Below, piece after piece: positions 1 to 64,000 of a stretch of 64,000 bases of DNA (the first letter of the stretch is position 1; every line of letters begins with the position of its first letter). The translations under genes were made by a program, and so were the position numbers. The DNA comes from Vulcanimicrobiales bacterium (GTDB taxonomy: Bacteria > Vulcanimicrobiota > Vulcanimicrobiia > Vulcanimicrobiales > Vulcanimicrobiaceae). The stretch covers positions 288,001 to 352,000 of the forward strand of contig JBBRLI010000001.1 of NCBI GenBank assembly GCA_038231455.1, written 5' to 3'. The notes beneath the pieces are model-generated. The model had not been told where the DNA came from, did not search any database, and saw nothing but the letters and a program-made list of their open reading frames with translations.

Positions 1-612
1 GAACTGGCCTGCACGTGCACGATTCTGGGCGATCCGGAATCGGGCGAGGCGATCGTGGTCGACGGCGGCGATGATGTCGACCACATCCTCGAACGTCTGA
101 ACGCAAACGGCTTACGCGCAAGTTACCTCGTGCACTCGCACGCCCACTTCGATCATATTGGTGCACTAGCGGATCTGCGCGACCGCACGGGCGCACGCGG
201 TCTGCTCCATCCGGGCGATCTGCCGCTCTACCGCGCGCTCGCGCGGCAGTACGAAGCATTCGGCATGGGCGAAGCCCCGCGCGTCGTCGACATCGATGCC
301 GATCTCGTCGAGGGCGAACGCATCACGGCGGGCGCGATCGAACTGACCGTGCACCATACGCCGGGTCACACGCCGGGGAGTTCGTGTTTCGTCTACGAAC
401 ACGCGGGCGCGACGACGATCCTTAGCGGCGACACGCTCTTTCGCGGGGCGATCGGACGCTGGGACATCGGCGGCACCTCGATGGAAGACATCGTCGCGTC
501 GATCCGCGAGAAGCTACTGCCGTACGCCGATGCAACAAGCGTGATCCCGGGACACGGTCCGGCGACGACCATCGGTCGCGAACGCACGACCAATCCGTAT
601 CTGCTCGGGTGA
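1..612 (+). CDS. MBL-fold metallo-hydrolase (glyoxalase II/YcbL-like), 5' truncated by window edge
   Basis: Frame is open from base 1 (ELACTCTILGDPESGEAIVVDGG); motifs HAHFDH, TPGHTPG, SGDTLF, PGHG. Confidence 0.9.
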   Translation, partial: ELACTCTILGDPESGEAIVVDGGDDVDHILERLNANGLRASYLVHSHAHFDHIGALADLRDRTGARGLLHPGDLPLYRALARQYEAFGMGEAPRVVDIDADLVEGERITAGAIELTVHHTPGHTPGSSCFVYEHAGATTILSGDTLFRGAIGRWDIGGTSMEDIVASIREKLLPYADATSVIPGHGPATTIGRERTTNPYLLG

Positions 613-1118
613 AAACGATGCCGATTCGCCACGCAAAAGAAGACGATCTGCGCGCGATCGTCGCGATCTATAATGAGGCAATTCCGACGCGCATGGCGAC
701 GGCGGATACGGAGATCGTCACCCCGGAGCAGCGCCGAGCATGGTTCTTCGACCACGACTCAACGCGTCGGCCGCTCATCGTGCACGAAACGGACGGTGCA
801 ATCGACGGCTGGCTCAGTTTGACCGATTTCTATGGTCGAGCCGCATATGCTCGAACGGCCGAAGTAAGCGTCTACGTCGCCGCAAGCGCCCGCCGCCGCG
901 GCGTCGCGCGCGTTCTGTTACTACACGCAATCGACCACGCGCCGGCGCTCGGCATCGACTCGTTCGTCGGCTTCATCTTCGCACACAACGGTCCGAGTAT
1001 TACGCTCTTCACCTCGTGCGGCTTCGTGCGCTGGGGAACGCTTCCGCGCGTTGCGATCATCGACGGTAACCATCGCGACTTGAGCATTTTCGGCCGCGAT
1101 ACGCGCGCGCTACGCTAA
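609..1118 (+). CDS. GNAT N-acetyltransferase (phosphinothricin/YncA-like)
   Basis: IYNEAI...ATAD, AEVSVYV, RRRGVAR acetyl-CoA motif, N-x-x-S; GTGA overlap with upstream gene. Confidence 0.85.
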   Translation: MKTMPIRHAKEDDLRAIVAIYNEAIPTRMATADTEIVTPEQRRAWFFDHDSTRRPLIVHETDGAIDGWLSLTDFYGRAAYARTAEVSVYVAASARRRGVARVLLLHAIDHAPALGIDSFVGFIFAHNGPSITLFTSCGFVRWGTLPRVAIIDGNHRDLSIFGRDTRALR

Positions 1119-1140
1119 GGACGGCGGCGTCTAAGGGATC

Positions 1141-1746
1141 ATGCACGATCCACGCTTCTTCGCCCGCGTCGACGAGAGCCCCGACGAACGCTTTTACGAA
1201 CCGGCGCGGCTCGTCGAGCATATCGATTCCGGCGCAATCGAAACGGTCACCGAACTCTATCGCGAACATCTGCCTGCGGATTCCGACATCTTAGATTTGA
1301 TGAGCAGCTGGGTCAGCCACTTGCCAAGCGATGTGGCGTATCGGTCCGTTGTTGGCCTGGGGATGAACGCCGAAGAGCTCCGTTCAAACCCGCGTCTCAC
1401 GCGCCACGTCGTTCAGAATCTCAACGAGCAACCGCAACTCCCGTTCGGAGATGCCGCATTCGACGCGGCGCTCATCTGTGTCTCGATTCAGTATCTGACC
1501 CAGCCCGTGCGCGTGTTTCGGGAACTGGCACGCGTCGCGCGACCGGGCGCAAAACTGATCGTTACGTTTTCGAATCGCTGTTTCCCAACAAAAGCGGTTG
1601 CCGTCTGGACGGCGACGAGCGATCGCGAGCATCTGCGCCTCGTGGCGGAGTACGTTCGCGATGCCGGCGGTTGGGACGAACCTCTTACCGCAGCGCGGCT
1701 CGGACGCGGCGACCCGCTCTTTTCGGTCGTCGCATCGCGGCAGTAA
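1141..1746 (+). CDS. Class I SAM-dependent methyltransferase
   Basis: DERFYEPARLVEHID, LDLMSSWVSHLP, LPFGDAAFDA, FSNRCFPTKAV. Confidence 0.85.
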   Translation: MHDPRFFARVDESPDERFYEPARLVEHIDSGAIETVTELYREHLPADSDILDLMSSWVSHLPSDVAYRSVVGLGMNAEELRSNPRLTRHVVQNLNEQPQLPFGDAAFDAALICVSIQYLTQPVRVFRELARVARPGAKLIVTFSNRCFPTKAVAVWTATSDREHLRLVAEYVRDAGGWDEPLTAARLGRGDPLFSVVASRQ

Positions 1747-1804
1747 ACCGCTTGGCGTTTGCGCTGTGAAAGGGCGAACGCAAGAGGCTCTCGTACCGCA
1801 CCGC

Positions 1805-2224
1805 ATGCAAGCTCTCGATCTAAGTATCGCTCCACCCCGAGCGCCGCGCGCCGAACTGAGCGGAATCGTCTTTCTCCCGCGCTCCATCGATAAAGCGCGG
1901 GCCTCGCTCCCGGGCGGCAATCTTGGCGAGTACACGATGAAGGGCTTCACCGCGACGATGCTCGAGATGTTCGGGATCACGGCCGAGGACTTTATCGTTC
2001 GCGTCCATGCGGCAACGACCGACGAGGAGATCGCGGCATTCGTGCGCGCGACCGCAAGCGCCGAACAAATCGCCGCGTGGCAGGCGCTCGTTGGGAAGCG
2101 TCTGCCGCGAAACGGCGACCGCGCTGCGGCGATCGAACATTATCCGTGGCTTGCGAATCGTCCCGATCTGATCCTCACCCTCGATGTTCTCGAAGAGGAC
2201 GATCGCCAAATGTTCGCGCGCTAG
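1805..2224 (+). CDS. DUF5069-like protein
   Basis: ATG at 1805; LDLSIAPPRAPRAELSGIVFLPRSIDKARA...LGEY resembles the DUF5069 N-terminus. Confidence 0.7.
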   Translation: MQALDLSIAPPRAPRAELSGIVFLPRSIDKARASLPGGNLGEYTMKGFTATMLEMFGITAEDFIVRVHAATTDEEIAAFVRATASAEQIAAWQALVGKRLPRNGDRAAAIEHYPWLANRPDLILTLDVLEEDDRQMFAR

Positions 2225-3975
2225 AGAATCTTCCCGTCATCGTCGTCGCCCAGTAAAAACGGACGAAGGAGCGGCACGGGCGGGTTGCCGTGCGCGAGTA
2301 ATGCTTGGTGAAAGCCCGCAAGCGTGAACGACGTGCCCATCTTCTTCTTATAGTCCGCGCGTAACTTGAGGATCTCGAGTTTGCCGAGCGTGTAGTACCC
2401 GTAGAGCGGGTCGCCCGTTCCACGTCGCGCTTCGATGCGCGAACTCGCCGGATCGACAAACGCTTGTTTTTGGAAGAAGTCCATGGCCGCTGGAACCGTC
2501 ATGCCTTGCGTGTGCATCTTCACGCCGACGACGTACCGTGCATTGCGCAGGATCGCTTCGCGCAATTGCATCAGACGCACGCGCGGATCGCCATCGCCCC
2601 AACCTTCATCGACGATCATCTGCTCGCAATAGTGCGCCCAGCCTTCGACGAACGAGTTTGCAGCGAGCAATTTTCCCGTGAGCGAGAGCTTTAAATGTTT
2701 GTCGATGATGTAGTTGGTGTAGTGGCCGGGGTAGACTTCGTGCGCGCTCACGATCGGACGCTCGAAATCGTTGAACGTCTCAAGATAGCTCTGCTGAACT
2801 TTAGGCGGGTCCTTGGGATCGACCGGCGTCACGTTATAGTACGCTTGCGTCGCGACGCTCTCGAGCGGCCCCGGAGCATCCATCGATGCAATCGATGTCT
2901 GACGCTCGAACTCGGGCGTGAGCGTGACTTTGATGTCGGCATCGGCTGGGAACTCGATGATGTGCTTGCGCTCTTCGAACGCGCGCAGCTTCACAAGATC
3001 GGCCTGCGAGGCTGGAATGAGGCCGGCGGCCGTCGGATGGATGCGTGCGACTTCATCGATCACGGCCTGAACGGACTTATTCGGATCGATTTGCTTGGCG
3101 ACCGCGACCATCTGGGCACGCGTCTGAGCGAGCGCGACGACACCGACACGCAAGTACGCATCGAGCGGCATGTCGATCGCTTCTTCATACTTCAGCCGCG
3201 CGGTATAGTTGGCTGCTCCGATCGCAAAATTCCCAACCGGATGCGTGACGAAGCCCGTTTTGAGCCAGCGAGCGAAATCGCGCGTTGCGTCGACCGCTGC
3301 TTGCGTCGAGGCGACGAACTCCGCTCGGAGCGTCTCATCGCCCGCCGTCGGGAACGCTTCGGGGACGGTCGCCTTGAGAAACGAGACCGCACCCATCGCG
3401 TCATCGTACGCGATTTGCGCGTTGTACTTGTCGACGGCCCTCAGGTTGACGCGTGCTTGCGCGAACATCGCGGGAATCTGTTTCTCGCGCGCGACGATCT
3501 TCGCTAGGCGAATTGCATCGGGCGCAAACTTACGGCTGAGGATCGAGAACACACCGCCCGTTGCAATATTCACGTAGTCATCGGCGTTATGGCGCCAGCG
3601 CTTCATCGCGTTGTTCTGCAGCAAATCATCTTGAATGGCGTTGATCACCATCATCCAGTCCAACCGAACCGAAGGCGAAAACGCCTGAGAATCGAGCTTC
3701 GTGAAACGCTCGAGGTAGTCGCGATCGAGGTCGATGCGCACCGCAAAATCGACCGCCGAATACGAGCCGAGCCGCGCATCGAACTGATGCAGTCCCGCGT
3801 TCGTTGCCGTCACCGGAGCCGCCGCAAAACCGGCGTCATAGTACGCCTTGGCTAGGACTGCGAACGCCGCATCGCCTTCGCCCGACGGCTCGACCGATCG
3901 AGCGGGGGTACCGGTGAGGGACAGGGCAACAAGAACTGCCGCCGCGACGAAACGGCGAAGGCGTGCGTTCATCAT
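2221..3975 (-). CDS. DUF885 family secreted protein
   Basis: Signal peptide after MMNARLRR; HEVYPGH, FVEGWAHYCE and YYTLGKLEI motifs; true start near 3975 rather than 4431. Confidence 0.85.
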   Translation of the reverse strand: MMNARLRRFVAAAVLVALSLTGTPARSVEPSGEGDAAFAVLAKAYYDAGFAAAPVTATNAGLHQFDARLGSYSAVDFAVRIDLDRDYLERFTKLDSQAFSPSVRLDWMMVINAIQDDLLQNNAMKRWRHNADDYVNIATGGVFSILSRKFAPDAIRLAKIVAREKQIPAMFAQARVNLRAVDKYNAQIAYDDAMGAVSFLKATVPEAFPTAGDETLRAEFVASTQAAVDATRDFARWLKTGFVTHPVGNFAIGAANYTARLKYEEAIDMPLDAYLRVGVVALAQTRAQMVAVAKQIDPNKSVQAVIDEVARIHPTAAGLIPASQADLVKLRAFEERKHIIEFPADADIKVTLTPEFERQTSIASMDAPGPLESVATQAYYNVTPVDPKDPPKVQQSYLETFNDFERPIVSAHEVYPGHYTNYIIDKHLKLSLTGKLLAANSFVEGWAHYCEQMIVDEGWGDGDPRVRLMQLREAILRNARYVVGVKMHTQGMTVPAAMDFFQKQAFVDPASSRIEARRGTGDPLYGYYTLGKLEILKLRADYKKKMGTSFTLAGFHQALLAHGNPPVPLLRPFLLGDDDDGKIL

Positions 3976-4066
3976 ACGCGCGGACGTTCTTTGCAGCGTG
4001 CAACCGAAGCCTGCCCGCTTGGCGTCTGACCATCCGTCCACCTGACCGCCCTCTGGAGATACCACT

Positions 4067-4651
4067 TTGCGTCGTTTTGCTGTCCTGACCGCCCTTGCCG
4101 TCACGCTCGCCTGCGCGCCGGCACTTGCCGAAACGTACGTCGGCGACACCGTCCACACGACCGCTGAGTTCAGCGTCACGCATTTCGGACTCTCGCGCGT
4201 CAAAGGCCTCATTCCGGTCAAATCTGCGACCGTCGTGACCGCCGCCGGCAAAGACATTCCAAGCTCGGTCGAGGCGACGCTCGATACGACGGGTTTCGAT
4301 ACGCGCAACGACCGTCGCGATAGCGAACTCAAAGGCGACAAGTGGCTCGACGCTGCGAAGTATCCGACGATCGACTTCAAGAGTACCTCGGTCACGCCAG
4401 CAGCAGACGGCACGTTCAACATCAACGGCAACTTGACGATTCATGGGACGACCAAACCCGTCGTGCTGTCCGGCCATCTCGAAGGCAAAGGCAAAGACGC
4501 CCGTGGGAACGATCGCGTCGCGTACACCGCGGCAGTCAAGTTCGACCGCCGCGACTTCGGCATCGCAAATCAGGCCGGCACGGCGGCCGCGCTCGTCGTG
4601 GGCAACGAAATCACGATTAGCATCGAATTCGAAGGCGCCGCGAAGCCGTAG
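4067..4651 (+). CDS. YceI family periplasmic polyisoprenoid-binding protein
   Basis: Signal peptide; HTTAEFSVTH, DTRNDRRD, YPTIDF, GNLTIHGTTKPV, RRDFGI. Confidence 0.9.
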   Translation: MRRFAVLTALAVTLACAPALAETYVGDTVHTTAEFSVTHFGLSRVKGLIPVKSATVVTAAGKDIPSSVEATLDTTGFDTRNDRRDSELKGDKWLDAAKYPTIDFKSTSVTPAADGTFNINGNLTIHGTTKPVVLSGHLEGKGKDARGNDRVAYTAAVKFDRRDFGIANQAGTAAALVVGNEITISIEFEGAAKP

Positions 4652-4698
4652 TCGCGCAAGGTCGCACGAGATGCGATCGGGCAATCTCGCAACGAAAG

Positions 4699-4731
4699 AA
4701 AAGAGGCACCGCGTAAGCGTTGCCTCTTTTT
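4699..4731. terminator. Bidirectional intrinsic terminator
   Basis: AAAAGAGGCA...TGCCTCTTTTT inverted repeat between convergent genes. Confidence 0.75.
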
Positions 4732-4749
4732 GATTCGCGATCATCGCGC

Positions 4750-5280
4750 TTAGTGGAGCTTGATTGTGACCATGCCGCCGGATTCGACGACTTTGGGACC
4801 GGCGGCTTCGTCTTGCGATGTCTTGCCGTTGCCGGGCTGATCGGAGAGTGCTGCGGCGGCGGCGACCGTTGCGCGCGCTTCATCGAGCATCGCGTCGGTA
4901 ATTTTGCCGGCGGCGCGCTTCGAGCGGTAGTCTTCGATCGCGGCGTTGAGCGCGAGGCGCGAACGTTCCGGATAGTCTTTCTTCTTTTCGGGATAGCCGC
5001 CGAGCGCAGCTTCGATATCCGCGTCGGTGATTGCGAGCGCTTGGTCGATCGTTTTGCCTTTGGCAAGCTCCACGAGCAAACTGCACGTTGCCGTGCCAAA
5101 CCCGCAGCCGGTCGTGAAGTACGAGATGTCCTCGATCACATCGCCCGGGCCGACGCGCAGAAAGTACGAGTACATGTCACCGCATGAGTCGCTGAAATAC
5201 TCGCCCGTCGCCATCGGGGCGTCCATGGTGCGGAACCCGGTCCGCTGTTCGACGAGCATTTGAAATTTGGCAAAATCCAC
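4750..5280 (-). CDS. IscU/NifU-N-like Fe-S scaffold protein (atypical)
   Basis: SCGD and GCGFG motifs, ELAKGKTIDQAL; third canonical Cys region reads KKDYP. Confidence 0.8.
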   Translation of the reverse strand: MDFAKFQMLVEQRTGFRTMDAPMATGEYFSDSCGDMYSYFLRVGPGDVIEDISYFTTGCGFGTATCSLLVELAKGKTIDQALAITDADIEAALGGYPEKKKDYPERSRLALNAAIEDYRSKRAAGKITDAMLDEARATVAAAAALSDQPGNGKTSQDEAAGPKVVESGGMVTIKLH

Positions 5281-5301
5281 GAGGCGGTGTACTCCTAAAG
5301 A

Positions 5302-5931
5302 CTAGCTGACTATTTCGAACCGGCACTCGGTGCCGCCGGTTGCGAGCGACTCCGTTTGCGTCGTCGTCGCGGGGACGTTCTCTTTGAAAATCGTGTGAAT
5401 GATCGAACAGACTTCGGGATGCTCGCCCACGGTCTTTGCGTACGGGCAATTATGTTCGTGGATGACATAGCCCGTGGCGGTCGTCTCGAGTTTCGCCTCA
5501 ACGCCCGATTCGCGCAGGATCGCCGTCAGCTCGATCACCCGTTCGGGCATGGCTTTATCGCCCAGCCGCTCGGCAACGCGTTCGGACGAGCGCTTGCCCA
5601 TCGCATCGAAGATCGATTTGACGGCCGCTTCGCCCCCCGATGCGCGGACCTCGCGCAAGACGGCGTTGAGCATCTTATCGTACTGCTGGGGGAAGAATCG
5701 CTCGGCATCGGCCGTCAGCGCGAACTCGTGCGTGGGCTTCGTCTTGCCACGACGCACCGCGTGCCCCGTGACCAACCCATCGCGCTCGAGAATGACGAGC
5801 TGCTGCCGGATGGCATTCGGCGAGAGACCGAACTCCTGGGCGAGTTCGAATGCCGAAGCCCCGTGACGTCCGCGCAGGGCCGTCACGATCTTCCCACGCG
5901 TCGTCTCAAAGAAGCGATCTTGCGGATTCAT
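5302..5931 (-). CDS. SufR-like winged-HTH transcription regulator
   Basis: N-terminal HTH (ELAQEFGLSPNAIRQQL), HNCPY...C...ECRF cysteines; divergent from sufC. Confidence 0.8.
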   Translation of the reverse strand: MNPQDRFFETTRGKIVTALRGRHGASAFELAQEFGLSPNAIRQQLVILERDGLVTGHAVRRGKTKPTHEFALTADAERFFPQQYDKMLNAVLREVRASGGEAAVKSIFDAMGKRSSERVAERLGDKAMPERVIELTAILRESGVEAKLETTATGYVIHEHNCPYAKTVGEHPEVCSIIHTIFKENVPATTTQTESLATGGTECRFEIVS

Positions 5932-5978
5932 TCCACCGTCGAGGATAGCACGCTATCGGAAGATAGTCCAGGCTTTCC

Positions 5979-6007
5979 TTGACTTTCTTCCGTAGACGTT
6001 TTACGAT
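5979..6007 (+). promoter_or_regulatory. Sigma70-type promoter of the suf operon
   Basis: TTGACT-N17-TACGAT; palindrome GATAGC-AC-GCTATC at 5944-5957 is a candidate operator. Confidence 0.65.
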
Positions 6008-6062
6008 GGGGGTCGCGTTCAACGCCCCTTTACTCTAAAGAACCGAAGCCAGGAGCTACCAA

Positions 6063-6836
6063 GTGTCGGATCGTGGTCTGCGCATCAAGGACTTGCGCGC
6101 CAGCGTTGCTGGAAAACAAATTCTCAACGGGATCGACTTGGTTGTTGAACCGGGCAAAGTCCATGCGCTGATGGGCCCCAACGGCAGCGGCAAATCGACG
6201 CTCGCCTTTGCGATGACGGGCCATCCGAATTATGAGATTCTCGGCGGCTCGGTCACCCTCGATGGCGAGGAGCTGATCGGCATGCCGCCCGACAAGCGTG
6301 CCAAGGCCGGCTTATTTCTCTCGTTTCAGTATCCGGCTGCGATCCCGGGCGTGAGCGTTGCAAACTTCATTCGTACCGCGCGTCAGTCGGTAAACCCGAC
6401 CGATCTTCCGCCCGCGAAATTCCGCAAGATGATCTTCGAGAAACTCGACGTGCTGGACATGGATCCGGCGTTTCTCAGCCGCTCGGTCAACGACGGCTTC
6501 TCGGGCGGTGAGAAAAAGCGCCTCGAGATGTTGCAGCTAGCGATCCTCAACCCAAAGTATGCGGTGCTCGATGAGACGGACTCGGGCCTCGATGTGGACG
6601 CGCTCGAATCGGTCGGCAAATCGGTCAACGCAATGCGCGAGACCGACGAAGGTAAAGAAACCGGCTTCCTCATCATCACGCACTATCCGCGCATCCTCCA
6701 GCACATCAAAGCCGATATCGTGCACATCATGATGGACGGACGCATCGTGAAAACCGGCGGCCCGGAACTGGCGAACGTGATCGAACGCGAAGGCTACGAC
6801 AAAATCCGTGAAGAGGTCGCGGGTGGCGTCGCTTAG
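6063..6836 (+). CDS. sufC: Fe-S cluster assembly ATPase SufC
   Basis: GPNGSGKS, FSGGEKKR, LDETDSGLD, ITHY. Confidence 0.95.
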   Translation: MSDRGLRIKDLRASVAGKQILNGIDLVVEPGKVHALMGPNGSGKSTLAFAMTGHPNYEILGGSVTLDGEELIGMPPDKRAKAGLFLSFQYPAAIPGVSVANFIRTARQSVNPTDLPPAKFRKMIFEKLDVLDMDPAFLSRSVNDGFSGGEKKRLEMLQLAILNPKYAVLDETDSGLDVDALESVGKSVNAMRETDEGKETGFLIITHYPRILQHIKADIVHIMMDGRIVKTGGPELANVIEREGYDKIREEVAGGVA

Positions 6837-8112
6837 TTTGGATCACGCGGGGATCTCGAGCGAGACGCTCGAGCACCTGATGGCCGGTGCATCGCCGGCC
6901 TTCGATGCCGCTGCACGTCGCACGGCCCTTGCCGCGTATGAAGCGCTGCCGTATCCGACCGCGTCGTACGGGCGGTACTGGAAGCACGACCTGCACAAGA
7001 TCGACCTGACCCACGTCGTAACGAGCGCCGCTCCGGCGACCGATTTTGCCGCGCCCGAAATCTTCGCAAGCGATGCACGTTCGGCGCAGATCAGTTTTAT
7101 CGACGGCGTTATCGCAATCGAACTGCCGGATGCACTCCGCGAACGCGGCGTAATCGTGACCGACCTTGCCACCGCTCGTCGCACGCATACAGCGCTGCTC
7201 GATGCGGCGCTCGGTACGACGGTGAACGTCGCAGACGACAAGTACGCAGCGCTCGCGCTGGCCTTCCAGAACGTGGGCGCATTCGTCCACATCCCCGCAG
7301 GCGTTGCCGTCGACCATCCGATCGTGATTCGCTACGCGGCCGTCGCAAACGATGCGTTTCCTTATACGGTAATCTCGGCCGGCGAGAACGCACGCGTGAC
7401 CGTGATCGAGCAACTCGTTACCGGCGATGCTCCCCGTTTTATGTGCGGAATCGCAGAGATTATCGCGGGAACCCGCGCCCAGGTCGACTATGCGATGGTG
7501 CAGTCGGCGAACATTCAATCGAAAACGATGATCGCTCGCGGCGCGACCGTCGGTAACGACGCCGTCGTGCGTATCGGCCTCGCGGAGCTTGGCTCGGCCC
7601 TAACCGTCGATACGCTCAAGGCGCTCGAACATGCGCCCGGCGGACATACGGATGTTGCGGGACTGTTTTTCGCCACGGGCGATCAGCACGTCGATCTCTC
7701 GACGCAGGTCGATCACGCCGTCGGTTCCACGACATCGAACACGATTATCAAGAGCGCCGCATCGGATCGCGGCCAAGCCCGGTATCTGGGCAACATCCGC
7801 ATCCGCAAATCCGCCCACGGCAGCGACAGCTCGCTGCGCGATGACGTGTTGTTGCTCAGTGAAAAAGCCCACGTCGACTCGATCCCCGCGCTCGAAATCG
7901 CCGCCAATGACGTCAAAGCGTTTCACGGCGCGACCGTCGGCGCAATCGATGCGGATCAGTTGTTCTACCTGATGAGCCGCGGCGTTCCGCGCGTTGAAGC
8001 CGAGCGTTTGATCGCGCTTGGATTCTTCGAACCGGCGATCGCCCAATTTCCCACCGAAACCTTGCGCGTGCATCTGCGTGAGGCACTCGAAGCGAAGGTT
8101 ACCGCCCAATGA
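6823..8112 (+). CDS. sufD: Fe-S cluster assembly protein SufD
   Basis: SIPALEIAANDVKAFHGATVG, FYLMSRG; GTG start at 6823 chosen (6808 possible). Confidence 0.9.
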   Translation: MASLSLDHAGISSETLEHLMAGASPAFDAAARRTALAAYEALPYPTASYGRYWKHDLHKIDLTHVVTSAAPATDFAAPEIFASDARSAQISFIDGVIAIELPDALRERGVIVTDLATARRTHTALLDAALGTTVNVADDKYAALALAFQNVGAFVHIPAGVAVDHPIVIRYAAVANDAFPYTVISAGENARVTVIEQLVTGDAPRFMCGIAEIIAGTRAQVDYAMVQSANIQSKTMIARGATVGNDAVVRIGLAELGSALTVDTLKALEHAPGGHTDVAGLFFATGDQHVDLSTQVDHAVGSTTSNTIIKSAASDRGQARYLGNIRIRKSAHGSDSSLRDDVLLLSEKAHVDSIPALEIAANDVKAFHGATVGAIDADQLFYLMSRGVPRVEAERLIALGFFEPAIAQFPTETLRVHLREALEAKVTAQ

Positions 8113-9359
8113 TCGCTACCGTCGATCCGAAAGAGGCCGCGATCGTCGCGGATTTCCCGATCCTCGCGACGGTGACGTCGCGCGGCAAGCGGCTTGTCTA
8201 TTTGGATTCGGCGGCGAGTTCGCAAAAACCCCAAGTCGTGATCGACTCGCTCGTGGACTACTACTCGAACTATAATGCGAATATCCACCGCGGCGTGTAT
8301 GAGATCGCCTCCCGCGCGACCGATGCATTTGAAGGCGCGCGCGAAAAAGTCGCGCGTTTTATCAACGCCGCAGAATCCGCTGAAGTCATCTGGACGCGCA
8401 ACACGACCGAAGCGATCAACCTCGTAAGCTTCACGTGGGGTATGGAGAATCTCAAGCCCGGCGATGCGATCCTTGCATCCGAGGTCGAGCACCACTCAAA
8501 CCTTGTGCCCTGGCAGTTACTCGCGGCAAAAACCGGCGCCGAACTGCGCTTGATACCAGTTGACGCGGTCGGCACGATGCAGATCGGCCAGCTCGATACG
8601 CTCCTACGTGGCGTGAAGCTTGTCGCGATTTCTCACATCTCGAATACGCTGGGATCGATCGCGCCGCTCGATGTCATCATCGCGAAAGCGCATGCGGTCG
8701 GCGCGGTCGTGCTCGTCGACGGCGCGCAATCGGTACCGCACATGCCGATCGACGTGCAGGCGCTCGATGTCGACTTCTTCGCGGCCAGCGGGCACAAGAT
8801 GTGCGGCCCGACCGGCATCGGCTTTCTCTACGGCAAACGCGCCTTGCTTGAGGCGATGCCGCCGTTCCTCACGGGCGGCGACATGATCAAGAAAGTCGGC
8901 TACGAGCACACGACGTTCAACGAACTCCCGTGGAAGTTCGAAGCGGGCACGAGCAACATCGCCGATGCAATCGCGCTTGGCGTCGCATGCGACTATCTCA
9001 CAAGCGTGGGCATGGACTGGATCCGTCAGCACGAGATCGCACTCACGCGTTACGCACTCGAACGGATGGCGCCGCTCGTATCGCGCGGACTTGCGATCTA
9101 CGGCCCGCCCAAAGCCGAAAACCGTGCCGGCGTCATCTCGTTTAATTTCGCCGACATCCACGCGCACGACATGGCCTCCATCCTGGACACCGAGGGCGTC
9201 TGCGTCCGCGCTGGACACCACTGCACGATGCCGCTCATGGACAAGATGGGCTGGCCCGCCACCGCGCGCGCCTCGTTCTATCTCTACAATACGGAAGCGG
9301 ATGTCGACGCACTGATCGCCGGCCTCGAAAAAGCCGCCGACGTCTTTCAGATCGCTTGA
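8109..9359 (+). CDS. sufS: Cysteine desulfurase SufS
   Basis: YLDSAASSQKP, SGHKMCGPTG, RAGHHC. Confidence 0.95.
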   Translation: MIATVDPKEAAIVADFPILATVTSRGKRLVYLDSAASSQKPQVVIDSLVDYYSNYNANIHRGVYEIASRATDAFEGAREKVARFINAAESAEVIWTRNTTEAINLVSFTWGMENLKPGDAILASEVEHHSNLVPWQLLAAKTGAELRLIPVDAVGTMQIGQLDTLLRGVKLVAISHISNTLGSIAPLDVIIAKAHAVGAVVLVDGAQSVPHMPIDVQALDVDFFAASGHKMCGPTGIGFLYGKRALLEAMPPFLTGGDMIKKVGYEHTTFNELPWKFEAGTSNIADAIALGVACDYLTSVGMDWIRQHEIALTRYALERMAPLVSRGLAIYGPPKAENRAGVISFNFADIHAHDMASILDTEGVCVRAGHHCTMPLMDKMGWPATARASFYLYNTEADVDALIAGLEKAADVFQIA

Positions 9360-9367
9360 TGTAGGCT

Positions 9368-9772
9368 ATGGACGACTTTTATAAAGAATATATCTTAGAT
9401 CATTACCGTAAGCCGCGGAACTTTGGACATCTTGAGAATCCGACGGCGAAGGCTGAGGATTTGAATCCGCTTTGTGGCGATACGATTACGATGGAACTCA
9501 AAGTGAATGCGGCGGGCATCGTTGAGGACATTGCGTTTTCCGGCAAGGGTTGTGCGATCTCGCAAGCCTCCGCCTCGATGCTCACCGAATCGATTCGCGG
9601 CGAGAAACTCGAAGACGTTGCGAAATTGCAGCAGCAGGTTGTGCTCGACAACGTCGGCTTTGGCATTACGCCCGCGCGCATGAAGTGCGCGATGCTCGGA
9701 CTCAAAGTGCTCAAGAGCGCGGCACTGGGCGAAATCGCAACCTGGCCCGACGAGGCGCCGCCCGCGCCATGA
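9368..9772 (+). CDS. sufU: SufU sulfur-transfer/scaffold protein
   Basis: ILDHYRKPRN, NPLCGD, GCAISQASAS, RMKCA. Confidence 0.9.
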   Translation: MDDFYKEYILDHYRKPRNFGHLENPTAKAEDLNPLCGDTITMELKVNAAGIVEDIAFSGKGCAISQASASMLTESIRGEKLEDVAKLQQQVVLDNVGFGITPARMKCAMLGLKVLKSAALGEIATWPDEAPPAP

Positions 9773-10092
9773 TCGAGACGACGGTTCGCCTTGCGGCGGC
9801 GATCGTCTGCGATTTCCTGGCCCTTGCGATTTGGAATGTCGGGACGCGTCCGCCGGGGCAACTCGTTGCCGACATTCGTTTCGGCATCCGCACGCGAGCG
9901 ACGCTCGGTCGCGGACTCGCCGCGTTCATCTGGGGAGCGCTTCTGCTGATGCTCGGCGTGATCGCGCTTGTCCCGACCGTGCGCGCGAGCGTCCTTGGCC
10001 TCGTCGAGATCTACACCGTCGTTGCAGCACTCGTCCTCGAGCAACTGCTCGGCGAAGACCTACGCGCGCGGTTCTTGTTTCTGCGGCGCTAA
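9769..10092 (+). CDS. Small membrane protein, hypothetical
   Basis: ATGA overlap with sufU; about three hydrophobic segments. Confidence 0.65.
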   Translation: MIETTVRLAAAIVCDFLALAIWNVGTRPPGQLVADIRFGIRTRATLGRGLAAFIWGALLLMLGVIALVPTVRASVLGLVEIYTVVAALVLEQLLGEDLRARFLFLRR

Positions 10093-10539
10093 ACTCAAGT
10101 GGCGGCCTTCGTCGCATACGTCTTGCACGTCGTACGCCCGCGCAGCGTAGGTCACGCGTCCGTGCGGCGTCTCGATCGTCACGTAGACTCGGCGGCCATC
10201 CACACCGGCCGTGCGGTTTGTGATCGCAACGTCGCGCACCCTCACGAGGGGGCCAGTGATTCCGTACTGCGTCGCCGTCTTGGGCAGCGGGAGCATTAAG
10301 TCGTCCCAATGGCCAATTACGCCGCCCGAGAGCTTCGTCGTGGCGCGAATCGTCGCGCCATCCGGAACGGGAAACGCGGCGGGGGCATCGGCGATCGAAC
10401 TCACAACGCTTTCCATTGCGGTCGGCTTCGGCGCTTTCTCACCGCAGAACGTATCGACCGTCCGCGGAGCGCGAATTCGCGGTCCCGTCTGGACGCACGC
10501 GGTAAGGATCAAAAGAGAGACAACGGCTAGGACTCGCAC
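10060..10539 (-). CDS. Hypothetical lipoprotein
   Basis: GTG start; lipobox-like LILTAC; start uncertain. Confidence 0.6.
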   Translation of the reverse strand: MRVLAVVSLLILTACVQTGPRIRAPRTVDTFCGEKAPKPTAMESVVSSIADAPAAFPVPDGATIRATTKLSGGVIGHWDDLMLPLPKTATQYGITGPLVRVRDVAITNRTAGVDGRRVYVTIETPHGRVTYAARAYDVQDVCDEGRHLSLAPQKQEPRA

Positions 10540-10822
10540 TCCTCGATTTTCCGCCCAAGCAGCACGGCGCCCCGCCCGGTAAAGTCGCAAGGAGCGTCGG
10601 GAGCAGGGGCCGTCTTTCGCATAGCGATAACCAGCCGACGATGTTCGGATCGACCGACCAATCCGATTCTCCTTACCGTGCGTCTAAGGCACAACGTAAG
10701 GAAATTTCGGTTCATCGCCGTTGGCGAAAACCGCAGGGAGTTTCCACGTTTGCTTTTAATCGAAAAGCTGTTTCGTGGTGCGAATCCTCGATCGCTTGCC
10801 CAACCCAGGAAGGGGTCCTGAA

Positions 10823-12070
10823 GTGAATACTTCCGATAAACTCAACCGCGGTAAATTCCTCGGCGGCACGCTTGCTGCCGGCGCGATGGCGTTCGGCGGC
10901 GCGCCGTACGTTATGGCCGCAACCAAAGAGATCGTCATCGGTCTCAACGTCCCGCAATCCGGTTCGTACTCGGATCAAGGTCAGGATCAGCTTCGCGCGT
11001 ACAAACTCGCAATCGAAGAGATCAACAAATCCGGCGGCATCATGGGCATGCAGATCAAAGCGACGATCGGCGACGATCAAACGCTCGCACCGGTCGCAAC
11101 CGATAACGCGCGACGGATGATCGAACGAGATGGCGCAGTGATGATCACCGGCGGTTCGTCGACCGGTACGGCGAACGCCGTTTCGAGCCTCTGCCAAGAC
11201 AAGAAAACGATCTTTATGGCGGCCCTCACGCACGGTGACGATCCGACGAATGATAAGTGCCATAAGCATACCTTCCGTCGCTACATCAACGCCCACATGT
11301 CGGCAAAAGCGATGGCGACGGAGCTGATCAGCAAATACGGTGCCGGTAAGTGGTTCCATATCACGGCCGACTACTCGTGGGGCCACAGCGTGTTCGACAA
11401 CCTCACCTCGGTCGTCGAACCCAAAGGCGCCAAGACGATCAACAACGTTCTGCTCAAACTTGGAACCTCGGACTTCTCGCAAGCCCTCGGACAAGCGCAG
11501 GCAGCAAAGCCCGACGTTCTCGTCATCACCGAATTCGGCAAAGACATGGTCAACTGCCTCAATCAAGCCGCGCAGTTCGGCCTGACGAAAACGACCAAGA
11601 TCCTCGTCCCGCTCGCCGATGAGTACATGGCCAAAGGCACGGGCGACAACATGGACAACGTCGTGACGACCGCGCCGTTCTACTACAAATACCACGCTGC
11701 GAAATACCCGGCCGCGAAGAAATTCGTCAACGCGTTCATGGCCAAGTACGGTTCGCCGCCCTCGAACGGTGCCGAGTGCGCGTATACCAGCCTCTACCAG
11801 TATAAGATGGCCGTCGAACGCGCCGGTTCGATTAATCCCGACGCCGTCATCAAAGCCCTTGAGGGCCACAAATTTCAAGCCACCAAAGGCCCGGAATACT
11901 GGCGCGAGTGGGACCATCAAAGCATCAATAGCGTGCTCGTGATGGAAGGCATCCCGGTCAAAGATCGCGGCGGCGACGCCTTCGCATTCGCCAAAGTGCT
12001 CCATGAAGTCGATGGGGAATCGGTTGCGATTCCGCGTGGCGAGTCCAAGTGCAAGATCGAAGTCGCATAA
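10823..12070 (+). CDS. ABC transporter substrate-binding protein (LivK/leucine-binding family)
   Basis: Tat-like leader NRGKFLGG; IGLNVPQSG, AIEEINKSGG, ADYSWG. Confidence 0.9.
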   Translation: MNTSDKLNRGKFLGGTLAAGAMAFGGAPYVMAATKEIVIGLNVPQSGSYSDQGQDQLRAYKLAIEEINKSGGIMGMQIKATIGDDQTLAPVATDNARRMIERDGAVMITGGSSTGTANAVSSLCQDKKTIFMAALTHGDDPTNDKCHKHTFRRYINAHMSAKAMATELISKYGAGKWFHITADYSWGHSVFDNLTSVVEPKGAKTINNVLLKLGTSDFSQALGQAQAAKPDVLVITEFGKDMVNCLNQAAQFGLTKTTKILVPLADEYMAKGTGDNMDNVVTTAPFYYKYHAAKYPAAKKFVNAFMAKYGSPPSNGAECAYTSLYQYKMAVERAGSINPDAVIKALEGHKFQATKGPEYWREWDHQSINSVLVMEGIPVKDRGGDAFAFAKVLHEVDGESVAIPRGESKCKIEVA

Positions 12071-12089
12071 CCGCCCTTCGACCGTAACG

Positions 12090-12124
12090 AAAAACGGGCG
12101 TTCGCGAAAGCGGGCGCCCGTTTT
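12090..12124 (+). other. Intercistronic stem-loop after the binding-protein gene
   Basis: AAAAACGGGCGTTCGC-GAAA-GCGGGCGCCCGTTTT. Confidence 0.7.
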
Positions 12125-12186
12125 CTGCATGAACGGCCCCGTGCGGAGCCGTACTACCCGCAAAGTCCAATTCCCCGGAGACTCGT

Positions 12187-13062
12187 TTGACCGCACAAGG
12201 CTTGATCCAAGCCCTTCTCAACGGCTTCATTCTCGGTTTGATCTACGTCGCGATCGCAATCGGCTTGACGATCATTTTCGGCATGCTGCGATTGGTGAAT
12301 TTCTCGCACGGCGCATTCTACGCAATCGGTGCCTATGTCGGCCTCGTCGTGACGCAGAAATTCGGGTTCGGCGCGGGCCTGATCGCGGGGCCGATCGCCG
12401 TCGCCATCGTCGCATTCGCTTTCGACCGGTTCCTCTTGCGTTTCTTCTACGACAAGGAACCGACGTCGCAAATTCTGCTTACGTTCGGCCTCGCCGTCAT
12501 CGCCGAGGAAACGCTACGCTTGATCTTCGGGGGCACGACCCAGCAGTATCCGCTACCGGACTGGCTCAAAGGCTCGATCGCACTTGCCGGTTTACAATAT
12601 CCGGCGTATCGCATCTACATGGCCATCGCGATCGTCGCAATTGTGATCTGCGTGTGGCTCTTCATCTCGCGCACGAACTACGGACTGATCGTGCGCGCCG
12701 GGGTTCGCGATCGCACGATGGTGCAGTTGCTCGGCGGCAATGTCCGCGCCGCATCGACGATGATTTTCGCGATCGGCGCGGGACTTGCGGGCCTCGTTGG
12801 CGTTGCCGCATCGCCGATTTACAGTATCGACCCGCAGACAGGTTTTAAATTTTTGATCCCCTCCTTCGTCGTCGTGGTCATCGGCGGCCTCGGCAGTTTT
12901 TGGGGCGCGGTGGCCGGCGGTTTGATCGTGGGCGAACTCAGCGCCGTCACGACGCTCATCTATCCCGGCGCAGCCGACGTCATCATTTACGTCGCGATGG
13001 CAGCGGTGCTGCTGGTCCGTCCGCAAGGCCTCTTCGGTGAGAGCGAGGTGATCAAAGGATGA
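12187..13062 (+). CDS. livH: Branched-chain amino acid-type ABC permease (LivH-like)
   Basis: GLTIIFGMLRLVNFSHG, VVIGGLGS. Confidence 0.9.
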   Translation: MTAQGLIQALLNGFILGLIYVAIAIGLTIIFGMLRLVNFSHGAFYAIGAYVGLVVTQKFGFGAGLIAGPIAVAIVAFAFDRFLLRFFYDKEPTSQILLTFGLAVIAEETLRLIFGGTTQQYPLPDWLKGSIALAGLQYPAYRIYMAIAIVAIVICVWLFISRTNYGLIVRAGVRDRTMVQLLGGNVRAASTMIFAIGAGLAGLVGVAASPIYSIDPQTGFKFLIPSFVVVVIGGLGSFWGAVAGGLIVGELSAVTTLIYPGAADVIIYVAMAAVLLVRPQGLFGESEVIKG

Positions 13063-14147
13063 GCTCGTCACCATCGATGCTCGAAGCGACACCAACTCGC
13101 GCCATGCGGCGGGGCGGCGATCTTGCGTTCTATCTCTGGACGGCAGTCGGGCTCGTCCTCTTCCCATTCATCTTCCGCTTGCCGATCTTCAATGGTTACG
13201 GTGGCCTTGCAACGCAGATTTTGATCGTTGGAATAGCCGCAATCGGATTCAATCTCTTACTTGGTTATGCCGGACAACTCTCGTACGGTCACGCTGCGTT
13301 CTTCGGACTTGGCGCTTACGGCGCTGGTCTCACCGTGCTTAAATTTTTTCCCCAGGCGCACAGCTTCGGACTTGCCGTGATCTCCGGCGTCTTCATCGCA
13401 ACGCTCGCCGCTTTTATCATCGGCTCGCTTGTCGTCCGTCTGTACGGCATCTACTTTGCGCTACTGACCGTCGCGTTCGCGCAAATGGTGTATTTCGTTG
13501 TCTTCCAATGGCGCGACCTCACCAGCGGCGACGATGGCTTACAGAGCATCGGCACGCCCGCCGTCAATTTTGGGTTTACAAAGGTCGATCTCACCTCAAC
13601 GCTGCCCGCGTTCCCACTCGGACCATTCGGCGACTTGAGTGAGATTAAACTCTGGTATATCATGTCGGCCGTCATCATGTACTTGGTGCTCGCGTTCGTG
13701 CGCACGCTCGTCCGCTCGCAGTTCGGCGAAGTCCTCGAGGCGATTCGCGAAAACGAAGAACGATCGATCTTCGTCGGATTCGACCCGCGTCGCTATAAGC
13801 TCGCGGCGTTCGTCATCTCCGGTGCGCTCTGCGGTCTTGCGGGCGCGCTCCGTGCTCTCTACGACGGTTCGGCCGCGATCGATACGCTCACGGTCGAACA
13901 GAGCGGCGCGTTCGTTATCTATACCGTCGTCGGCGGCGTGGGAACGATCTTCGGGCCACTCGTTGGGACGGGTGTCATTATGTGGCTTGAAAACATCGTC
14001 AGCGCGAAGACCGGCGCATGGCGGCTCATTGAAGGCATCATCTTCGTTGCGGTGATCGTGTTCTTGCCGAACGGCGTGATCGGCACGTTCATCAAAAAAG
14101 GCAAAGGGAAATTCGATCTCTTCGCAACGCTGCGAGGCAAAAAATGA
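13059..14147 (+). CDS. livM: ABC permease (LivM-like)
   Basis: GYAGQLSYGHAAFFG, AIRENEER. Confidence 0.9.
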   Translation: MSSSPSMLEATPTRAMRRGGDLAFYLWTAVGLVLFPFIFRLPIFNGYGGLATQILIVGIAAIGFNLLLGYAGQLSYGHAAFFGLGAYGAGLTVLKFFPQAHSFGLAVISGVFIATLAAFIIGSLVVRLYGIYFALLTVAFAQMVYFVVFQWRDLTSGDDGLQSIGTPAVNFGFTKVDLTSTLPAFPLGPFGDLSEIKLWYIMSAVIMYLVLAFVRTLVRSQFGEVLEAIRENEERSIFVGFDPRRYKLAAFVISGALCGLAGALRALYDGSAAIDTLTVEQSGAFVIYTVVGGVGTIFGPLVGTGVIMWLENIVSAKTGAWRLIEGIIFVAVIVFLPNGVIGTFIKKGKGKFDLFATLRGKK

Positions 14148-14914
14148 GCGAGATGATTCTGCAGACCAAGGGCCTGGGAAAGCGGTTCGGCCACTTTGCG
14201 GCCAATGCCGAGATCGACTTTGCGGTGCGTGCGGGCGAATTGCGCGCCGTCATCGGGCCCAACGGCGCGGGCAAAACGACGTTCTTCAACTTGCTCTCGG
14301 GCATCACGCTGCCGAGCGACGGCACGATCACCTACAAAGGCAACGACATCAGCATGGCCGGCGGACCGGCGCGCGTGCGGCTCGGCATCGCCAAGGCGTT
14401 CCAAACCGCCAATATCTACTCCGATCAGACCGTCGGCCAGAACGTCCGTCTAGCGGCGCTTGCGCGCGTACAAGGCTCGTTTGCACTGCAAGTCTTCCGC
14501 CGCTCGGGGCGCCTGGGCAAGGTCGATGAGATCGCTGAGCGCGCGCTCGAACGCGTGGAACTGGGCGAGATGATGCACACGCGCGCGGGCGATCTCTCGC
14601 ACGGGGATAAGAAGCGGCTCGATATCGCAATCGCCCTTGCCACCGAGCCCGAGATCCTGCTGCTCGACGAGCCGGTCGCGGGAATGTCGATCGACGAATC
14701 GCGCCGCACCGAGCAGCTCATTAAAAAACTCGCCGCCGAAATGACCGTGCTCATCATCGAACACGACATGGAAATGATCATGGGCATATCCGACTCGATC
14801 ACGGTGCTGCACCAAGGCAAGGTTCTTGCAAACGGCACCCCAGCCGAAATTCGCGCCAGCAAAACCGTCCAAGATGCCTATCTTGGCGGCCATTCAGAAT
14901 CAGAGATCGCATGA
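14144..14914 (+). CDS. livG: ABC ATP-binding protein (LivG-like)
   Basis: GPNGAGKTT, LSHGD, LLLDEP, IEHDM. Confidence 0.9.
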   Translation: MSEMILQTKGLGKRFGHFAANAEIDFAVRAGELRAVIGPNGAGKTTFFNLLSGITLPSDGTITYKGNDISMAGGPARVRLGIAKAFQTANIYSDQTVGQNVRLAALARVQGSFALQVFRRSGRLGKVDEIAERALERVELGEMMHTRAGDLSHGDKKRLDIAIALATEPEILLLDEPVAGMSIDESRRTEQLIKKLAAEMTVLIIEHDMEMIMGISDSITVLHQGKVLANGTPAEIRASKTVQDAYLGGHSESEIA

Positions 14915-15630
14915 TCGCCGCACCAGCGGCGCGACGACTGGTCGTTGAAAACCTCAATGCCTATTACGGTGATAGCCATATCTTGCGCGACATCTCACTC
15001 GAGATCGGAATCGGCGAAACCGTCGCGCTTTTGGGCCGGAACGGTGTCGGCAAAACAACGACCCTCAAATCGATCGTCGGCTGGGTCACGCCGCGTTCGG
15101 GTAGCGTTAAGCTCGACGGCGTGGACGTCGCCGGACACGATATGATGGAAGTTGCGCGCAAAGGGATCTCGCTCGTCCCCGAAGAGCGCCGCATCTTCAC
15201 GAACCTCACGGTCGCCGAGAACCTGAAACTCGCGCAAGTGACCGCACGCAAAGCCGGTTGGTCGCTCGATCGCGTGTACGAAAAATTTCCGCGCCTGCGC
15301 GAACGCCTCACGCACAAGGGCGATGAAATTTCGGGCGGCGAGAAACAGATGCTCGCAATCGCGCGCGCACTCGTTCAAGACACCAAACTGCTCTTACTCG
15401 ACGAACCCTCCGAAGGACTCGCGCCGCTGATCGTGCGCGAAGTCGAGCAGATCATCCGGGAAATCAAGGCAGACGGGATGACGATTTTGCTGGTCGAGCA
15501 GAACCTCTACTCCGCGCTCTCCGTCGCCGACCGCGCGTACGTGATCGACCAAGGCTCGATCCGCTGGACCGGAACGCCGGATGAGCTCCGTGGCAACCAC
15601 GAGGTTTTGAGCCGATATCTGCACGTTTAG
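14911..15630 (+). CDS. livF: ABC ATP-binding protein (LivF-like)
   Basis: GRNGVGKTT, SGGEKQMLAIARAL, LLVEQN. Confidence 0.9.
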   Translation: MIAAPAARRLVVENLNAYYGDSHILRDISLEIGIGETVALLGRNGVGKTTTLKSIVGWVTPRSGSVKLDGVDVAGHDMMEVARKGISLVPEERRIFTNLTVAENLKLAQVTARKAGWSLDRVYEKFPRLRERLTHKGDEISGGEKQMLAIARALVQDTKLLLLDEPSEGLAPLIVREVEQIIREIKADGMTILLVEQNLYSALSVADRAYVIDQGSIRWTGTPDELRGNHEVLSRYLHV

Positions 15631-15641
15631 AAGAACGAATG

Positions 15642-15672
15642 AAAAACGACGGCCGCGTGCCGCCGTTTTTTT
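15642..15672 (+). terminator. Intrinsic terminator
   Basis: AAAAACGACGG...CCGCCGTTTTTTT. Confidence 0.65.
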
Positions 15673-15687
15673 GTTCATATATATTAC

Positions 15688-15717
15688 TTGACAGTTATAT
15701 TACCATACGGTAATATA
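15688..15717 (+). promoter_or_regulatory. Sigma70 promoter with overlapping palindromic operator (probable ArsR autoregulation)
   Basis: TTGACA-N17-TAATAT; TATATTACC-ATAC-GGTAATATA at 15696-15717. Confidence 0.85.
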
Positions 15718-15722
15718 TTGGC

Positions 15723-16022
15723 ATGAGTCCGTTTGAAGCAATCGCCGAACCGAGCCGCCGCAAGTTGCTCGATTTACTCCGTAGCGGGGAACGGCCGGCC
15801 GGCGAGCTCGTGGAGGCGATGGGTCTTAGCCAGCCCGGCGTCTCGAAGCACCTCAAACTCTTACGGGAGGCGGGCCTCGTGAGCGTCCGTGCGGACGGCC
15901 AACGCCGACTCTATCGGCTCGAAGCCCGCGAACTCGCCACCCTCGACACGTGGCTTCAACCCTTCAGGCACTTCTGGTCCGCGCGCCTCGACGCGCTCGA
16001 CGAACATTTGGAGAAAGAATGA
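15723..16022 (+). CDS. ArsR/SmtB family transcriptional regulator
   Basis: AIAEPSRRKLL, SQPGVSKHLKLLREAGLV, RLYRL. Confidence 0.92.
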   Translation: MSPFEAIAEPSRRKLLDLLRSGERPAGELVEAMGLSQPGVSKHLKLLREAGLVSVRADGQRRLYRLEARELATLDTWLQPFRHFWSARLDALDEHLEKE

Positions 16023-16549
16023 TGACGAACGAGATGTACGCAGACGGCCTTGGCGCGGTCACCCTCACCGACGAAGCCGTGCAGGTCGTCTTCCATCGGC
16101 GCTACGCCAAGCCGATCGAGCAGGTCTGGGCCGCGATCACCGCACCCGAGCGCCTCGCCGATTGGCTCGCAGCGGCCGAGATCGACATGAAGCCGGGCGG
16201 CACGATTAAGCTTAGCTGGCACGATGGTGCTTACACGATGGAAGGCCGTGTGACCGATTGCGATCCTCCGCATGTCTTCGCGTGGACCTGGCCACTCGAC
16301 GGCCGCGATACCCACGTGCGTTTCGAACTGCAATCCGAACGTGATGGCTGCTTGTTAACGCTAACGCACTCGGGCTTGAGCACGCACAAAGGCGCGTCGG
16401 GAAGCGGCGTCCGTGCCGGGTGGCACGCACATTTGGAAGGGCTGCCCGAAGCAATCGAGGGCCGCGCTACGCCGTGGGCAACCAAAGAGGCGCGCGAAGA
16501 TGCGATCGACACGCTCTATCCCCCGCTTAGCGAGGGGACGAAACGATGA
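16019..16549 (+). CDS. SRPBCC/AHSA1 domain protein
   Basis: VWAAITAPERLADW, GWHAHLE; ATGA overlap. Confidence 0.88.
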   Translation: MMTNEMYADGLGAVTLTDEAVQVVFHRRYAKPIEQVWAAITAPERLADWLAAAEIDMKPGGTIKLSWHDGAYTMEGRVTDCDPPHVFAWTWPLDGRDTHVRFELQSERDGCLLTLTHSGLSTHKGASGSGVRAGWHAHLEGLPEAIEGRATPWATKEAREDAIDTLYPPLSEGTKR

Positions 16550-17319
16550 TGAACGACATCAAGACGGGCACACGCGACGAATGGCTGGCGGCTCGATTGA
16601 AACTGCTCGATGCTGAAAAAGCGCACGTGCGCCAAAGCGATCGGTTGGCACAGCAACGCCGCGCGCTGCCGTGGGTGCGAATCGACAAGCCGTATCGCTT
16701 CGATACCGACGAGGGCAGCGCAACGCTGGCGGATCTTTTCCGCGGCCGTTCGCAAGTGCTGATTTACGATTTCATGTTTGGCCCGGACTATGCGGCGGGA
16801 TGCCCGTCGTGCTCGGCGATCGCCGATGGGTTCGACGGTTTCGCCGTCCACCTCGCCAATCACGACGTGATGCTCTGGGCGGCATCGCGCGCGCCGCTCG
16901 CAAAACTACAGACGTACAAAAAGCGGATGGGATGGACGTTTCCCTGGGCATCCTCGCTTTCGAGCGATTTCAATTTCGATTTCAACGTCTCGATCACCGA
17001 AGAGAAACAGCGGGCCGGCGCATTCGAGTACAACTACGAACCCGGCTTCGCAATGAACGCGCAAGACGTACCGGACTTTATCAAGCCGGTTGCGGCGGGA
17101 TGCGGAACGGACGCGCTCACGTACATGCGCGAGAAGCCCGGCATGTCGGCATTTGCGCTCGAGAACGGCATTGTTTATCACACCTATTCGACGTATGGTC
17201 GCGGACTCGACGGCCTCTGGGGCATGTATCAGTGGCTCGACCGCACGCCCAAAGGCCGCAATGAAGAGCATCTCGATCACATGTGGTGGAGGCGCCACGA
17301 TGAATACAACGGCGCGTAA
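16546..17319 (+). CDS. DUF899 thioredoxin-like protein
   Basis: WLAARLKLLDAEK, RRALPWV, GCPSCS, LDRTPKGRNE. Confidence 0.9.
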   Translation: MMNDIKTGTRDEWLAARLKLLDAEKAHVRQSDRLAQQRRALPWVRIDKPYRFDTDEGSATLADLFRGRSQVLIYDFMFGPDYAAGCPSCSAIADGFDGFAVHLANHDVMLWAASRAPLAKLQTYKKRMGWTFPWASSLSSDFNFDFNVSITEEKQRAGAFEYNYEPGFAMNAQDVPDFIKPVAAGCGTDALTYMREKPGMSAFALENGIVYHTYSTYGRGLDGLWGMYQWLDRTPKGRNEEHLDHMWWRRHDEYNGA

Positions 17320-17947
17320 AGCGCCGGCGGCGGCTGCGCTTGCGATCGCCGGCGTTGCAGCCGGTGCGTGGATCGTCACGGTGCAGCAAATGGCCGCGAT
17401 GGATATGGGGGTGCAGACCGAGCTTGGCTCGTTCACGAACTTCATCGCGGTTTGGGCCGTCATGATGGCGGCGATGATGCTCCCAGGGGTTATCCCCGCG
17501 GTACAACGCAGCGCTCATCTCCGGCATCGCGCACACGCAGCCGTCCTGTTTGTCGGGTCCTACCTCATCGTATGGGCGCTCGTCGGCGTCGTGGTGTTTG
17601 CACTTTATCGTCCGCACGACACACTTACGGCCGCTGCATTGACGATCGCGGCGGGGATCTACGAATTCGCACCGCTCAAAAGCGATTTTCGCCGCCGCTG
17701 CAACGAGGCTGTCGAGTCCGGACTAACCTTCGGACTGTGCTGCGTGGGTTCGAATATCGGGCTGATGCTGGTGCTGATCGCGGTCGGCATGATGAGCATC
17801 ACCTGGATGTGCATCATCAGCATCGTAATGCTCGCCCAGAAACTTCTCCCGCCGCGCGCCGCCCGCGATACACCCGTGGCGCTGGCAACAATCGGACTCG
17901 GAATCCTGATCCTTCTCGCACCGATGACGATTCCCGGACTCAATTAA
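17300..17947 (+). CDS. DUF2182 predicted metal-binding membrane protein
   Basis: WAVMMAAMMLP, YEFAPLK, CCVGS, VGMMSITWM. Confidence 0.85.
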   Translation: MNTTARKAPAAAALAIAGVAAGAWIVTVQQMAAMDMGVQTELGSFTNFIAVWAVMMAAMMLPGVIPAVQRSAHLRHRAHAAVLFVGSYLIVWALVGVVVFALYRPHDTLTAAALTIAAGIYEFAPLKSDFRRRCNEAVESGLTFGLCCVGSNIGLMLVLIAVGMMSITWMCIISIVMLAQKLLPPRAARDTPVALATIGLGILILLAPMTIPGLN

Positions 17948-17950
17948 ACA

Positions 17951-17982
17951 AAAAAAGGGCGCCCGCGAAGGCGCTCTTTCTT
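17951..17982. terminator. Bidirectional intrinsic terminator
   Basis: AAAAAAGGGCGCC-CGCGAA-GGCGCTCTTTCTT between convergent genes. Confidence 0.7.
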
Positions 17983-17994
17983 GTCGCGTTTTGT

Positions 17995-18552
17995 TTACGC
18001 GCGCAGCGGATCGATCTCGCCGCAGGCGATGCGCCCACCACTGCCACCGTTCGGAGCCGGTGTATCGCTGTAGTTGTCTTCGTTCATGTGGATCACAATC
18101 GCGCGTCCGACGATCGTGTTGGGACCCGTCACGTCGAGTCCCTTCGCGTACGTCGTGAGTCCGCCGTTGCCGTCGGGATAGACCATGATCGTCGGGAGAT
18201 CGCCGGCGTGGCCTCCGCCATCGGGGCCTTTGTGCATCTTGGTCATGTTGGGATCGAAGTGCGGCCCGGCCGCGCCGAACGGGGTCGCGACGCCTTGCGT
18301 GTCGCGAAGCGGATTGCACGAACCGACTTCATGCACGTGCAGACCGTGGACGCCCGGCGCCATGTCATGCAGCGAGATATGTATTTGCGTGCCGCCTTGC
18401 CGAATGCCGACAAAACGCGCGTTTCCGACTTCTTTTCCGGCCGCATCTTTGATGACGGCCTCGAAGGTGGGGCGCCGTTCGACCGGCTGCGCGGATGCCG
18501 CGCTCATTCCTAAGGCGAACACCGCCGCTGCGGCAACGAAAAGTCTACGCAC
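17995..18552 (-). CDS. sodC: Cu/Zn superoxide dismutase, exported
   Basis: Signal peptide; HGLHVHE, GPHFDP, HAGDLP, GGRIACG. Confidence 0.93.
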   Translation of the reverse strand: MRRLFVAAAAVFALGMSAASAQPVERRPTFEAVIKDAAGKEVGNARFVGIRQGGTQIHISLHDMAPGVHGLHVHEVGSCNPLRDTQGVATPFGAAGPHFDPNMTKMHKGPDGGGHAGDLPTIMVYPDGNGGLTTYAKGLDVTGPNTIVGRAIVIHMNEDNYSDTPAPNGGSGGRIACGEIDPLRA

Positions 18553-18616
18553 AAAAACACTCCTTCAACAAAGGTCGCTTGGGGACGCCTTCGCGTAGAC
18601 CCCTGGGCTTCCTACT

Positions 18617-20512
18617 TCATTCTTCGAGTGTCGTGATATCGCCGATGGCTTGGCCCGTTTCTTGCGCTTTGAGCAGTCTGCGCATGATCTTGCCACTGCG
18701 CGTTTTGGGAAGCTTCGCGACAAATTCGAGTTCGGCTGGTGCCCCGATCGGACCGAGGTGATAGCGTACATGCTCGATGAGCGCCACGCGCAGCTCGTCA
18801 CTTGCGGTGAAGCCGGAGCGCAAGACAACGAAGGCTTTGATCACCTCGCTCTTGATCGGATCGGGTTTGCCGATCACGGCTGCCTCGCCGCACGCGTGGT
18901 GCGAAACGAGCGCACTCTCGACATCGGCGGTCGCAATACGGTGGCCGGCAACGTTGAGAACGTCATCCGCGCGCCCGAGCACCGAAAGATACCCTTGCGC
19001 ATCCATCGTCGCGACGTCGCCTGCGAAATACGCGCCCGGCACGGTGTTGAAGTACGCAGCGTAGCGCGAATCATCTCCATAAATCCCGGCGAACATGTGC
19101 GGGAGCGATTGGCGGATGATCAAAAAACCGCCGCTACCGGGCGGGACGTTGTTGCCTTCTTTGTCGACGATCGCGAACGCGACGGGGCCAAGCGCCTTCC
19201 CGCTGCGGTCGGGCCGCACGGCCGAGGTGGGGAAATATCCAAGTGCCGGCGCCGCGATTTCCGTCTGCCACCACTGATTGCAAACGGCGACGTTCTGCTT
19301 GCCGATCGTGTCCCACAAAAAGTGCCAAGCTTCCGGGTTGAGCGGTTCGCCCGCGCAGAAAATCGCTTGAAGGCTCGTGAGATCGTGTTGTGCCGGAAGC
19401 GCAGCGCCAAAACGCATGAGCATCCGCGCGAGCGTCGGCGCGGTATAGAACTTGGTGATCTTATGCGCTTCGATGAATTGGTACGTTGACGCGGGCGTCG
19501 GATAGTCGGGCGCGCCTTCGCGCAGATAGCAGTGCAGACGATTCGCCAGCGGTCCGTAGACGATGAGCGAGTGGCCGACGATCCAGCCAATATCGCTCGT
19601 GCACCAAAAGCGGTCGGCCGGCTTCAGGCCGGTCGAATCCGCAAGCAGCGCCGTGGTTCCGACAAGATAGCCGCCGTGTGTCATCACGACGCCTTTGGGT
19701 TTGCCTGTCGTGCCGCTGGTATAGAGCATGAAGAGCGGATGTTCGGCATCGACGATCGTCGCATCACGCACCGTCGATTGACCGTCGCAGTAGACTTCAA
19801 AATTGACTTCGCGTGCGCCGAGTGTCGGCTGCGTCGCTTCGCGTCGCCACACGACGACGCGCCGGACGACCGCGAGGTCGCGCACGGCATCATCGACGAT
19901 CCCTTTGAGATCGACGGCTTTCCCACGGCGGTACGTGACGTCGGCGACGATCACGACCTGTGCTTGCGCATCGGCAATCCGGTCGCGCAGCGCCGTCGCA
20001 CCTAAGCCCGCGTATATGACGCTATGCACCGCACCGACCCGCGCGCACGCGAGCATTGCAACGATGCCTTCGATTGCAAGCGGCATGTAGATGCAGATGC
20101 GATCGCCCGGTTTCACTCCATCGCCGTCGAGGGCGTTCGCGAGTTGATTGACGCGCGCGAGCAACCCCGCGTAGGTGATCTTCTCGCTCGTCCCATTCTC
20201 GCAAAAGTAATCGTAGGCTACGGCATCGGGATGTGATGCGGCGTGACGATCCAGGCACGACACCGTTGCATTCAGACGCCCGTCAGAAAACCAGTGCGGG
20301 TCGCCGATCGAACCGGCAAACGTCGCGGTCGGTTTACGCTCCCAGACGATCCGACCCGCGCGCTCGCGCCAATAGCCATCGACGTCATCGAATGCATGCG
20401 CGTTGTACTCCGCTTGCGTTTGCGCTCCGAACCAGCTTGCGGCGCTAGCGGGTGCGGAAAACTCTTCTCCGGTGGCGAGCAATCCTTCGATAAGGTCCGG
20501 ACGATCGTTCAC
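18617..20512 (-). CDS. acs: Acetyl-CoA synthetase (acetate-CoA ligase)
   Basis: YTSGTTGKPKG, WWQTE, GRADDVLN, PKTRSGKIMRR. Confidence 0.9.
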   Translation of the reverse strand: MNDRPDLIEGLLATGEEFSAPASAASWFGAQTQAEYNAHAFDDVDGYWRERAGRIVWERKPTATFAGSIGDPHWFSDGRLNATVSCLDRHAASHPDAVAYDYFCENGTSEKITYAGLLARVNQLANALDGDGVKPGDRICIYMPLAIEGIVAMLACARVGAVHSVIYAGLGATALRDRIADAQAQVVIVADVTYRRGKAVDLKGIVDDAVRDLAVVRRVVVWRREATQPTLGAREVNFEVYCDGQSTVRDATIVDAEHPLFMLYTSGTTGKPKGVVMTHGGYLVGTTALLADSTGLKPADRFWCTSDIGWIVGHSLIVYGPLANRLHCYLREGAPDYPTPASTYQFIEAHKITKFYTAPTLARMLMRFGAALPAQHDLTSLQAIFCAGEPLNPEAWHFLWDTIGKQNVAVCNQWWQTEIAAPALGYFPTSAVRPDRSGKALGPVAFAIVDKEGNNVPPGSGGFLIIRQSLPHMFAGIYGDDSRYAAYFNTVPGAYFAGDVATMDAQGYLSVLGRADDVLNVAGHRIATADVESALVSHHACGEAAVIGKPDPIKSEVIKAFVVLRSGFTASDELRVALIEHVRYHLGPIGAPAELEFVAKLPKTRSGKIMRRLLKAQETGQAIGDITTLEE

Positions 20513-20521
20513 GGTGTGTCC

Positions 20522-21349
20522 TTACGGTTTGATGAAATCGTGTTGGTCGATCACGAAGCCTTTGGCATTTTGAATGACGTGGAACGTCGCAAAGTACGTT
20601 CCCTTGGCGGCGGCGATCTCGAGCTCGACCGTTGCGCTGCCGTCATCACTTGGCGTCGTTCGAACGCTCGTGATGCGCGCTTTGCTATCGACGAACGACT
20701 CCTCCGGCAGCGAGAGTCCCTTATCGCCCGGCAATCCACCAAGCGCTGCATACGCGCCGACTTCATCGCCGCGTTTGAGCGCATCGATATACCGTCGCAC
20801 GACGGCAACGGCTGGCGTCGCGGGGACCGCCGCAACGGTCTGCGAACTTGGCGTCGCGCTTGCGGGCTTTGCATCGGGCGGAAGGGTCGCGGGCGGTGCG
20901 GGCGAGCGTTTGCGCGCCGGCGTCGCAACGCTCGCCGGAGCCGAGCTCGGCACGATCGTCGGTGCGATCGCGGGCGAAGGACGATCGCTTGGTGCGACGC
21001 TGGCGGCCGAACTCGGCAGAGCGCTCGGCGTCGGCGATGCGCTCGGCTCGCGCGTCGGAGAGGGCAAATCGCTTGGCGTCGGAAGCGGAGAGGGCGTGAT
21101 GCGCGCAACGATCGTCGCGATGACGAGCGGCTTCTTTTGATGCGGCGCCGGCGTTGCTTGTGCGGCGGCCGAAGGAGACGGCGCGACCGCGATGTTTGTG
21201 CCCTCGTCTCGATGCGCGAACAATTTGGAGAGACCGGCACCGATTGCAAGGCCGCCGATCACGATGGCGATCGCGACCGGAACGAGCGGGAGCCAACTCG
21301 AGTTCTTCTTTGCGGCACGCGGGCGGCGCGGAGGTGTTCGACGCGACAT
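20522..21349 (-). CDS. Membrane-anchored Pro/Ser/Ala-rich hypothetical protein
   Basis: Basic N-terminus, one TM helix, PSA-rich linker, small C-terminal domain. Confidence 0.7.
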   Translation of the reverse strand: MSRRTPPRRPRAAKKNSSWLPLVPVAIAIVIGGLAIGAGLSKLFAHRDEGTNIAVAPSPSAAAQATPAPHQKKPLVIATIVARITPSPLPTPSDLPSPTREPSASPTPSALPSSAASVAPSDRPSPAIAPTIVPSSAPASVATPARKRSPAPPATLPPDAKPASATPSSQTVAAVPATPAVAVVRRYIDALKRGDEVGAYAALGGLPGDKGLSLPEESFVDSKARITSVRTTPSDDGSATVELEIAAAKGTYFATFHVIQNAKGFVIDQHDFIKP

Positions 21350-21411
21350 CCTTCCGGCGTTCCAGCGGCGCGTGCATGAAGCCTCGCGGAGCGGCGCGAA
21401 TCGGGTGAGGA

Positions 21412-21720
21412 ATGATTCGGGTTAGCGTGCCGATCGACGTCCGTGCCGTCGTCGAGACCGATTCGCCGGCGTTCGCGCTGGCGACGCCGCTGCGCGTCGA
21501 CGACCTCGTGGCGCTCGCCGTCAACGAAGCACTCGGCCCGCGAGCTCCGCAAGACAAGCGCGCACGCGCGCTCCGCGCGACGCTCGGCGGCTTGCGCGAG
21601 GGCAAGTTCGTCGTCGACGTTGACGGGCGCACGTACCAGCGAGCCGAGGATGTGGTCGTCTGCGCTGGCTCTGTGACCTTGCGTTTTTTCATCGAGCGAG
21701 AATTGCGCGCTCCGCGCTAG
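21412..21720 (+). CDS. Hypothetical protein
   Basis: SD-like GAGG directly upstream; fills the gap before 21727. Confidence 0.6.
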   Translation: MIRVSVPIDVRAVVETDSPAFALATPLRVDDLVALAVNEALGPRAPQDKRARALRATLGGLREGKFVVDVDGRTYQRAEDVVVCAGSVTLRFFIERELRAPR

Positions 21721-21726
21721 AAGCCG

Positions 21727-22473
21727 ATGGAAGATCAACGCCCGAAGCGCGCGCCGCTCGGCTTTAGCAAACTTCTCGATAGCGCGCTTGTCGGTTACAC
21801 CGCGCGAGCGCCGCTTTACGTCCTCGTCGCCATTGGCGTGTTCGCATTTCAACTCATCGCGATGCCGTATTCGGCGTACGATGCGACCGACCAGAAAGCG
21901 CTCATCGGCCTGCTCGTGAATTCGCTTGCCGATTCATTCCTCGTCGCTGTCGTTTGCATCGGTGTCGCACGCGACGCAGCGGGTGAAGCGACGTCGGTCC
22001 CAAGTATTCTCTCGACGGCGCTCGAGCGACTGTGGGCCGTCTTCGTCGTCTTGCTCGTGGTGCAAGTGATCGAAGTGTATTTGCTTCCGGCTGTCACGAC
22101 GCTCGAAGGAAGCTTCTACGGCATCCTCATCGCACCGGCCGCACTCTTCTTCGGTGCCCTGCAGAGCGCGGTCGTTATTGCGAGTATCGATCCCGACGCG
22201 AAGTCCGGCCTGATCGTCGCAAAGAGCTTAGGGCGGAGTTTCTTTCTTTCGCTCTCGGGCGGCAATATGGGTCGGACCGTGCTGATCGGCCTCATCGTTC
22301 TCGCGCCGATCCTGCTCGAGTTCGTCCTCGGCGACGTGCTGCACACCCGTCACATTGCAAACACGAATTTCTGGGCGAGCATTCCGATCGACGCGATCGT
22401 CACCGGGCCGACGTCGGCTCTTGTAGCGGTGTTCTATCTCGACGTCCTCAAGCGAGCGAACGCAGCAACTTAG
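21727..22473 (+). CDS. Multi-pass membrane protein, hypothetical
   Basis: About six hydrophobic segments. Confidence 0.7.
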   Translation: MEDQRPKRAPLGFSKLLDSALVGYTARAPLYVLVAIGVFAFQLIAMPYSAYDATDQKALIGLLVNSLADSFLVAVVCIGVARDAAGEATSVPSILSTALERLWAVFVVLLVVQVIEVYLLPAVTTLEGSFYGILIAPAALFFGALQSAVVIASIDPDAKSGLIVAKSLGRSFFLSLSGGNMGRTVLIGLIVLAPILLEFVLGDVLHTRHIANTNFWASIPIDAIVTGPTSALVAVFYLDVLKRANAAT

Positions 22474-23735
22474 CGCGCAGCCTGATCCTGGTTCTTGCGC
22501 GCGAGGACGAGCTCGGCATACAGGGCGTTCGGCCACGCGAAATCCGCGCGCGTGAACTGTTCGGGCCAATTCGCGTCGTACGATTCGTGCAGCCGGTGAT
22601 CGCCAACATCGGATGCGGCAACATAGCCGAGGACGCGCTCGACTTCGACCGGATCGTCGCTCGTAAGCGCTTGCATCACCAGCGCCAGCGGCCAGATGTA
22701 GTTCTTCGGCGTGTGCGGACTGCCGACACCCTCGCCGTACGAGCCGTGATAGAAATACGGGTTGCGATCGGAGAGCACGAAGGCGCGCGTGGCTTTGTAC
22801 ACCGGATCGCGCGCCGAGAGATACCCAAAGTACGGAATCGAGAGCAGTGAGGGGACATTCGCATCGTCCATGACGTTCGCGTGGCCATAGCCGTCGACTT
22901 CGTAGGCATAGATCGTGCCGATATCGAGATGCACTTTTGCGTTCTGCTCGATCCCGCGTTGCACGTCTTGCGCGAGACCCCACGCGTTCGATGCGGTTTT
23001 TTGATCGCCGTACACGTCGCGTTCGATGTCGCCAAGATACCGCAGCACCACCGACGCGAACATATTAACCGGAATGTTATAGTGATACCGGACCGGATCG
23101 TCGGATGGACGGAAGCCCGTCCAGACCATGCCGGTGAATTTTACCGGCGTGCCCCGACCGTTATGTGCGAGCTGGTTGTTCCGATAGTGCGAGCGCGCAT
23201 CGTGATGCTGCTCGATCCGCAGGGTCTCGACAACGCGGATGAACGCGCGCTGGACCTCCGGCGTAAAGATCGCGCGGTCGCTCGTTTCTTTATAATACAA
23301 GTACGCAAACCAAATCGGATAGAGCAGCGAGTCGACTTCGAACTTCTGCTCGACGACGCGATAATTGGCCGAAAACGCGTTAGCGTACGGGTCGATGAGA
23401 ATGTACTTGGCTTGGCGGGCGACGACGCCTCGCAGCGTCCGCGCGACCTCGGTGTCGTGCACCGCAAGCCCGATGTACGGACGGACGACGGCGCTCGCAT
23501 CGCGTAACCACTCGGCCTCGATGTCGCCCGTCGAGACGTAGGTCGTGCCGTCGCGCTGGTGGCTTGCGTGCTTGTTGATCGCCTCGTCGTAGGCGGTGAG
23601 GTAAATGCGGTCGAGGGTCGCCGTCACCGCGGGTGCGAGCGCAGCGTCCGCCCGTCCAGAAAAAGCGCCCGAAAAACAAATGAGCGCAAATGTGAGTGCA
23701 AACACACGAAATGGGAATACCACTCCCATATTCAT
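22470..23735 (-). CDS. Glycoside hydrolase family 125 (exo-alpha-1,6-mannosidase-like), exported
   Basis: TGDIEAEWLRDAS, DPYANAF, KFEVDSL, GFRPSDD, MDDANVPSLL, FAWPNALY; start 23735 or 23729. Confidence 0.9.
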   Translation of the reverse strand: MNMGVVFPFRVFALTFALICFSGAFSGRADAALAPAVTATLDRIYLTAYDEAINKHASHQRDGTTYVSTGDIEAEWLRDASAVVRPYIGLAVHDTEVARTLRGVVARQAKYILIDPYANAFSANYRVVEQKFEVDSLLYPIWFAYLYYKETSDRAIFTPEVQRAFIRVVETLRIEQHHDARSHYRNNQLAHNGRGTPVKFTGMVWTGFRPSDDPVRYHYNIPVNMFASVVLRYLGDIERDVYGDQKTASNAWGLAQDVQRGIEQNAKVHLDIGTIYAYEVDGYGHANVMDDANVPSLLSIPYFGYLSARDPVYKATRAFVLSDRNPYFYHGSYGEGVGSPHTPKNYIWPLALVMQALTSDDPVEVERVLGYVAASDVGDHRLHESYDANWPEQFTRADFAWPNALYAELVLARKNQDQAAR

Positions 23736-23800
23736 CGGCTCAAATTCGTAGTACGATGAGGACAGAATCGCATTCGCGCACCACGCGCACGGAGACCACG

Positions 23801-24589
23801 ATGACGTTCGTCCGCCCACGATCCACCGCCGCGACGACGCTCGTGCTCGTTGTGTTGCTGACGGCGATCGCATCGGCGGAACAAAAGTACCGGGTCGCCG
23901 GCACCGACAGCTTTCAGATCGGCTCGCGCGACCTGCGCAGCGAGATCTCCTACGACGGCATCCAGACGCTGACCATCTCCACGCGCGGCAAAGCCAAACA
24001 CTACGTCGCCAAGGTCGATTATCTGCGCACCGATCAGGGTGCAAAGGCGCGCGTTCGCGGGTCGTATGAATCGACGGTCGGCGCGAGCGGAGACCAAACC
24101 GATGGTCCCAACCGCGATCCCGACTATCTGACGGTTCTCAACCAACCGTTTGCCGTCCAACTCGATGCATCGACGATTCGCGACCTCTCTCGGCTCCAAG
24201 CGCCGGTACCATTTGATTTTCCGTCCCCGATGACGGGTGCGCCGTTACATGGGTCACTCAAGCACATGAGCGATGGGACACTCGGCGGAATTCGGGTTCT
24301 GGGAGTTGCGTTTTCCGCAACCGGTCAGGTCCACGGGCCGCTCCCCGATCATCCCGGAATGATGCTCGCGGGATCGATCACGATGAACGGAACCGCGTAC
24401 TACACGTACGACTCGGCGCTCCTACTCGCCTTAGATGCCACACTTTCGATCGCGGGAAACCTCGCGAGTTCCGATCGCCACGATCCGGTAACGATCGTCT
24501 ATAAGCGAACGATTCGCGCCGACCAACCGACCGCGCTGCACGAAGCCCGAGCGGCCACCGCAGCACCCGCGCTCATCACCGAACACTAG
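23801..24589 (+). CDS. Exported hypothetical protein
   Basis: GGAG RBS, ATG at 23801, signal peptide ending ASA-E. Confidence 0.7.
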   Translation: MTFVRPRSTAATTLVLVVLLTAIASAEQKYRVAGTDSFQIGSRDLRSEISYDGIQTLTISTRGKAKHYVAKVDYLRTDQGAKARVRGSYESTVGASGDQTDGPNRDPDYLTVLNQPFAVQLDASTIRDLSRLQAPVPFDFPSPMTGAPLHGSLKHMSDGTLGGIRVLGVAFSATGQVHGPLPDHPGMMLAGSITMNGTAYYTYDSALLLALDATLSIAGNLASSDRHDPVTIVYKRTIRADQPTALHEARAATAAPALITEH

Positions 24590-24668
24590 CTTCCACCCGC
24601 AGGCCAGAACGTGCGTTTGGGGTAAAGTCCGAAACTCTTACCACTCGCAGCGCGGTCTAGCCAAACGA

Positions 24669-25328
24669 ATGAGCGCGCTCGCACCACTCCTCGGGGAGTA
24701 CCGATTGACCGTACCGGCGATGTCGCCGGCTTCGATGCGCGCGACGAAAGCGGCACCGAGTCCCGAAACCTTCGAAACGATCGTCGATGACTACCAGCGC
24801 CGCCTCTACGGCTTCGCGCTGCGTATGACGGGTAACCGTGAAGACGCCGAAGAGATCGTTCAGGACGCCTTCGTTCGCGCCTATCGCGCCCTTGCCAAGA
24901 TGGACGCCGAGCAACGAAGCGAGCTGCGCCTGCAGCCCTGGCTCTATACGATCACGCTCAACGTTACGCGCAATCGCTTGCGCTCGAAGCGTCCGACGAA
25001 CGTCGCGCTCGACTCGCTGGCTGATCCCGATGCGCTCCTGAACGAGACCCAAGAGGGTCCCGATCAGCCGGAAGCGATTGTGGAACGCGGCGCCGACATG
25101 GTGCTCGTCGAGCAAGCGCTCCTGCAGCTCCCAATGCATTTACGCGCCGCAGCGACGCTCCGTTTTATCGAAGGCCGAAGCCACCCGGAGATCGCGGAAA
25201 TCTTGAACCAACCAATCGGAACGGTGAAATCGCACGTTCACCGAGCGGTACGCATCCTGCGCCGCATCCTCGGGCCGCAAGTCGGACGCATCGTGCAAAA
25301 CGAGGAGAAGTCCGATGAAATGCTGTGA
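24669..25328 (+). CDS. ECF-family RNA polymerase sigma factor
   Basis: Region 2 DAEEIVQDAFVRAY, WLYTITLN; region 4 EIAEILNQPIGTVKSHVHRA. Confidence 0.93.
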   Translation: MSALAPLLGEYRLTVPAMSPASMRATKAAPSPETFETIVDDYQRRLYGFALRMTGNREDAEEIVQDAFVRAYRALAKMDAEQRSELRLQPWLYTITLNVTRNRLRSKRPTNVALDSLADPDALLNETQEGPDQPEAIVERGADMVLVEQALLQLPMHLRAAATLRFIEGRSHPEIAEILNQPIGTVKSHVHRAVRILRRILGPQVGRIVQNEEKSDEML

Positions 25329-26091
25329 TGTCGAAGCCCTTTGGGACGAAATGCGCGAAGGCATCGAACCCCGTCGCGAACACGTGCTCGCGCATCTGCG
25401 CGGTTGCCCGCCGTGCCAAGACATGTATTCGCAGTACGAGGGCATCGCCTATTGCCTGACGTGCCTCCCAATCGTGGAACCGCCGCAGAGCATGGTGCCG
25501 AAGATCCTCGAGCACATCCGCGAGTCGGTCGCCCGTAAAACCCCGCCGCCCGACAACATCGCAAAGATGGAGTCACCGATCGGTGTCCTCCACGTCGCCT
25601 TCCGTAACACCGGCATCACCTACATCGGCCTCAACCGAGGCGAAGACGACGAAGAACTGATCGCCCGCGTTGCACGCCGCCTCCACCGCGGCCTCGTCCC
25701 CTCAAGCGCCCCGCAGTGGGTCACCGACGTCGTCGCCCGCTTCTTCCGCACGCACACGGTCGAAGCCGACAAGATCGACATCAGCGACCTCACGCCGTTC
25801 GAACAACTCGCGCTGCGAAAAGCCCACGAAATCCCCCCGGGCGAAGTCCGCAGCTACGGCTGGATCGCAAAAGAAATCGGCCACCCCCACGCCGCACGAG
25901 CCGTCGGCCAAACCATGGCCCGCAACCCCGTAGCACTGCTCTTCCCATGCCACCGCGTAGTCGATTCAGCCGGCGATCTCCACAACTACGCATACGGTAT
26001 CGAGATCAAAGCCCGTCTCCTCGAGATGGAAGGCTACCACCGCCCAGCAACGCGATCGACGCTACAAACCACACTACTAAAAATTCAATAA
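25315..26091 (+). CDS. zf-HC2 (ZAS) anti-sigma domain fused to methylated-DNA-protein-cysteine methyltransferase (Ogt/MGMT)
   Basis: N-terminal HLRGCPPC (HxxxCxxC); C-terminal IPPGEVRSYG, ARAVG, NP, PCHRV active site. Confidence 0.88.
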   Translation: MKCCDVEALWDEMREGIEPRREHVLAHLRGCPPCQDMYSQYEGIAYCLTCLPIVEPPQSMVPKILEHIRESVARKTPPPDNIAKMESPIGVLHVAFRNTGITYIGLNRGEDDEELIARVARRLHRGLVPSSAPQWVTDVVARFFRTHTVEADKIDISDLTPFEQLALRKAHEIPPGEVRSYGWIAKEIGHPHAARAVGQTMARNPVALLFPCHRVVDSAGDLHNYAYGIEIKARLLEMEGYHRPATRSTLQTTLLKIQ

Positions 26092-26137
26092 AACAATGCA
26101 GGTCTAGTCGAATCAAAAACGAGAACACCGCTCGTAC

Positions 26138-26272
26138 ATGACATCCGCGGCCCCGCCAGACAACAGAGAATGGCGGTTAACAGACGGATTAGAGGAGGTG
26201 ATCATCGTTACTAGTGACTGTCCCAAACGAACCTCAAAAGTGAACACGATGATTGGAGGTGGCCTGACCTAA
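26138..26272 (+). CDS. Possible 44-aa small ORF (may instead be non-coding RNA)
   Basis: MTSAAPPDNREWRLTDGLEEVIIVTSDCPKRTSKVNTMIGGGLT; followed by a terminator; no clear RBS. Confidence 0.25.
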   Translation: MTSAAPPDNREWRLTDGLEEVIIVTSDCPKRTSKVNTMIGGGLT

Positions 26273-26307
26273 TAAGTCAGTCCACAAACAAAAAACCACT
26301 CAAGTCC

Positions 26308-26334
26308 GCCGGCCGCAACGAGCCGGCTTTTTTT
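26308..26334 (+). terminator. Intrinsic terminator
   Basis: GCCGGC-CGCAACGA-GCCGGC followed by T7. Confidence 0.8.
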
Positions 26335-26431
26335 GCCCAAACCAAAAGCCAAAATCCCTGAAAAAAAAAGCAACCCGCCGTTCAAGCACGCCCACCGAGT
26401 TCGAAGAACGAGTAATCCAAAAATCGTGCCA

Positions 26432-26575
26432 GGCTTCGGTTGGAGTGGGGGTGTGGCGGGGCGTGCGAGCTTTTCGCGGAGCCCGGAGGGCGGGAGCGAA
26501 AAGTCGCCGAGTAAGTTTTTCCCATGGATGGGAAAAACTGGACGCCCCCGCCGCACCCCCACCCCAACCGAAGCC
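26432..26575. repeat. Long imperfect inverted repeat with two internal hairpins (REP/MITE-like element or structured ncRNA)
   Basis: GGCTTCGGTTGGAGTGGGGGTGTGGCGGGGCGT pairs with ACGCCCCCGCCGCACCCCCACCCCAACCGAAGCC; inner stems GCTTTTCGC/GCGAAAAGT and AGTTTTTCCCAT/ATGGGAAAAACT. Confidence 0.75.
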
Positions 26576-26650
26576 CGCCACCCGAGGCAATTACGAAAGA
26601 GACAAACCGCCAACTAGGAAGAAAGGCGGTTTGCGCCAACGTCCCACACC

Positions 26651-27352
26651 GTGTCAAAGCACGTCCTATTAACGGGTTTCGAGCCGTTTGGCCCCCACAA
26701 GGTAAACCCGAGCGAAATGCTCGTGAAGAGCCTCGAAGGACGCCTAATAGCCGGCCGCCTTATCGTTATCCGGGTCTTGCCCTCGGAGACGCGCACCATG
26801 CACGAACGTCTGGAGACGGCTCTTCACGATGAACAGCCGGACCTGATCATCGGCGTCGGTCTTGCCGCCGGCCGCGGGAGCCTCGCGCTCGAACGCCTGG
26901 CCGTAAACGTCCTTGATTTCGACATGCCAGACGCGGTTGGCGTGCAGAAAAAAGATGATGTGATCGCACGCGGCGGACCGGATGCGCGAATCGCATCGAT
27001 CCCGTTCAATGAAATTGTCGATGGCTGGAAAGCCGCCGGCATCCCGGGATATATCTCGAATTCGGCGGGAACATATTTGTGCAATCAGTGGCTCTATGAA
27101 TCGCTGACGCTGGCGAGCGTGGCGGCACCGCCGATTCCGGTCGGCTTCTTACACGTTCCGCTTTTGCCGGGTCAGGCGATGGAAGCCGGCGCTGAGAAAA
27201 CCCCGTCGATGTCGCTCGACACGATGCGCCGAGGACTGGAATCGATGATCGAAACGATCGTGCCGTGGATCGAATCGCGACCGCACGAAAAACTTACCAA
27301 GTCGGGACCGTCCGTTTGGATTCCCCGCGGATTACGAGAAGTTGAACGATAG
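26651..27352 (+). CDS. pcp: Pyroglutamyl-peptidase I
   Basis: LLTGFEPFG, NPS, LERLAVN, SAGTYLCN, GFLHVP. Confidence 0.93.
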   Translation: MSKHVLLTGFEPFGPHKVNPSEMLVKSLEGRLIAGRLIVIRVLPSETRTMHERLETALHDEQPDLIIGVGLAAGRGSLALERLAVNVLDFDMPDAVGVQKKDDVIARGGPDARIASIPFNEIVDGWKAAGIPGYISNSAGTYLCNQWLYESLTLASVAAPPIPVGFLHVPLLPGQAMEAGAEKTPSMSLDTMRRGLESMIETIVPWIESRPHEKLTKSGPSVWIPRGLREVER

Positions 27353-29234
27353 CGAACACGGCGATCCCCGGATCGCCGCCATCCCCGACGTCCACGGACA
27401 CGCCAAAGGCGAACACAAACCGTATGCGGAGGAACGGCCGATTCCGCTCTCCGCGCGGATGCTGTTCCTCTGGTTCTTCCATGCGTGCAAGCGCGGTTCG
27501 CCGCGATTCCTGATGGTCTCCGACCACATGAATTACCTGACGTTCGAAGATCCCGCAGCGGTGAATCTCGTGCGCCGCGCTCTCAAACTCGCGCAGGCCG
27601 GCGATCTTTACGGCGCTGCGGAAACCGCCGGCGTCGATGTCGGCCACGCGGCGGTCGTCTCCGACGGTCTACGGCGTGGAATGCGCTATTCGATCGGTGC
27701 TGAGGTCGACAACGATCCGCGCGCTCGGCCCGATGCGCAGAACATCGTCGATGCAATGAAGCCCGACGGCATGATCCGCTCGGTGCACTTCCTTACGATC
27801 GATCACCCGACGCACGGCGCCGGTTGGAATTGGCCGTTCGATAATCCCGAGTTCAGCTCGCTCTTCGACCATGTCGGAGTCGAGAAGACGTGGGAACTCT
27901 ACATGGCAACGCTCATCGATGCAATCGAACGGCTGCCGGGCAATATCGTCGGTCACTTCTACGTACCCGCGATCTTCGGCCACTGGCCCGACGATGCGAC
28001 ACTCGAAAAATACGAAGACCAACTGCTCGACGCATGCGCCGCGCGCGAAATGGCGATCGAATTCAATACGCGCTTTCTCTATCGCGACCGAACCGACGAA
28101 GAGCGAGCAAAGTACATCGCGGCCAACCGTCGCCTGTTGCGCAAAGCCAAAGAGCGCGGCGTAGGGATCGCGGTCGGCGCCGATGCGCACAGCCCCAAAG
28201 ACCAAGGCCACGCGTTCGATCAGGTCCTCGCGATTCTCGATGAACTCGAAATCAACGAACTGGTCTTTCCGATCGGCGGGCGTCTGTTGCGCGTTGCGCT
28301 GCGTGTCGTCAAAGAACCCGAACCGCCCGCACCCGAACCGCCGCCGGTGCCCGAACCCGTCAAGCCGGTTCGCAAAGCGCGCACAAGTGAGTCGCCCAAA
28401 GAGCGACCCTCCGATGAAACCCCGGCCAAGCCCGACAAAGAAACGAAGCGCCGCACGGGCGGAACGAAGCTCGAAACGACCGACACGCCCGAACGCGAGA
28501 GCACGGACAGCGCGACGGTCCTCGAGTCGAGTGCCGATACACCCGCACCCAAAGCGAAAGCCAAGAAGGCAGCGCCCAAAGATGCGCCTTCGCACGCAGT
28601 CGGTGCCGTCTCCGATGCGATCAAATCCGTGGCTGAGGCAGCGGTGAACGCCGTCGCGTCCATTCTGCCAGGTCTCAAAGCGAAGGCTCCGTCAAAGACG
28701 AAAACCGACGCAACCGCCGTGAAGCCGGAAGCGAAATCCGCGTCCATCAAAGCCCCGTCCCTCAAAGCCGCGCCCGCAAAAGCCAGTCCCGCGAAGGCCG
28801 CGCCAGCGAAGGCTGCGCCGATAAAGGCGATGCCCGCCAAAGCCGTTTCGGTGAAGGCGAAAGCGCCCGTAAAACCCGCTCCGAAAGTCATGGCGAAAGC
28901 AAAAGCACCGGCGAAACCGGCACCGAAACCGGCACCGAAGAAAGCGGCGGCGAAAGCCGCGCCTAAAACGAAGCCGGCCGCTAAAGCGAAGCCCGCATCG
29001 AAGGCGAAAGCCGCGCCGGTCAAGGCCAAAGCGAAAGCCGCGAAAGCGAAGCCGAAGGCAGCACCGAAGCGCGCCGCGGTGAAACCCGCGAAAAAAGCCG
29101 CGAAGCCCGCAGCGCATAAGCCTACGCCGAAGAAACCCGCGAAAAAGGCACCGCCTCGACCGGCTCGCCCTGCCGCGAAAAAACCCGCTGCTAAGAAATC
29201 AGCGGCGAAGAAAACAACGAAGCGCTCGCGCTAA
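27342..29234 (+). CDS. PHP-domain hydrolase (HisJ-like) with long Lys/Ala/Pro-rich histone-like tail
   Basis: DVHGH, SDH, AEVD, SVH, GADAH metal ligands; C-terminal ~300 aa low-complexity with AKPA/KKAA repeats. Confidence 0.8.
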   Translation: MNDSEHGDPRIAAIPDVHGHAKGEHKPYAEERPIPLSARMLFLWFFHACKRGSPRFLMVSDHMNYLTFEDPAAVNLVRRALKLAQAGDLYGAAETAGVDVGHAAVVSDGLRRGMRYSIGAEVDNDPRARPDAQNIVDAMKPDGMIRSVHFLTIDHPTHGAGWNWPFDNPEFSSLFDHVGVEKTWELYMATLIDAIERLPGNIVGHFYVPAIFGHWPDDATLEKYEDQLLDACAAREMAIEFNTRFLYRDRTDEERAKYIAANRRLLRKAKERGVGIAVGADAHSPKDQGHAFDQVLAILDELEINELVFPIGGRLLRVALRVVKEPEPPAPEPPPVPEPVKPVRKARTSESPKERPSDETPAKPDKETKRRTGGTKLETTDTPERESTDSATVLESSADTPAPKAKAKKAAPKDAPSHAVGAVSDAIKSVAEAAVNAVASILPGLKAKAPSKTKTDATAVKPEAKSASIKAPSLKAAPAKASPAKAAPAKAAPIKAMPAKAVSVKAKAPVKPAPKVMAKAKAPAKPAPKPAPKKAAAKAAPKTKPAAKAKPASKAKAAPVKAKAKAAKAKPKAAPKRAAVKPAKKAAKPAAHKPTPKKPAKKAPPRPARPAAKKPAAKKSAAKKTTKRSR

Positions 29235-29264
29235 CGCGCGACGCCGAAGGAGGATCCAGGAACG

Positions 29265-30902
29265 GTGCAACGGACGATCGGCGCACTTCTGTGCGCGTGC
29301 CTTCTCGTGTCATGCTCGAAAACGGCAGACGTGGGCGGCGGCAGTGCAAGTGGTTTGCACCCCTGGTCGACGGCGGGTCATCTCAAGATCGGCATTCAGC
29401 GCTCGCCAACGACGCTCAATCCGATCCTCGCCGGGAACACGACGGAGTCGATGATCAATCGACTCAGCTTCAGTTTGCTCACCACCGTGAGCGCCGACGG
29501 CAAGCAGACGTTGCCGGATCTCGCAGCGGACGTGCCGACCGAAGCGAACGGCGGCATTAGTAAAGACGGCCTGACAATCACCTACAAATTGCGGACGGGC
29601 GTGAAGTGGCACGACGGCGCGCCATTTTCGAGCAAAGACGTGAAGTTCACGTGGTCGGCGATTATGAGCGAAGTGAACAACGTGCCATCGCGCACGGGTT
29701 ATGAAGATGTCAAATCGGTCGACACTCCTGACGATGCGACCGTGATCTTCCACCTCAAACATAAGTTCGCGCCGTTCGTGAATACGGTCTTCGGCGAGAG
29801 CGACGATCCGCTCGGCATTTTGCCCGAGCACTTGCTCGGGAAACTCAAAGACGTGAACCGAATTCCGTTCAACAACGAGCCGGTCGGAACAGGTCCGTTC
29901 AAAGTTACGCGCTGGATTCGCAACGATCATATCGAGCTTGTTGCCAACGACGATTATTTCAAAGGCAAGCCGAAGCTGCGCACGATCGAAATCAAAGATA
30001 TTCCCGATGAAAATACGTCGGTAAACGCCCTGCGTACGCACGACATCGATTGGATCTTCGAGGCCTCACCAAATCTCTACAACGTGCTCAAGACCGTGCC
30101 GGACGTGCACCTCTTGCTCAACAGTCAGCCGCAAACGTTGAGCCTCTACATCAATAACTCGCGGCCGTATCTTGCGGACATACGCGTCCGTCAAGCGATC
30201 GCCTACGCAATCGACAAACAAGCCCTCGTCAACAAGACGACGGGCGGCTCGGCAACCGTCGCGCAAGCCGATCAGCCACCGTTTTCTTGGGCGTACGAAC
30301 CGAACGTCGCGACCTATCCGACCAGCGTAGCGAAAGCAAAAGCACTGCTCGCTCAAGCCGGGTATGCACCCGACCCGAACGGCATCATGCAGAAAAACGG
30401 CGTTCCGCTCGCGATGAATCTCTCGTACAACGTCGAGAACGCAACCCGCCGCCTCGTCGCCGTCCAAGTTCAGGCGATGTTAAAAGGCATCGGTATCGAT
30501 GCGAGCATCAAGACGTATCCGGCCGATCTGCTCTTTGCAAACTTCGGTCAAGGCGGCATTCTCAAAACCGCCAAGTACGATCTGAATATCGGCGGTTGGA
30601 TTGCGGGCGTCGACCCCGACGATCATTCGCTCTTCGGGTGCGATCAGTTTCCGCCCAACGGCACGAACTATTTCCGCTATTGCTCCAAGGCCATGGACGC
30701 AGCGCAAAAAGAAGCGCTCGACACCTACGATCAAGCCAAACGCAAGATCGCGTATTCGAAAATCCAAAAGATTCTCGCGACGGACTTGCCGGAAATCTTC
30801 ATTTGGTATCCGCGCCAGCTCCAGCCGACCAATCCGGATTTCAAGGGCTTTACCCCTAACCCGGTCAACGAGGCGTGGAACGCTTACGAATGGGAAATCT
30901 AA
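29265..30902 (+). CDS. Peptide ABC transporter substrate-binding lipoprotein (family 5)
   Basis: Lipobox LVSC; LRTGVKWHDGAPF, PVGTGPF, VRQAIAYAID. Confidence 0.92.
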   Translation: MQRTIGALLCACLLVSCSKTADVGGGSASGLHPWSTAGHLKIGIQRSPTTLNPILAGNTTESMINRLSFSLLTTVSADGKQTLPDLAADVPTEANGGISKDGLTITYKLRTGVKWHDGAPFSSKDVKFTWSAIMSEVNNVPSRTGYEDVKSVDTPDDATVIFHLKHKFAPFVNTVFGESDDPLGILPEHLLGKLKDVNRIPFNNEPVGTGPFKVTRWIRNDHIELVANDDYFKGKPKLRTIEIKDIPDENTSVNALRTHDIDWIFEASPNLYNVLKTVPDVHLLLNSQPQTLSLYINNSRPYLADIRVRQAIAYAIDKQALVNKTTGGSATVAQADQPPFSWAYEPNVATYPTSVAKAKALLAQAGYAPDPNGIMQKNGVPLAMNLSYNVENATRRLVAVQVQAMLKGIGIDASIKTYPADLLFANFGQGGILKTAKYDLNIGGWIAGVDPDDHSLFGCDQFPPNGTNYFRYCSKAMDAAQKEALDTYDQAKRKIAYSKIQKILATDLPEIFIWYPRQLQPTNPDFKGFTPNPVNEAWNAYEWEI

Positions 30903-30905
30903 CTC

Positions 30906-31469
30906 GTGCACGATGACCGGCCGCCGAGCGGCGAGCCTTCGCGGCTCGCCCGTATCCCCGAACTCAAATGGCTCCAGTCGATCATCATGGAGCGCGCGCT
31001 CACGCGCGGCGACTATCTGCTCGCCGGCGGCGCACGCAGCGACTATTACATCGATAAATTCCGCCTATTCTCCGACCCGCACGTGTTGCGGCGCATCGCC
31101 CGGCTCTTCGCACCGATCGTCGCCGAGCTCAAACCGGACTTAATCGGCGGCACGGAACTCGGCGGTGTGATCATTGCGACGGCCGTCTCGCAGATGACCG
31201 ATCTGCCGATGCTCATCGTGCGCAAAGCACCCAAGTCGTACGGCGCGTTTGCCGATGAATTCGTCGAAGGCGGCTACTCGCCCGGGCAACGCGTACTCTT
31301 ACTCGAGGACGTCGTGACGAGCGCTCGCGAAGTGCTCGCGGCGAAAGCCCGGCTTGAAGAGCTGCAGCTCAAGGTCAACGTCTACGCGATCGTTTCGCGC
31401 GGACTCGCACCGGTGAACTCGCTCATTCAGTTCGCGCTACCGCGCGGCGAAGCCAAAACCGACAACTAG
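30906..31469 (+). CDS. pyrE: Orotate phosphoribosyltransferase-like PRTase
   Basis: LAGGARSDYYID, ELGG, VRK, PRPP loop VLLLEDVVTS. Confidence 0.7.
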   Translation: MHDDRPPSGEPSRLARIPELKWLQSIIMERALTRGDYLLAGGARSDYYIDKFRLFSDPHVLRRIARLFAPIVAELKPDLIGGTELGGVIIATAVSQMTDLPMLIVRKAPKSYGAFADEFVEGGYSPGQRVLLLEDVVTSAREVLAAKARLEELQLKVNVYAIVSRGLAPVNSLIQFALPRGEAKTDN

Positions 31470-31485
31470 CCCGAGCTGCGCTGCA

Positions 31486-32253
31486 TCAGCCGAGGCTAAT
31501 GCGATTACCGTCTTCGGCGACGTGGACAGTGCCGCTGAAGATTGCCGAGGCGGGCTCTTGCAGATCGGCCCGCGTTGCCGTTTCATGATAGTGCGTGAGC
31601 AACAGTTGGCGCGCACCGGCCTCGTGTGCCATCGTCGCTGCTTCATGCGCCGAGCAGTGGCCGCGCATGCCGAGTTCCAGATCGTCAGCGCGCAGCGTCG
31701 CCTCGCAGATGAACATGTCGGTATCGCGGGCGATCTCTGAGACGCGCGCATCGGGTGCGGTATCTGCCGAGTACGTGAGCGATGTGCCCTCGCGTTCGTA
31801 ACGAACGGCGAATGCCGGGATATAGTGGGCCGTAGGCGCGAAGCGCAGTTGCGCGTCGCCCAGGTGCAAGGTTTTTGTGGGGTCGTACGTGTGGATATCG
31901 AAGACGGCCGCGAGGAAATCGCCTGCGCCTTCGTCGGCGAACGCCGAGACCATCTGCCGCAGCATTCGTTCGCCGTCGGGCGGCAAGTACACCGGCAGTT
32001 TGTCGCTCCGCCGGTGCTCGCCATAGCGTAGCGCGTACCGGAGCGGGATAAGATCGATGAAGTGGTCCGCGTGCATATGGGTGATCACGACCGCACCGAT
32101 GTGGTCGTACTCCATATGCAGGCGCAGGTTGCCGAGCGCCCCGGTCCCCAAATCCAAGACGATCGACTGTTCGTCGTCTTGGATCAGGTACGAGCTGCAC
32201 GCACGATTCGGCCGGGGGACCGATGGACTCGACCCCAGGACCGTCAGTTGCAG
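31486..32253 (-). CDS. MBL-fold metallo-hydrolase (RNase Z/phosphodiesterase-like)
   Basis: LTVLGSS..P...ACSSYL, THMHADH, YSADT, CEAT, GH, LTH; conserved N-terminus implies a non-ATG start (CTG 32253 or ATA). Confidence 0.85.
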   Translation of the reverse strand: MQLTVLGSSPSVPRPNRACSSYLIQDDEQSIVLDLGTGALGNLRLHMEYDHIGAVVITHMHADHFIDLIPLRYALRYGEHRRSDKLPVYLPPDGERMLRQMVSAFADEGAGDFLAAVFDIHTYDPTKTLHLGDAQLRFAPTAHYIPAFAVRYEREGTSLTYSADTAPDARVSEIARDTDMFICEATLRADDLELGMRGHCSAHEAATMAHEAGARQLLLTHYHETATRADLQEPASAIFSGTVHVAEDGNRISLG

Positions 32254-32264
32254 TGTCGCGGCGT

Positions 32265-32717
32265 TTATAGCGATGCTAGGACCTCATCCGCGTGACCCTC
32301 TACGGAGACTTTGGGCCACACCTTGGAAATAGTACCGTCGGGCCCCACAAGAAACGTGGCCCGTTGAACGCCCATACTCTTTTTCCCGTACATATTCTTC
32401 TCGACGATGACCCCGAATGCGTCACAAATGTGTGAAGCGGCGTCGGCAAGGAGTGTGAACGGCAAGTCGTACTTTGCTTTGAACTTTGCTTGGGCTGCCT
32501 CGGAATCACGGGAAACCCCAATGATGACAGCGTTTTTCTTCGCGAATTTGGCGCTGGCGTCCGCAAACTGCGACGCTTCGTTCGTTCAACCGGGGGTATC
32601 GGCTTTTGGATAAAACCAAAAGACGAGCGGTTTGCCAACGAGATCGTGTAGGCGGACCGGGGTGCCGGTTTCATCGTTTACGGTGAGATCGGGGAGCTTT
32701 GCACCAACATCGAGCAT
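32265..32717 (-). CDS. bcp: Bcp/PrxQ peroxiredoxin, selenocysteine at position 44
   Basis: MLDVGAKLPD...FYPKADTPG-TGA-TNEA...GVSRD...LPFTLLAD...RATFLVGPDG; TGA at 32588-32586 aligns with the peroxidatic Cys of TPGCT. Confidence 0.88.
32557..32576 (-). promoter_or_regulatory. Putative bacterial SECIS hairpin
   Basis: mRNA GCGUC-GCA-GUU-UGC-G-GACGC; apical loop begins with GU, 17 nt after the UGA. Confidence 0.65.
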
Positions 32718-32737
32718 CTATCGGGCCTTTCGGATCG

Positions 32738-34447
32738 CTATGAAGGGACGGGTTCTGCCGCGCGAACTTCGACCGCGGGCTTCGTGCGAAACTGGGAGAG
32801 CGGGACAAGAAAGAGTAACCGGTCGTGCGGCAACATTTCATCAAACGCGTTGATATGGACGAACGCGGCACCACGCCACACCGCAAGCGGGATGCAATGG
32901 TCGGCCGGGGGCGGCGCCGGGACGTCGCCCTGCAGTCGTTCGCCCACGGTGTAGTCGTCATCTCCAAACGAGATCCGTCCGCGCGTCCCCGGAAATCGGG
33001 ACAGACCGGCGAACGCCGGCGCGGCGAGGGCGCTGGTTGAGAACGTCGTGGTAAAGCCGAACTGACGCGCGATCGAACGCGCAAATGCATCGTCTTGAAC
33101 GCGCATGACGACTTGCAGATCGGGATTGCGCGCGCGCGCGCCGAGGCCCACTTCGAGATTCGAGGTGTCGCTATCGGTGAGCGCGATGAGGGCCGCGGCG
33201 TGCCGAAGATTGCAAAACGAGAGCGTCGTGTCGTTGGTCGCATCGCCCGTGAGCAGATCGAAATAGCGATTGCGCGAGAATTCGATCGTCGACTGATCGG
33301 GGTTGGGATCGATGACGACGACGGGCTTCTTTTGCGTGAGTAGATACTCGATCACGCGCGTCCCGACGTTACCTGAGCCGCACACGATGATATGGCCCTT
33401 GCGGTTGATGCGGCGCAGACCTTGCATCGCGACCCATTGCGCGCGCGTGAGCGCCGAGGTCAGTAAGGCGACGAACACGCCCGAGAGCGTGACGCCAAAG
33501 AACATGGTACCGACTGCGACCATCTTCGCCCACGGCCCCGCATCGAGCGGTGTGATGTCGCCGTAACCGACCGTCGTGATCGTCGTTGCCACGAAGTAGA
33601 GGGCCGTGATCGCGTCTTTCTTGAGCGCGAACGAAAAGAAAATCGTCGCAGCGATAAAGGTCAACACCGACACGAGCACCACGCGCGCAACGATCGGATC
33701 GATTCGCCGCAGCGAATCCCGACGTCGGGAGAGCCAGCGTGTGAGGCGCGACTTGATCGTGCGCCGCTCGCCCATTTCTGTCGGCTTTTGGCGTGACTCC
33801 GCAAGATGGATAAACTTCGAGAAGAGCACGATGTCGTCGTCCGGATCGATCTTCGCTTTGAGATCGTACACCGCGCGGCCATTGAGTCCGACCACGCGAC
33901 CGCTCAGATTTTTCTGCGCGTCGGCGACCGAACACGGGACGTGGATTCCAAACTCCGTTGCGCGTCGCTGCGAGAATCCGCACAGGTCGCCCTCGATCTC
34001 GGGAAACTGCAGGCCCGAAAAACACTGCGGATCGATCGCGGAACCCGTGAACGTGGCGGCCGCATGCGAGGCCAGCGACACCGTCGAGCAGTTCGGCAAA
34101 TTCTGTTCGATCTTGCGCCCGAGGGTCCGATTGAACTGGCGCAGCACGACGCGGATCTCCGGATTGAGGTCGCGGGCTTTCAGGGCGACTTGCAAGTTGA
34201 GCTTGTCGTCATCCGAGAGCGACATGATCGATGTGCCGTGCATGACGCCCGCGGCGCGCAGGGCGTCGTAGTCGTTGGGAGGGAACGCGATGTACGTCAC
34301 GTTCATCCGCTCGCACTTTGCCGCAATCTCCGCATCGTGTGCCCATAGCAAAGCTACACGATGTCCTTGCGTCCCCGTAATCTCTTCACAGACACGGATT
34401 GCAAGCGCATCGCCACCCACGACGATAATGAGAGGGACCCCGCTCAT
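32738..34447 (-). CDS. Potassium channel protein with TrkA/RCK NAD-binding domains
   Basis: TITTVGYGD filter; RCK domains at both ends (IVVGGD, IVCGSGNVG). Confidence 0.9.
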   Translation of the reverse strand: MSGVPLIIVVGGDALAIRVCEEITGTQGHRVALLWAHDAEIAAKCERMNVTYIAFPPNDYDALRAAGVMHGTSIMSLSDDDKLNLQVALKARDLNPEIRVVLRQFNRTLGRKIEQNLPNCSTVSLASHAAATFTGSAIDPQCFSGLQFPEIEGDLCGFSQRRATEFGIHVPCSVADAQKNLSGRVVGLNGRAVYDLKAKIDPDDDIVLFSKFIHLAESRQKPTEMGERRTIKSRLTRWLSRRRDSLRRIDPIVARVVLVSVLTFIAATIFFSFALKKDAITALYFVATTITTVGYGDITPLDAGPWAKMVAVGTMFFGVTLSGVFVALLTSALTRAQWVAMQGLRRINRKGHIIVCGSGNVGTRVIEYLLTQKKPVVVIDPNPDQSTIEFSRNRYFDLLTGDATNDTTLSFCNLRHAAALIALTDSDTSNLEVGLGARARNPDLQVVMRVQDDAFARSIARQFGFTTTFSTSALAAPAFAGLSRFPGTRGRISFGDDDYTVGERLQGDVPAPPPADHCIPLAVWRGAAFVHINAFDEMLPHDRLLFLVPLSQFRTKPAVEVRAAEPVPS

Positions 34448-35006
34448 GCCCCACCCTTCAACGCAAGACGCTCATCCGCTTGCGTATCGGCTGATCGAAC
34501 TTCTCCACGACACGCGGGGCGAGATCATTGAAGTGGGGACGGGCCGCGGCCGCAATACCCGCGCGCTCGTCGCAGCGGGCTTTCCGGTCGTCGAGATCGG
34601 CGAAGACGTCGCCTACACCCAGCTGCCCGGGCGCGGATTCATCGGAGCCCTCGCCACGCACGCCTATTTGCATGGAACGCTCGCGAAACTCCGCATCGGC
34701 TTCGCGGAACTCGCTCGCGTGCTGGCGCCGGGCGCCCCAATCGCCGTCACCCTCGGCTCGATCAACGACGCGCGCTTTGGCCTCGGAGAACCGTACGACG
34801 AGGTGACCTTTGCGCCGGGCGACGGCCCCGAAATCGGGATTCCCCATGCGTTCCTCGACCGGGACGGCGTAACCGACGTGCTGCGTCCCTTTGGGATCGA
34901 ATCGTGCGCGGAGGTTGCCGTCGACGCGCTCGTGGGGCGTTGGGCACACGAGGATGATGCGGTCACCGGAAAAGTTCATTGGTTCGTCGTGGCGCGAAAA
35001 CGGTAA
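34446..35006 (+). CDS. Class I SAM-dependent methyltransferase-like protein
   Basis: EVGTGRGRN motif I, ARVLAPG; ATG at 34446 with AGAGGG upstream. Confidence 0.75.
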   Translation: MPHPSTQDAHPLAYRLIELLHDTRGEIIEVGTGRGRNTRALVAAGFPVVEIGEDVAYTQLPGRGFIGALATHAYLHGTLAKLRIGFAELARVLAPGAPIAVTLGSINDARFGLGEPYDEVTFAPGDGPEIGIPHAFLDRDGVTDVLRPFGIESCAEVAVDALVGRWAHEDDAVTGKVHWFVVARKR

Positions 35007-35313
35007 CCGCCTGTGGATTTCTCGCTCCATGAAACGTCTCGATCGGAATAAATCTGCGGGAAGTGGAAACGAATCTCCCCAAATTCATGTTTTCGTATGG
35101 TACAGTGGAGTGGGCGAGGTGAAGAATCGCGCCCATTCTGCCGATATTCTATTTAGAAGTTACTCGTAGGAACGACGCAAGCGTTCCGTACCGACCCGGC
35201 TGGGGCTGCATCGCGGCTCCCGGGACACACAGATTTGAGGTGATCGTTTTCCGTGGATGGCAGTGGCAGTACGAACCTGACTTTTAGCATTCTCCGAAAG
35301 GAAACGACACCTC

Positions 35314-35481
35314 ATGATTGTGCTCCGTCTCGCGCTTCACGTTAGCGCGAATCTCGCCGGCTCGCTCGGCCGACTCATCGCCGGACGCCCGCGTCCGCTA
35401 GTCCCCGAAACCTACGAAAATCATCCCTACTATCACGCCCCGGAGCCACGGCCCGAGACGTGGGTCTTCTACTGCCGCTAA
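35314..35481 (+). CDS. 55-aa small protein, hypothetical
   Basis: AAAGGA upstream; MIVLRLALHVSANLAGSLGRLIAGRPRPLVPETYENHPYYHAPEPRPETWVFYCR; ends 4 nt from the convergent gene. Confidence 0.5.
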   Translation: MIVLRLALHVSANLAGSLGRLIAGRPRPLVPETYENHPYYHAPEPRPETWVFYCR

Positions 35482-35485
35482 AGCG

Positions 35486-35803
35486 CTAGTAGAGCGGAAC
35501 GGACGGATCGATCTCGCGACTCCACGCGTCGATCCCACCCGCGACGTTGACGGCTCGTTCGTAGCCGCTTTGAACTAAGAACTGTGTAACGCGCGCGCTG
35601 CGTACGCCGCCGTGGCAGAGAACGGCGATCGCGCGATCGTGTGGTAGCTCGCCGATCCGCTCGGCCACCTCTCCCATCGGAATCGGCGTCGCAAACGGCA
35701 GTGCCGCCGTCTGCAATTCGTACGGCTCGCGCACGTCCAGCACCAAGAGCTGCTCGCCCGCATCGACGCGTCGCTTGAGCTCGCTCACCGAGATTTCGAT
35801 CAT
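35486..35803 (-). CDS. Rhodanese-domain sulfurtransferase
   Basis: [31 protein letters not shown] (resembles the MoeB/MoeZ C-terminal rhodanese). Confidence 0.9.
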
Positions 35804-36582
35804 TCTTTGGAACCGATCAGGCCGCCAAGCGGGCTCGAAGCGTTCGCGTAAAGGCGTTTTGGCATGCGCCCGGCTTTGAACGCCAGGCGTCCGGCCTCGA
35901 CCGCGCGCCGCATCGCGCCCGCCATCATGACCGGGTCCTTTGCTGCGGCGATACCGGTATTCATCAAGAGCGCATCGACGCCGAGTTCCATCGCGATTGC
36001 GGCATCGGAGGCGGTGCCGACGCCGGCATCGACGATCACCGGGACGTTCGCCTGCTCTTTGATGATTGCGATCGAATACGGATTGCAGACACCAAGGCCG
36101 CTGCCGATCGGCGCCGCAAGCGGCATGACCGCAGCACAGCCGATGGCTTCGAGCCGTTTACACGCGATCGGGTCGTCGACGATGTATGGCAAGACGGTAA
36201 AGCCGTCGCGCACGAGTTCTTCGCAGGCCGCGATCGTCTCTACCGTATCGGGATAGAGCGTGTGCGGATCGCCGATGACCTCGACCTTGATGAGATCGGT
36301 GCCCAGCGCTTCGCGCGCGAGTTTTGCCGTGAGTACCGCTTCCTTTGCCGTAAAACACCCCGCCGTGTTCGGCAAGAGCGCGTATTTCGTGCGGTCGAGA
36401 TAGTCGATCATCGTCTTGCCGCTGGGATCGTCGAGGTGAATCCGACGAATTGCCACGGTGACCAGTTGTGCGCCGCTGGCTTCGTGCGCGCGCTGCATGA
36501 CCTCCATCGACGGAAACTTGCCCGTGCCGACGATGAGTCGCGAGGAAAACGTATATTTGCCGATGACCAGCGTGTCGTCCAT
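35800..36582 (-). CDS. thiG: Thiazole synthase
   Basis: [40 protein letters not shown]. Confidence 0.96.
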
Positions 36583-36589
36583 CGTGTCC

Positions 36590-36793
36590 TTAGCCGCCCG
36601 CGGCGGCGACGATAATTTCCACGGCGTCACCGTCGTGGAGCGGAAAAGCGTCGATCTGGGCGCGCGGGACGACGTCGTCGTTGACGGCAACGGCGATACC
36701 CTCACGGCGCACACCAAGCTGGGCGACGAGCGCGCCAACCGTGTCGACATCGGGATACCGCACGGGTTTTCCGTTGAGCGTGAGCGATTTCAT
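36590..36793 (-). CDS. thiS: Sulfur carrier protein ThiS
   Basis: MKSLTLNG...IAVAVND...GDAVEII...GG C-terminus. Confidence 0.92.
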
Positions 36794-36798
36794 GACGC

Positions 36799-37959
36799 TC
36801 AAACGTTCGCGAGGGCGGCGGCGCTCTCCGGCGCGCGCCCCGGCGAGAACGCCTCGAGCGAGACGCGGGAACTCCCCGTGAGGATAACGTCGGCTATCGC
36901 GCGCGCGGTGATCGGCGTGAGGAGAATTCCGTTGCGATAGTGCCCAGCGGCAACGATGTATCCATCTAGGTCCGTAGCGCCAAGATATGGCCGCCCGTCG
37001 TGCGAGCCGGGGCGCAGGCCCGCCCACGTCTCGGCGACCGCAAAATCGCCGAGCACCGGTGCAACGGCGAGCGCAGCATCGAGCAATCGCGCGATACCGC
37101 CCGCGGTCACGCGCACGTCGAAGCCGCGATCGCAGACGGTCGCGCCGACGAGCATCCTGCCGTCGCTGCGCGGGACCAGATACACCTCGTGCGTCCATAC
37201 GAGCGCGCGCGAGAGAAAATGCGGCACGGCAATCGCGAGCATCTCGCCGGCAATCGGCTTCACCGCTACGCGCGCGTGTGATGGGACGCCGTCCAGCTGC
37301 GCGGCCCACGCGCCCGCCGCATTGACGACGATGCCGGCGGCGGTAAAGCCGCGCGAGGTCTGCACGCCGCGCACGCGCCGCGCGTCCGCATCGAGTCGCA
37401 CGTCGCTAACATCTTGGACGATCCGCACGCCGAGTCGATCGCACGCCGCGACGAGCGCGCGGCCGAGGAGACGATTATCGACCTGCGCTTCGTTCGCAAT
37501 CGCGAGTGCACCGACGCAATCGGTTGCAAGCATGGGTTCGCGTGCCAGGAGTTCCGCACGATCGAGCATGTGCGCATCGCCGCCGCGCGTACGAACACTC
37601 TCGAGGCGACCACGCAATCCCGCAAACGTCGCCGCATCGCGCGCGACGTGGAGCGTGCCTTCCATGCGGAGTTGCGCATCGATCCCCGTTCGCTCGCGTA
37701 AATCTTCGACGAATGCGGGGTACGCTTCAAGCGAAGCGGTGCAGAGCGCGAGCATCGCATTGTCCGCGACTTCCTCGGAAAACGGCGCGAGCATACCCGC
37801 ACCGGCCCACGAAGCACCGCGACCCGGCTCGCGCGCATCGAACACCGTGACCGATACGCCCCGCTTCGCGAGCTCGTACGCGATGCCAAGGCCGATCAGT
37901 CCGGCGCCGATGACGGCGGCATCGCGGCTAGAGTCCAGTATAAACCGGACCTTCACCAC
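36799..37959 (-). CDS. thiO: Glycine oxidase ThiO
   Basis: IGAGLIG, ASWAGAGML, WAGLRP, GHYRNGILL; start uncertain. Confidence 0.92.
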   Translation of the reverse strand: MVKVRFILDSSRDAAVIGAGLIGLGIAYELAKRGVSVTVFDAREPGRGASWAGAGMLAPFSEEVADNAMLALCTASLEAYPAFVEDLRERTGIDAQLRMEGTLHVARDAATFAGLRGRLESVRTRGGDAHMLDRAELLAREPMLATDCVGALAIANEAQVDNRLLGRALVAACDRLGVRIVQDVSDVRLDADARRVRGVQTSRGFTAAGIVVNAAGAWAAQLDGVPSHARVAVKPIAGEMLAIAVPHFLSRALVWTHEVYLVPRSDGRMLVGATVCDRGFDVRVTAGGIARLLDAALAVAPVLGDFAVAETWAGLRPGSHDGRPYLGATDLDGYIVAAGHYRNGILLTPITARAIADVILTGSSRVSLEAFSPGRAPESAAALANV

Positions 37960-39586
37960 CCTGCGGCGGAACCCACGTGATGATCTGGTACGGATCGATG
38001 ATGTCGCAGGTCTTACAGTGCACGCAGTTCGAGAAGTTGATCGTCAGCGCGCCCTCGACGTGACCGTTCGTCTTGGTGAAATGCGGTTCGTACACTTTGG
38101 CCGGGCAGAAATACTGACACGGATTGCCGTACTCGACCGTACACTTCTGCGCGCAGATGTTCGTATCGGAGACATGCAAATGCGCGGGCTGATCTTCGTC
38201 GTGCATCGTGCCCGAATTGAAAACGTCGGTGAGCTTATCGAACGTGAGCACGTTATCGATTGCCACGCGCCGGTCGCCGGCGGTCGGTGCGACCTCGGTG
38301 ATCTTGCGCATCTTGGCGTAACCTTCGTGCCCCGGCAAGCGATCTTTGATGCCGAATCCACGCCCGCCGGTGACGATCCCGAGGCTTGCATTGATGATAC
38401 CCGCCCACATGCCGCCATCGAAACCTTGATGGAAGTTGCGTGCTTCGTGCATTTCGCCATACGCCCACGATGCTTCGAATTTTTTGTCGAAGGCAGCGAG
38501 CGCCGCGGCATCCGAGCGATCTTGCGCGAGCGCTTCGAACGCCGTCTCCGCCGCGAGCATCCCCGATTTGATCGCTAGATGAATGCCTTTGAGGCGCGCA
38601 CCATTGAGGAAGCCGCCCGAATCGCCGACGAGCATCAAGCCATCCGCGTACCGCTTGGGCATCGCAAAGAGCCCGCCTTCGGGGATCGCTTTTGCGCCGT
38701 AACGGATGAGCGTTGCGCCCTCGAGCATTGACTTGATCGCCGGATGCGTTTTGTATTGTTGAAAGAGATCGTGCGGATCGGTCGTCGGATCCGCATAATC
38801 CAGGCCGATCACAAGACCCACGTCGAGCACGTCATCTTGCATGCCATAGATAAAGCCACCGCCGAAGACGTTCGTCGGCAGCGGGAAGTTCAGCGTATGA
38901 ATCACGCTACCCGCGGCAATCGTTCCCGGTTTGCACTTCCAAAGTTCTTTGATGCCGACTGCGTAGACCTGTGGGTCTGCGTCGCGGTCGAGGCCGAGTT
39001 TCGCGATCGCGGTCTTGGTAAGCGTTCCGCGCGGGCCTTCACCGAGGATGACGATCTTCGCCAAGAGATCGGGACCGGGTTCGTAATTTGCTTTGTGATT
39101 GCCGTTATGATCGATGCCTTTGTCGCCGACGCGCACACCGATGACGCGATCGCCGTCCCACAGCAACTCCTGTCCCGGGAACGACGCGAAGACATCCGCA
39201 CCGGCGGCTTCGGCCTGATCGCCGAGCCACTTCGTCATTTTCTGAAGGCTCGCAACGTACTTGCCGTGATTGTTCATGTTCGGCGGCGTGATCGGCGCTT
39301 GTATTTTTCCGCCGGTGGTGAGAAACCAAAGCACGTCGGTGCCGACCGGTGCTTCCACCGGTGCGGTCGCTTTCCAATCGGGCAATAATTCGTCGAGCGA
39401 TCGGGGATCGATTACCGCGCCCGAGATGCCGTGATTGCCGATCTCGCCGCCTTTTTCGATCACCATTACCGAGAGTTCCGTGCCGGCTGCAACAGCGAGC
39501 TGGCGCAGGCGAATGGCGCCTGCTAAGCTCGCGGGGCCGCCTCCAACGAAGAGGACATCGACTTCAAGTTGATCGCGTTCTGCCAT
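37928..39586 (-). CDS. Electron transfer flavoprotein-quinone oxidoreductase
   Basis: VGGGPA, SGAVIDP, GAKAIPEGG, KGIHLAIKSG, CPAKVYE, NCVHCKTCDI 4Fe-4S motif. Confidence 0.92.
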   Translation of the reverse strand: MAERDQLEVDVLFVGGGPASLAGAIRLRQLAVAAGTELSVMVIEKGGEIGNHGISGAVIDPRSLDELLPDWKATAPVEAPVGTDVLWFLTTGGKIQAPITPPNMNNHGKYVASLQKMTKWLGDQAEAAGADVFASFPGQELLWDGDRVIGVRVGDKGIDHNGNHKANYEPGPDLLAKIVILGEGPRGTLTKTAIAKLGLDRDADPQVYAVGIKELWKCKPGTIAAGSVIHTLNFPLPTNVFGGGFIYGMQDDVLDVGLVIGLDYADPTTDPHDLFQQYKTHPAIKSMLEGATLIRYGAKAIPEGGLFAMPKRYADGLMLVGDSGGFLNGARLKGIHLAIKSGMLAAETAFEALAQDRSDAAALAAFDKKFEASWAYGEMHEARNFHQGFDGGMWAGIINASLGIVTGGRGFGIKDRLPGHEGYAKMRKITEVAPTAGDRRVAIDNVLTFDKLTDVFNSGTMHDEDQPAHLHVSDTNICAQKCTVEYGNPCQYFCPAKVYEPHFTKTNGHVEGALTINFSNCVHCKTCDIIDPYQIITWVPPQGGEGPVYTGL

Positions 39587-39639
39587 GATAACGCTGATTT
39601 CGCGAACGCTCGATGGGTTCCATCGTCGCTCGCGGCGCT

Positions 39640-40440
39640 TCAGCCTTTTGTCGCAGCTATCGCAGCAGTAACGGCGATGCGATGGCAAGCGAGCCGTTCG
39701 TCCCACGTTCGCGTGCGCGGCGACTCGAAGGTAAGCGCATGGGGCGCTGCGCGGCGCGACATCGCAAGCGTAAACGGCAGACCCGTGAAGAACGTGGCTT
39801 CTTTTTTCGCATCGACCGCGATCCAGCCGGGCGTGACATCCTGCGCGCTTGCCGCTTCGGGCGGCGTTCCCAAATCGTAGCCGGGGTGAATGGTCTGAAG
39901 TGGATATCCGGCGCGCTCGATCGCTGCGGTAACGACGTCTCGGTAGAGCGGGATCCCATCCACGATTGTCTCATATCCATAGAAACCGGTCGCTTCGTGA
40001 TCTTCGTGCAAATCGAGCGAGAGTGCGAAGTGACGGTCGCGATTGGCGGTTAGAATCGCGCGCGCCTCGGGCGTCGAACCGCCGCGAGAAAACGTGCGAT
40101 TGATATCGACGCCCTCCACGCTCTCGCGCGTCCCACGTTCGTAGCCGGTCGGGTTCGAACACGGCCAGATGCGATAGCCGAAGCGGCGGTCGAGCAAGCG
40201 GTCGCGCACGAGGGAGAAAAGAGCCCATGGAGCTGCAGGCTCGTCTCCGTGCACGCCGGCGGCAAGTGTGATGGTGCTTACATTTGTCGGATGGATCTCG
40301 ATGCACAGCAAGGTGCGTGGAGCTCCGACGCAGGCGATTTCCCTCATGAAAAGACCGTGCGACGCACGCAGAGACGACCAAGCGGTCCGTAGATCGGCAT
40401 AGCTTCGAGCGGACGGTTGCGTTTTAGGAGAGGGGGTCAT
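39640..40440 (-). CDS. M14 metallocarboxypeptidase / succinylglutamate desuccinylase family
   Basis: AGVHGDE, NPTG, DINRTF, DLHED. Confidence 0.85.
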
Positions 40441-40497
40441 GGTTGCTTGCCTAATCGCATCATGTCTGGTCTCTTACTAACAAACCCGAGGGCCTTC

Positions 40498-42399
40498 ATG
40501 CTTCGACGGCTTGCCTTTACCCGTACATTCCGCTCCGTCTCATTGACGGGGCTTGCAATAGCTTTGGCACTTGGCGCCTCCGGCGCTCGCGCGGGCAGCG
40601 GCGATAAGGAACTCAGTCGCGTCAAAGGCTCGGTTGGCTTTCAATCGGGCGCCGATGGCGCGTTCAAAGCGATCTTCGGTCGCCAAAATCTCGGCGATGA
40701 TGCCTACGCGGTAACGAAGGCGCGGTCGCTCGCCGTCCTCAAACTCGTCGACTCATCGGAAATCGATATCGGCGAGAACACGATCGTGCAAGTCGGCGAG
40801 TTTCAGCAAGCCGCTTCGGGCAAACAAAACGAAATCAATCTGAAAAACGGCGCGCTGCATTTCAAGATTCGGCGCCCCGCAGGCGGTCAGTCAAACTACA
40901 CGTTCCAGACACCCACCTCGCAGATTGCCGTGCGCGGTACCGAAGGCTTCCTCATTTCCGGCCCGACCGGGACACAGGTCGTCTGCACGGTCTGCACGAT
41001 CGGCGACGTCTCGGTAACGACCGGAACGCAAACCGTCACCCTTGTCTCCGGTCAGACACTGATCGTCAACGGCGCGGCGAACTCGATCGGAACGGCCACG
41101 CAGACGATCGTCAGCAACGCACAGGTCAACAATCCGGCGGTCTCGCAGTTCGGCTCGACCGGCACCGGGACCGTCGGCGGAAACACCGTCTCGAACGCGA
41201 TCGGCGACACGACAGGCTCGACCTCCGGCTCGACGCTCGGCGCCACCACCGGCACGACGGGCGGCCTTACCACGGGCCAAATCGTGACCACGACCGGCGC
41301 GGTCGGCGGCACGACAGCGGTCGTCGCAGCGACAAACCAATCGACCCCGGCACCAACACCGTCGCCGACCCCGGTACCAACATCAACACCGACGCCGGTT
41401 CCAACGGCAAGTCCGACGCCGACGCCAACGCCAACTCCCACCGCCACTCCGGTGCCCACGCCGTCGCCCGTCGGCGTATCGCCGTCGCCGACGCCAAGCG
41501 CGACACCGATCCCTACGGCTACGCCGGCCCCAACCGCAACGCCGACGGCGACACCGGTGCCGACGCCCAGCCCAACGCCAACGCCAACACCGGTACCAAC
41601 CCTTGGCGCGCTGACAATCACCGACGCGCGTACGACGACGGTCGCGAACAGTTTCCCGTCGGCCGTGAACCCCTTAGCGAACATCACGCTCGTCAACTAC
41701 TACAATGGCGCGAACGGCGCGTTCAACGTGAGTTCCCTGACGTTCTCGGGTCCGGCCAACGTCACGGCGCCGACGTTTAACATCACGGCGAACACGCCGA
41801 ATCTTGTCGGTGCTGTCGGCGGCACGTTTAGCACCGGCGGCTTGTACACGTTCAGCGCGACACCGCCGGGCGGAAGCCCCGTGAGCATCAACCTGCCCGT
41901 GTACGGGACGATCGTCAATACATCATCGAATGCAAACGTCACGAGCGTCTCCAACGCCAGTCCCGGATCGCCGTTCAGTCAGGCGTTCACGTTCGCGCAG
42001 CCGGGTCCGTCCGGCGCGACGATCTCCGCGACGCTCGTCTGTCAGACCGGTACCGTCAACACGGGGACGCCATACTACGCGCTGAGTCCCTCCTCGTCGG
42101 TTCCCGCCACGGGCGGTACCTTCACCGTGACGATCACCGGCGCTCCGGACTACGGTGGCGCAGCACCGCCGGGCGGCCCTGCGTGTACGCTCAACGCGAT
42201 CGGAAGCGGATCGCCCTCACCGACGCTCTCGTTCACGTTCAATATCTCAACGACGTCGTTCACGGTCTCCGGACACAAACGCAAATCGCAAACCGGACCG
42301 ACAACCGGCCCAAGCACAACGCCGGTCCCCGTTCCGAGCCCCCATGCGACGCCGCCGAGCGGCCCGCGCGTTCGTCCGCCGGGACAACATCCGCTCTAG
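40498..42399 (+). CDS. Exported FecR-domain protein with Pro/Thr linker and beta-rich C-terminal region
   Basis: Signal peptide; [30 protein letters not shown] FecR-like motif; PT repeats at 41340-41603. Confidence 0.8.
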
Positions 42400-42413
42400 C
42401 TTCGCGCTAGCGT

Positions 42414-42451
42414 AAAAAGAAGACCGCGGTGCAAACCGCGGTCTTCTTTTT
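42414..42451. terminator. Bidirectional intrinsic terminator
   Basis: AAAAAGAAGACCGCGGT-GCAA-ACCGCGGTCTTCTTTTT. Confidence 0.88.
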
Positions 42452-43730
42452 ACGGCAGGCGACCGGCGATCGAGGCGTCGAGGATTTCGATCGGATGCGC
42501 CGCGCGTAACGTCGCGCCGCGGTCACGTAAGATCGACTGAATCTGAAGCGTGCAGCCCGGATTGGCGCTCGCAAGCATCTGCGGCTTGACGCTCGTGACA
42601 TTATCGACTTTGCGGTCGCCGATCTCACGTGCCGCTTCGGGCTCGAAGAGGTTGTACGTGCCGGCGCTGCCGCAGCACTGATCGCCGTCTGGGATCTCGA
42701 GCAGTTGCAATTCGGGGATGCCCCGCAAAAGCTGGCGAGGCTGGCTGCGAATACGCTGCGCGTGGGCGAGGTGGCAGGCATCGTGATACGCGACGCGCAG
42801 CGGAATCGGATGACGCTTCGCACGCGGTTCCAGCGCTGCCAGATACTCATTGATGTCGCGAACTTTGCGTGCAAACGCCGCGGCGCGATCGGCCCACAGC
42901 GGATCGCTTGCGAGGATATCGCCGTATTCTTTGAGCGACGAGCCGCAGCCGGCGGCATTGATGACGATCGTATCGACGTCGTGCGATTCGAAGCGCGCGA
43001 TGAGCGCGCGAGCGAATTTCTTTGCTTCGTCTTGACGGCCCGAATGCAAGGAGAGCGCGCCGCAACAGCCCTGCTGCTCGGGCACGATTACCTCGCAGCC
43101 TTCGGCCGCGAGCACGCGAATTGTTGCGTCGTTGACGTTCGGGAAAAACGTTCGCTGCACGCAACCGGCAACTAACGCGACGCGCGCGCGTTTCTCGCCG
43201 AGCGCCGGCGTAAACGCCGGCAACGTCTTGCGTAAATCGGAGAATTCGATATCGGGTGAAAGCGATTCGAGTTGACGCAGGCGCGGTGGAAGCAACTTTG
43301 CCAATCCCGACTTCCGAACGAGACCCTGCGCGCCGCTCTTCGCATAGGCGATCAGCGGATAGGCCAGCTTGTTCAGACGGTCCGGATACGGAAAGAGGGC
43401 GAAGATTAATTCGCGGAACGCACGATCGAGTGGCGCGCGCGGTTTTTCTTCAACCTTCGCGCGCGTCGCCTCGATCAGCAAGTCGTACCGCACGCCCGAC
43501 GGGCACGCCGTGACGCAGCCCATACAGCCTAAGCACGCATCGAAGTGGCCACGGACGACATCGTCCATCACGATGACGCCGTCGGCGACGCCTTTCATCA
43601 AGTCGATGCGGCCGCGCGGCGAATCGCTCTCGTGCGACCACGAGTTGTACGTCGGACAGGCCGGCAGACAGAATCCGCAGTGTACGCAATCGTCGATGAG
43701 CTCGCGCGTCGTGCGCGTTTCGATATCCAA
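42450..43730 (-). CDS. glcF: Glycolate oxidase iron-sulfur subunit
   Basis: CVHCGFCLPACPT, CLGCMGCVTACPSGV, two CCG domains. Confidence 0.92.
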   Translation of the reverse strand: MDIETRTTRELIDDCVHCGFCLPACPTYNSWSHESDSPRGRIDLMKGVADGVIVMDDVVRGHFDACLGCMGCVTACPSGVRYDLLIEATRAKVEEKPRAPLDRAFRELIFALFPYPDRLNKLAYPLIAYAKSGAQGLVRKSGLAKLLPPRLRQLESLSPDIEFSDLRKTLPAFTPALGEKRARVALVAGCVQRTFFPNVNDATIRVLAAEGCEVIVPEQQGCCGALSLHSGRQDEAKKFARALIARFESHDVDTIVINAAGCGSSLKEYGDILASDPLWADRAAAFARKVRDINEYLAALEPRAKRHPIPLRVAYHDACHLAHAQRIRSQPRQLLRGIPELQLLEIPDGDQCCGSAGTYNLFEPEAAREIGDRKVDNVTSVKPQMLASANPGCTLQIQSILRDRGATLRAAHPIEILDASIAGRLP

Positions 43731-44897
43731 CTAGAGTCCTCCGACGAACCGGCCGGGATTGAATGTCCCCTGCGGATCGAACCGTTCTTTAAGTGCACGC
43801 ATGAGCGCAAAGGCCGGCGGCGGCGTTCCCCACGCTTCGACTTCGAGCTCGGGTGGCTGCGCATGGATGACGAGCGAACCGCCCGCGGCCTCGATCGCTG
43901 CACGCGCTTCGAGAATCGCCGTGCGGCTCGCGGCCGTCGTCCCATCCGCGGCAACGAACACGGCTGCGATCGTTGGTAAAGCGACGGCACGAAATCGGTC
44001 GAGCGCGGGCAAGAGTGGGCGCACGATTCCGTTCATGACCTTCGGGTATGCCGAGGACAGATGCGTGATCTGCAAGCGAATTGCACCGGATCGCGCGCGG
44101 ACGTGCGCGGCGTCGGCGAGGCCGATTGCGGTCGCATCGAGTTCGTCGATAGCAACACCGTACGTCCGCGCGATCGCGAAGGCAGCATCGACTTGCTCGG
44201 CGACGCCGCGCTCGAAGCCCTCGAAGCGTACGAGCAGCAACGGATTGATTTCATCCAAGACTTCGATCGACGTCGGTTCGAGCGCGTGCCCGATCAACTC
44301 GACCACGATCTCTTGAATACGACGATGATCGCTGCACTTGAAGCCGACCGCGCGCTCGATTTGGGGCAATGGATGCAGGCGAAACGTCGCCTCAGCGATC
44401 GCGCCGAGCGTCCCAAGCGACCCCACCATTAACTTGGGCAGATCGAAGCCCGCGACGTTCTTGACGACTTTGCCGCCGCCGCGCGCGCGCGTGCCGTCGG
44501 CACGCACGATGCCGACGCCGACGATGAGGTCTTTGATCGTGCCGTACTTGTGACGCCGCCGGCCCCAACTGTTGACGGCGATGAGGCCGCCGATGCTTGC
44601 CGATTCGGGATGCGCGGCATCGAGTGCGAGAAACTGCCCGTTCTTGCGAACTTCGGCTTGCAGCGCGGCATGCGTGATGCCCGCCTCCACCGTGATCGTC
44701 TGATCGCTCGGCGCGTATTCGATGATGCGCCCAATCGCGGTCGTTTGAATCTCCTGGAGCGGGCGCGCGGCGGAATTACCGAGGCCCATCTCCGTTGCAC
44801 CGCCGACAAGCGCGCAGGCATCACCGGCGGCGCCGATCGCGGCGACCGTGTGCGCGAGTTCGTCGATCGATTTCGGTCGATGAGGCGACGCGATCAT
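43731..44897 (-). CDS. glcE: Glycolate oxidase FAD-binding subunit
   Basis: GGKVVKNVAGFDL, GSLGTLG, FDPQGTFNPGR. Confidence 0.88.
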   Translation of the reverse strand: MIASPHRPKSIDELAHTVAAIGAAGDACALVGGATEMGLGNSAARPLQEIQTTAIGRIIEYAPSDQTITVEAGITHAALQAEVRKNGQFLALDAAHPESASIGGLIAVNSWGRRRHKYGTIKDLIVGVGIVRADGTRARGGGKVVKNVAGFDLPKLMVGSLGTLGAIAEATFRLHPLPQIERAVGFKCSDHRRIQEIVVELIGHALEPTSIEVLDEINPLLLVRFEGFERGVAEQVDAAFAIARTYGVAIDELDATAIGLADAAHVRARSGAIRLQITHLSSAYPKVMNGIVRPLLPALDRFRAVALPTIAAVFVAADGTTAASRTAILEARAAIEAAGGSLVIHAQPPELEVEAWGTPPPAFALMRALKERFDPQGTFNPGRFVGGL

Positions 44898-46339
44898 CCG
44901 CGCCCGGCCGTTCCCGCAAGCTCGGCAGAACTCGGCGCGTAGACGCCCGGGCGATCGCCGCAGAGGCGCGGTGTCGGAAACACTTTACCGGGATTGAACG
45001 AGCGCGTCGGATCGAACGCACAGCGCACGTAGTGCTGTGTCTCCAAGTCGTCGTCGGTAAAAAGATCGCCCATGTAGACGGCCTTGTCGTGACCGACACC
45101 GTGTTCGCCCGTGATCGAGCCGCCGTGCCGCACGCAAATCTTGAGAATTTCGCCGCCGACGTGTTCGGCTTTGGCTTCTTCTCCGGGAATGCGTCCATCG
45201 TAGAGCACGAGCGGATGCAAGTTGCCATCACCCGCATGAAAGACGTTCGCGACACGAAGACCCGCTTCGGTTCCGAGTCGCGCGATCTCGCGCAAGACGG
45301 TCGAAATCGCCGAACGCGGAATGACGCCGTCCTGGACGTAATAGTTCGGCGAGATGCGGCCCATCGCCGCGAACGCGCCTTTCCGGCCTTTCCACATCAG
45401 CGCGCGCTCGGCTTCATCGCGCGGCGTGCGAATCTCAATCGCCCCGGCCGTCTTCACAAGATCGATGACGATGTCGGCGGTGTGTTCTACTTCGGCGGTA
45501 ATGCCGTCGACGTCGATGAGGAGCGCTGCACCGGCATCGAGTGGCCAATCGACGTGTGTCGATGCGACGATCGCTTCGATTGCGAGCTGGTCCATCATTT
45601 CGATGGCCGCCGGAACGATGCCCACGGCGATAATTGCGGAAACGGCTGCGCCCGCTTCATCGGTCGATGGGAACGTTGCAAAAATCGTGCGCGTCGCTTG
45701 CGGTCGGCGCAGCAGACGTACCGTCACCTCGGTAACGATTCCGAGCAAACCTTCGCTGCCGACGACGACGCCCGTGAGGTCGTAGCCGAGCGGATCGACC
45801 GTTCCGCCGATCTCGACAATGGCCCCATCGGCCAGCACCATCGTTATGCCAAGAACGTGGTTCACGGTAAACCCATATTTGAGGCAATGTGCCCCGCCGG
45901 AATTCTCTGCAACATTGCCGCCGATGGAACAGACGCTTTGCGAGCTTGGGTCCGGTGCGTAGTAGTAACCGTCGGCGGCGAGGCGTTTCGAAATATCGAG
46001 GTTGATCACACCCGGTCCCACGCGCATTCTCTGGTTCGGTAAATCGATCTCCAGGATGTCTTTCATGCGCGAAAGACCGATAACAAGACACCCCTCGACG
46101 GGCAGCGCTCCGCCGGAGAGACCCGTGCCCGCGCCTCGCGGGACGATTGGGACGCCAGCGGCGCGAGCCACTTTCACGCAAGCACTGACTTCTTCTGTAG
46201 TAAGCGGCAAGACAACGACGCGCGGGCGGACGCGAAATCCGGCGAGGCCGTCGCATTCGTAGGTGCGCAGTTCGCCCGGATCAGTTATTGCGTGCTTGGA
46301 ACCGACGATTGCCGTCAGCCGGGTAGCAAAGTCGTCCAT
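44894..46339 (-). CDS. glcD: Glycolate oxidase subunit GlcD
   Basis: PRGAGTGLSGG, PDPSS, ENSGGAHCLKYG, HAGDGNLH, GEHGVG. Confidence 0.93.
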   Translation of the reverse strand: MDDFATRLTAIVGSKHAITDPGELRTYECDGLAGFRVRPRVVVLPLTTEEVSACVKVARAAGVPIVPRGAGTGLSGGALPVEGCLVIGLSRMKDILEIDLPNQRMRVGPGVINLDISKRLAADGYYYAPDPSSQSVCSIGGNVAENSGGAHCLKYGFTVNHVLGITMVLADGAIVEIGGTVDPLGYDLTGVVVGSEGLLGIVTEVTVRLLRRPQATRTIFATFPSTDEAGAAVSAIIAVGIVPAAIEMMDQLAIEAIVASTHVDWPLDAGAALLIDVDGITAEVEHTADIVIDLVKTAGAIEIRTPRDEAERALMWKGRKGAFAAMGRISPNYYVQDGVIPRSAISTVLREIARLGTEAGLRVANVFHAGDGNLHPLVLYDGRIPGEEAKAEHVGGEILKICVRHGGSITGEHGVGHDKAVYMGDLFTDDDLETQHYVRCAFDPTRSFNPGKVFPTPRLCGDRPGVYAPSSAELAGTAGRG

Positions 46340-46414
46340 TCTGAGAATATTCTGCCAAACTAACGCCCTGCCTTGAAACGACTTTTCACGAAGAGACAAC
46401 TCGGGTGAGAGATG

Positions 46415-48100
46415 TTAGTCGTTCGCGTCGTCGAGCAACCAAACGGGGGCCACCGTCGATCGCGTCGCCGGGAGCACGGGGTATCCGCCGTGCCGTTCGA
46501 CGGCACCGAGTAGCGCTCGGCGTGCGGCTTCGAGCCCCGGACGGTTGCCGGTCGGATGGAGCGCGTAAATCGTGCGCAGTGCTTCGTGTTGACGCACACC
46601 CGGTGCAAGCGAACGGTTTGCGCGGTCGTTGAACACCGTGTAGGCAACTTCGATCCCCCGCACCCGCACCGCATCGCTCGCGGCCGTTAAGCGCAACCAA
46701 AGTTCGTAGTCCGCAGCCACAAACAGGTCGGTGTTGAACCCGGCCAGGCGACGCAAAACGTCGGCGCGAACGAGCACGCGCGTTGCACCCGGAACTGTGT
46801 TTCCGATAAGGAGTGCGCTGCGTTCGAGCGCCGGGGCATCCACGATCGTGTAGCCCGTTACCCGGAGTTCCTTCGGCGATTCAACATACGTCATTGCCGT
46901 GCCGCAGACGGCAAGATCGCAGCCGCTGCGAACGAGCGCATCGACCAGCGATTCAATATGACGCGGCGCGAGTGCATCATCGTCATCGAGCACGCCTACG
47001 AAGACTGCGGTCGTCGATGCGAGCGCTTCGTTCGCTGCCGTTCGGTATGCACTGAGCGGACGCTCGATCAGCGTCGCGCGCGGAAAACAGGCGACGAGCG
47101 ACGCAACGCTCGCGCCGCCGTCGTTGATCACGATGGCGCGCGTGCCGGCGTGCGTCTGCGCTTCGACGCTCGCAAGAGCGCGAGCTAAAAGTTCCGGCCG
47201 ATCGCGCGTCCGCACGATGAGCGCCGCTTCGGCTGCTTCAGCCCCCGCGGGCCGCATCGCAATCGTCACCTGCGCTTGCACGGCCGGCGACCGCTGGTGC
47301 GGCGCGCGCGTTCCCAAGGACGTACGCACGGCGCGAGCGAGCGTTCGGGTATCCGTACGATCGAACGTCAGAGCTCCTGCAAGCCATTCGTGCGCTCCGC
47401 TCGCGCGATCCACGACGAGTGGGGCGCCGCATGAGGCGATGCGCCAGGCTTCAAGCGGCGTCAAGGACTCCGTCAGCACCACGACGCGCGCGTCGACGAG
47501 TCGCGCTTCTTCGCCCGGACCCGCGACGATGACGCGCCGTGCAAACGCGCGCAACGCGAACGTAAACCACGCACGCAGCGCGGCGATCCCGGTACGATCC
47601 CAGATGACGATCGCATCACCCAACGATTGCGATACCGTCGGGCGCGAGGGTGGCGTCAGCAGAACGGTTTCCGCGGCTCGCACGTTCGCAAGACCTTCGA
47701 TCGTTCCGGCAGCGGTTCGCGAGGGCGCGATCACGCAATCGGCGAGCAACAGCGCTTCGCGCAATTGCGCGAGATCGCGCGGATCGTACGGCCCAATTTC
47801 GCTAACCTGCCGTCCCGAGACGAGCAGCGAGCCTTGCGCGTATGCGAGCAACGCTGCGGCACGAGATTCGGTTTCCCGATGTTGGGCGAAGATCGCCGCG
47901 GCAAGCCGTTCGACGAGCGCGACTCGGGGAGCGTCGATCAATGGCGCGATCGTAAGGCGTCCCGCACGCATGCGCGTCGCGATCATCGCCGGCAGCGCGC
48001 GCTCGATCGCATGAAGTTCGAAGACAACCAGAGGATCCGCAATCTGCGGGAGACGCGCCTCATACCACGCGGCCCGCTCGCCGAACGTCGCGCGAATCAC
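46415..48100 (-). CDS. Glycosyltransferase family 2 protein with long N-terminal extension
   Basis: IVRTRDR, VINDGG, LDDDD, DYELWLR. Confidence 0.8.
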   Translation of the reverse strand: MIRATFGERAAWYEARLPQIADPLVVFELHAIERALPAMIATRMRAGRLTIAPLIDAPRVALVERLAAAIFAQHRETESRAAALLAYAQGSLLVSGRQVSEIGPYDPRDLAQLREALLLADCVIAPSRTAAGTIEGLANVRAAETVLLTPPSRPTVSQSLGDAIVIWDRTGIAALRAWFTFALRAFARRVIVAGPGEEARLVDARVVVLTESLTPLEAWRIASCGAPLVVDRASGAHEWLAGALTFDRTDTRTLARAVRTSLGTRAPHQRSPAVQAQVTIAMRPAGAEAAEAALIVRTRDRPELLARALASVEAQTHAGTRAIVINDGGASVASLVACFPRATLIERPLSAYRTAANEALASTTAVFVGVLDDDDALAPRHIESLVDALVRSGCDLAVCGTAMTYVESPKELRVTGYTIVDAPALERSALLIGNTVPGATRVLVRADVLRRLAGFNTDLFVAADYELWLRLTAASDAVRVRGIEVAYTVFNDRANRSLAPGVRQHEALRTIYALHPTGNRPGLEAARRALLGAVERHGGYPVLPATRSTVAPVWLLDDAND

Positions 48101-49731
48101 TAAAAACGCAACGGCGGCGGTGTAAATCCGGCGCGCCCGCCCATGCGATCCATCGTCGCGATGAGTTCACGTCGAGCAGCTGCGAGGATAGGCCGATCGC
48201 GCAAGTCGTCCAGTGAGACGAAACGCCGCATTGCATGGAGCATCGCTTCACCGCCGTACTGCATCATATTGCTAGCGTCGTCACGGATCGCGTATGCCGC
48301 GGTTACCGCGCGTACGTGCACGAAATCATGGGCTCGCGCAAGCCGGATCCAAAGCTCCCAATCTTCTGCATGACGGAATTCTTCGTCAAACCCGCCAGAT
48401 TCTGTGAGGACGCTTCGATCGAGTAGCGCCGACATCGGCCCGATGCCATCGCTAATGTGGATGGTGTCGCGGTCGACGTCGCCGTCGAGATAAACGGCGT
48501 AGCCGTAGGCCCGGTATGAACCATCGGTCTCGCGATCAAAGTACTCGCTGAGCGTGTCGGCGTGGGCGACCACGCCTCCAGAATGAACGAGCGCATCGAC
48601 GAGTCGCGCGACGTGGTCGGGGAAGAGCCGGTCGTCATCGTCGAGCCAGCCAAACCAGCGGCCTCGTGCCGCTCGTAGACCGACGTTAAGTGAAGGGATC
48701 GCACCTTGCCGAGTCACGTTTCCCACGATGCGAGCATTCGGATAGCGCTCCACGATGTCATCGACGGGGTCGCTGCCGTCATTCACGACGACAATCTCGA
48801 GCGATCGATACGTTTGCGCAGCGACACTTGCGATCGCGCGTTCGAACATGGCGCGACGGTTGTACGTGCGGATGACGATCGTGACGAGATCGCCGTCAGT
48901 CGGCAACCCGAAGGCATCGCATCGCGCGCGCACCGGAATCGTGTGCACGCGCGGCCTTTGAGCGCCAAGCGCCAACTGGACCGCACCCAGCAGCGAGAGC
49001 CGATCCCACGGAGCATAGCGCGCGACACCCGAACAGTACTCATCGATCCCGCTCGTAAACGGTGCGACAAGCGCCGCATCGAGTGCAGCGATGCTGATGG
49101 CAACGGCGGGATCATCGAGTCCGGGAACGACGATGACGCGCGCGCGTCCGAGGCCGCGTGCGGCTGGTTCGGAAGCGAACCGCATTCCCGAGCACAGCGA
49201 CGTGTCGCCGAGGACGAGGATCGGTGCATGGATTTCCTGGAGGGCAAAGACGCAGAATGCGACGAGCGCTGGGAGCTCTTCCGGCGCGTACACGACGATG
49301 GCGTCGCAGCGATCGGCAATTTCGATTGACGGTATTTCTGTCCGCTCGACGGCGATCGAAGCACGTTCGTATGGAAGATCCAGGAGCGGCGCAACGCGCT
49401 CCCACTGCGTCCAAGACGCGACTTCGATCGCATCGGCACAGCGCGCCGCATCGCGCAGCGTCTTCACGAAGCGCGGGTCGATCGCACCATAGTCTTTCAT
49501 CGGGCGACCGTCGATAACGAGCGATTCGTTCGCGAGCGCATCGAACGCCGCACGTCGTTCGTCGTAGTCCGTAGTCGAGCGCAAAATATGCGGGACCGTC
49601 GCGATGGTGAAAACGGCGCGAGAATCACAGCCGCGCAGGACGAGCGTTACGTGCTCGGCTCGTTCGCGAGCGACGACGATCGCACGTAAGGCATCGAGCG
49701 AGCGTTCAGGCGAGGCGAGAACCCGGATCAT
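48100..49731 (-). CDS. Glycosyltransferase family 2 protein with long N-terminal extension (paralogue)
   Basis: IRTYNR, VVNDGS, WLDDDD, EDWELWIR. Confidence 0.85.
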   Translation of the reverse strand: MIRVLASPERSLDALRAIVVARERAEHVTLVLRGCDSRAVFTIATVPHILRSTTDYDERRAAFDALANESLVIDGRPMKDYGAIDPRFVKTLRDAARCADAIEVASWTQWERVAPLLDLPYERASIAVERTEIPSIEIADRCDAIVVYAPEELPALVAFCVFALQEIHAPILVLGDTSLCSGMRFASEPAARGLGRARVIVVPGLDDPAVAISIAALDAALVAPFTSGIDEYCSGVARYAPWDRLSLLGAVQLALGAQRPRVHTIPVRARCDAFGLPTDGDLVTIVIRTYNRRAMFERAIASVAAQTYRSLEIVVVNDGSDPVDDIVERYPNARIVGNVTRQGAIPSLNVGLRAARGRWFGWLDDDDRLFPDHVARLVDALVHSGGVVAHADTLSEYFDRETDGSYRAYGYAVYLDGDVDRDTIHISDGIGPMSALLDRSVLTESGGFDEEFRHAEDWELWIRLARAHDFVHVRAVTAAYAIRDDASNMMQYGGEAMLHAMRRFVSLDDLRDRPILAAARRELIATMDRMGGRAGFTPPPLRF

Positions 49732-49767
49732 CGTGCCGCGCGTTCGGCGATCGGCACGCGATTGCCC

Positions 49768-51636
49768 TTATGGGCTGACGGCGAGCGAAGTCGTTCCGGG
49801 TACGTTGAACATCAGGCTCGATCCGGCGAACCCCGATGTAATACTGGCGATCGGATAGGAAGAGACGTTTCCGTCGGACTGCGCGACGAAGAGATAGGCG
49901 TTGTTCGGCGAGACGACCATCGCCGTCACCGTCGCGCTCGTCGAACTTTGGAATGTATACCCCGTCGGCAATGCGCCTGCGTTGTTAAAATACGAGATTG
50001 TCGACGTCGGAGAACCGGTCGCGACAAAGACGCTTTTGCCGTCCGGCGATGCGGCCATTGCATTAAACGGTGTACCGGAGAGGATCACGTTTCCCGAGGC
50101 CCCCGGATTCGAATATGCGTACAGATATCCGTTCCCGTTCTGAACCATTTGGAAGATATTGCCGCGCGCTTCAACCAGCGCCAGCGGCGAACCGACATAC
50201 GAATTGTTGTTCGCCCCATTGGTCGGCGGCACGATCGTGAACGCATTGAGGTAACCAAGCGTGGCATCCGAGGTGATAAGCGTCGTCGCCGGGTTGTCGA
50301 CGGCGATCTTCATCGGACCAACATTACTGTTCGGCCCGGGCGAAATCATGGCCGGAGTCGGGCCGCCCGCCCCAAGCGTGAGCGAGTAGAAATTGCCCGC
50401 GGGCATTGGCGAACTGGGCGTTGAGAGAGCGTAGCCCGTGCACGAACCCGGATTGATGACGATTCCCGTTGTGTTCCCGTATGCAACTGAGGCCGTCGCA
50501 ACGCTGAGCGGCCCGGTAGGGGCCGTAAGATTCACGACGCTCACGGTATGGGCGCCGCCGCCCGTGTCGTTGACGCCGACGATCGCCTGCGCGAGATATC
50601 CCCCGCATGATCGGGAGACCCCGGCGAGCGTTGTTGGCGTGTAGCTCCCAATGGCGATTCTGCCGATCTCCGTCGCCGTCCCCGCAAGCGATAGCAAGCC
50701 ATCAAACGCGTGGACGTTATTATCGGACGCACCGGCCAGAAGATAAAAATCCGGCTGGATCAAGAGCTGAACTGGCAAAGCAATATATTGGTTCGAAAAC
50801 CCGCCTTGGACCGTCGCGGTCAGCGTTACATTCGCACTCGAGTTCGCCGGATAGGACAGCGCGACTGTCGTCGATTGCGGAACCGGTGCGCCGCCCGCGG
50901 GCACAACGAGCGGCAGCGTCGATGTGACGATCGCTGAATTTGCAACCGGCCCCGTAATCGCATTGCCCTCAACATCGAGGAGCGTAACCAGGACAGCGTT
51001 GCTTTGCGCGGTCCCCTGATTCTCGAGAAACGGCGTCGTCATTGGCGAAAATGTCGCGCTCGAAGCGATCGGCACAGTGGTAATCGTTACGTGATTTACG
51101 GCATTATTGTAAACGGGAATCGGCGTGGCTGAGGTGTAGGTCGCGAGCAAATATCCATTGGGGTTCGAAGGGCCGGCATACGTGACGCCGTTGTATTCGT
51201 TGATGATGAATGTATCGCCCGAACTAACGGGGACGTTGATCGTGATCGGATACGGTGTGGGTGCACTGGTCGACCCGGTTGCCGGAAAGCTAAACACCGT
51301 CTCCGTCGGAGCAGGCGAAGGTGTCGAACTCCCCGCGAAGACGGTCACGCCGATTTTGAGAACGCCCGAGCCGAGATAGCCAAGCTGATAATTTGCCTTG
51401 CGCGAACCGGAAATGCGGTGTAAGGACGGACTTCGTTTGGGCGGATTAACAAGAATGGTAACCGGGACGGTGGGTCCGGTTTTCAGGCCGGATTGCGTGG
51501 CCGCTGGAGCAGTAGGAACCGTGCGGGCGACGGAACCGCCGCCCGAGCAACCGGCAACGACCGCGAGCGTTCCAAGCGGAATACCGAGCGAAGTTAACGC
51601 TAAATTGCGACGCCCACGAGAATCTCCCGATGCCAT
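49768..51636 (-). CDS. Ser/Thr/Pro-rich surface lipoprotein, possible C-terminal beta-propeller
   Basis: Lipobox VAGC-SGGG; repeats AASPDGKSVFV, VVSPNNAYLFV. Confidence 0.7.
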   Translation of the reverse strand: MASGDSRGRRNLALTSLGIPLGTLAVVAGCSGGGSVARTVPTAPAATQSGLKTGPTVPVTILVNPPKRSPSLHRISGSRKANYQLGYLGSGVLKIGVTVFAGSSTPSPAPTETVFSFPATGSTSAPTPYPITINVPVSSGDTFIINEYNGVTYAGPSNPNGYLLATYTSATPIPVYNNAVNHVTITTVPIASSATFSPMTTPFLENQGTAQSNAVLVTLLDVEGNAITGPVANSAIVTSTLPLVVPAGGAPVPQSTTVALSYPANSSANVTLTATVQGGFSNQYIALPVQLLIQPDFYLLAGASDNNVHAFDGLLSLAGTATEIGRIAIGSYTPTTLAGVSRSCGGYLAQAIVGVNDTGGGAHTVSVVNLTAPTGPLSVATASVAYGNTTGIVINPGSCTGYALSTPSSPMPAGNFYSLTLGAGGPTPAMISPGPNSNVGPMKIAVDNPATTLITSDATLGYLNAFTIVPPTNGANNNSYVGSPLALVEARGNIFQMVQNGNGYLYAYSNPGASGNVILSGTPFNAMAASPDGKSVFVATGSPTSTISYFNNAGALPTGYTFQSSTSATVTAMVVSPNNAYLFVAQSDGNVSSYPIASITSGFAGSSLMFNVPGTTSLAVSP

Positions 51637-51727
51637 TTCAAGACCTTACGCGTCGCACCAACGAACCCTGCGCTCGCCTATTTCAATCCTGTTACAGAGC
51701 GCTCAAGAAGGCGTTTTGTGCGCGGGA

Positions 51728-52957
51728 TCACGCTGTCCAGGAAAGCATCGACTCCCATTCGGTTTTCGGAAAACGCGTTTTGGTTTTGATCGCCTCAAGA
51801 TACTTGCGTTTTCCAGCGCGGTTGCCTTTGCCGAGCAAGAGGCCGCCAACGAGCCGGTCTTCGCGGAAAAACAATGCACGATAGTGCTTGAGCTCGTGAT
51901 CGAAATTCCTCACCATCTCCAGATCGTTCCGGTATTCCGGTGAGAGGCCGAACTGCGTAATCGTCTGATCGGTGAAGAGCTTTGATGAGTACTCGGGGAT
52001 ATCGTGATAGCGCTCGTCCCCGCCGGCCATGTTGATCGCGGCGACTTTCCCGTGCGCGCCCGCGTTGTTCCAGGTGCCCATTCGGTAATGCATCTCGGCG
52101 ATCGGATCGTAGAACTCTGCCGCATCGCCGGCCGCGAAAATGCCTTTGATCGACGTCTCCAGGCGATCGTCGCACTGAATCCCGGTCTTGACGCCGATGC
52201 CGGTTCCCGCGACGAGTTCCGTATTAATCGTAAGACCAAGACCGATGCCGACAAGATCGGTGTCGAGCGTGAGTCCGCTCTTGGTGATGACTTTAGTGAC
52301 CGCACCGTTAGAACGCACGAACTCCGCAATCTCTTCGTTGTAATGTAAGTGTGCGCCATCTTTACGCGCCGCTTCGTTGACATACTCGCCCGATATTTCA
52401 TCGAGCATGCGGCGCAGAAAGCGCGGACCGCGCTGGATCCAGTGCGTCTCGACACCGCGTGCGACGAAGGCTTCGGCAAGTTCGTAGGCGATGAACGATC
52501 CGCCGATCGACACGGCGGATTTTGCCGTTTCAAGCTGCTGCGAGATCGCCTTGGTATCGTCCATATACTGAAAGTTGTAAACGTTATGCGCGCCCTCGGC
52601 TCCGGGTGCATCCGATGCGTTCGGACGGCCGCCGGTCGCCACGAGCAACGCGTCGTACGGATACGAGACTCCGTTTGCGATCACGATTTTTTCTTCGGGG
52701 ACGATCTTCTCCACGCGCGTGCGCAGGTGAAGGTCGATCTGGTGTTTGTCGTGCCAGGCCTGATCGCGGATGATGACCTTCTGCTCGGTCACCTGTTTAC
52801 GGAGCATCGGGGGAAGCGCGATGCGGTTGTAGAGCGGGTAGGCTTCATCCGTGAAGAGCGCAATCGAACACGAAGCATCAAGCTTGCGCAGACCTTCCGC
52901 GCAGGTGGTTCCCGCGAAACCGTTCCCGATGATGACGTAGCGCCGCTGATCGTGCAA
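51728..52957 (-). CDS. NAD(P)/FAD-dependent oxidoreductase (ferredoxin/rubredoxin reductase family)
   Basis: IIGNGFAG, YNRIAL, YDALLVATG, IFAAGD. Confidence 0.88.
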   Translation of the reverse strand: MHDQRRYVIIGNGFAGTTCAEGLRKLDASCSIALFTDEAYPLYNRIALPPMLRKQVTEQKVIIRDQAWHDKHQIDLHLRTRVEKIVPEEKIVIANGVSYPYDALLVATGGRPNASDAPGAEGAHNVYNFQYMDDTKAISQQLETAKSAVSIGGSFIAYELAEAFVARGVETHWIQRGPRFLRRMLDEISGEYVNEAARKDGAHLHYNEEIAEFVRSNGAVTKVITKSGLTLDTDLVGIGLGLTINTELVAGTGIGVKTGIQCDDRLETSIKGIFAAGDAAEFYDPIAEMHYRMGTWNNAGAHGKVAAINMAGGDERYHDIPEYSSKLFTDQTITQFGLSPEYRNDLEMVRNFDHELKHYRALFFREDRLVGGLLLGKGNRAGKRKYLEAIKTKTRFPKTEWESMLSWTA

Positions 52958-53054
52958 AAGAGCCCCCGCGATGAAGTGGATGTAAAACGTTAGACTTGAT
53001 GATAGCGGCTTCCGCCGCCCGGTGGTACGATAGAAGCGTCATGGAGGATGAACC

Positions 53055-53393
53055 GTGCGTCAGCGTCTCGTTCGGCTAGCGGCCTCGTTCATTGGCGGTT
53101 CGAGCGATTACACGCTCGCGCGGCTGGAATTCGGCATAAAATTCCCCGCCCACCTCATGCCGCCTACGCTCACTCGTCTGCCCGATGCCTCCGAGGAGGC
53201 CCTACGCGCCCGGTGGGATACCATCGAGAGCGAGGTCGAGGGCATCCTTGCCTTCGTGAAACGGACCGACGAGGAACCCGGTACTACGGTGCGATCGGAT
53301 TCCGCGTATCTCTGGCTCAAACGAACCGCCCGTGAACTCGATCAGTATGCTCGGGCCCTGCGCTGGGTCCTTACGGTTTCCGAACGCGGCTGA
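53055..53393 (+). CDS. Hypothetical protein
   Basis: GGAGG RBS and GTG start; extended -10-like TGGTACGAT upstream. Confidence 0.7.
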   Translation: MRQRLVRLAASFIGGSSDYTLARLEFGIKFPAHLMPPTLTRLPDASEEALRARWDTIESEVEGILAFVKRTDEEPGTTVRSDSAYLWLKRTARELDQYARALRWVLTVSERG

Positions 53394-53413
53394 GCCGCAA
53401 GAAAGGCCCCTTA

Positions 53414-53791
53414 ATGAACCCCAACGACATCATCGAAAAGGCCCTCTCGCAAGCCCGCGAGATGCAGAAAACGGTGGCTGCCGCTGTCGATCAGGCGAGC
53501 ACCAACATGAAACCGATGCTCGAAGAATCGCTCAAGAACGGCAAAGAATTGCAAGAATCGCTCGGCAAATACGCAGCCGAAGCCGGTGAAGTCGCCCAGA
53601 AACAAACCGAGAGCGCGATGGGTCATCTGCAAGAGTTCATGCGCATCGGCGGCGAGGCGATGAAATCGTCCGGCGAAATCGCGCAGAAGCAGGCGCAAGC
53701 GCTGCTCGAACAGTCGAAGAAAACGATTGAATCGGCGACCGCCGCTATGGGGAAGAAACCCGAAGATCTGCACGAGGATCAGCCGCACTAA
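53414..53791 (+). CDS. Helical hypothetical protein (phasin/apolipoprotein-like composition)
   Basis: Amphipathic Q/E/K/A/M-rich sequence with internal repeat GEVAQKQ/GEIAQKQ. Confidence 0.7.
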   Translation: MNPNDIIEKALSQAREMQKTVAAAVDQASTNMKPMLEESLKNGKELQESLGKYAAEAGEVAQKQTESAMGHLQEFMRIGGEAMKSSGEIAQKQAQALLEQSKKTIESATAAMGKKPEDLHEDQPH

Positions 53792-56700
53792 GCGCTATCG
53801 CCTCGCTGCGCATTGGCGCGCAGTAGCGGACGGTGGCAAGCGTGGTTGCCCAATCGGCTAGGAGCGCAGCGACGCGTTCCGAGCCCGTCGCACGATGGTG
53901 ACGTTCCAAGAGCCCGCGGAGAAGACTCGCCGCGGGTTCTTCTTCTTCGATCGGGCGGAAGCGCAGGTCAGTTGGCCCTAAGCGCTCCTGCCACGCACCC
54001 TCGGAAATCACGAAAAGCTCGCCGCCCGTCATCCCGCTTGCGATGTTGCGTCCGAGCGAACCGACGATCGCGACGGTGCCCGCCGTCATGTACTCGCATG
54101 CGTGATCGCCCGCGCCTTCGACGACGATCGAGGCGCCGCTGTTGCGCACCGCAAGGCGCTCGCCCGCAGCACCGGAGATGTAGCCGAACCCGCCACGCGC
54201 GCCGTAGAAGCACGCGTTGCCGATTGCCGGTTCGCCCGGTGCGCCGGGGCCGCGCACGACGATCGTGCCGCCCTCCATGCTCTTTCCAACGTAGTCGTTG
54301 GCATCACCGTCGAGTTCAAGCGTGAGGCCGCCGGTGAGGAACGCGCCGAAGCTCTGTCCGGCGGTACCGACGTAGCGGCGCGTTTGATCCCCGACCGATT
54401 CGCCCGCATTGCGCTGCGTGACGACGTCGTGGGCGAGACGCGCGCCGACTGCGCGGTCGGCGGGACCGATCGGCACCAGACGCGCGTTCACCGGAAAATC
54501 ATCGAGGTGCGGTTCGCGTTCGTCCGCGGTATCGACGAGCGTGCTGCGCTCGGGCAGGCGCAAAATTTCACTCAGGTCCACATTGCGATACCGCTCGTCG
54601 AGATCCGTGCGCGCGCGAACCAAGTCGCTTCGGCCGTGAACTTCATCGAGCGAGCGCGCGCCGAGCGCGGCAAGACGACGGCGTACGTCGCGCGCGACGA
54701 ACTCTAAGAAGGCAATTGCTTCTTCCGTCGTGCCTTTGAATTTTGCACGCAGCGCGGGATCTTGCGATGCAATGCCAACGGGGCACGTGTTCTTGTGGCA
54801 CTGACGTGCATAGATGCAGCCCAGCGCCACGAGGAGCGCACTGCCGAAGCCGTATTCATCGGCGCCGAGCATCGCAGCGAGCACGACGTCGCGGCCGGTT
54901 TTAAAACCGCCGTCAGCGCGCAGCTTCACGCGCGACCGCAAGCCGTTCGCTACGAGCGTATGGTGCGTTTCAACCAGACCCAGTTCCCACGGTAAGCCGA
55001 CACTTTTGATCGAGGCAAGCGGTGATGCGCCGGTGCCGCCATCGTGTCCGCTGATATGGATGACGTCGGCGCGGGCTTTGGCGACGCCGCTTGCGACGTG
55101 ACCGATGCCGGACTGACTCACCAGTTTTACCGCGATGCGCGCTTGCGGTCCGACGCGGCGCAAATCGTAGATCAGTTCGGCAAGGTCTTCGATCGAGTAA
55201 ATGTCGTGATGCGGCGGCGGCGAGATGAGCGGCTGACCGACGGCGGCGCCGCGCAGTTCGGCGATTTCTTCGGAGACTTTGAAGCCCGGAATTTGTCCGC
55301 CTTCGCCGGGCTTCGAGCCCTGCGCCATTTTGATCTCGATCTCATCGGCGCTCGCAAGATACGTCGCCCCGACCCCAAAGCGCGCTGAGGCGACTTGCTT
55401 GATTCGACTGCGCCCGCTCTCGGGCGTGCGGGCGTAGCGGTCGCGCTGCTCGCCGCCTTCGCCGGAATTGCTCTTTGCGCCAATGCGATTGGTCGCAAGC
55501 GCGATGACTTTATGCACTTCGGGTGCAAGCGCGCCAAGCGACATCGCGGCCGTGACGAATTTTGCCACGATCGCTGAGACCGGTTCGACGTCTTCGAGCG
55601 GAATCGGATCGCGCAGCGGCACGGCTTGGATCAAATCGCGCAGCGTGATCGGACCGCGTGCTTCCATTGCATCGGAGAGCTGCTCGAAGGCCTCGTAGTC
55701 GCCGTTCATTGCACTCGCACGCAGTTGCTTGATAACTTGCGGATCGAAGGTGTGGCGCACGCCTTCCCGGCGGAAGCGGAAGAGGCCGCGATCGGCGATC
55801 GGCTCGCCCGACTTTGCGGCGGAAAACCACGCGCGCAGATCGGCTTCGATGTCGTTGAAGCCGAGCGCGGGAACGTGCGCCTTCATCCCCGGGAAACAGC
55901 GCTCGACAACTTCGCGCGCAAGACCCAGTGATTCGAACGTTTGCGCACCGATATACGAGCGCAGCGTGCAGATGCCAAGCTTGGCGAGAATCTTGATCAG
56001 GCCCGTGCGCACGGTGCCGAGATACGCTTGCGCCGTGCCGTTCGATTCGGCAAGACGCAGCGCTAGCCACGGGGTGACGACGTTCGCTCCAGCTGCGATC
56101 ACGGTCGCGAGTGCGTGCGCATCGCGAGCGAAGCCGTCGGTTGCAGCGATCGAGGCTTGCATGCGCAGCCCGGCGCTCGTGAGCCGTTGGTGCACCGCGC
56201 CTGCGGCAAGCACCGCGGGGACCGATGCATCGAAGCCGCGATCGTCGAGCACGATGAACGTGCTGCCCGCCTTGACGGCATTTTCGGCTTCATCGCAGAT
56301 CGCGTGCAATTTTGCGGCGAGCGTCGCGCCGCCAAGTCCCAGATTGATCGAATGCTGCAGCATGCGATGATCGAAGCGCAACGAATCAAACGACACCTCA
56401 TCGAGGATCGCGCTCTCGAGCATGACGACGGTATCGGGCGCCGGAACATCGCCATTCGTTTCGCCCGAACCGACGAACGCGCGCATGTCGAAGACGAGGC
56501 CTTCGCGGAGCGGATCGATCGGCGGATTGGTGACTTGCGCGAAGCGCTGGCGCAGATAGGCGGCTATCGGCATGCGCCGATCGAGGAACGGTAGGGCCGC
56601 ATCATCGCCCATCGAGAGGACGGGCTCGCCATTACCGGCGGCAAGCACACCGATCACGTCTTTGACTTCGTCTTTGCTGAAACCAAAACGCGCAAGGTTT

Positions 56701-57992
56701 GCATCGAGGTCGCCTGATTGCGGCGCAGTCGCCGGTACGGGCATCTCGAACGCCCACGTCTTCACGACGGGACGGAAATCCGCGCGCTCGCGGCGCTCTT
56801 TGCGGAAAGCCTCGGGTTCGACGAGCTCACCGGAGGCAAAGCGGACGACGATGCGTTCGCCCGGGCCAAGACGTCCGCGTTTGACAATGCGATCCGAGCC
56901 GAAGTCGACGACGCCGGCCTCCGATGCGACGAGCACTTTGCCGTTTTCGGTGCGGCACCAGCGAAGCGGACGGAATCCGCTTCGGTCGAGTGCGGCACCG
57001 AGAATATCGCCTTCGGCGAAGATCATTGCGGCCGGACCGTCCCACGGTTCGACGGTGGGGATGTGGGCATCGTAATACGCTTTGAGCCGTTCGTCACGTG
57101 CATCGATTGCGGGCGCAAGCATGAGATCGACGGCGTCGTCGATCCGGTAGCCAGCACCGATCATCGCATCGACGGCGGTATCGAAATCGAGCGAATCCGA
57201 TGCGCCGCGGTGACCGACGATGCCGCGCGCGCGCATCCAGGCGCGGTTGCCGGTAATCGTATTGATCTCGCCGTTGTGCGCGACGTAATTAAACGGTTGT
57301 ACCAAACGCCACGACGGCGAAGTATTCGTCGAGAATCGCTGGTGGAAAACGGCGAATCGCGAGGTGAAGAGCGGATCGCGCAGGTCGGTCCAAAAGGCGC
57401 CGAGTTCGTTGGAACTCAGTAAGCCTTTATACACCACCGTCGTCGGTGAAGCGGAGACCAGCGTTCCGGTATCGCCGTTTTCGCGCAAAAGGCGCGTGAT
57501 GATGCGGCGCACCGAGCGCATGCGCTCGCGGACATTGCCCGGGCCCATGTCGATGAGGAGTTGTTGGGCCTGCGGAACGGTGCGGCGCGCGTGCTCGCCG
57601 AGGACCGCGGGTTCGAAGCCGGGCGTGCGCCAACGCAGCGGTGAGACGCCGGTGACGCGCACGGCCGCCTCGATCTGCGAACGCAAGTATCCCGCGTCTT
57701 CATCGTCGCGGGGCAAAAAGAGCGCGATTGCGGCAAGGTGCCGTTCGGGGACGCGAATGTTCGAGGCGGCAAGCTCGCGGATGAGCAAGTTGCGCGGCGT
57801 CTCGACGAGAATTCCCGCGCCGTCGCCCGTCCGGCCATCCGCGGCGCGCGCGCCACGGTGAACCATCGCGCCGACGGCATCGAGCGCAAGGCGCACCACG
57901 TCGTGAGACGCTTTGTTGGCCAGGTCGGCAAGAAAGCCGATCCCGCAGGCATCGTGTTCGCGTTCGCTCATCGGCCTATTACGGTAGGCCAT
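53745..57992 (-). CDS. gltB: Glutamate synthase large subunit
   Basis: DACGIG, HQRFSTNT, HNGEIN, SNSGEGG, KPGEGGQ, PPPHHDIYSIEDL, C-x5-C-x4-C. Confidence 0.96.
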   Translation of the reverse strand: MAYRNRPMSEREHDACGIGFLADLANKASHDVVRLALDAVGAMVHRGARAADGRTGDGAGILVETPRNLLIRELAASNIRVPERHLAAIALFLPRDDEDAGYLRSQIEAAVRVTGVSPLRWRTPGFEPAVLGEHARRTVPQAQQLLIDMGPGNVRERMRSVRRIITRLLRENGDTGTLVSASPTTVVYKGLLSSNELGAFWTDLRDPLFTSRFAVFHQRFSTNTSPSWRLVQPFNYVAHNGEINTITGNRAWMRARGIVGHRGASDSLDFDTAVDAMIGAGYRIDDAVDLMLAPAIDARDERLKAYYDAHIPTVEPWDGPAAMIFAEGDILGAALDRSGFRPLRWCRTENGKVLVASEAGVVDFGSDRIVKRGRLGPGERIVVRFASGELVEPEAFRKERRERADFRPVVKTWAFEMPVPATAPQSGDLDANLARFGFSKDEVKDVIGVLAAGNGEPVLSMGDDAALPFLDRRMPIAAYLRQRFAQVTNPPIDPLREGLVFDMRAFVGSGETNGDVPAPDTVVMLESAILDEVSFDSLRFDHRMLQHSINLGLGGATLAAKLHAICDEAENAVKAGSTFIVLDDRGFDASVPAVLAAGAVHQRLTSAGLRMQASIAATDGFARDAHALATVIAAGANVVTPWLALRLAESNGTAQAYLGTVRTGLIKILAKLGICTLRSYIGAQTFESLGLAREVVERCFPGMKAHVPALGFNDIEADLRAWFSAAKSGEPIADRGLFRFRREGVRHTFDPQVIKQLRASAMNGDYEAFEQLSDAMEARGPITLRDLIQAVPLRDPIPLEDVEPVSAIVAKFVTAAMSLGALAPEVHKVIALATNRIGAKSNSGEGGEQRDRYARTPESGRSRIKQVASARFGVGATYLASADEIEIKMAQGSKPGEGGQIPGFKVSEEIAELRGAAVGQPLISPPPHHDIYSIEDLAELIYDLRRVGPQARIAVKLVSQSGIGHVASGVAKARADVIHISGHDGGTGASPLASIKSVGLPWELGLVETHHTLVANGLRSRVKLRADGGFKTGRDVVLAAMLGADEYGFGSALLVALGCIYARQCHKNTCPVGIASQDPALRAKFKGTTEEAIAFLEFVARDVRRRLAALGARSLDEVHGRSDLVRARTDLDERYRNVDLSEILRLPERSTLVDTADEREPHLDDFPVNARLVPIGPADRAVGARLAHDVVTQRNAGESVGDQTRRYVGTAGQSFGAFLTGGLTLELDGDANDYVGKSMEGGTIVVRGPGAPGEPAIGNACFYGARGGFGYISGAAGERLAVRNSGASIVVEGAGDHACEYMTAGTVAIVGSLGRNIASGMTGGELFVISEGAWQERLGPTDLRFRPIEEEEPAASLLRGLLERHHRATGSERVAALLADWATTLATVRYCAPMRSEAIALSAADPRADLRVSSP

Positions 57993-58035
57993 AAGAGACC
58001 CCCAGTCATTAGCCAATTGGCGAACAGGCCAGCTC

Positions 58036-59190
58036 TTAACCCCGCAGACCAAGTGCGACCATCATCGCATACCCCGTCTCGAGGCTCCGTTCGTCGAGGT
58101 CGAATTTCGCATTGTGGTGCGGGATACCGGTCGTCGGCCCCCCGCGCGATCCAACGATGAAGTACGCACCGGGCCGCTGCTCCATCATGAAGGACATGTC
58201 TTCGGCCCACATCACGATATCGTGCTCGATGACGTTTTCCGGCCCGATCGTGGTGCGACCAACCTCGCGCACGAGGTCGTTCATGACTTTCTCGTTGACG
58301 GTTGGCGGGTACGACCAGTGATAGTGCAAGTCGTACTCGACGCGCATCGCATCGGCGAGGCCTTTGATGATGCGCTCCATGCGCACGGGCATGCTCTTAC
58401 GCACCTCGGCATCGAACGAACGGACCGTTCCTTTTAAGTGCGCTTCGTCGGGAATGACGTTGAACGTCGTGCCCGAGGTAAACTGACCGACCGTGAACAC
58501 GGCGGGGTCCTTAGGCGCAACCTCGCGACTGACGATCGTTTGCAGCATGGTGATGAAATACGCGCCGGCGGCGATCGGATCGACCGAATTCTGCGGCATC
58601 GCGCCGTGCCCGCCTTTGCCGCGAATCGTGAGATCGAATTCATCGGCCGAGGCAAAGAACGCGCCGTCGCGCACACCGATCTTGCCCACGTCGAGTCCGC
58701 TGTAGAGATGAAGCGCAAACGTACGATCGACGTGCGGATTTTCAAGCGCCCCGTCTTCGATCATCAGCCGATTGCCGGCGTAGCCTTCTTCTCCCGGCTG
58801 AAAACAAAACACGAGCGTCCCGGGCACATCGTCTTTGCGCGCAGCGAGCGTTTTTGCAGCGGCGAGCAAGATCGAGACGTGACCATCATGCCCGCATGCG
58901 TGCATCGCCCCGAGCTTTTGCGACTTGTACGGCGCGTCGCCCGTCTCGGTAATCGGCAGCGCATCCATGTCGGCGCGCAGCAACGTTACAGGCCCCGGCT
59001 TTCCGCCAACAAGCGTCGCGAGAATTCCGGTCTTACCGATCTTCGTGCGTATGTTGTCGAACGGCAACTTTCGCAACTCCGCCTCGATATAGGCCGCCGT
59101 TTCAAACTCGACGAGCGAGAGCTCTGGTCGCTCGTGAAGATGGCGCCGAACACGAATGAGATCGTCAAGGATCGTCTGTTCGAGAATCAT
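58036..59190 (-). CDS. M20D amidohydrolase
   Basis: LRADMDALP, MHACGHDGH, QPGEEG, AEDM, HH. Confidence 0.93.
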   Translation of the reverse strand: MILEQTILDDLIRVRRHLHERPELSLVEFETAAYIEAELRKLPFDNIRTKIGKTGILATLVGGKPGPVTLLRADMDALPITETGDAPYKSQKLGAMHACGHDGHVSILLAAAKTLAARKDDVPGTLVFCFQPGEEGYAGNRLMIEDGALENPHVDRTFALHLYSGLDVGKIGVRDGAFFASADEFDLTIRGKGGHGAMPQNSVDPIAAGAYFITMLQTIVSREVAPKDPAVFTVGQFTSGTTFNVIPDEAHLKGTVRSFDAEVRKSMPVRMERIIKGLADAMRVEYDLHYHWSYPPTVNEKVMNDLVREVGRTTIGPENVIEHDIVMWAEDMSFMMEQRPGAYFIVGSRGGPTTGIPHHNAKFDLDERSLETGYAMMVALGLRG

Positions 59191-59341
59191 CGCCCCGATA
59201 TTCGCTCGCTACTACCGAAATTCCCGACCGAGACGGTTGCCCGGCCCCCTTCCCCCCGACACGTCAACCGAGCTCTCCTTAGAGGAGACGGCATCCCGCG
59301 AAGGCGATTTGAGCGGGCTGTGATTTCGGAGGATTCTACGT

Positions 59342-60367
59342 ATGGCTAAGGCGATGACGCAGGCGGGCAAGCTCGACCGACGCGGTCTCACCGACGAACA
59401 ACTCGTCGCCATGCTGCGCAACATGCTGCTGCAGCGTCAACTCGACAATCGCGGCTTTCAGCTCAACCGTCAAGGGAAGATCCCCTTTGCGCTGGGCAGC
59501 GAAGGCCACGAAGCGGCGCAAGCGGGTGCCGCCATGGCGTTCGTGCGCGGCAAAGATGTGCTGGCCCCGTACTACCGCGATCTGGGCCTGGTGCTCGGAT
59601 GCGGCTTCACGCCCCTCGAGATGCTCAACTCAATGTTCGCGCGCGCCGCGGACCGCTCGGGCGGCCGTCAGTTCCCCAACCACTACACTAATAAGGAGAT
59701 GGGGCTGCTCTCGATCAGCTCCATCATCGCCGCACACTGCCCGCACGCCGTCGGCGTTGCCTACGCGTTCAAGTATCGCAAGGAAGCCGGCCGCGCCGTC
59801 CTTTGCTGCACGGGAGAAGGCGCAACGAGTGAAGGCGAGTGGCATGAGTCGCTCAATTTTGCCGCCGTTCATAAACTGCCGGTGGTGTTCTTCGTTGAGA
59901 ACAACAACTACGCGATATCGACTCCCTCGACCATGCAAATGGGCGTGGAGCATGTGAGCGATAAAGCCTCCGGCTACGGCATGCCCGGCGTGCTCGTCGA
60001 TGGGTTCGATCCGATCGCGACCTATGCCGCGATAAAAGAAGCGATGGACCGCGCGCGTAACGGCGGCGGCCCGACGCTCGTCGAAGCGATGGTCTTCCGG
60101 TATCTTTCGCACTCAACCGACGATGATGACCGCACTTATCGCGACCGGACCGCGATCGAAGAAGCGCGCAAGAACGATCCCGTCCCGATGTTTGAAAAAC
60201 GCTTGCTCGATGCGGGCGTCGTTGATGAGGCCAAGATCAAGGCGCTCAAAGCCGACGTCTTGCGCGAAACCAACGAAGCAACCGACACCGCTGAGGCGTT
60301 CCCGCTTCCGGTCGCCGCCGATCTCTACAAAAATGTGTACGAAGGAGCCTTTGAGCCGTGGCAGTGA
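59342..60367 (+). CDS. 2-oxoacid dehydrogenase E1 alpha (branched-chain/pyruvate type)
   Basis: GHEAAQ, GEGATSEG...ENN TPP motif, HSTDDD. Confidence 0.93.
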   Translation: MAKAMTQAGKLDRRGLTDEQLVAMLRNMLLQRQLDNRGFQLNRQGKIPFALGSEGHEAAQAGAAMAFVRGKDVLAPYYRDLGLVLGCGFTPLEMLNSMFARAADRSGGRQFPNHYTNKEMGLLSISSIIAAHCPHAVGVAYAFKYRKEAGRAVLCCTGEGATSEGEWHESLNFAAVHKLPVVFFVENNNYAISTPSTMQMGVEHVSDKASGYGMPGVLVDGFDPIATYAAIKEAMDRARNGGGPTLVEAMVFRYLSHSTDDDDRTYRDRTAIEEARKNDPVPMFEKRLLDAGVVDEAKIKALKADVLRETNEATDTAEAFPLPVAADLYKNVYEGAFEPWQ

Positions 60368-61341
60368 TGAACAATGTCGATGCCGTGCGTGAAACGCTGC
60401 ACGACGCGCTGATCAACGACGACCGCACGCTCATCATGGGCGAAGACGTCGGGGCGCGCGGCAACGTCTTTCTCATCACGAAAGGCTTTCTCGAAGAGTT
60501 CGGTCCCGAGCGCATCATCGATACGCCGCTCGCCGAGGCCTCGATCGTCGGCGTCGCCATCGGTATGGCGATGGAAGGCTTGCGTCCGATCGCCGAGATT
60601 CAATTTGCCGACTTTATCTATCCGGCGTTCAATCAGATCGTCGGCGAAGCGGCGAAAACGCGCTATCGTTCCAACGGCGACTACACGTGTCCGCTCGTCA
60701 TCCGCACGCCGTACGGCGGCGGCGTTCGCGGCGCGCTCTCGCACTCGGTTTCGATTGAAGCGCTCTTCTATCACGTACCGGGTTTGAAGATTCTTGCGCC
60801 TTCGACGCCCGCTGACATCAAAGGGCTCCTGACCGCGGCGATCGAGGATCCCGATCCGGTGCTCTTCCTCGAACATAAGAAAACGTATCGCTCGGTCAAA
60901 GGCGAGGTGCCCGAGGGGCACTACACGATCCCGATCGGCAAAGCGGACATCAAGAAGGCCGGCACGCACGCGACGGTCGTCTCCTACGGTTACAACGTCC
61001 ATCAAGCACTCGATGCCGCCCAGCGTCTCGAAAAGGACGGCTACTCGATCGAAGTGATCGACTTGCGTTCGATTCGGCCGATGGATCGCACGACAATTCT
61101 TGCAAGCGTCGGCAAAACGCGCAAACTCCTGATCATTCACGAAGACAATAAGTTTGGTGGGGTCGGTGCGGAGATTTCCGCAATGGTCGCCGAGGAAGCG
61201 TTCTTCGATTTGGACGCGCCGATCCGCCGGCTGTGCGGGCCCGACGTTCCGGCGATGGGCTACGCTCTTCCGCTCGAAGAAGAATTCATGATCTCGACCG
61301 ATCGCATGATGCGTGCGATGCGCGAACTCGCGGAGTTTTAG
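60358..61341 (+). CDS. 2-oxoacid dehydrogenase E1 beta
   Basis: GEDVG, DTPLAE, EIQFADF, DPVLFLEHK. Confidence 0.93.
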   Translation: MAVMNNVDAVRETLHDALINDDRTLIMGEDVGARGNVFLITKGFLEEFGPERIIDTPLAEASIVGVAIGMAMEGLRPIAEIQFADFIYPAFNQIVGEAAKTRYRSNGDYTCPLVIRTPYGGGVRGALSHSVSIEALFYHVPGLKILAPSTPADIKGLLTAAIEDPDPVLFLEHKKTYRSVKGEVPEGHYTIPIGKADIKKAGTHATVVSYGYNVHQALDAAQRLEKDGYSIEVIDLRSIRPMDRTTILASVGKTRKLLIIHEDNKFGGVGAEISAMVAEEAFFDLDAPIRRLCGPDVPAMGYALPLEEEFMISTDRMMRAMRELAEF

Positions 61342-62760
61342 ATGGCAACCACAATTACGATGCCGCAGCTCGGTGAGACCGTCACCGAGGGGACCGTCGC
61401 GCAGTGGCTCAAGAAAATCGGCGATAGCGTCGAGAAGTATGAACCTTTCGTCGAAGTCTCGACCGATAAAGTCAACGCCGAAGTCCCCTCGCCCGTGAGC
61501 GGGACGATTCGCGAATTCATCGTCAAAGAAGGCGAGACGGTTCCCACCGGCGCGCCGATCGCGATCATCGATGAAATCGGCGCGGCGTCCGTGACACCGC
61601 CCGCGCACACACCATCGCCGTCGGAACAAGTTGCCGATCACGCTCGAGCCGTGCCGTCGAGTTATGGCGCCGGCGGAACGATGGAAGCCGTGCGTCAGGG
61701 CGCAGCTGAGCCCGTCCCCGGCGCAAACATCGGTGCCCCCGCCTCAAGCAACGGTGCGGCAAGTAACGGTGCACACGCGAATGCAAACGGCGCCGCGGTC
61801 ACCATTCCGCGCGGCGTTTCACCCGCCGTGCGTCGACTCGCGCGCGAACACAACATCGATGTGACACGCGTGCACGGGACCGGCTCCAATGGCCGCGTGA
61901 CCGCAAACGACATCGTCACCGCCTCGACCGCAGGTCCAAGCGCCGCTGCTGCCGTTGCCATCTCAGCCGATAACGCAGAATACGTCGCGCGTGCGGCCGC
62001 ACCGCAAGCGCCAGCATCTCCGCGTCCCGCACCCAGCGGCAAAACCAGCTACGCAAATCCAATCCCGGGCGAAACGATCCCGCTCACCCAAGCGCGCAAG
62101 ATCATCGCTCAGCGTATGGTCGAATCGAAGCATACCGCTCCGCACGCCTGGACGATGATCGAATGCGACGTCACGAGTGTGTGGAAGTGGCGTGCGAAAG
62201 AAAAAGACGCATTCGAACGCGACTACGGCGTGAAGCTCACGCTCTTGCCATTCTTCATCCGCGCCGTCGTCGAGTCGCTCGGGAAGTTTCCACTCATGAA
62301 CGCGCGCTTCACGGACGAGGGTATTCTCGTCAACAAAGACGTGAACGTCGGCATCGCAATCGGTCTTGAGACGAACCTGATCGTGCCGGTCATTCGCCAC
62401 GCCGATTCGCTCTCGATCAAAGGCATTGCACTTGCCGCAGGCGCCTTGATCGACAAAGCGCGTCGCGGCAAGCTCGCCGCCGATGACTTGAGTGCCGGCA
62501 CGTTCACCGTGAACAACACCGGCGCCAACGGTTCGCTTATGTCGGCACCGATTATCAACGGCGGACAAGCGGGCATCATCACGATGGAGACGATCGTCAA
62601 GCGCCCGGTCGTTACGGCGGATGATTCGTTTGCGATTCGGTCGATGATGAATATCTGTCTTTCGCTCGACCACCGGGTGGTGGACGGTTTCGTCGCGAGC
62701 GGTTTCCTCAACGACATTCGTAAGCGGCTCGAATCGATGGGCCCGGGACAAGCCCTCTAG
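61342..62760 (+). CDS. Dihydrolipoamide acyltransferase E2
   Basis: Lipoyl domain STDKV; SPAVRRLARE E3-binding domain; DHRVVDG. Confidence 0.93.
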   Translation: MATTITMPQLGETVTEGTVAQWLKKIGDSVEKYEPFVEVSTDKVNAEVPSPVSGTIREFIVKEGETVPTGAPIAIIDEIGAASVTPPAHTPSPSEQVADHARAVPSSYGAGGTMEAVRQGAAEPVPGANIGAPASSNGAASNGAHANANGAAVTIPRGVSPAVRRLAREHNIDVTRVHGTGSNGRVTANDIVTASTAGPSAAAAVAISADNAEYVARAAAPQAPASPRPAPSGKTSYANPIPGETIPLTQARKIIAQRMVESKHTAPHAWTMIECDVTSVWKWRAKEKDAFERDYGVKLTLLPFFIRAVVESLGKFPLMNARFTDEGILVNKDVNVGIAIGLETNLIVPVIRHADSLSIKGIALAAGALIDKARRGKLAADDLSAGTFTVNNTGANGSLMSAPIINGGQAGIITMETIVKRPVVTADDSFAIRSMMNICLSLDHRVVDGFVASGFLNDIRKRLESMGPGQAL

Positions 62761-62793
62761 GCCTCACACGCGGGCGCAGCGAAGCGCCTTTGT

Positions 62794-64000
62794 GTGAACG
62801 TCCCTTTGCGCTCGCTCGGCTCGCGCGCGTCCGCCTGCGGAATCGCGCTCTGCGTGCTTGGTCTGGCGCTTGGCCGTTGGTCCTCGGCGGCAATTCCCGC
62901 GTCGAGCGCCGAGCCGCGCGACCTCATTCCAACGAGCTCGACGCTTGCGCGCGTTCACGCCCTCTACGCGCGCGCACACGCCCGCGAGCGCTCGGCCAAG
63001 CTCGAAGTCATTGAGGACTGGCGCCTCACGCAAGACGGCACGGCGGGCGTCTTTCGCGTGCACCGACTCGGCCACGACTACCGCGAAACAACGATCCTCG
63101 GACCGTTCTCCTACGAGAACGGCCTGCGTGGAACCGTGCGTTGGCAGACAAATCGCAACGGAATCACCTTTAACTACGCGGGTTTTCACGAACGCGACGC
63201 GATTAGCGAGCGTATATTCGAGGGCCCGCTGCGCAACGACCGCGATGAAAAACTCGTCGGCGAGTCGGTGCAAGAAAGCGCCTACGTTATCGAAGTCAAT
63301 CCGCCCGGTGGCCGCCACGAGTGGATGTACGTCGACAAAAAGACGGGGCTGCTCACGCGCCGCGACCGGCTCGAAAAACATCGTCGCTACGTTACCACAT
63401 TCGATGACTATAAATACTACGACGGCGTGGCGGAGCCATCGAAAGTCAAGACGGTCGATTCGTACGGCAACGAGCGCGAACAAGTCCTGACATCGCGTAC
63501 CTACGACTGGACGCCGGACGTGCGCGACGTTGAAATGCCGGCGAAGCGGAAAGACTTTGTAGAATTCCCCGCGGTGGCCGGCGCGATTCGCTTGCCCGCG
63601 CGTCTGGTCAACGGTCTCTTCGTCGTTCGGGTCGGCATCAATGGGCGACCGTACGACTTCCTGATCGACTCGGGCGCCGCCGGGATCGTCATCGATACAA
63701 GCCTCGCCGAACAGCTCAATCTCGAGCGCTACGGAAATCGAGTCGGCGCGACGATCGGAACGTATGCCGAGTCGACCACCATTCTGAACTCGCTCACCGT
63801 CGGCCAACTGAAAATGCAGCGCGTTGTCACGCGCGTTGTGCCCGTTCCTTTTCGCATCGACGATCGCACGAGGATCGCGGGTTTACTCGGTTTCGATTTT
63901 TTCGCTGATTGTGTGTTGCATCTGGACTACGATCGCGGAATCGCCGAAGCGATCGACATGCCGAATTTCAAGGCTCCTGACAATACGACGGCGATCCCCG
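62794..64000 (+). CDS. Exported retropepsin-like aspartyl protease domain protein, 3' truncated
   Basis: Frame is open to the window end; hydrophobic leader; FLIDSGA and GLLGFDFF motifs; absent from the ORF track because it has no stop. Confidence 0.8.
   Translation, partial: MNVPLRSLGSRASACGIALCVLGLALGRWSSAAIPASSAEPRDLIPTSSTLARVHALYARAHARERSAKLEVIEDWRLTQDGTAGVFRVHRLGHDYRETTILGPFSYENGLRGTVRWQTNRNGITFNYAGFHERDAISERIFEGPLRNDRDEKLVGESVQESAYVIEVNPPGGRHEWMYVDKKTGLLTRRDRLEKHRRYVTTFDDYKYYDGVAEPSKVKTVDSYGNEREQVLTSRTYDWTPDVRDVEMPAKRKDFVEFPAVAGAIRLPARLVNGLFVVRVGINGRPYDFLIDSGAAGIVIDTSLAEQLNLERYGNRVGATIGTYAESTTILNSLTVGQLKMQRVVTRVVPVPFRIDDRTRIAGLLGFDFFADCVLHLDYDRGIAEAIDMPNFKAPDNTTAIP

Follow-up and report, generated by a model that had tools for sequence, protein, structure and literature searches.

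Introduction

Two lines of ECF sigma factor control are known separately. In the first, soluble anti-sigma factors that bind zinc serve as sensors of thiol stress, as in SigR-RsrA of Streptomyces and SigH-RshA of Mycobacterium and Corynebacterium (group ECF12). For SigH, PMC3489674 gives the promoter consensus GGAA(C/T)A-16 nt-(C/G)GTT and states that depletion of thiols "by oxidation or alkylation" frees the sigma factor. In the second, an O6-methylguanine-DNA methyltransferase is encoded at position +1 of the sigma gene; this is the arrangement given for groups ECF122 and ECF203 in the classification papers, with an additional Ada_Zn_binding domain in ECF203 (PMC7826278, PMC8999054). According to Casas-Pastor et al. 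2021 (PMC7826278), both groups are 100% actinobacterial, have no anti-sigma factor, no identified regulator and no characterised members, and act by a mechanism listed as unknown or possibly TetR; the promoter given there for ECF122 is CTCAC / CGTCTAC.

Here we describe a gene pair from a 64,000-nucleotide stretch of DNA (the window) in which an ECF sigma gene is followed by the gene of a methyltransferase. This methyltransferase bears a recognisable anti-sigma domain and so joins both known lines. An earlier note on the locus had proposed that the two proteins form an Ada-independent alkylation sensor, in which methylation of the alkyltransferase or its binding to damaged DNA releases the sigma factor and induces a repair-coupled adaptive response.

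An ECF sigma gene overlaps the gene of its partner

The first gene (24669..25328, forward strand) encodes a protein of 219 aa. Its sole significant Pfam matches are Sigma70_r2 (E 8.4e-17) and Sigma70_r4_2 (E 5e-13); regions 3 and 1.1 are missing, and the TIGR02937 sigma70-ECF model scores 96.7 bits (cut-off 42.9). Judged by these profiles, the product is an ECF (group 4) sigma factor. It has an N-terminal extension of about 33 aa ahead of region 2 and is 73-87% identical across 30 relatives, regions 2 and 4 being nearly invariant. In a profile search of the PDB the best match was SigW (5wuq_A, E 1.1e-27), with M. tuberculosis SigH at 8.8e-21 and RpoE at 8.7e-21. The NCBIfam SigH_actino model gave 79.3 bits against a cut-off of 251.55, indicating that the protein is not an actinobacterial SigH equivalog.

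The second gene (25315..26091, forward strand) encodes a fusion protein of 258 aa, predicted from hydropathy to be soluble. Its ATG at 25315 lies ahead of the sigma TGA (25326-25328), which yields exactly the 14-nt overlap (25315-25328) given in the earlier note, and a Shine-Dalgarno sequence GAGGAG (25302..25307, forward strand, by sequence reading) lies within the 3' end of the sigma gene. The conservation that the proposal presupposed was found when relatives were surveyed: a full-length fusion was present in 71 of the 71 same-family genomes searched and in 1/1 genome of a second family in the order, and the sigma gene stood directly upstream of it in 33 of 33 loci, with a 14-nt overlap in 19, an 11-nt overlap in 6 and a gap of 2-8 nt in 8. 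Translational coupling of the fusion to the sigma gene is supported. At E<=1e-25, an ad hoc threshold used without a positive control, a sigma orthologue was found in 0/5 sister-family genomes of the same class (95-97% complete). Because all sampled members have the pair and the sigma factor is 73-87% identical even across genera, it is probably the main cytoplasmic stress sigma factor of the lineage.

The relatives are named Eremiobacterota or Vulcanimicrobiota by their sources. The lineage carrying the pair consists of poorly known, largely uncultured soil bacteria, and the sigma factor is among its most conserved regulators. Downstream of the pair, a terminator-like hairpin with a T-run (26308..26327, forward strand), located by consensus scan 217 nt past the fusion stop, might mark the end of the operon; it is weak evidence, since the scan returned 6 sites against 4.0 +/- 1.7 in shuffles. 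A plant miRNA match from Rfam (26425-26582, both strands) was rejected: it scored 42.9 against a gathering score of 150 bits and reflects only a long hairpin. RNA-labelled libraries gave small word shares (0.04-0.06). Four of these runs yielded contigs of relatives, which are incapable of showing starts and none of which spans the sigma/fusion junction with 31 letters on each side.

The partner joins a ZAS-type anti-sigma domain to a complete alkyltransferase

The fusion starts with MKCC and carries H27-L-R-G-C31-P-P-C34 downstream (HxxxCxxC at 25393-25416, forward strand). This gives the ZAS ligand set C3, H27, C31 and C34 in the spacing C3-x23-H27-x3-C31-x2-C34; ZAS domains have their first ligand, a Cys or His, ~23-26 residues ahead of HxxxCxxC. 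In the alignment, all 31 family members keep the four ligands and also C47, C50 and H67, at an overall identity of 51-69%, so that the motif is not due to chance. C47 and C50 belong to a family-specific C47-x2-C50 loop (25453-25464, forward strand), where L48 and L51 are invariant as well.

On the window's own fusion, Pfam zf-HC2 stayed under threshold (E 0.036, 14.6 vs 22.2 bits). The same family matched 15 of the 31 members at E<=0.1 and exceeded the Pfam cut-off in 35 of the 40 nearest non-family representatives of the N-domain that were scanned. Searched against the PDB as a single sequence, the N-domain matched nothing significantly (RsiW E 0.45, RslA E 0.69). As a profile against 177,635 PDB sequences, its top two matches were RsiW (E 0.0015) and RslA (E 0.19), and the alignment covered RsiW residues 19-77, including HLxxCxxC and the next "VE(A/P)P..." helix. 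Given the sub-threshold zf-HC2 score of the single protein, the ZAS call rests on profile evidence; on this evidence, together with the invariant residues and the complex model described below, fusion residues ~1-75 (25315..25539, forward strand) are a ZAS-type anti-sigma domain. Pfam scans of the fusion, including the 31 family members, found neither Ada_Zn_binding nor an AraC HTH. The highest 19-residue Kyte-Doolittle mean is 0.98 in the fusion, and none of the 31 family members reaches 1.6.

The remainder of the protein is an alkyltransferase in both sequence and predicted fold. Its C-terminal DNA-binding/active-site domain (residues 161-240; 25795..26034, forward strand) matches PF01035 at E 2.8e-28, and the TIGR00589 ogt model scores 89.6 bits against a cut-off of 46.4. 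The N-terminal, ribonuclease-like domain (residues ~86-155; 25570..25779, forward strand) was recognised from its strands and helices, modelled at pLDDT >90, and from its fold match, Methyltransf_1N being detectable in 5 of 31 family members. Residues ~80-240 as a whole are modelled at pLDDT >90, and Foldseek aligned this model with M. tuberculosis OGT (4bhb; E 1.6e-12, TM 0.76 by target) and with E. coli Ada-C (1sfe; TM 0.82 by target, ~169 columns). P211, C212, H213, R214, V215, N204, Y181, R195 and E239 are invariant in 31/31 members; the alignment places PCHRV at residues 211-215 (25945-25959, forward strand) with C212 as acceptor. We take the PCHR(V/I) acceptor Cys, the Asn hinge, the Tyr, the Arg-finger and the Glu to be the MGMT active site. 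Since every catalytic residue is kept, the MGMT half most likely repairs O6-alkylguanine.

Together, these results agree with most of what the earlier note had read from the letters of this gene. Its ZAS anti-sigma N-terminus is upheld by the invariant ligands, the RsiW profile match and zf-HC2 in relatives, the lack of a TM helix by the hydropathy maximum of 0.98, and the complete Ogt/MGMT domain with PCHRV by PF01035, TIGR00589, the two-domain fold and the invariant residues. Of the two profile hits that it had anticipated, the one to PF01035 was obtained and the one to zf-HC2 was not, as far as the single protein is concerned.

The N-domain is predicted to clamp the sigma factor

A model of the complex was computed for the sigma factor and the N-domain of the fusion. 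The complex score was 0.78 (three runs 0.75, 0.78 and 0.78), against 0.00 for the best of 3 controls; the runs agreed in at least 92% of contacts and the partner pLDDT was at least 82. Of 80 solved complexes, 58 reach the mark applied to this score, as do 2 of 110 mismatched pairs; these counts are only rough here because our own alignments were used. Folded alone, the N-domain is modelled with low confidence (pLDDT 45-65); its modelled helices span residues 3-14, 21-30, 32-42 and 61-73. In the complex, sigma residues 32-73 face partner residues 56-72 and sigma residues 143-209 face partner residues 37-51, with N-domain residues 7-15, 37-57 and 60-72 lying within the interface. The lowest-error contacts join region 4 residues 147, 151, 162, 166, 167 and 197 to partner residues 44-51. 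The model thus holds the N-domain between sigma regions 2 and 4, an arrangement also seen in solved ECF/anti-sigma pairs. ZAS anti-sigma factors occupy this position and so keep their sigma factor from the core enzyme. The difference between 0.78 and 0.00 favours the proposed binding of the N-terminal domain to the sigma factor, as a prediction; the score may reflect the model's memory of solved ECF/ZAS complexes, and would then speak for likeness to them rather than for binding by this copy.

The predicted regulon resembles that of thiol-stress sigma factors

A predicted autoregulated ECF promoter (24631..24659, forward strand) precedes the sigma gene, with a -35 element GAAAC (24631-24635), a spacer of 17 nt and a -10 element CGGTC (24653-24657). 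The distance from GTC to ATG is only 11 nt, so the sigma mRNA is predicted to have little or no leader. The pattern AAC-N18/19-GT[CT] is present at the matching position upstream of the sigma gene in 26 of 32 family loci. Sigma factor and fusion are probably expressed jointly from this sigma-dependent and probably leaderless promoter.

In order to predict further targets, a promoter matrix was trained on the upstream regions of the relatives' sigma genes; the sigma promoter of the window's own genome scores 18.8 bits. In that genome, 10 genes have the motif at >=12 bits with GTC 8-16 nt ahead of the start codon, while column-permuted matrices gave 0.95 +/- 1.04 genes (0/300 reaching 10) and other spacings gave 1 and 2. 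Orthologue footprints were counted in published genomes from different genera, with a site of >=9 bits and the same spacing required; the own-genome background is 0.71% of genes. The motif was found upstream of thioredoxin reductase (TIGR01292, 402.8 bits) in 20 of 25 orthologues, of clpB in 14 of 24 and of uvrA in 10 of 26 (18/26 at >=5.5 bits), fractions that overstate the support since the relatives are not independent.

Other candidates in the own genome are cysK, two old-yellow-enzyme (OYE) genes, GST-like, AKR, SDR, pirin and HxlR genes, a Lon-C/PDZ protease and NifU, so that further reductase or detoxification functions are among them. The NifU-like gene has the top own-genome site (20.5 bits), with a site of at least 9 bits in only 6 of 23 relatives, where the matches are possibly paralogues. 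The OYE/Zn-ADH intergenic site is palindromic and could be a repressor operator, and the peptide-deformylase site resembles an ordinary TATAAT promoter. An Nth-like glycosylase with a 12.5-bit site was rejected as a regulon member, the site lying 131 nt ahead of the only plausible start, in the wrong geometry.

The motif was not found before the own-genome ada, alkB-like, AAG, two tag-like and two HhH-GPD genes, where the best scores were -3.2 to 2.3 bits at a genome median of 0.7. With the motif present before thioredoxin reductase, clpB and uvrA and absent before the ada, alkB-like and glycosylase genes, the predicted regulon resembles the SigR/SigH thiol-stress regulon and not the Ada regulon. 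The SigR/SigH regulon comprises the thioredoxin system, proteases/chaperones and uvrA under promoters of the GGAAT-N18-GTT type, and in SigR/SigH-RsrA systems sensing is done by the cysteines of the ZAS domain. These data do not favour the alkylation-repair adaptive response put forward in the earlier note, as the predicted regulon contains no dedicated alkylation-repair gene besides the fusion itself. The term "Ada-independent" is apt only if taken to mean "in parallel", since another locus of this genome encodes a canonical Ada of 354 aa that has all five Pfam domains, Ada_Zn_binding, AraC HTH and MGMT among them.

Sigma factor and MGMT recur as a module in distant bacteria

Among 15 distant loci, 11 have an ECF sigma gene (product 32-46% identical) that ends 0-4 nt before an MGMT gene or overlaps it. 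In 9 of the 10 distant sigma-linked MGMTs scanned, the C-terminus is an Ada_Zn_binding domain, so that these MGMT partners carry a Cys4 domain of this type in place of the ZAS domain. Sigma+MGMT-Ada_Zn modules were found in Acidimicrobiia, Acidobacteriota, Dormibacterota and one alphaproteobacterial MAG; within the order studied here, 5 genomes carry one as a second module. No ZAS-like ORF was found within ~4 kb of the 11 distant loci except a 63-aa HxxxCxxC frame ~2.8 kb off in one of them, which leaves the MGMT protein as their only candidate regulator. No coherent regulon emerged for the distant modules: an exact-pattern scan of three genomes returned 6, 2 and 3 sites against 1, 1 and 1 for the reversed pattern, and the sites beyond the sigma gene's own lay before EamA, MazG-like and RDD genes, an IS110 fragment and three ORFs that Pfam places in no family.

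Proposed mechanism and alternative explanations

We prefer, and give about an even chance to, the reading that the locus is a cytoplasmic ECF switch of the SigR-RsrA (SigH-RshA) type, with its zinc anti-sigma domain and a functional O6-alkylguanine-DNA alkyltransferase joined in one protein. The trigger would most likely be oxidation or alkylation of the ZAS cysteines. Oxidants, electrophiles or alkylating agents would modify the Zn-thiolate C3/C31/C34 and/or the C47xxC50 loop lying on sigma region 4, and the N-domain would then drop the sigma factor. Once free, this would turn on a regulon for thiol repair, protein quality and nucleotide excision, and would also raise the sigma-fusion pair, closing the response down again. 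A DNA-alkylation repair activity, made one-for-one with the sigma factor, would in this way be placed inside the response to the same chemical class; the locus points to a link through electrophiles that attack both thiols and DNA. A plain RsrA-like switch leaves unexplained the strict retention of an MGMT that looks active and the ZAS-less sigma+MGMT modules elsewhere, which gives room for signalling that depends on the MGMT.

A wider reading, possible and on balance doubtful, is that sigma+MGMT modules are a multi-phylum ECF counterpart of the Ada response. The suicide acceptor itself would be the anti-sigma factor, and one alkyl group, taken from DNA by C212 or received from a methylphosphotriester or SN2 agent, would irreversibly remove one inhibitor and free one sigma factor; the thiolate acceptor would be Ada_Zn in the one architecture and the ZAS Zn-thiolate/CxxC in the other, and in the present Eremiobacterota family the module would have become connected to the entire thiol-stress regulon. 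Were this true, the modules would be stoichiometric damage counters.

It is rather unlikely, in our estimate, that the MGMT half of the present fusion is the sensor, with irreversible alkyl transfer to C212 or docking on damaged DNA changing or destabilising the fusion, one sigma factor freed per repair and an ECF-based adaptive response to alkylation as the outcome. Human MGMT is destabilised after alkylation, and the Ada_Zn_binding domain, present at the C-terminus of 9/10 distant sigma-linked MGMTs, is a methyl-sensing switch in Ada. The catalytic residues are invariant in 31/31 members at 51-69% overall identity, although a protein serving only as a scaffold could have dispensed with them. 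Sigma+MGMT also recurs as a two-gene module in 11/15 distant loci, the MGMT protein is the sole candidate regulator in these 11, and the ECF classification describes ECF122 and ECF203 alike. However, a ZAS domain whose first ligand is Cys already offers a known sensor, the modelled sigma interface is formed by the N-domain only (in a model of the sigma factor and the N-domain), the genome has its own Ada, and the fusion is the one dedicated alkylation-repair gene in the predicted regulon.

We consider it quite improbable that the N-domain acts in the manner of N-Ada, its ZAS Zn-thiolate or C47xxC50 taking up methyl from SN2 agents or methylphosphotriesters while the MGMT half holds the DNA, so that Cys methylation breaks the sigma contact. 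Consistent with such a role, sigma+MGMT is found together with two different Zn-thiolate domains (ZAS and Ada_Zn_binding), the residues C47, L48, C50 and L51 are invariant, the C47/C50 region makes the lowest-error modelled contacts with sigma region 4, and PMC3489674 states that SigH is activated when thiols are alkylated and not only when they are oxidised. Nevertheless, this is pure inference: Pfam scans of the 31 members gave no homology between the N-domain and Ada_Zn_binding, RsrA-type domains are known as redox sensors and not as acceptors of methyl from DNA, and the regulon favours a general thiol-stress output.

That the pair is not regulatory, the N-domain being a zinc finger of different function (for instance a DNA or protein contact for repair) and the genes merely co-transcribed with the sigma factor controlled elsewhere, would suit the sub-threshold zf-HC2 score of the single protein, the poor folding of the N-domain alone and the classing of ECF122/ECF203 as lacking anti-sigma factors, but is made very improbable by the N-domain's profile homology to anti-sigma factors, the complex score of 0.78 vs 0.00, the translational coupling in 33/33 loci and the predicted autoregulated promoter, which is typical of sigma/anti-sigma operons.

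The fusion is a concrete candidate for the regulator that the sigma+MGMT groups have so far lacked. If alkylation of the MGMT Cys or of a Zn-thiolate Cys does free the sigma factor, this would be a switch by irreversible self-alkylation that acts via sigma sequestration, unlike Ada.

Comparison with known systems

The guess in the earlier note that such a pair might already stand in ECF classifications was right in kind, insofar as the descriptions of ECF122 and ECF203 share with the window's pair an MGMT at +1 of the sigma gene. The pair differs from these descriptions by its ZAS domain and its Eremiobacterota/Vulcanimicrobiota relatives, and its promoter, GAAAC-N17-CGGTC, differs from the CTCAC/CGTCTAC given for ECF122. 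The MGMT-Ada_Zn partners found beside sigma factors fit the ECF203 description better than the window's pair does. The original ECF122 is said to go back to Huang et al. 2015.

With SigR-RsrA and SigH-RshA, the locus shares a soluble ZAS anti-sigma factor encoded directly after its ECF sigma factor, a Cys as first zinc ligand ahead of HxxxCxxC, and predicted regulon members in thioredoxin reductase, clpB, uvrA and cysteine synthesis. Its autoregulated promoter GAAAC-N17-CGGTC is equal in geometry to the SigH consensus given in PMC3489674, and an N-terminally extended sigma factor made from a sigma-dependent promoter recalls the longer SigR' isoform. In contrast to these systems, the anti-sigma domain continues into a complete MGMT and has the extra invariant residues C47, C50 and H67, the -35 element is G(A/C)AAC and not GGAAT, and the host lineage is not actinobacterial; in the PDB profile search M. 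tuberculosis SigH (ECF12) was no closer to the sigma factor than SigW or RpoE.

SigW-RsiW of Bacillus subtilis (5wuq) is the best solved match to both partners. RsiW is a membrane protein from which the sigma factor is released via regulated proteolysis; the fusion has no membrane segment and carries an MGMT instead.

E. coli Ada shares a homologous MGMT half and likewise couples a repair protein to transcription; NF011964 matches fusion residues 89-240 at E 2.2e-20, far below its cut-off. Unlike Ada, the fusion lacks Ada_Zn_binding and the AraC HTH, and its output would be sequestration of a sigma factor rather than DNA binding. Stand-alone Ogt/MGMT proteins have the same two-domain fold and active-site residues, to which the fusion adds an N-terminal anti-sigma domain of 75-80 residues and an obligatory pairing with a sigma gene.

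A sigma factor gene overlapping the gene of a putative anti-sigma/alkyltransferase fusion

The gene at 24669–25328 (+ strand) encodes an ECF sigma factor of 219 residues, whose only sigma-70 regions are 2 (Pfam E 8.4e-17) and 4 (5e-13) and which scores above the TIGR02937 cut-off. The following gene (25315–26091, + strand; 258 residues) starts 14 nt ahead of the sigma stop codon, with GAGGAG 7 nt 5' of its ATG. The N-terminal part of its product (residues 1–75) begins with MKCC and contains H27-x3-C31-x2-C34. Residues ~86–155 and 161–240 make up both domains of an O6-alkylguanine-DNA alkyltransferase (PF01035, E 2.8e-28; TIGR00589 above cut-off), and PCHRV occupies residues 211–215. In an AlphaFold model based on 31 family sequences, this MGMT part has pLDDT above 90 and aligns structurally with OGT of M. 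tuberculosis and Ada-C of E. coli. No hydrophobic segment of membrane-helix length was found in the 31 family members checked. Gene coordinates, domain matches, MGMT fold and lack of a membrane segment thus confirm the whole observation of the earlier note, namely an ECF gene overlapping by 14 nt a gene for a protein with an HxxxCxxC start of the zinc anti-sigma (ZAS) type, no TM helix and a complete Ogt/MGMT domain.

The sigma factor carries an extension of ~33 residues ahead of region 2 (24669–24770), of which the initial MSALAPL is kept in most relatives and the remainder is variable. It evokes Streptomyces SigR', an unstable longer isoform made from a sigma-dependent promoter. On the 5' side of the pair, the longest frame of a GH125 alpha-mannosidase-like gene (22470–24044, − strand) overlaps that of a 297-aa ORF without Pfam family (23696–24589, + strand); a codon-usage call trims them to 22470–23735 and 23801–24589. 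The 560-nt gap 3' of the fusion gene contains a ~157-nt near-perfect hairpin (26425–26582; RNA fold of 26400–26600, −116 kcal/mol). A plant miRNA model matched it on both strands but far below the gathering score, and was rejected. Four partial copies (76–84% identity) recur elsewhere in the genome, two on contig C4 and one each on C9 and C10, so the hairpin possibly represents a small palindromic repeat. Further on, a 630-aa ORF (27342–29234, + strand) has no Pfam family at E ≤ 0.001, and its final ~300 residues form a long Ala/Lys/Pro-rich run (KAAPAKA-like), which recalls histone-H1-like tails.

Conservation of the pair

With the fusion as protein query, 2812 candidates included 2061 relatives at E ≤ 0.001. 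Among the matches listed (120 of 2061), identity was 63–97% and the named relatives were MGMTs of Candidatus Elarobacter, Velthaea or Eremiobacteraeota. Across 151 sampled genomes of the phylum, a full-length fusion (query residue 1 to at least 241) was present in the window's genome, in 71/71 other genomes of the same family and in the sole sampled genome from another family of its order; in the remaining families only the MGMT part was matched. This tally counts the unpublished genome G128, where the match is partial. The sigma gene was directly upstream of the fusion gene in 33/33 loci (the window's own, one near-identical MAG and 31 others), with a 14-nt overlap in 19, an 11-nt overlap in 6 and a gap of 2–8 nt in 8. 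The sigma factor is 73–87% identical among relatives, far above the fusion, and its regions 2 and 4 are almost invariant; no match at E ≤ 1e-25 was found in five genomes of the class's sister family. The earlier note had made its reading depend on conservation of the pair in relatives, and the survey bears that conservation out: the association of sigma factor and fusion is real, conserved and beyond chance.

The N-terminal domain resembles zinc anti-sigma domains

Taken singly, the window's protein stays below the Pfam threshold for zf-HC2 (14.6 vs 22.2 bits) and matches an NCBIfam anti-sigma model at E 0.0026 only. The evidence for an anti-sigma domain is stronger at the family level. Invariant positions in the 31-protein alignment (51–69% identity overall) include C3, H27, C31 and C34, together with W10, D11, R14, C47-L48-x-C50-L51 and H67, and zf-HC2 is detected at E ≤ 0.1 in 15/31 members (best 2.6e-4). 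Of the two domain matches that the earlier note had proposed to check, DNA_binding_1 was recovered directly and zf-HC2 in part of the family, with the single protein below threshold. When a profile of residues 1–82 was compared with all PDB sequences, four matches were obtained at E ≤ 10, and the top two were solved ZAS anti-sigma factors, RsiW (E 0.0015; profile 17–74 on RsiW 19–77) and RslA (E 0.19). The solved protein closest to the sigma factor is RsiW's own partner, SigW (E 1.1e-27). Against 1.84 billion representatives the profile gave 397 matches at E ≤ 0.001; 28 at E < 1e-20 were taken as the family itself and its fragments, and 35 of the next 40 contain zf-HC2 above the Pfam cut-off, several with RseA_N as well. 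The modelled domain has helices at 3–14, 21–30, 32–42 and 61–73, placing the His at the C-terminal end of helix 2 and both Cys at the N-terminal start of helix 3. The same placement is the anti-sigma domain layout of solved structures.

In one complex prediction, sigma residues 30–212 and fusion residues 1–82 (31-row alignment each) scored 0.78 (runs 0.75, 0.78 and 0.78) vs 0.00 for the best of three controls, with at least 92% of contacts shared between runs and partner pLDDT of at least 82. The score mark is met by 58/80 solved complexes and 2/110 mismatched pairs, counts that are only rough here because user-built alignments were supplied. In the model, sigma region 2 (32–73) contacts partner helix 4 (56–72) and region 4 (143–209) contacts partner residues 37–51; the lowest-error pairs involve partner residues 44–51, the family-specific invariant AYCLxCL loop. 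As solved ECF/ZAS complexes exist, this pass may reflect memory of them and indicates likeness, not proof for this copy.

Predicted promoter and regulon

Aligned regions upstream of the sigma gene share G(A/C)AAC(C/T) and, 18–19 nt past AAC, GT(C/T), at a fixed place in 26/32 loci; the six others are those where a GTG start had to be assumed. The predicted promoter in the window consists of GAAAC (24631–24635), 17 nt and CGGTC (24653–24657) on the + strand. Just 11 nt separate GTC from ATG, which predicts a sigma transcript with little or no leader.

A two-block matrix made from 21 distinct sites was scanned over the window's genome (rough gene call, 3443 genes). Ten genes had a site of at least 12 bits with GTC 8–16 nt before the start codon, vs 0.95 ± 1.04 for column-permuted matrices (0/300 reached 10) and, for the true matrix at other spacings, 1 gene at 17–25 nt and 2 at 26–34 nt. 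Sites of at least 10 bits precede the genes for sigma itself, cysteine synthase A, thioredoxin-disulfide reductase, UvrA, pirin, an uncharacterised 127-aa protein, Zn-ADH, a GST-like protein, a PDZ/Lon-C protease, an SDR, a molybdopterin oxidoreductase, an aldo-keto reductase, NifU-like and 3-hydroxyisobutyrate-dehydrogenase-like proteins, triosephosphate isomerase, a NamA-like old yellow enzyme, a class II aldolase, a Bax1-I membrane protein, an HxlR regulator and peptide deformylase, the last with a site resembling an ordinary TATAAT. A 228-aa ORF (10.0 bits) and ClpB (9.8 bits) lie at or just below this line. Between the NamA-like gene and the divergent Zn-ADH gene (contig C18:46151–46205), the palindrome GTGCAAC-N9-GTTGCAC scores as a sigma site on both strands and might equally be a repressor operator.

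Orthologues from ~30 genomes of different genera, with unpublished-genome loci dropped, were examined for sites of at least 9 bits at matching spacing. Such sites precede thioredoxin reductase in 20/25 loci, clpB in 14/24 (20/24 at ≥5 bits), uvrA in 10/26 (18/26 at ≥5.5 bits) and the NifU-like gene in 6/23, with a background of 0.71% (≥9 bits) and 1.8% (≥5 bits) of all genes in the own genome. Being related, the genomes are not independent of one another, and the matrix was derived from their own family; the fractions describe conservation and are not statistics. At many loci in the window's genome the predicted promoters stop 10–16 nt short of start codons, which implies leaderless mRNAs for at least this regulon; in many genera those of trxB, clpB and uvrA would be among them.

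The window's genome has a gene for a canonical Ada of 354 aa (Ada_Zn_binding, HTH_18/AraC, Methyltransf_1N, DNA_binding_1; contig C3:167627–168691, − strand, 1492..2556 of neighbourhood locus L019), adjoining a phosphate ABC transporter ATPase gene, as well as genes for AlkB-like, AAG-type, two Tag-like and three HhH-GPD proteins. No sigma motif was found upstream of these genes (best −3.2 to 2.3 bits vs a genome median of 0.7). The exception is an Nth-like gene with a 12.5-bit site, which was rejected as a regulon member, the site being 131 nt upstream in unsuitable geometry. The fusion itself appears to be the only alkylation-repair activity under this sigma factor.

Sigma/MGMT modules elsewhere

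A gene-neighbourhood scan with the fusion returned 15 distant loci, 11 of which (L004–L011, L013, L014 and L018) have an ECF sigma gene (product 32–46% identical) that ends at or overlaps the start of an MGMT gene. The records, from several phyla, are named Acidimicrobiia, Actinomycetota, Thermoanaerobaculia/Acidobacteriota, Dormibacterota and Kiloniellaceae MAG. These MGMTs have only ~30 residues ahead of the MGMT fold, resembling by eye the helix-4 segment of the fusion, and 9/10 scanned carry a C-terminal Ada_Zn_binding domain above cut-off. No ZAS-like ORF was seen within ~4 kb of the 11 loci, save one 63-aa HxxxCxxC frame 2.8 kb off in L013. TGCAAC-N16-G(G/T)GTTC, of the window's promoter class, precedes sigma in 10/11. 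Five genomes of the window's order contain such a module (L187–L191) beside the ZAS–MGMT pair, with sigma factors 37–49% identical to the window's, Ada_Zn_binding in 2/2 partners scanned and promoters that do not fit the window's matrix; the window's genome (93.7% complete) showed fusion and Ada only.

The combination of sigma and MGMT thus recurs as a module that has one or the other of two zinc-thiolate domains and always keeps the MGMT active site. A plain RsrA-type switch does not account for this, and a model where alkyl acceptance matters for signalling fits it. The predicted regulon points to a general response to thiol and electrophile stress, and we consider signalling by alkyl acceptance, the alkylation sensor of the earlier note included, possible but less likely than not.

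Comparison with known systems

Full-text literature searches, with subscription journals mostly outside their scope, yielded neither a description of an anti-sigma/MGMT fusion nor an experiment on sigma/MGMT pairs, in agreement with the earlier note. Excerpts of the ECF classification (PMC7826278) describe ECF122 as 100% actinobacterial, with 'no putative AS factors', MGMT at +1 and promoter CTCAC/CGTCTAC, and ECF203 as actinobacterial, with MGMT at +1, Ada_Zn_binding and TetR nearby and no autoregulation; according to its main text ECF203 'lacks any obvious regulator' and none of its members has been characterised. A 2022 review, also in excerpt, gives the mechanism of ECF122 as unknown and classes ECF203 as possibly controlled by TetR (PMC8999054). 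The fusion is a candidate answer to this 'missing regulator' of sigma/MGMT ECF groups.

The closest functional model is the soluble Cys-His-Cys-Cys anti-sigma switch of the SigH/SigR kind. The promoter geometry agrees with the consensus excerpted from PMC3489674, GGAA(C/T)A-16 nt-(C/G)GTT, and in the SigH model of that excerpt thiol depletion by oxidation or alkylation releases sigma. Together with the soluble ZAS type and the predicted regulon, these features make chemical modification of the N-domain cysteines the most likely trigger, and the MGMT half would be a working repair enzyme made one-for-one with sigma; the sigma binding, the trigger and the regulon are each predicted. The pair would be a SigR/RsrA-like switch, with a soluble putative anti-sigma factor, a predicted autoregulated promoter and a predicted regulon that takes in thioredoxin reductase, cysteine synthase, ClpB, a Lon-type protease, UvrA and reductases. 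Unlike RsrA, the putative anti-sigma factor of this switch is fused to MGMT.
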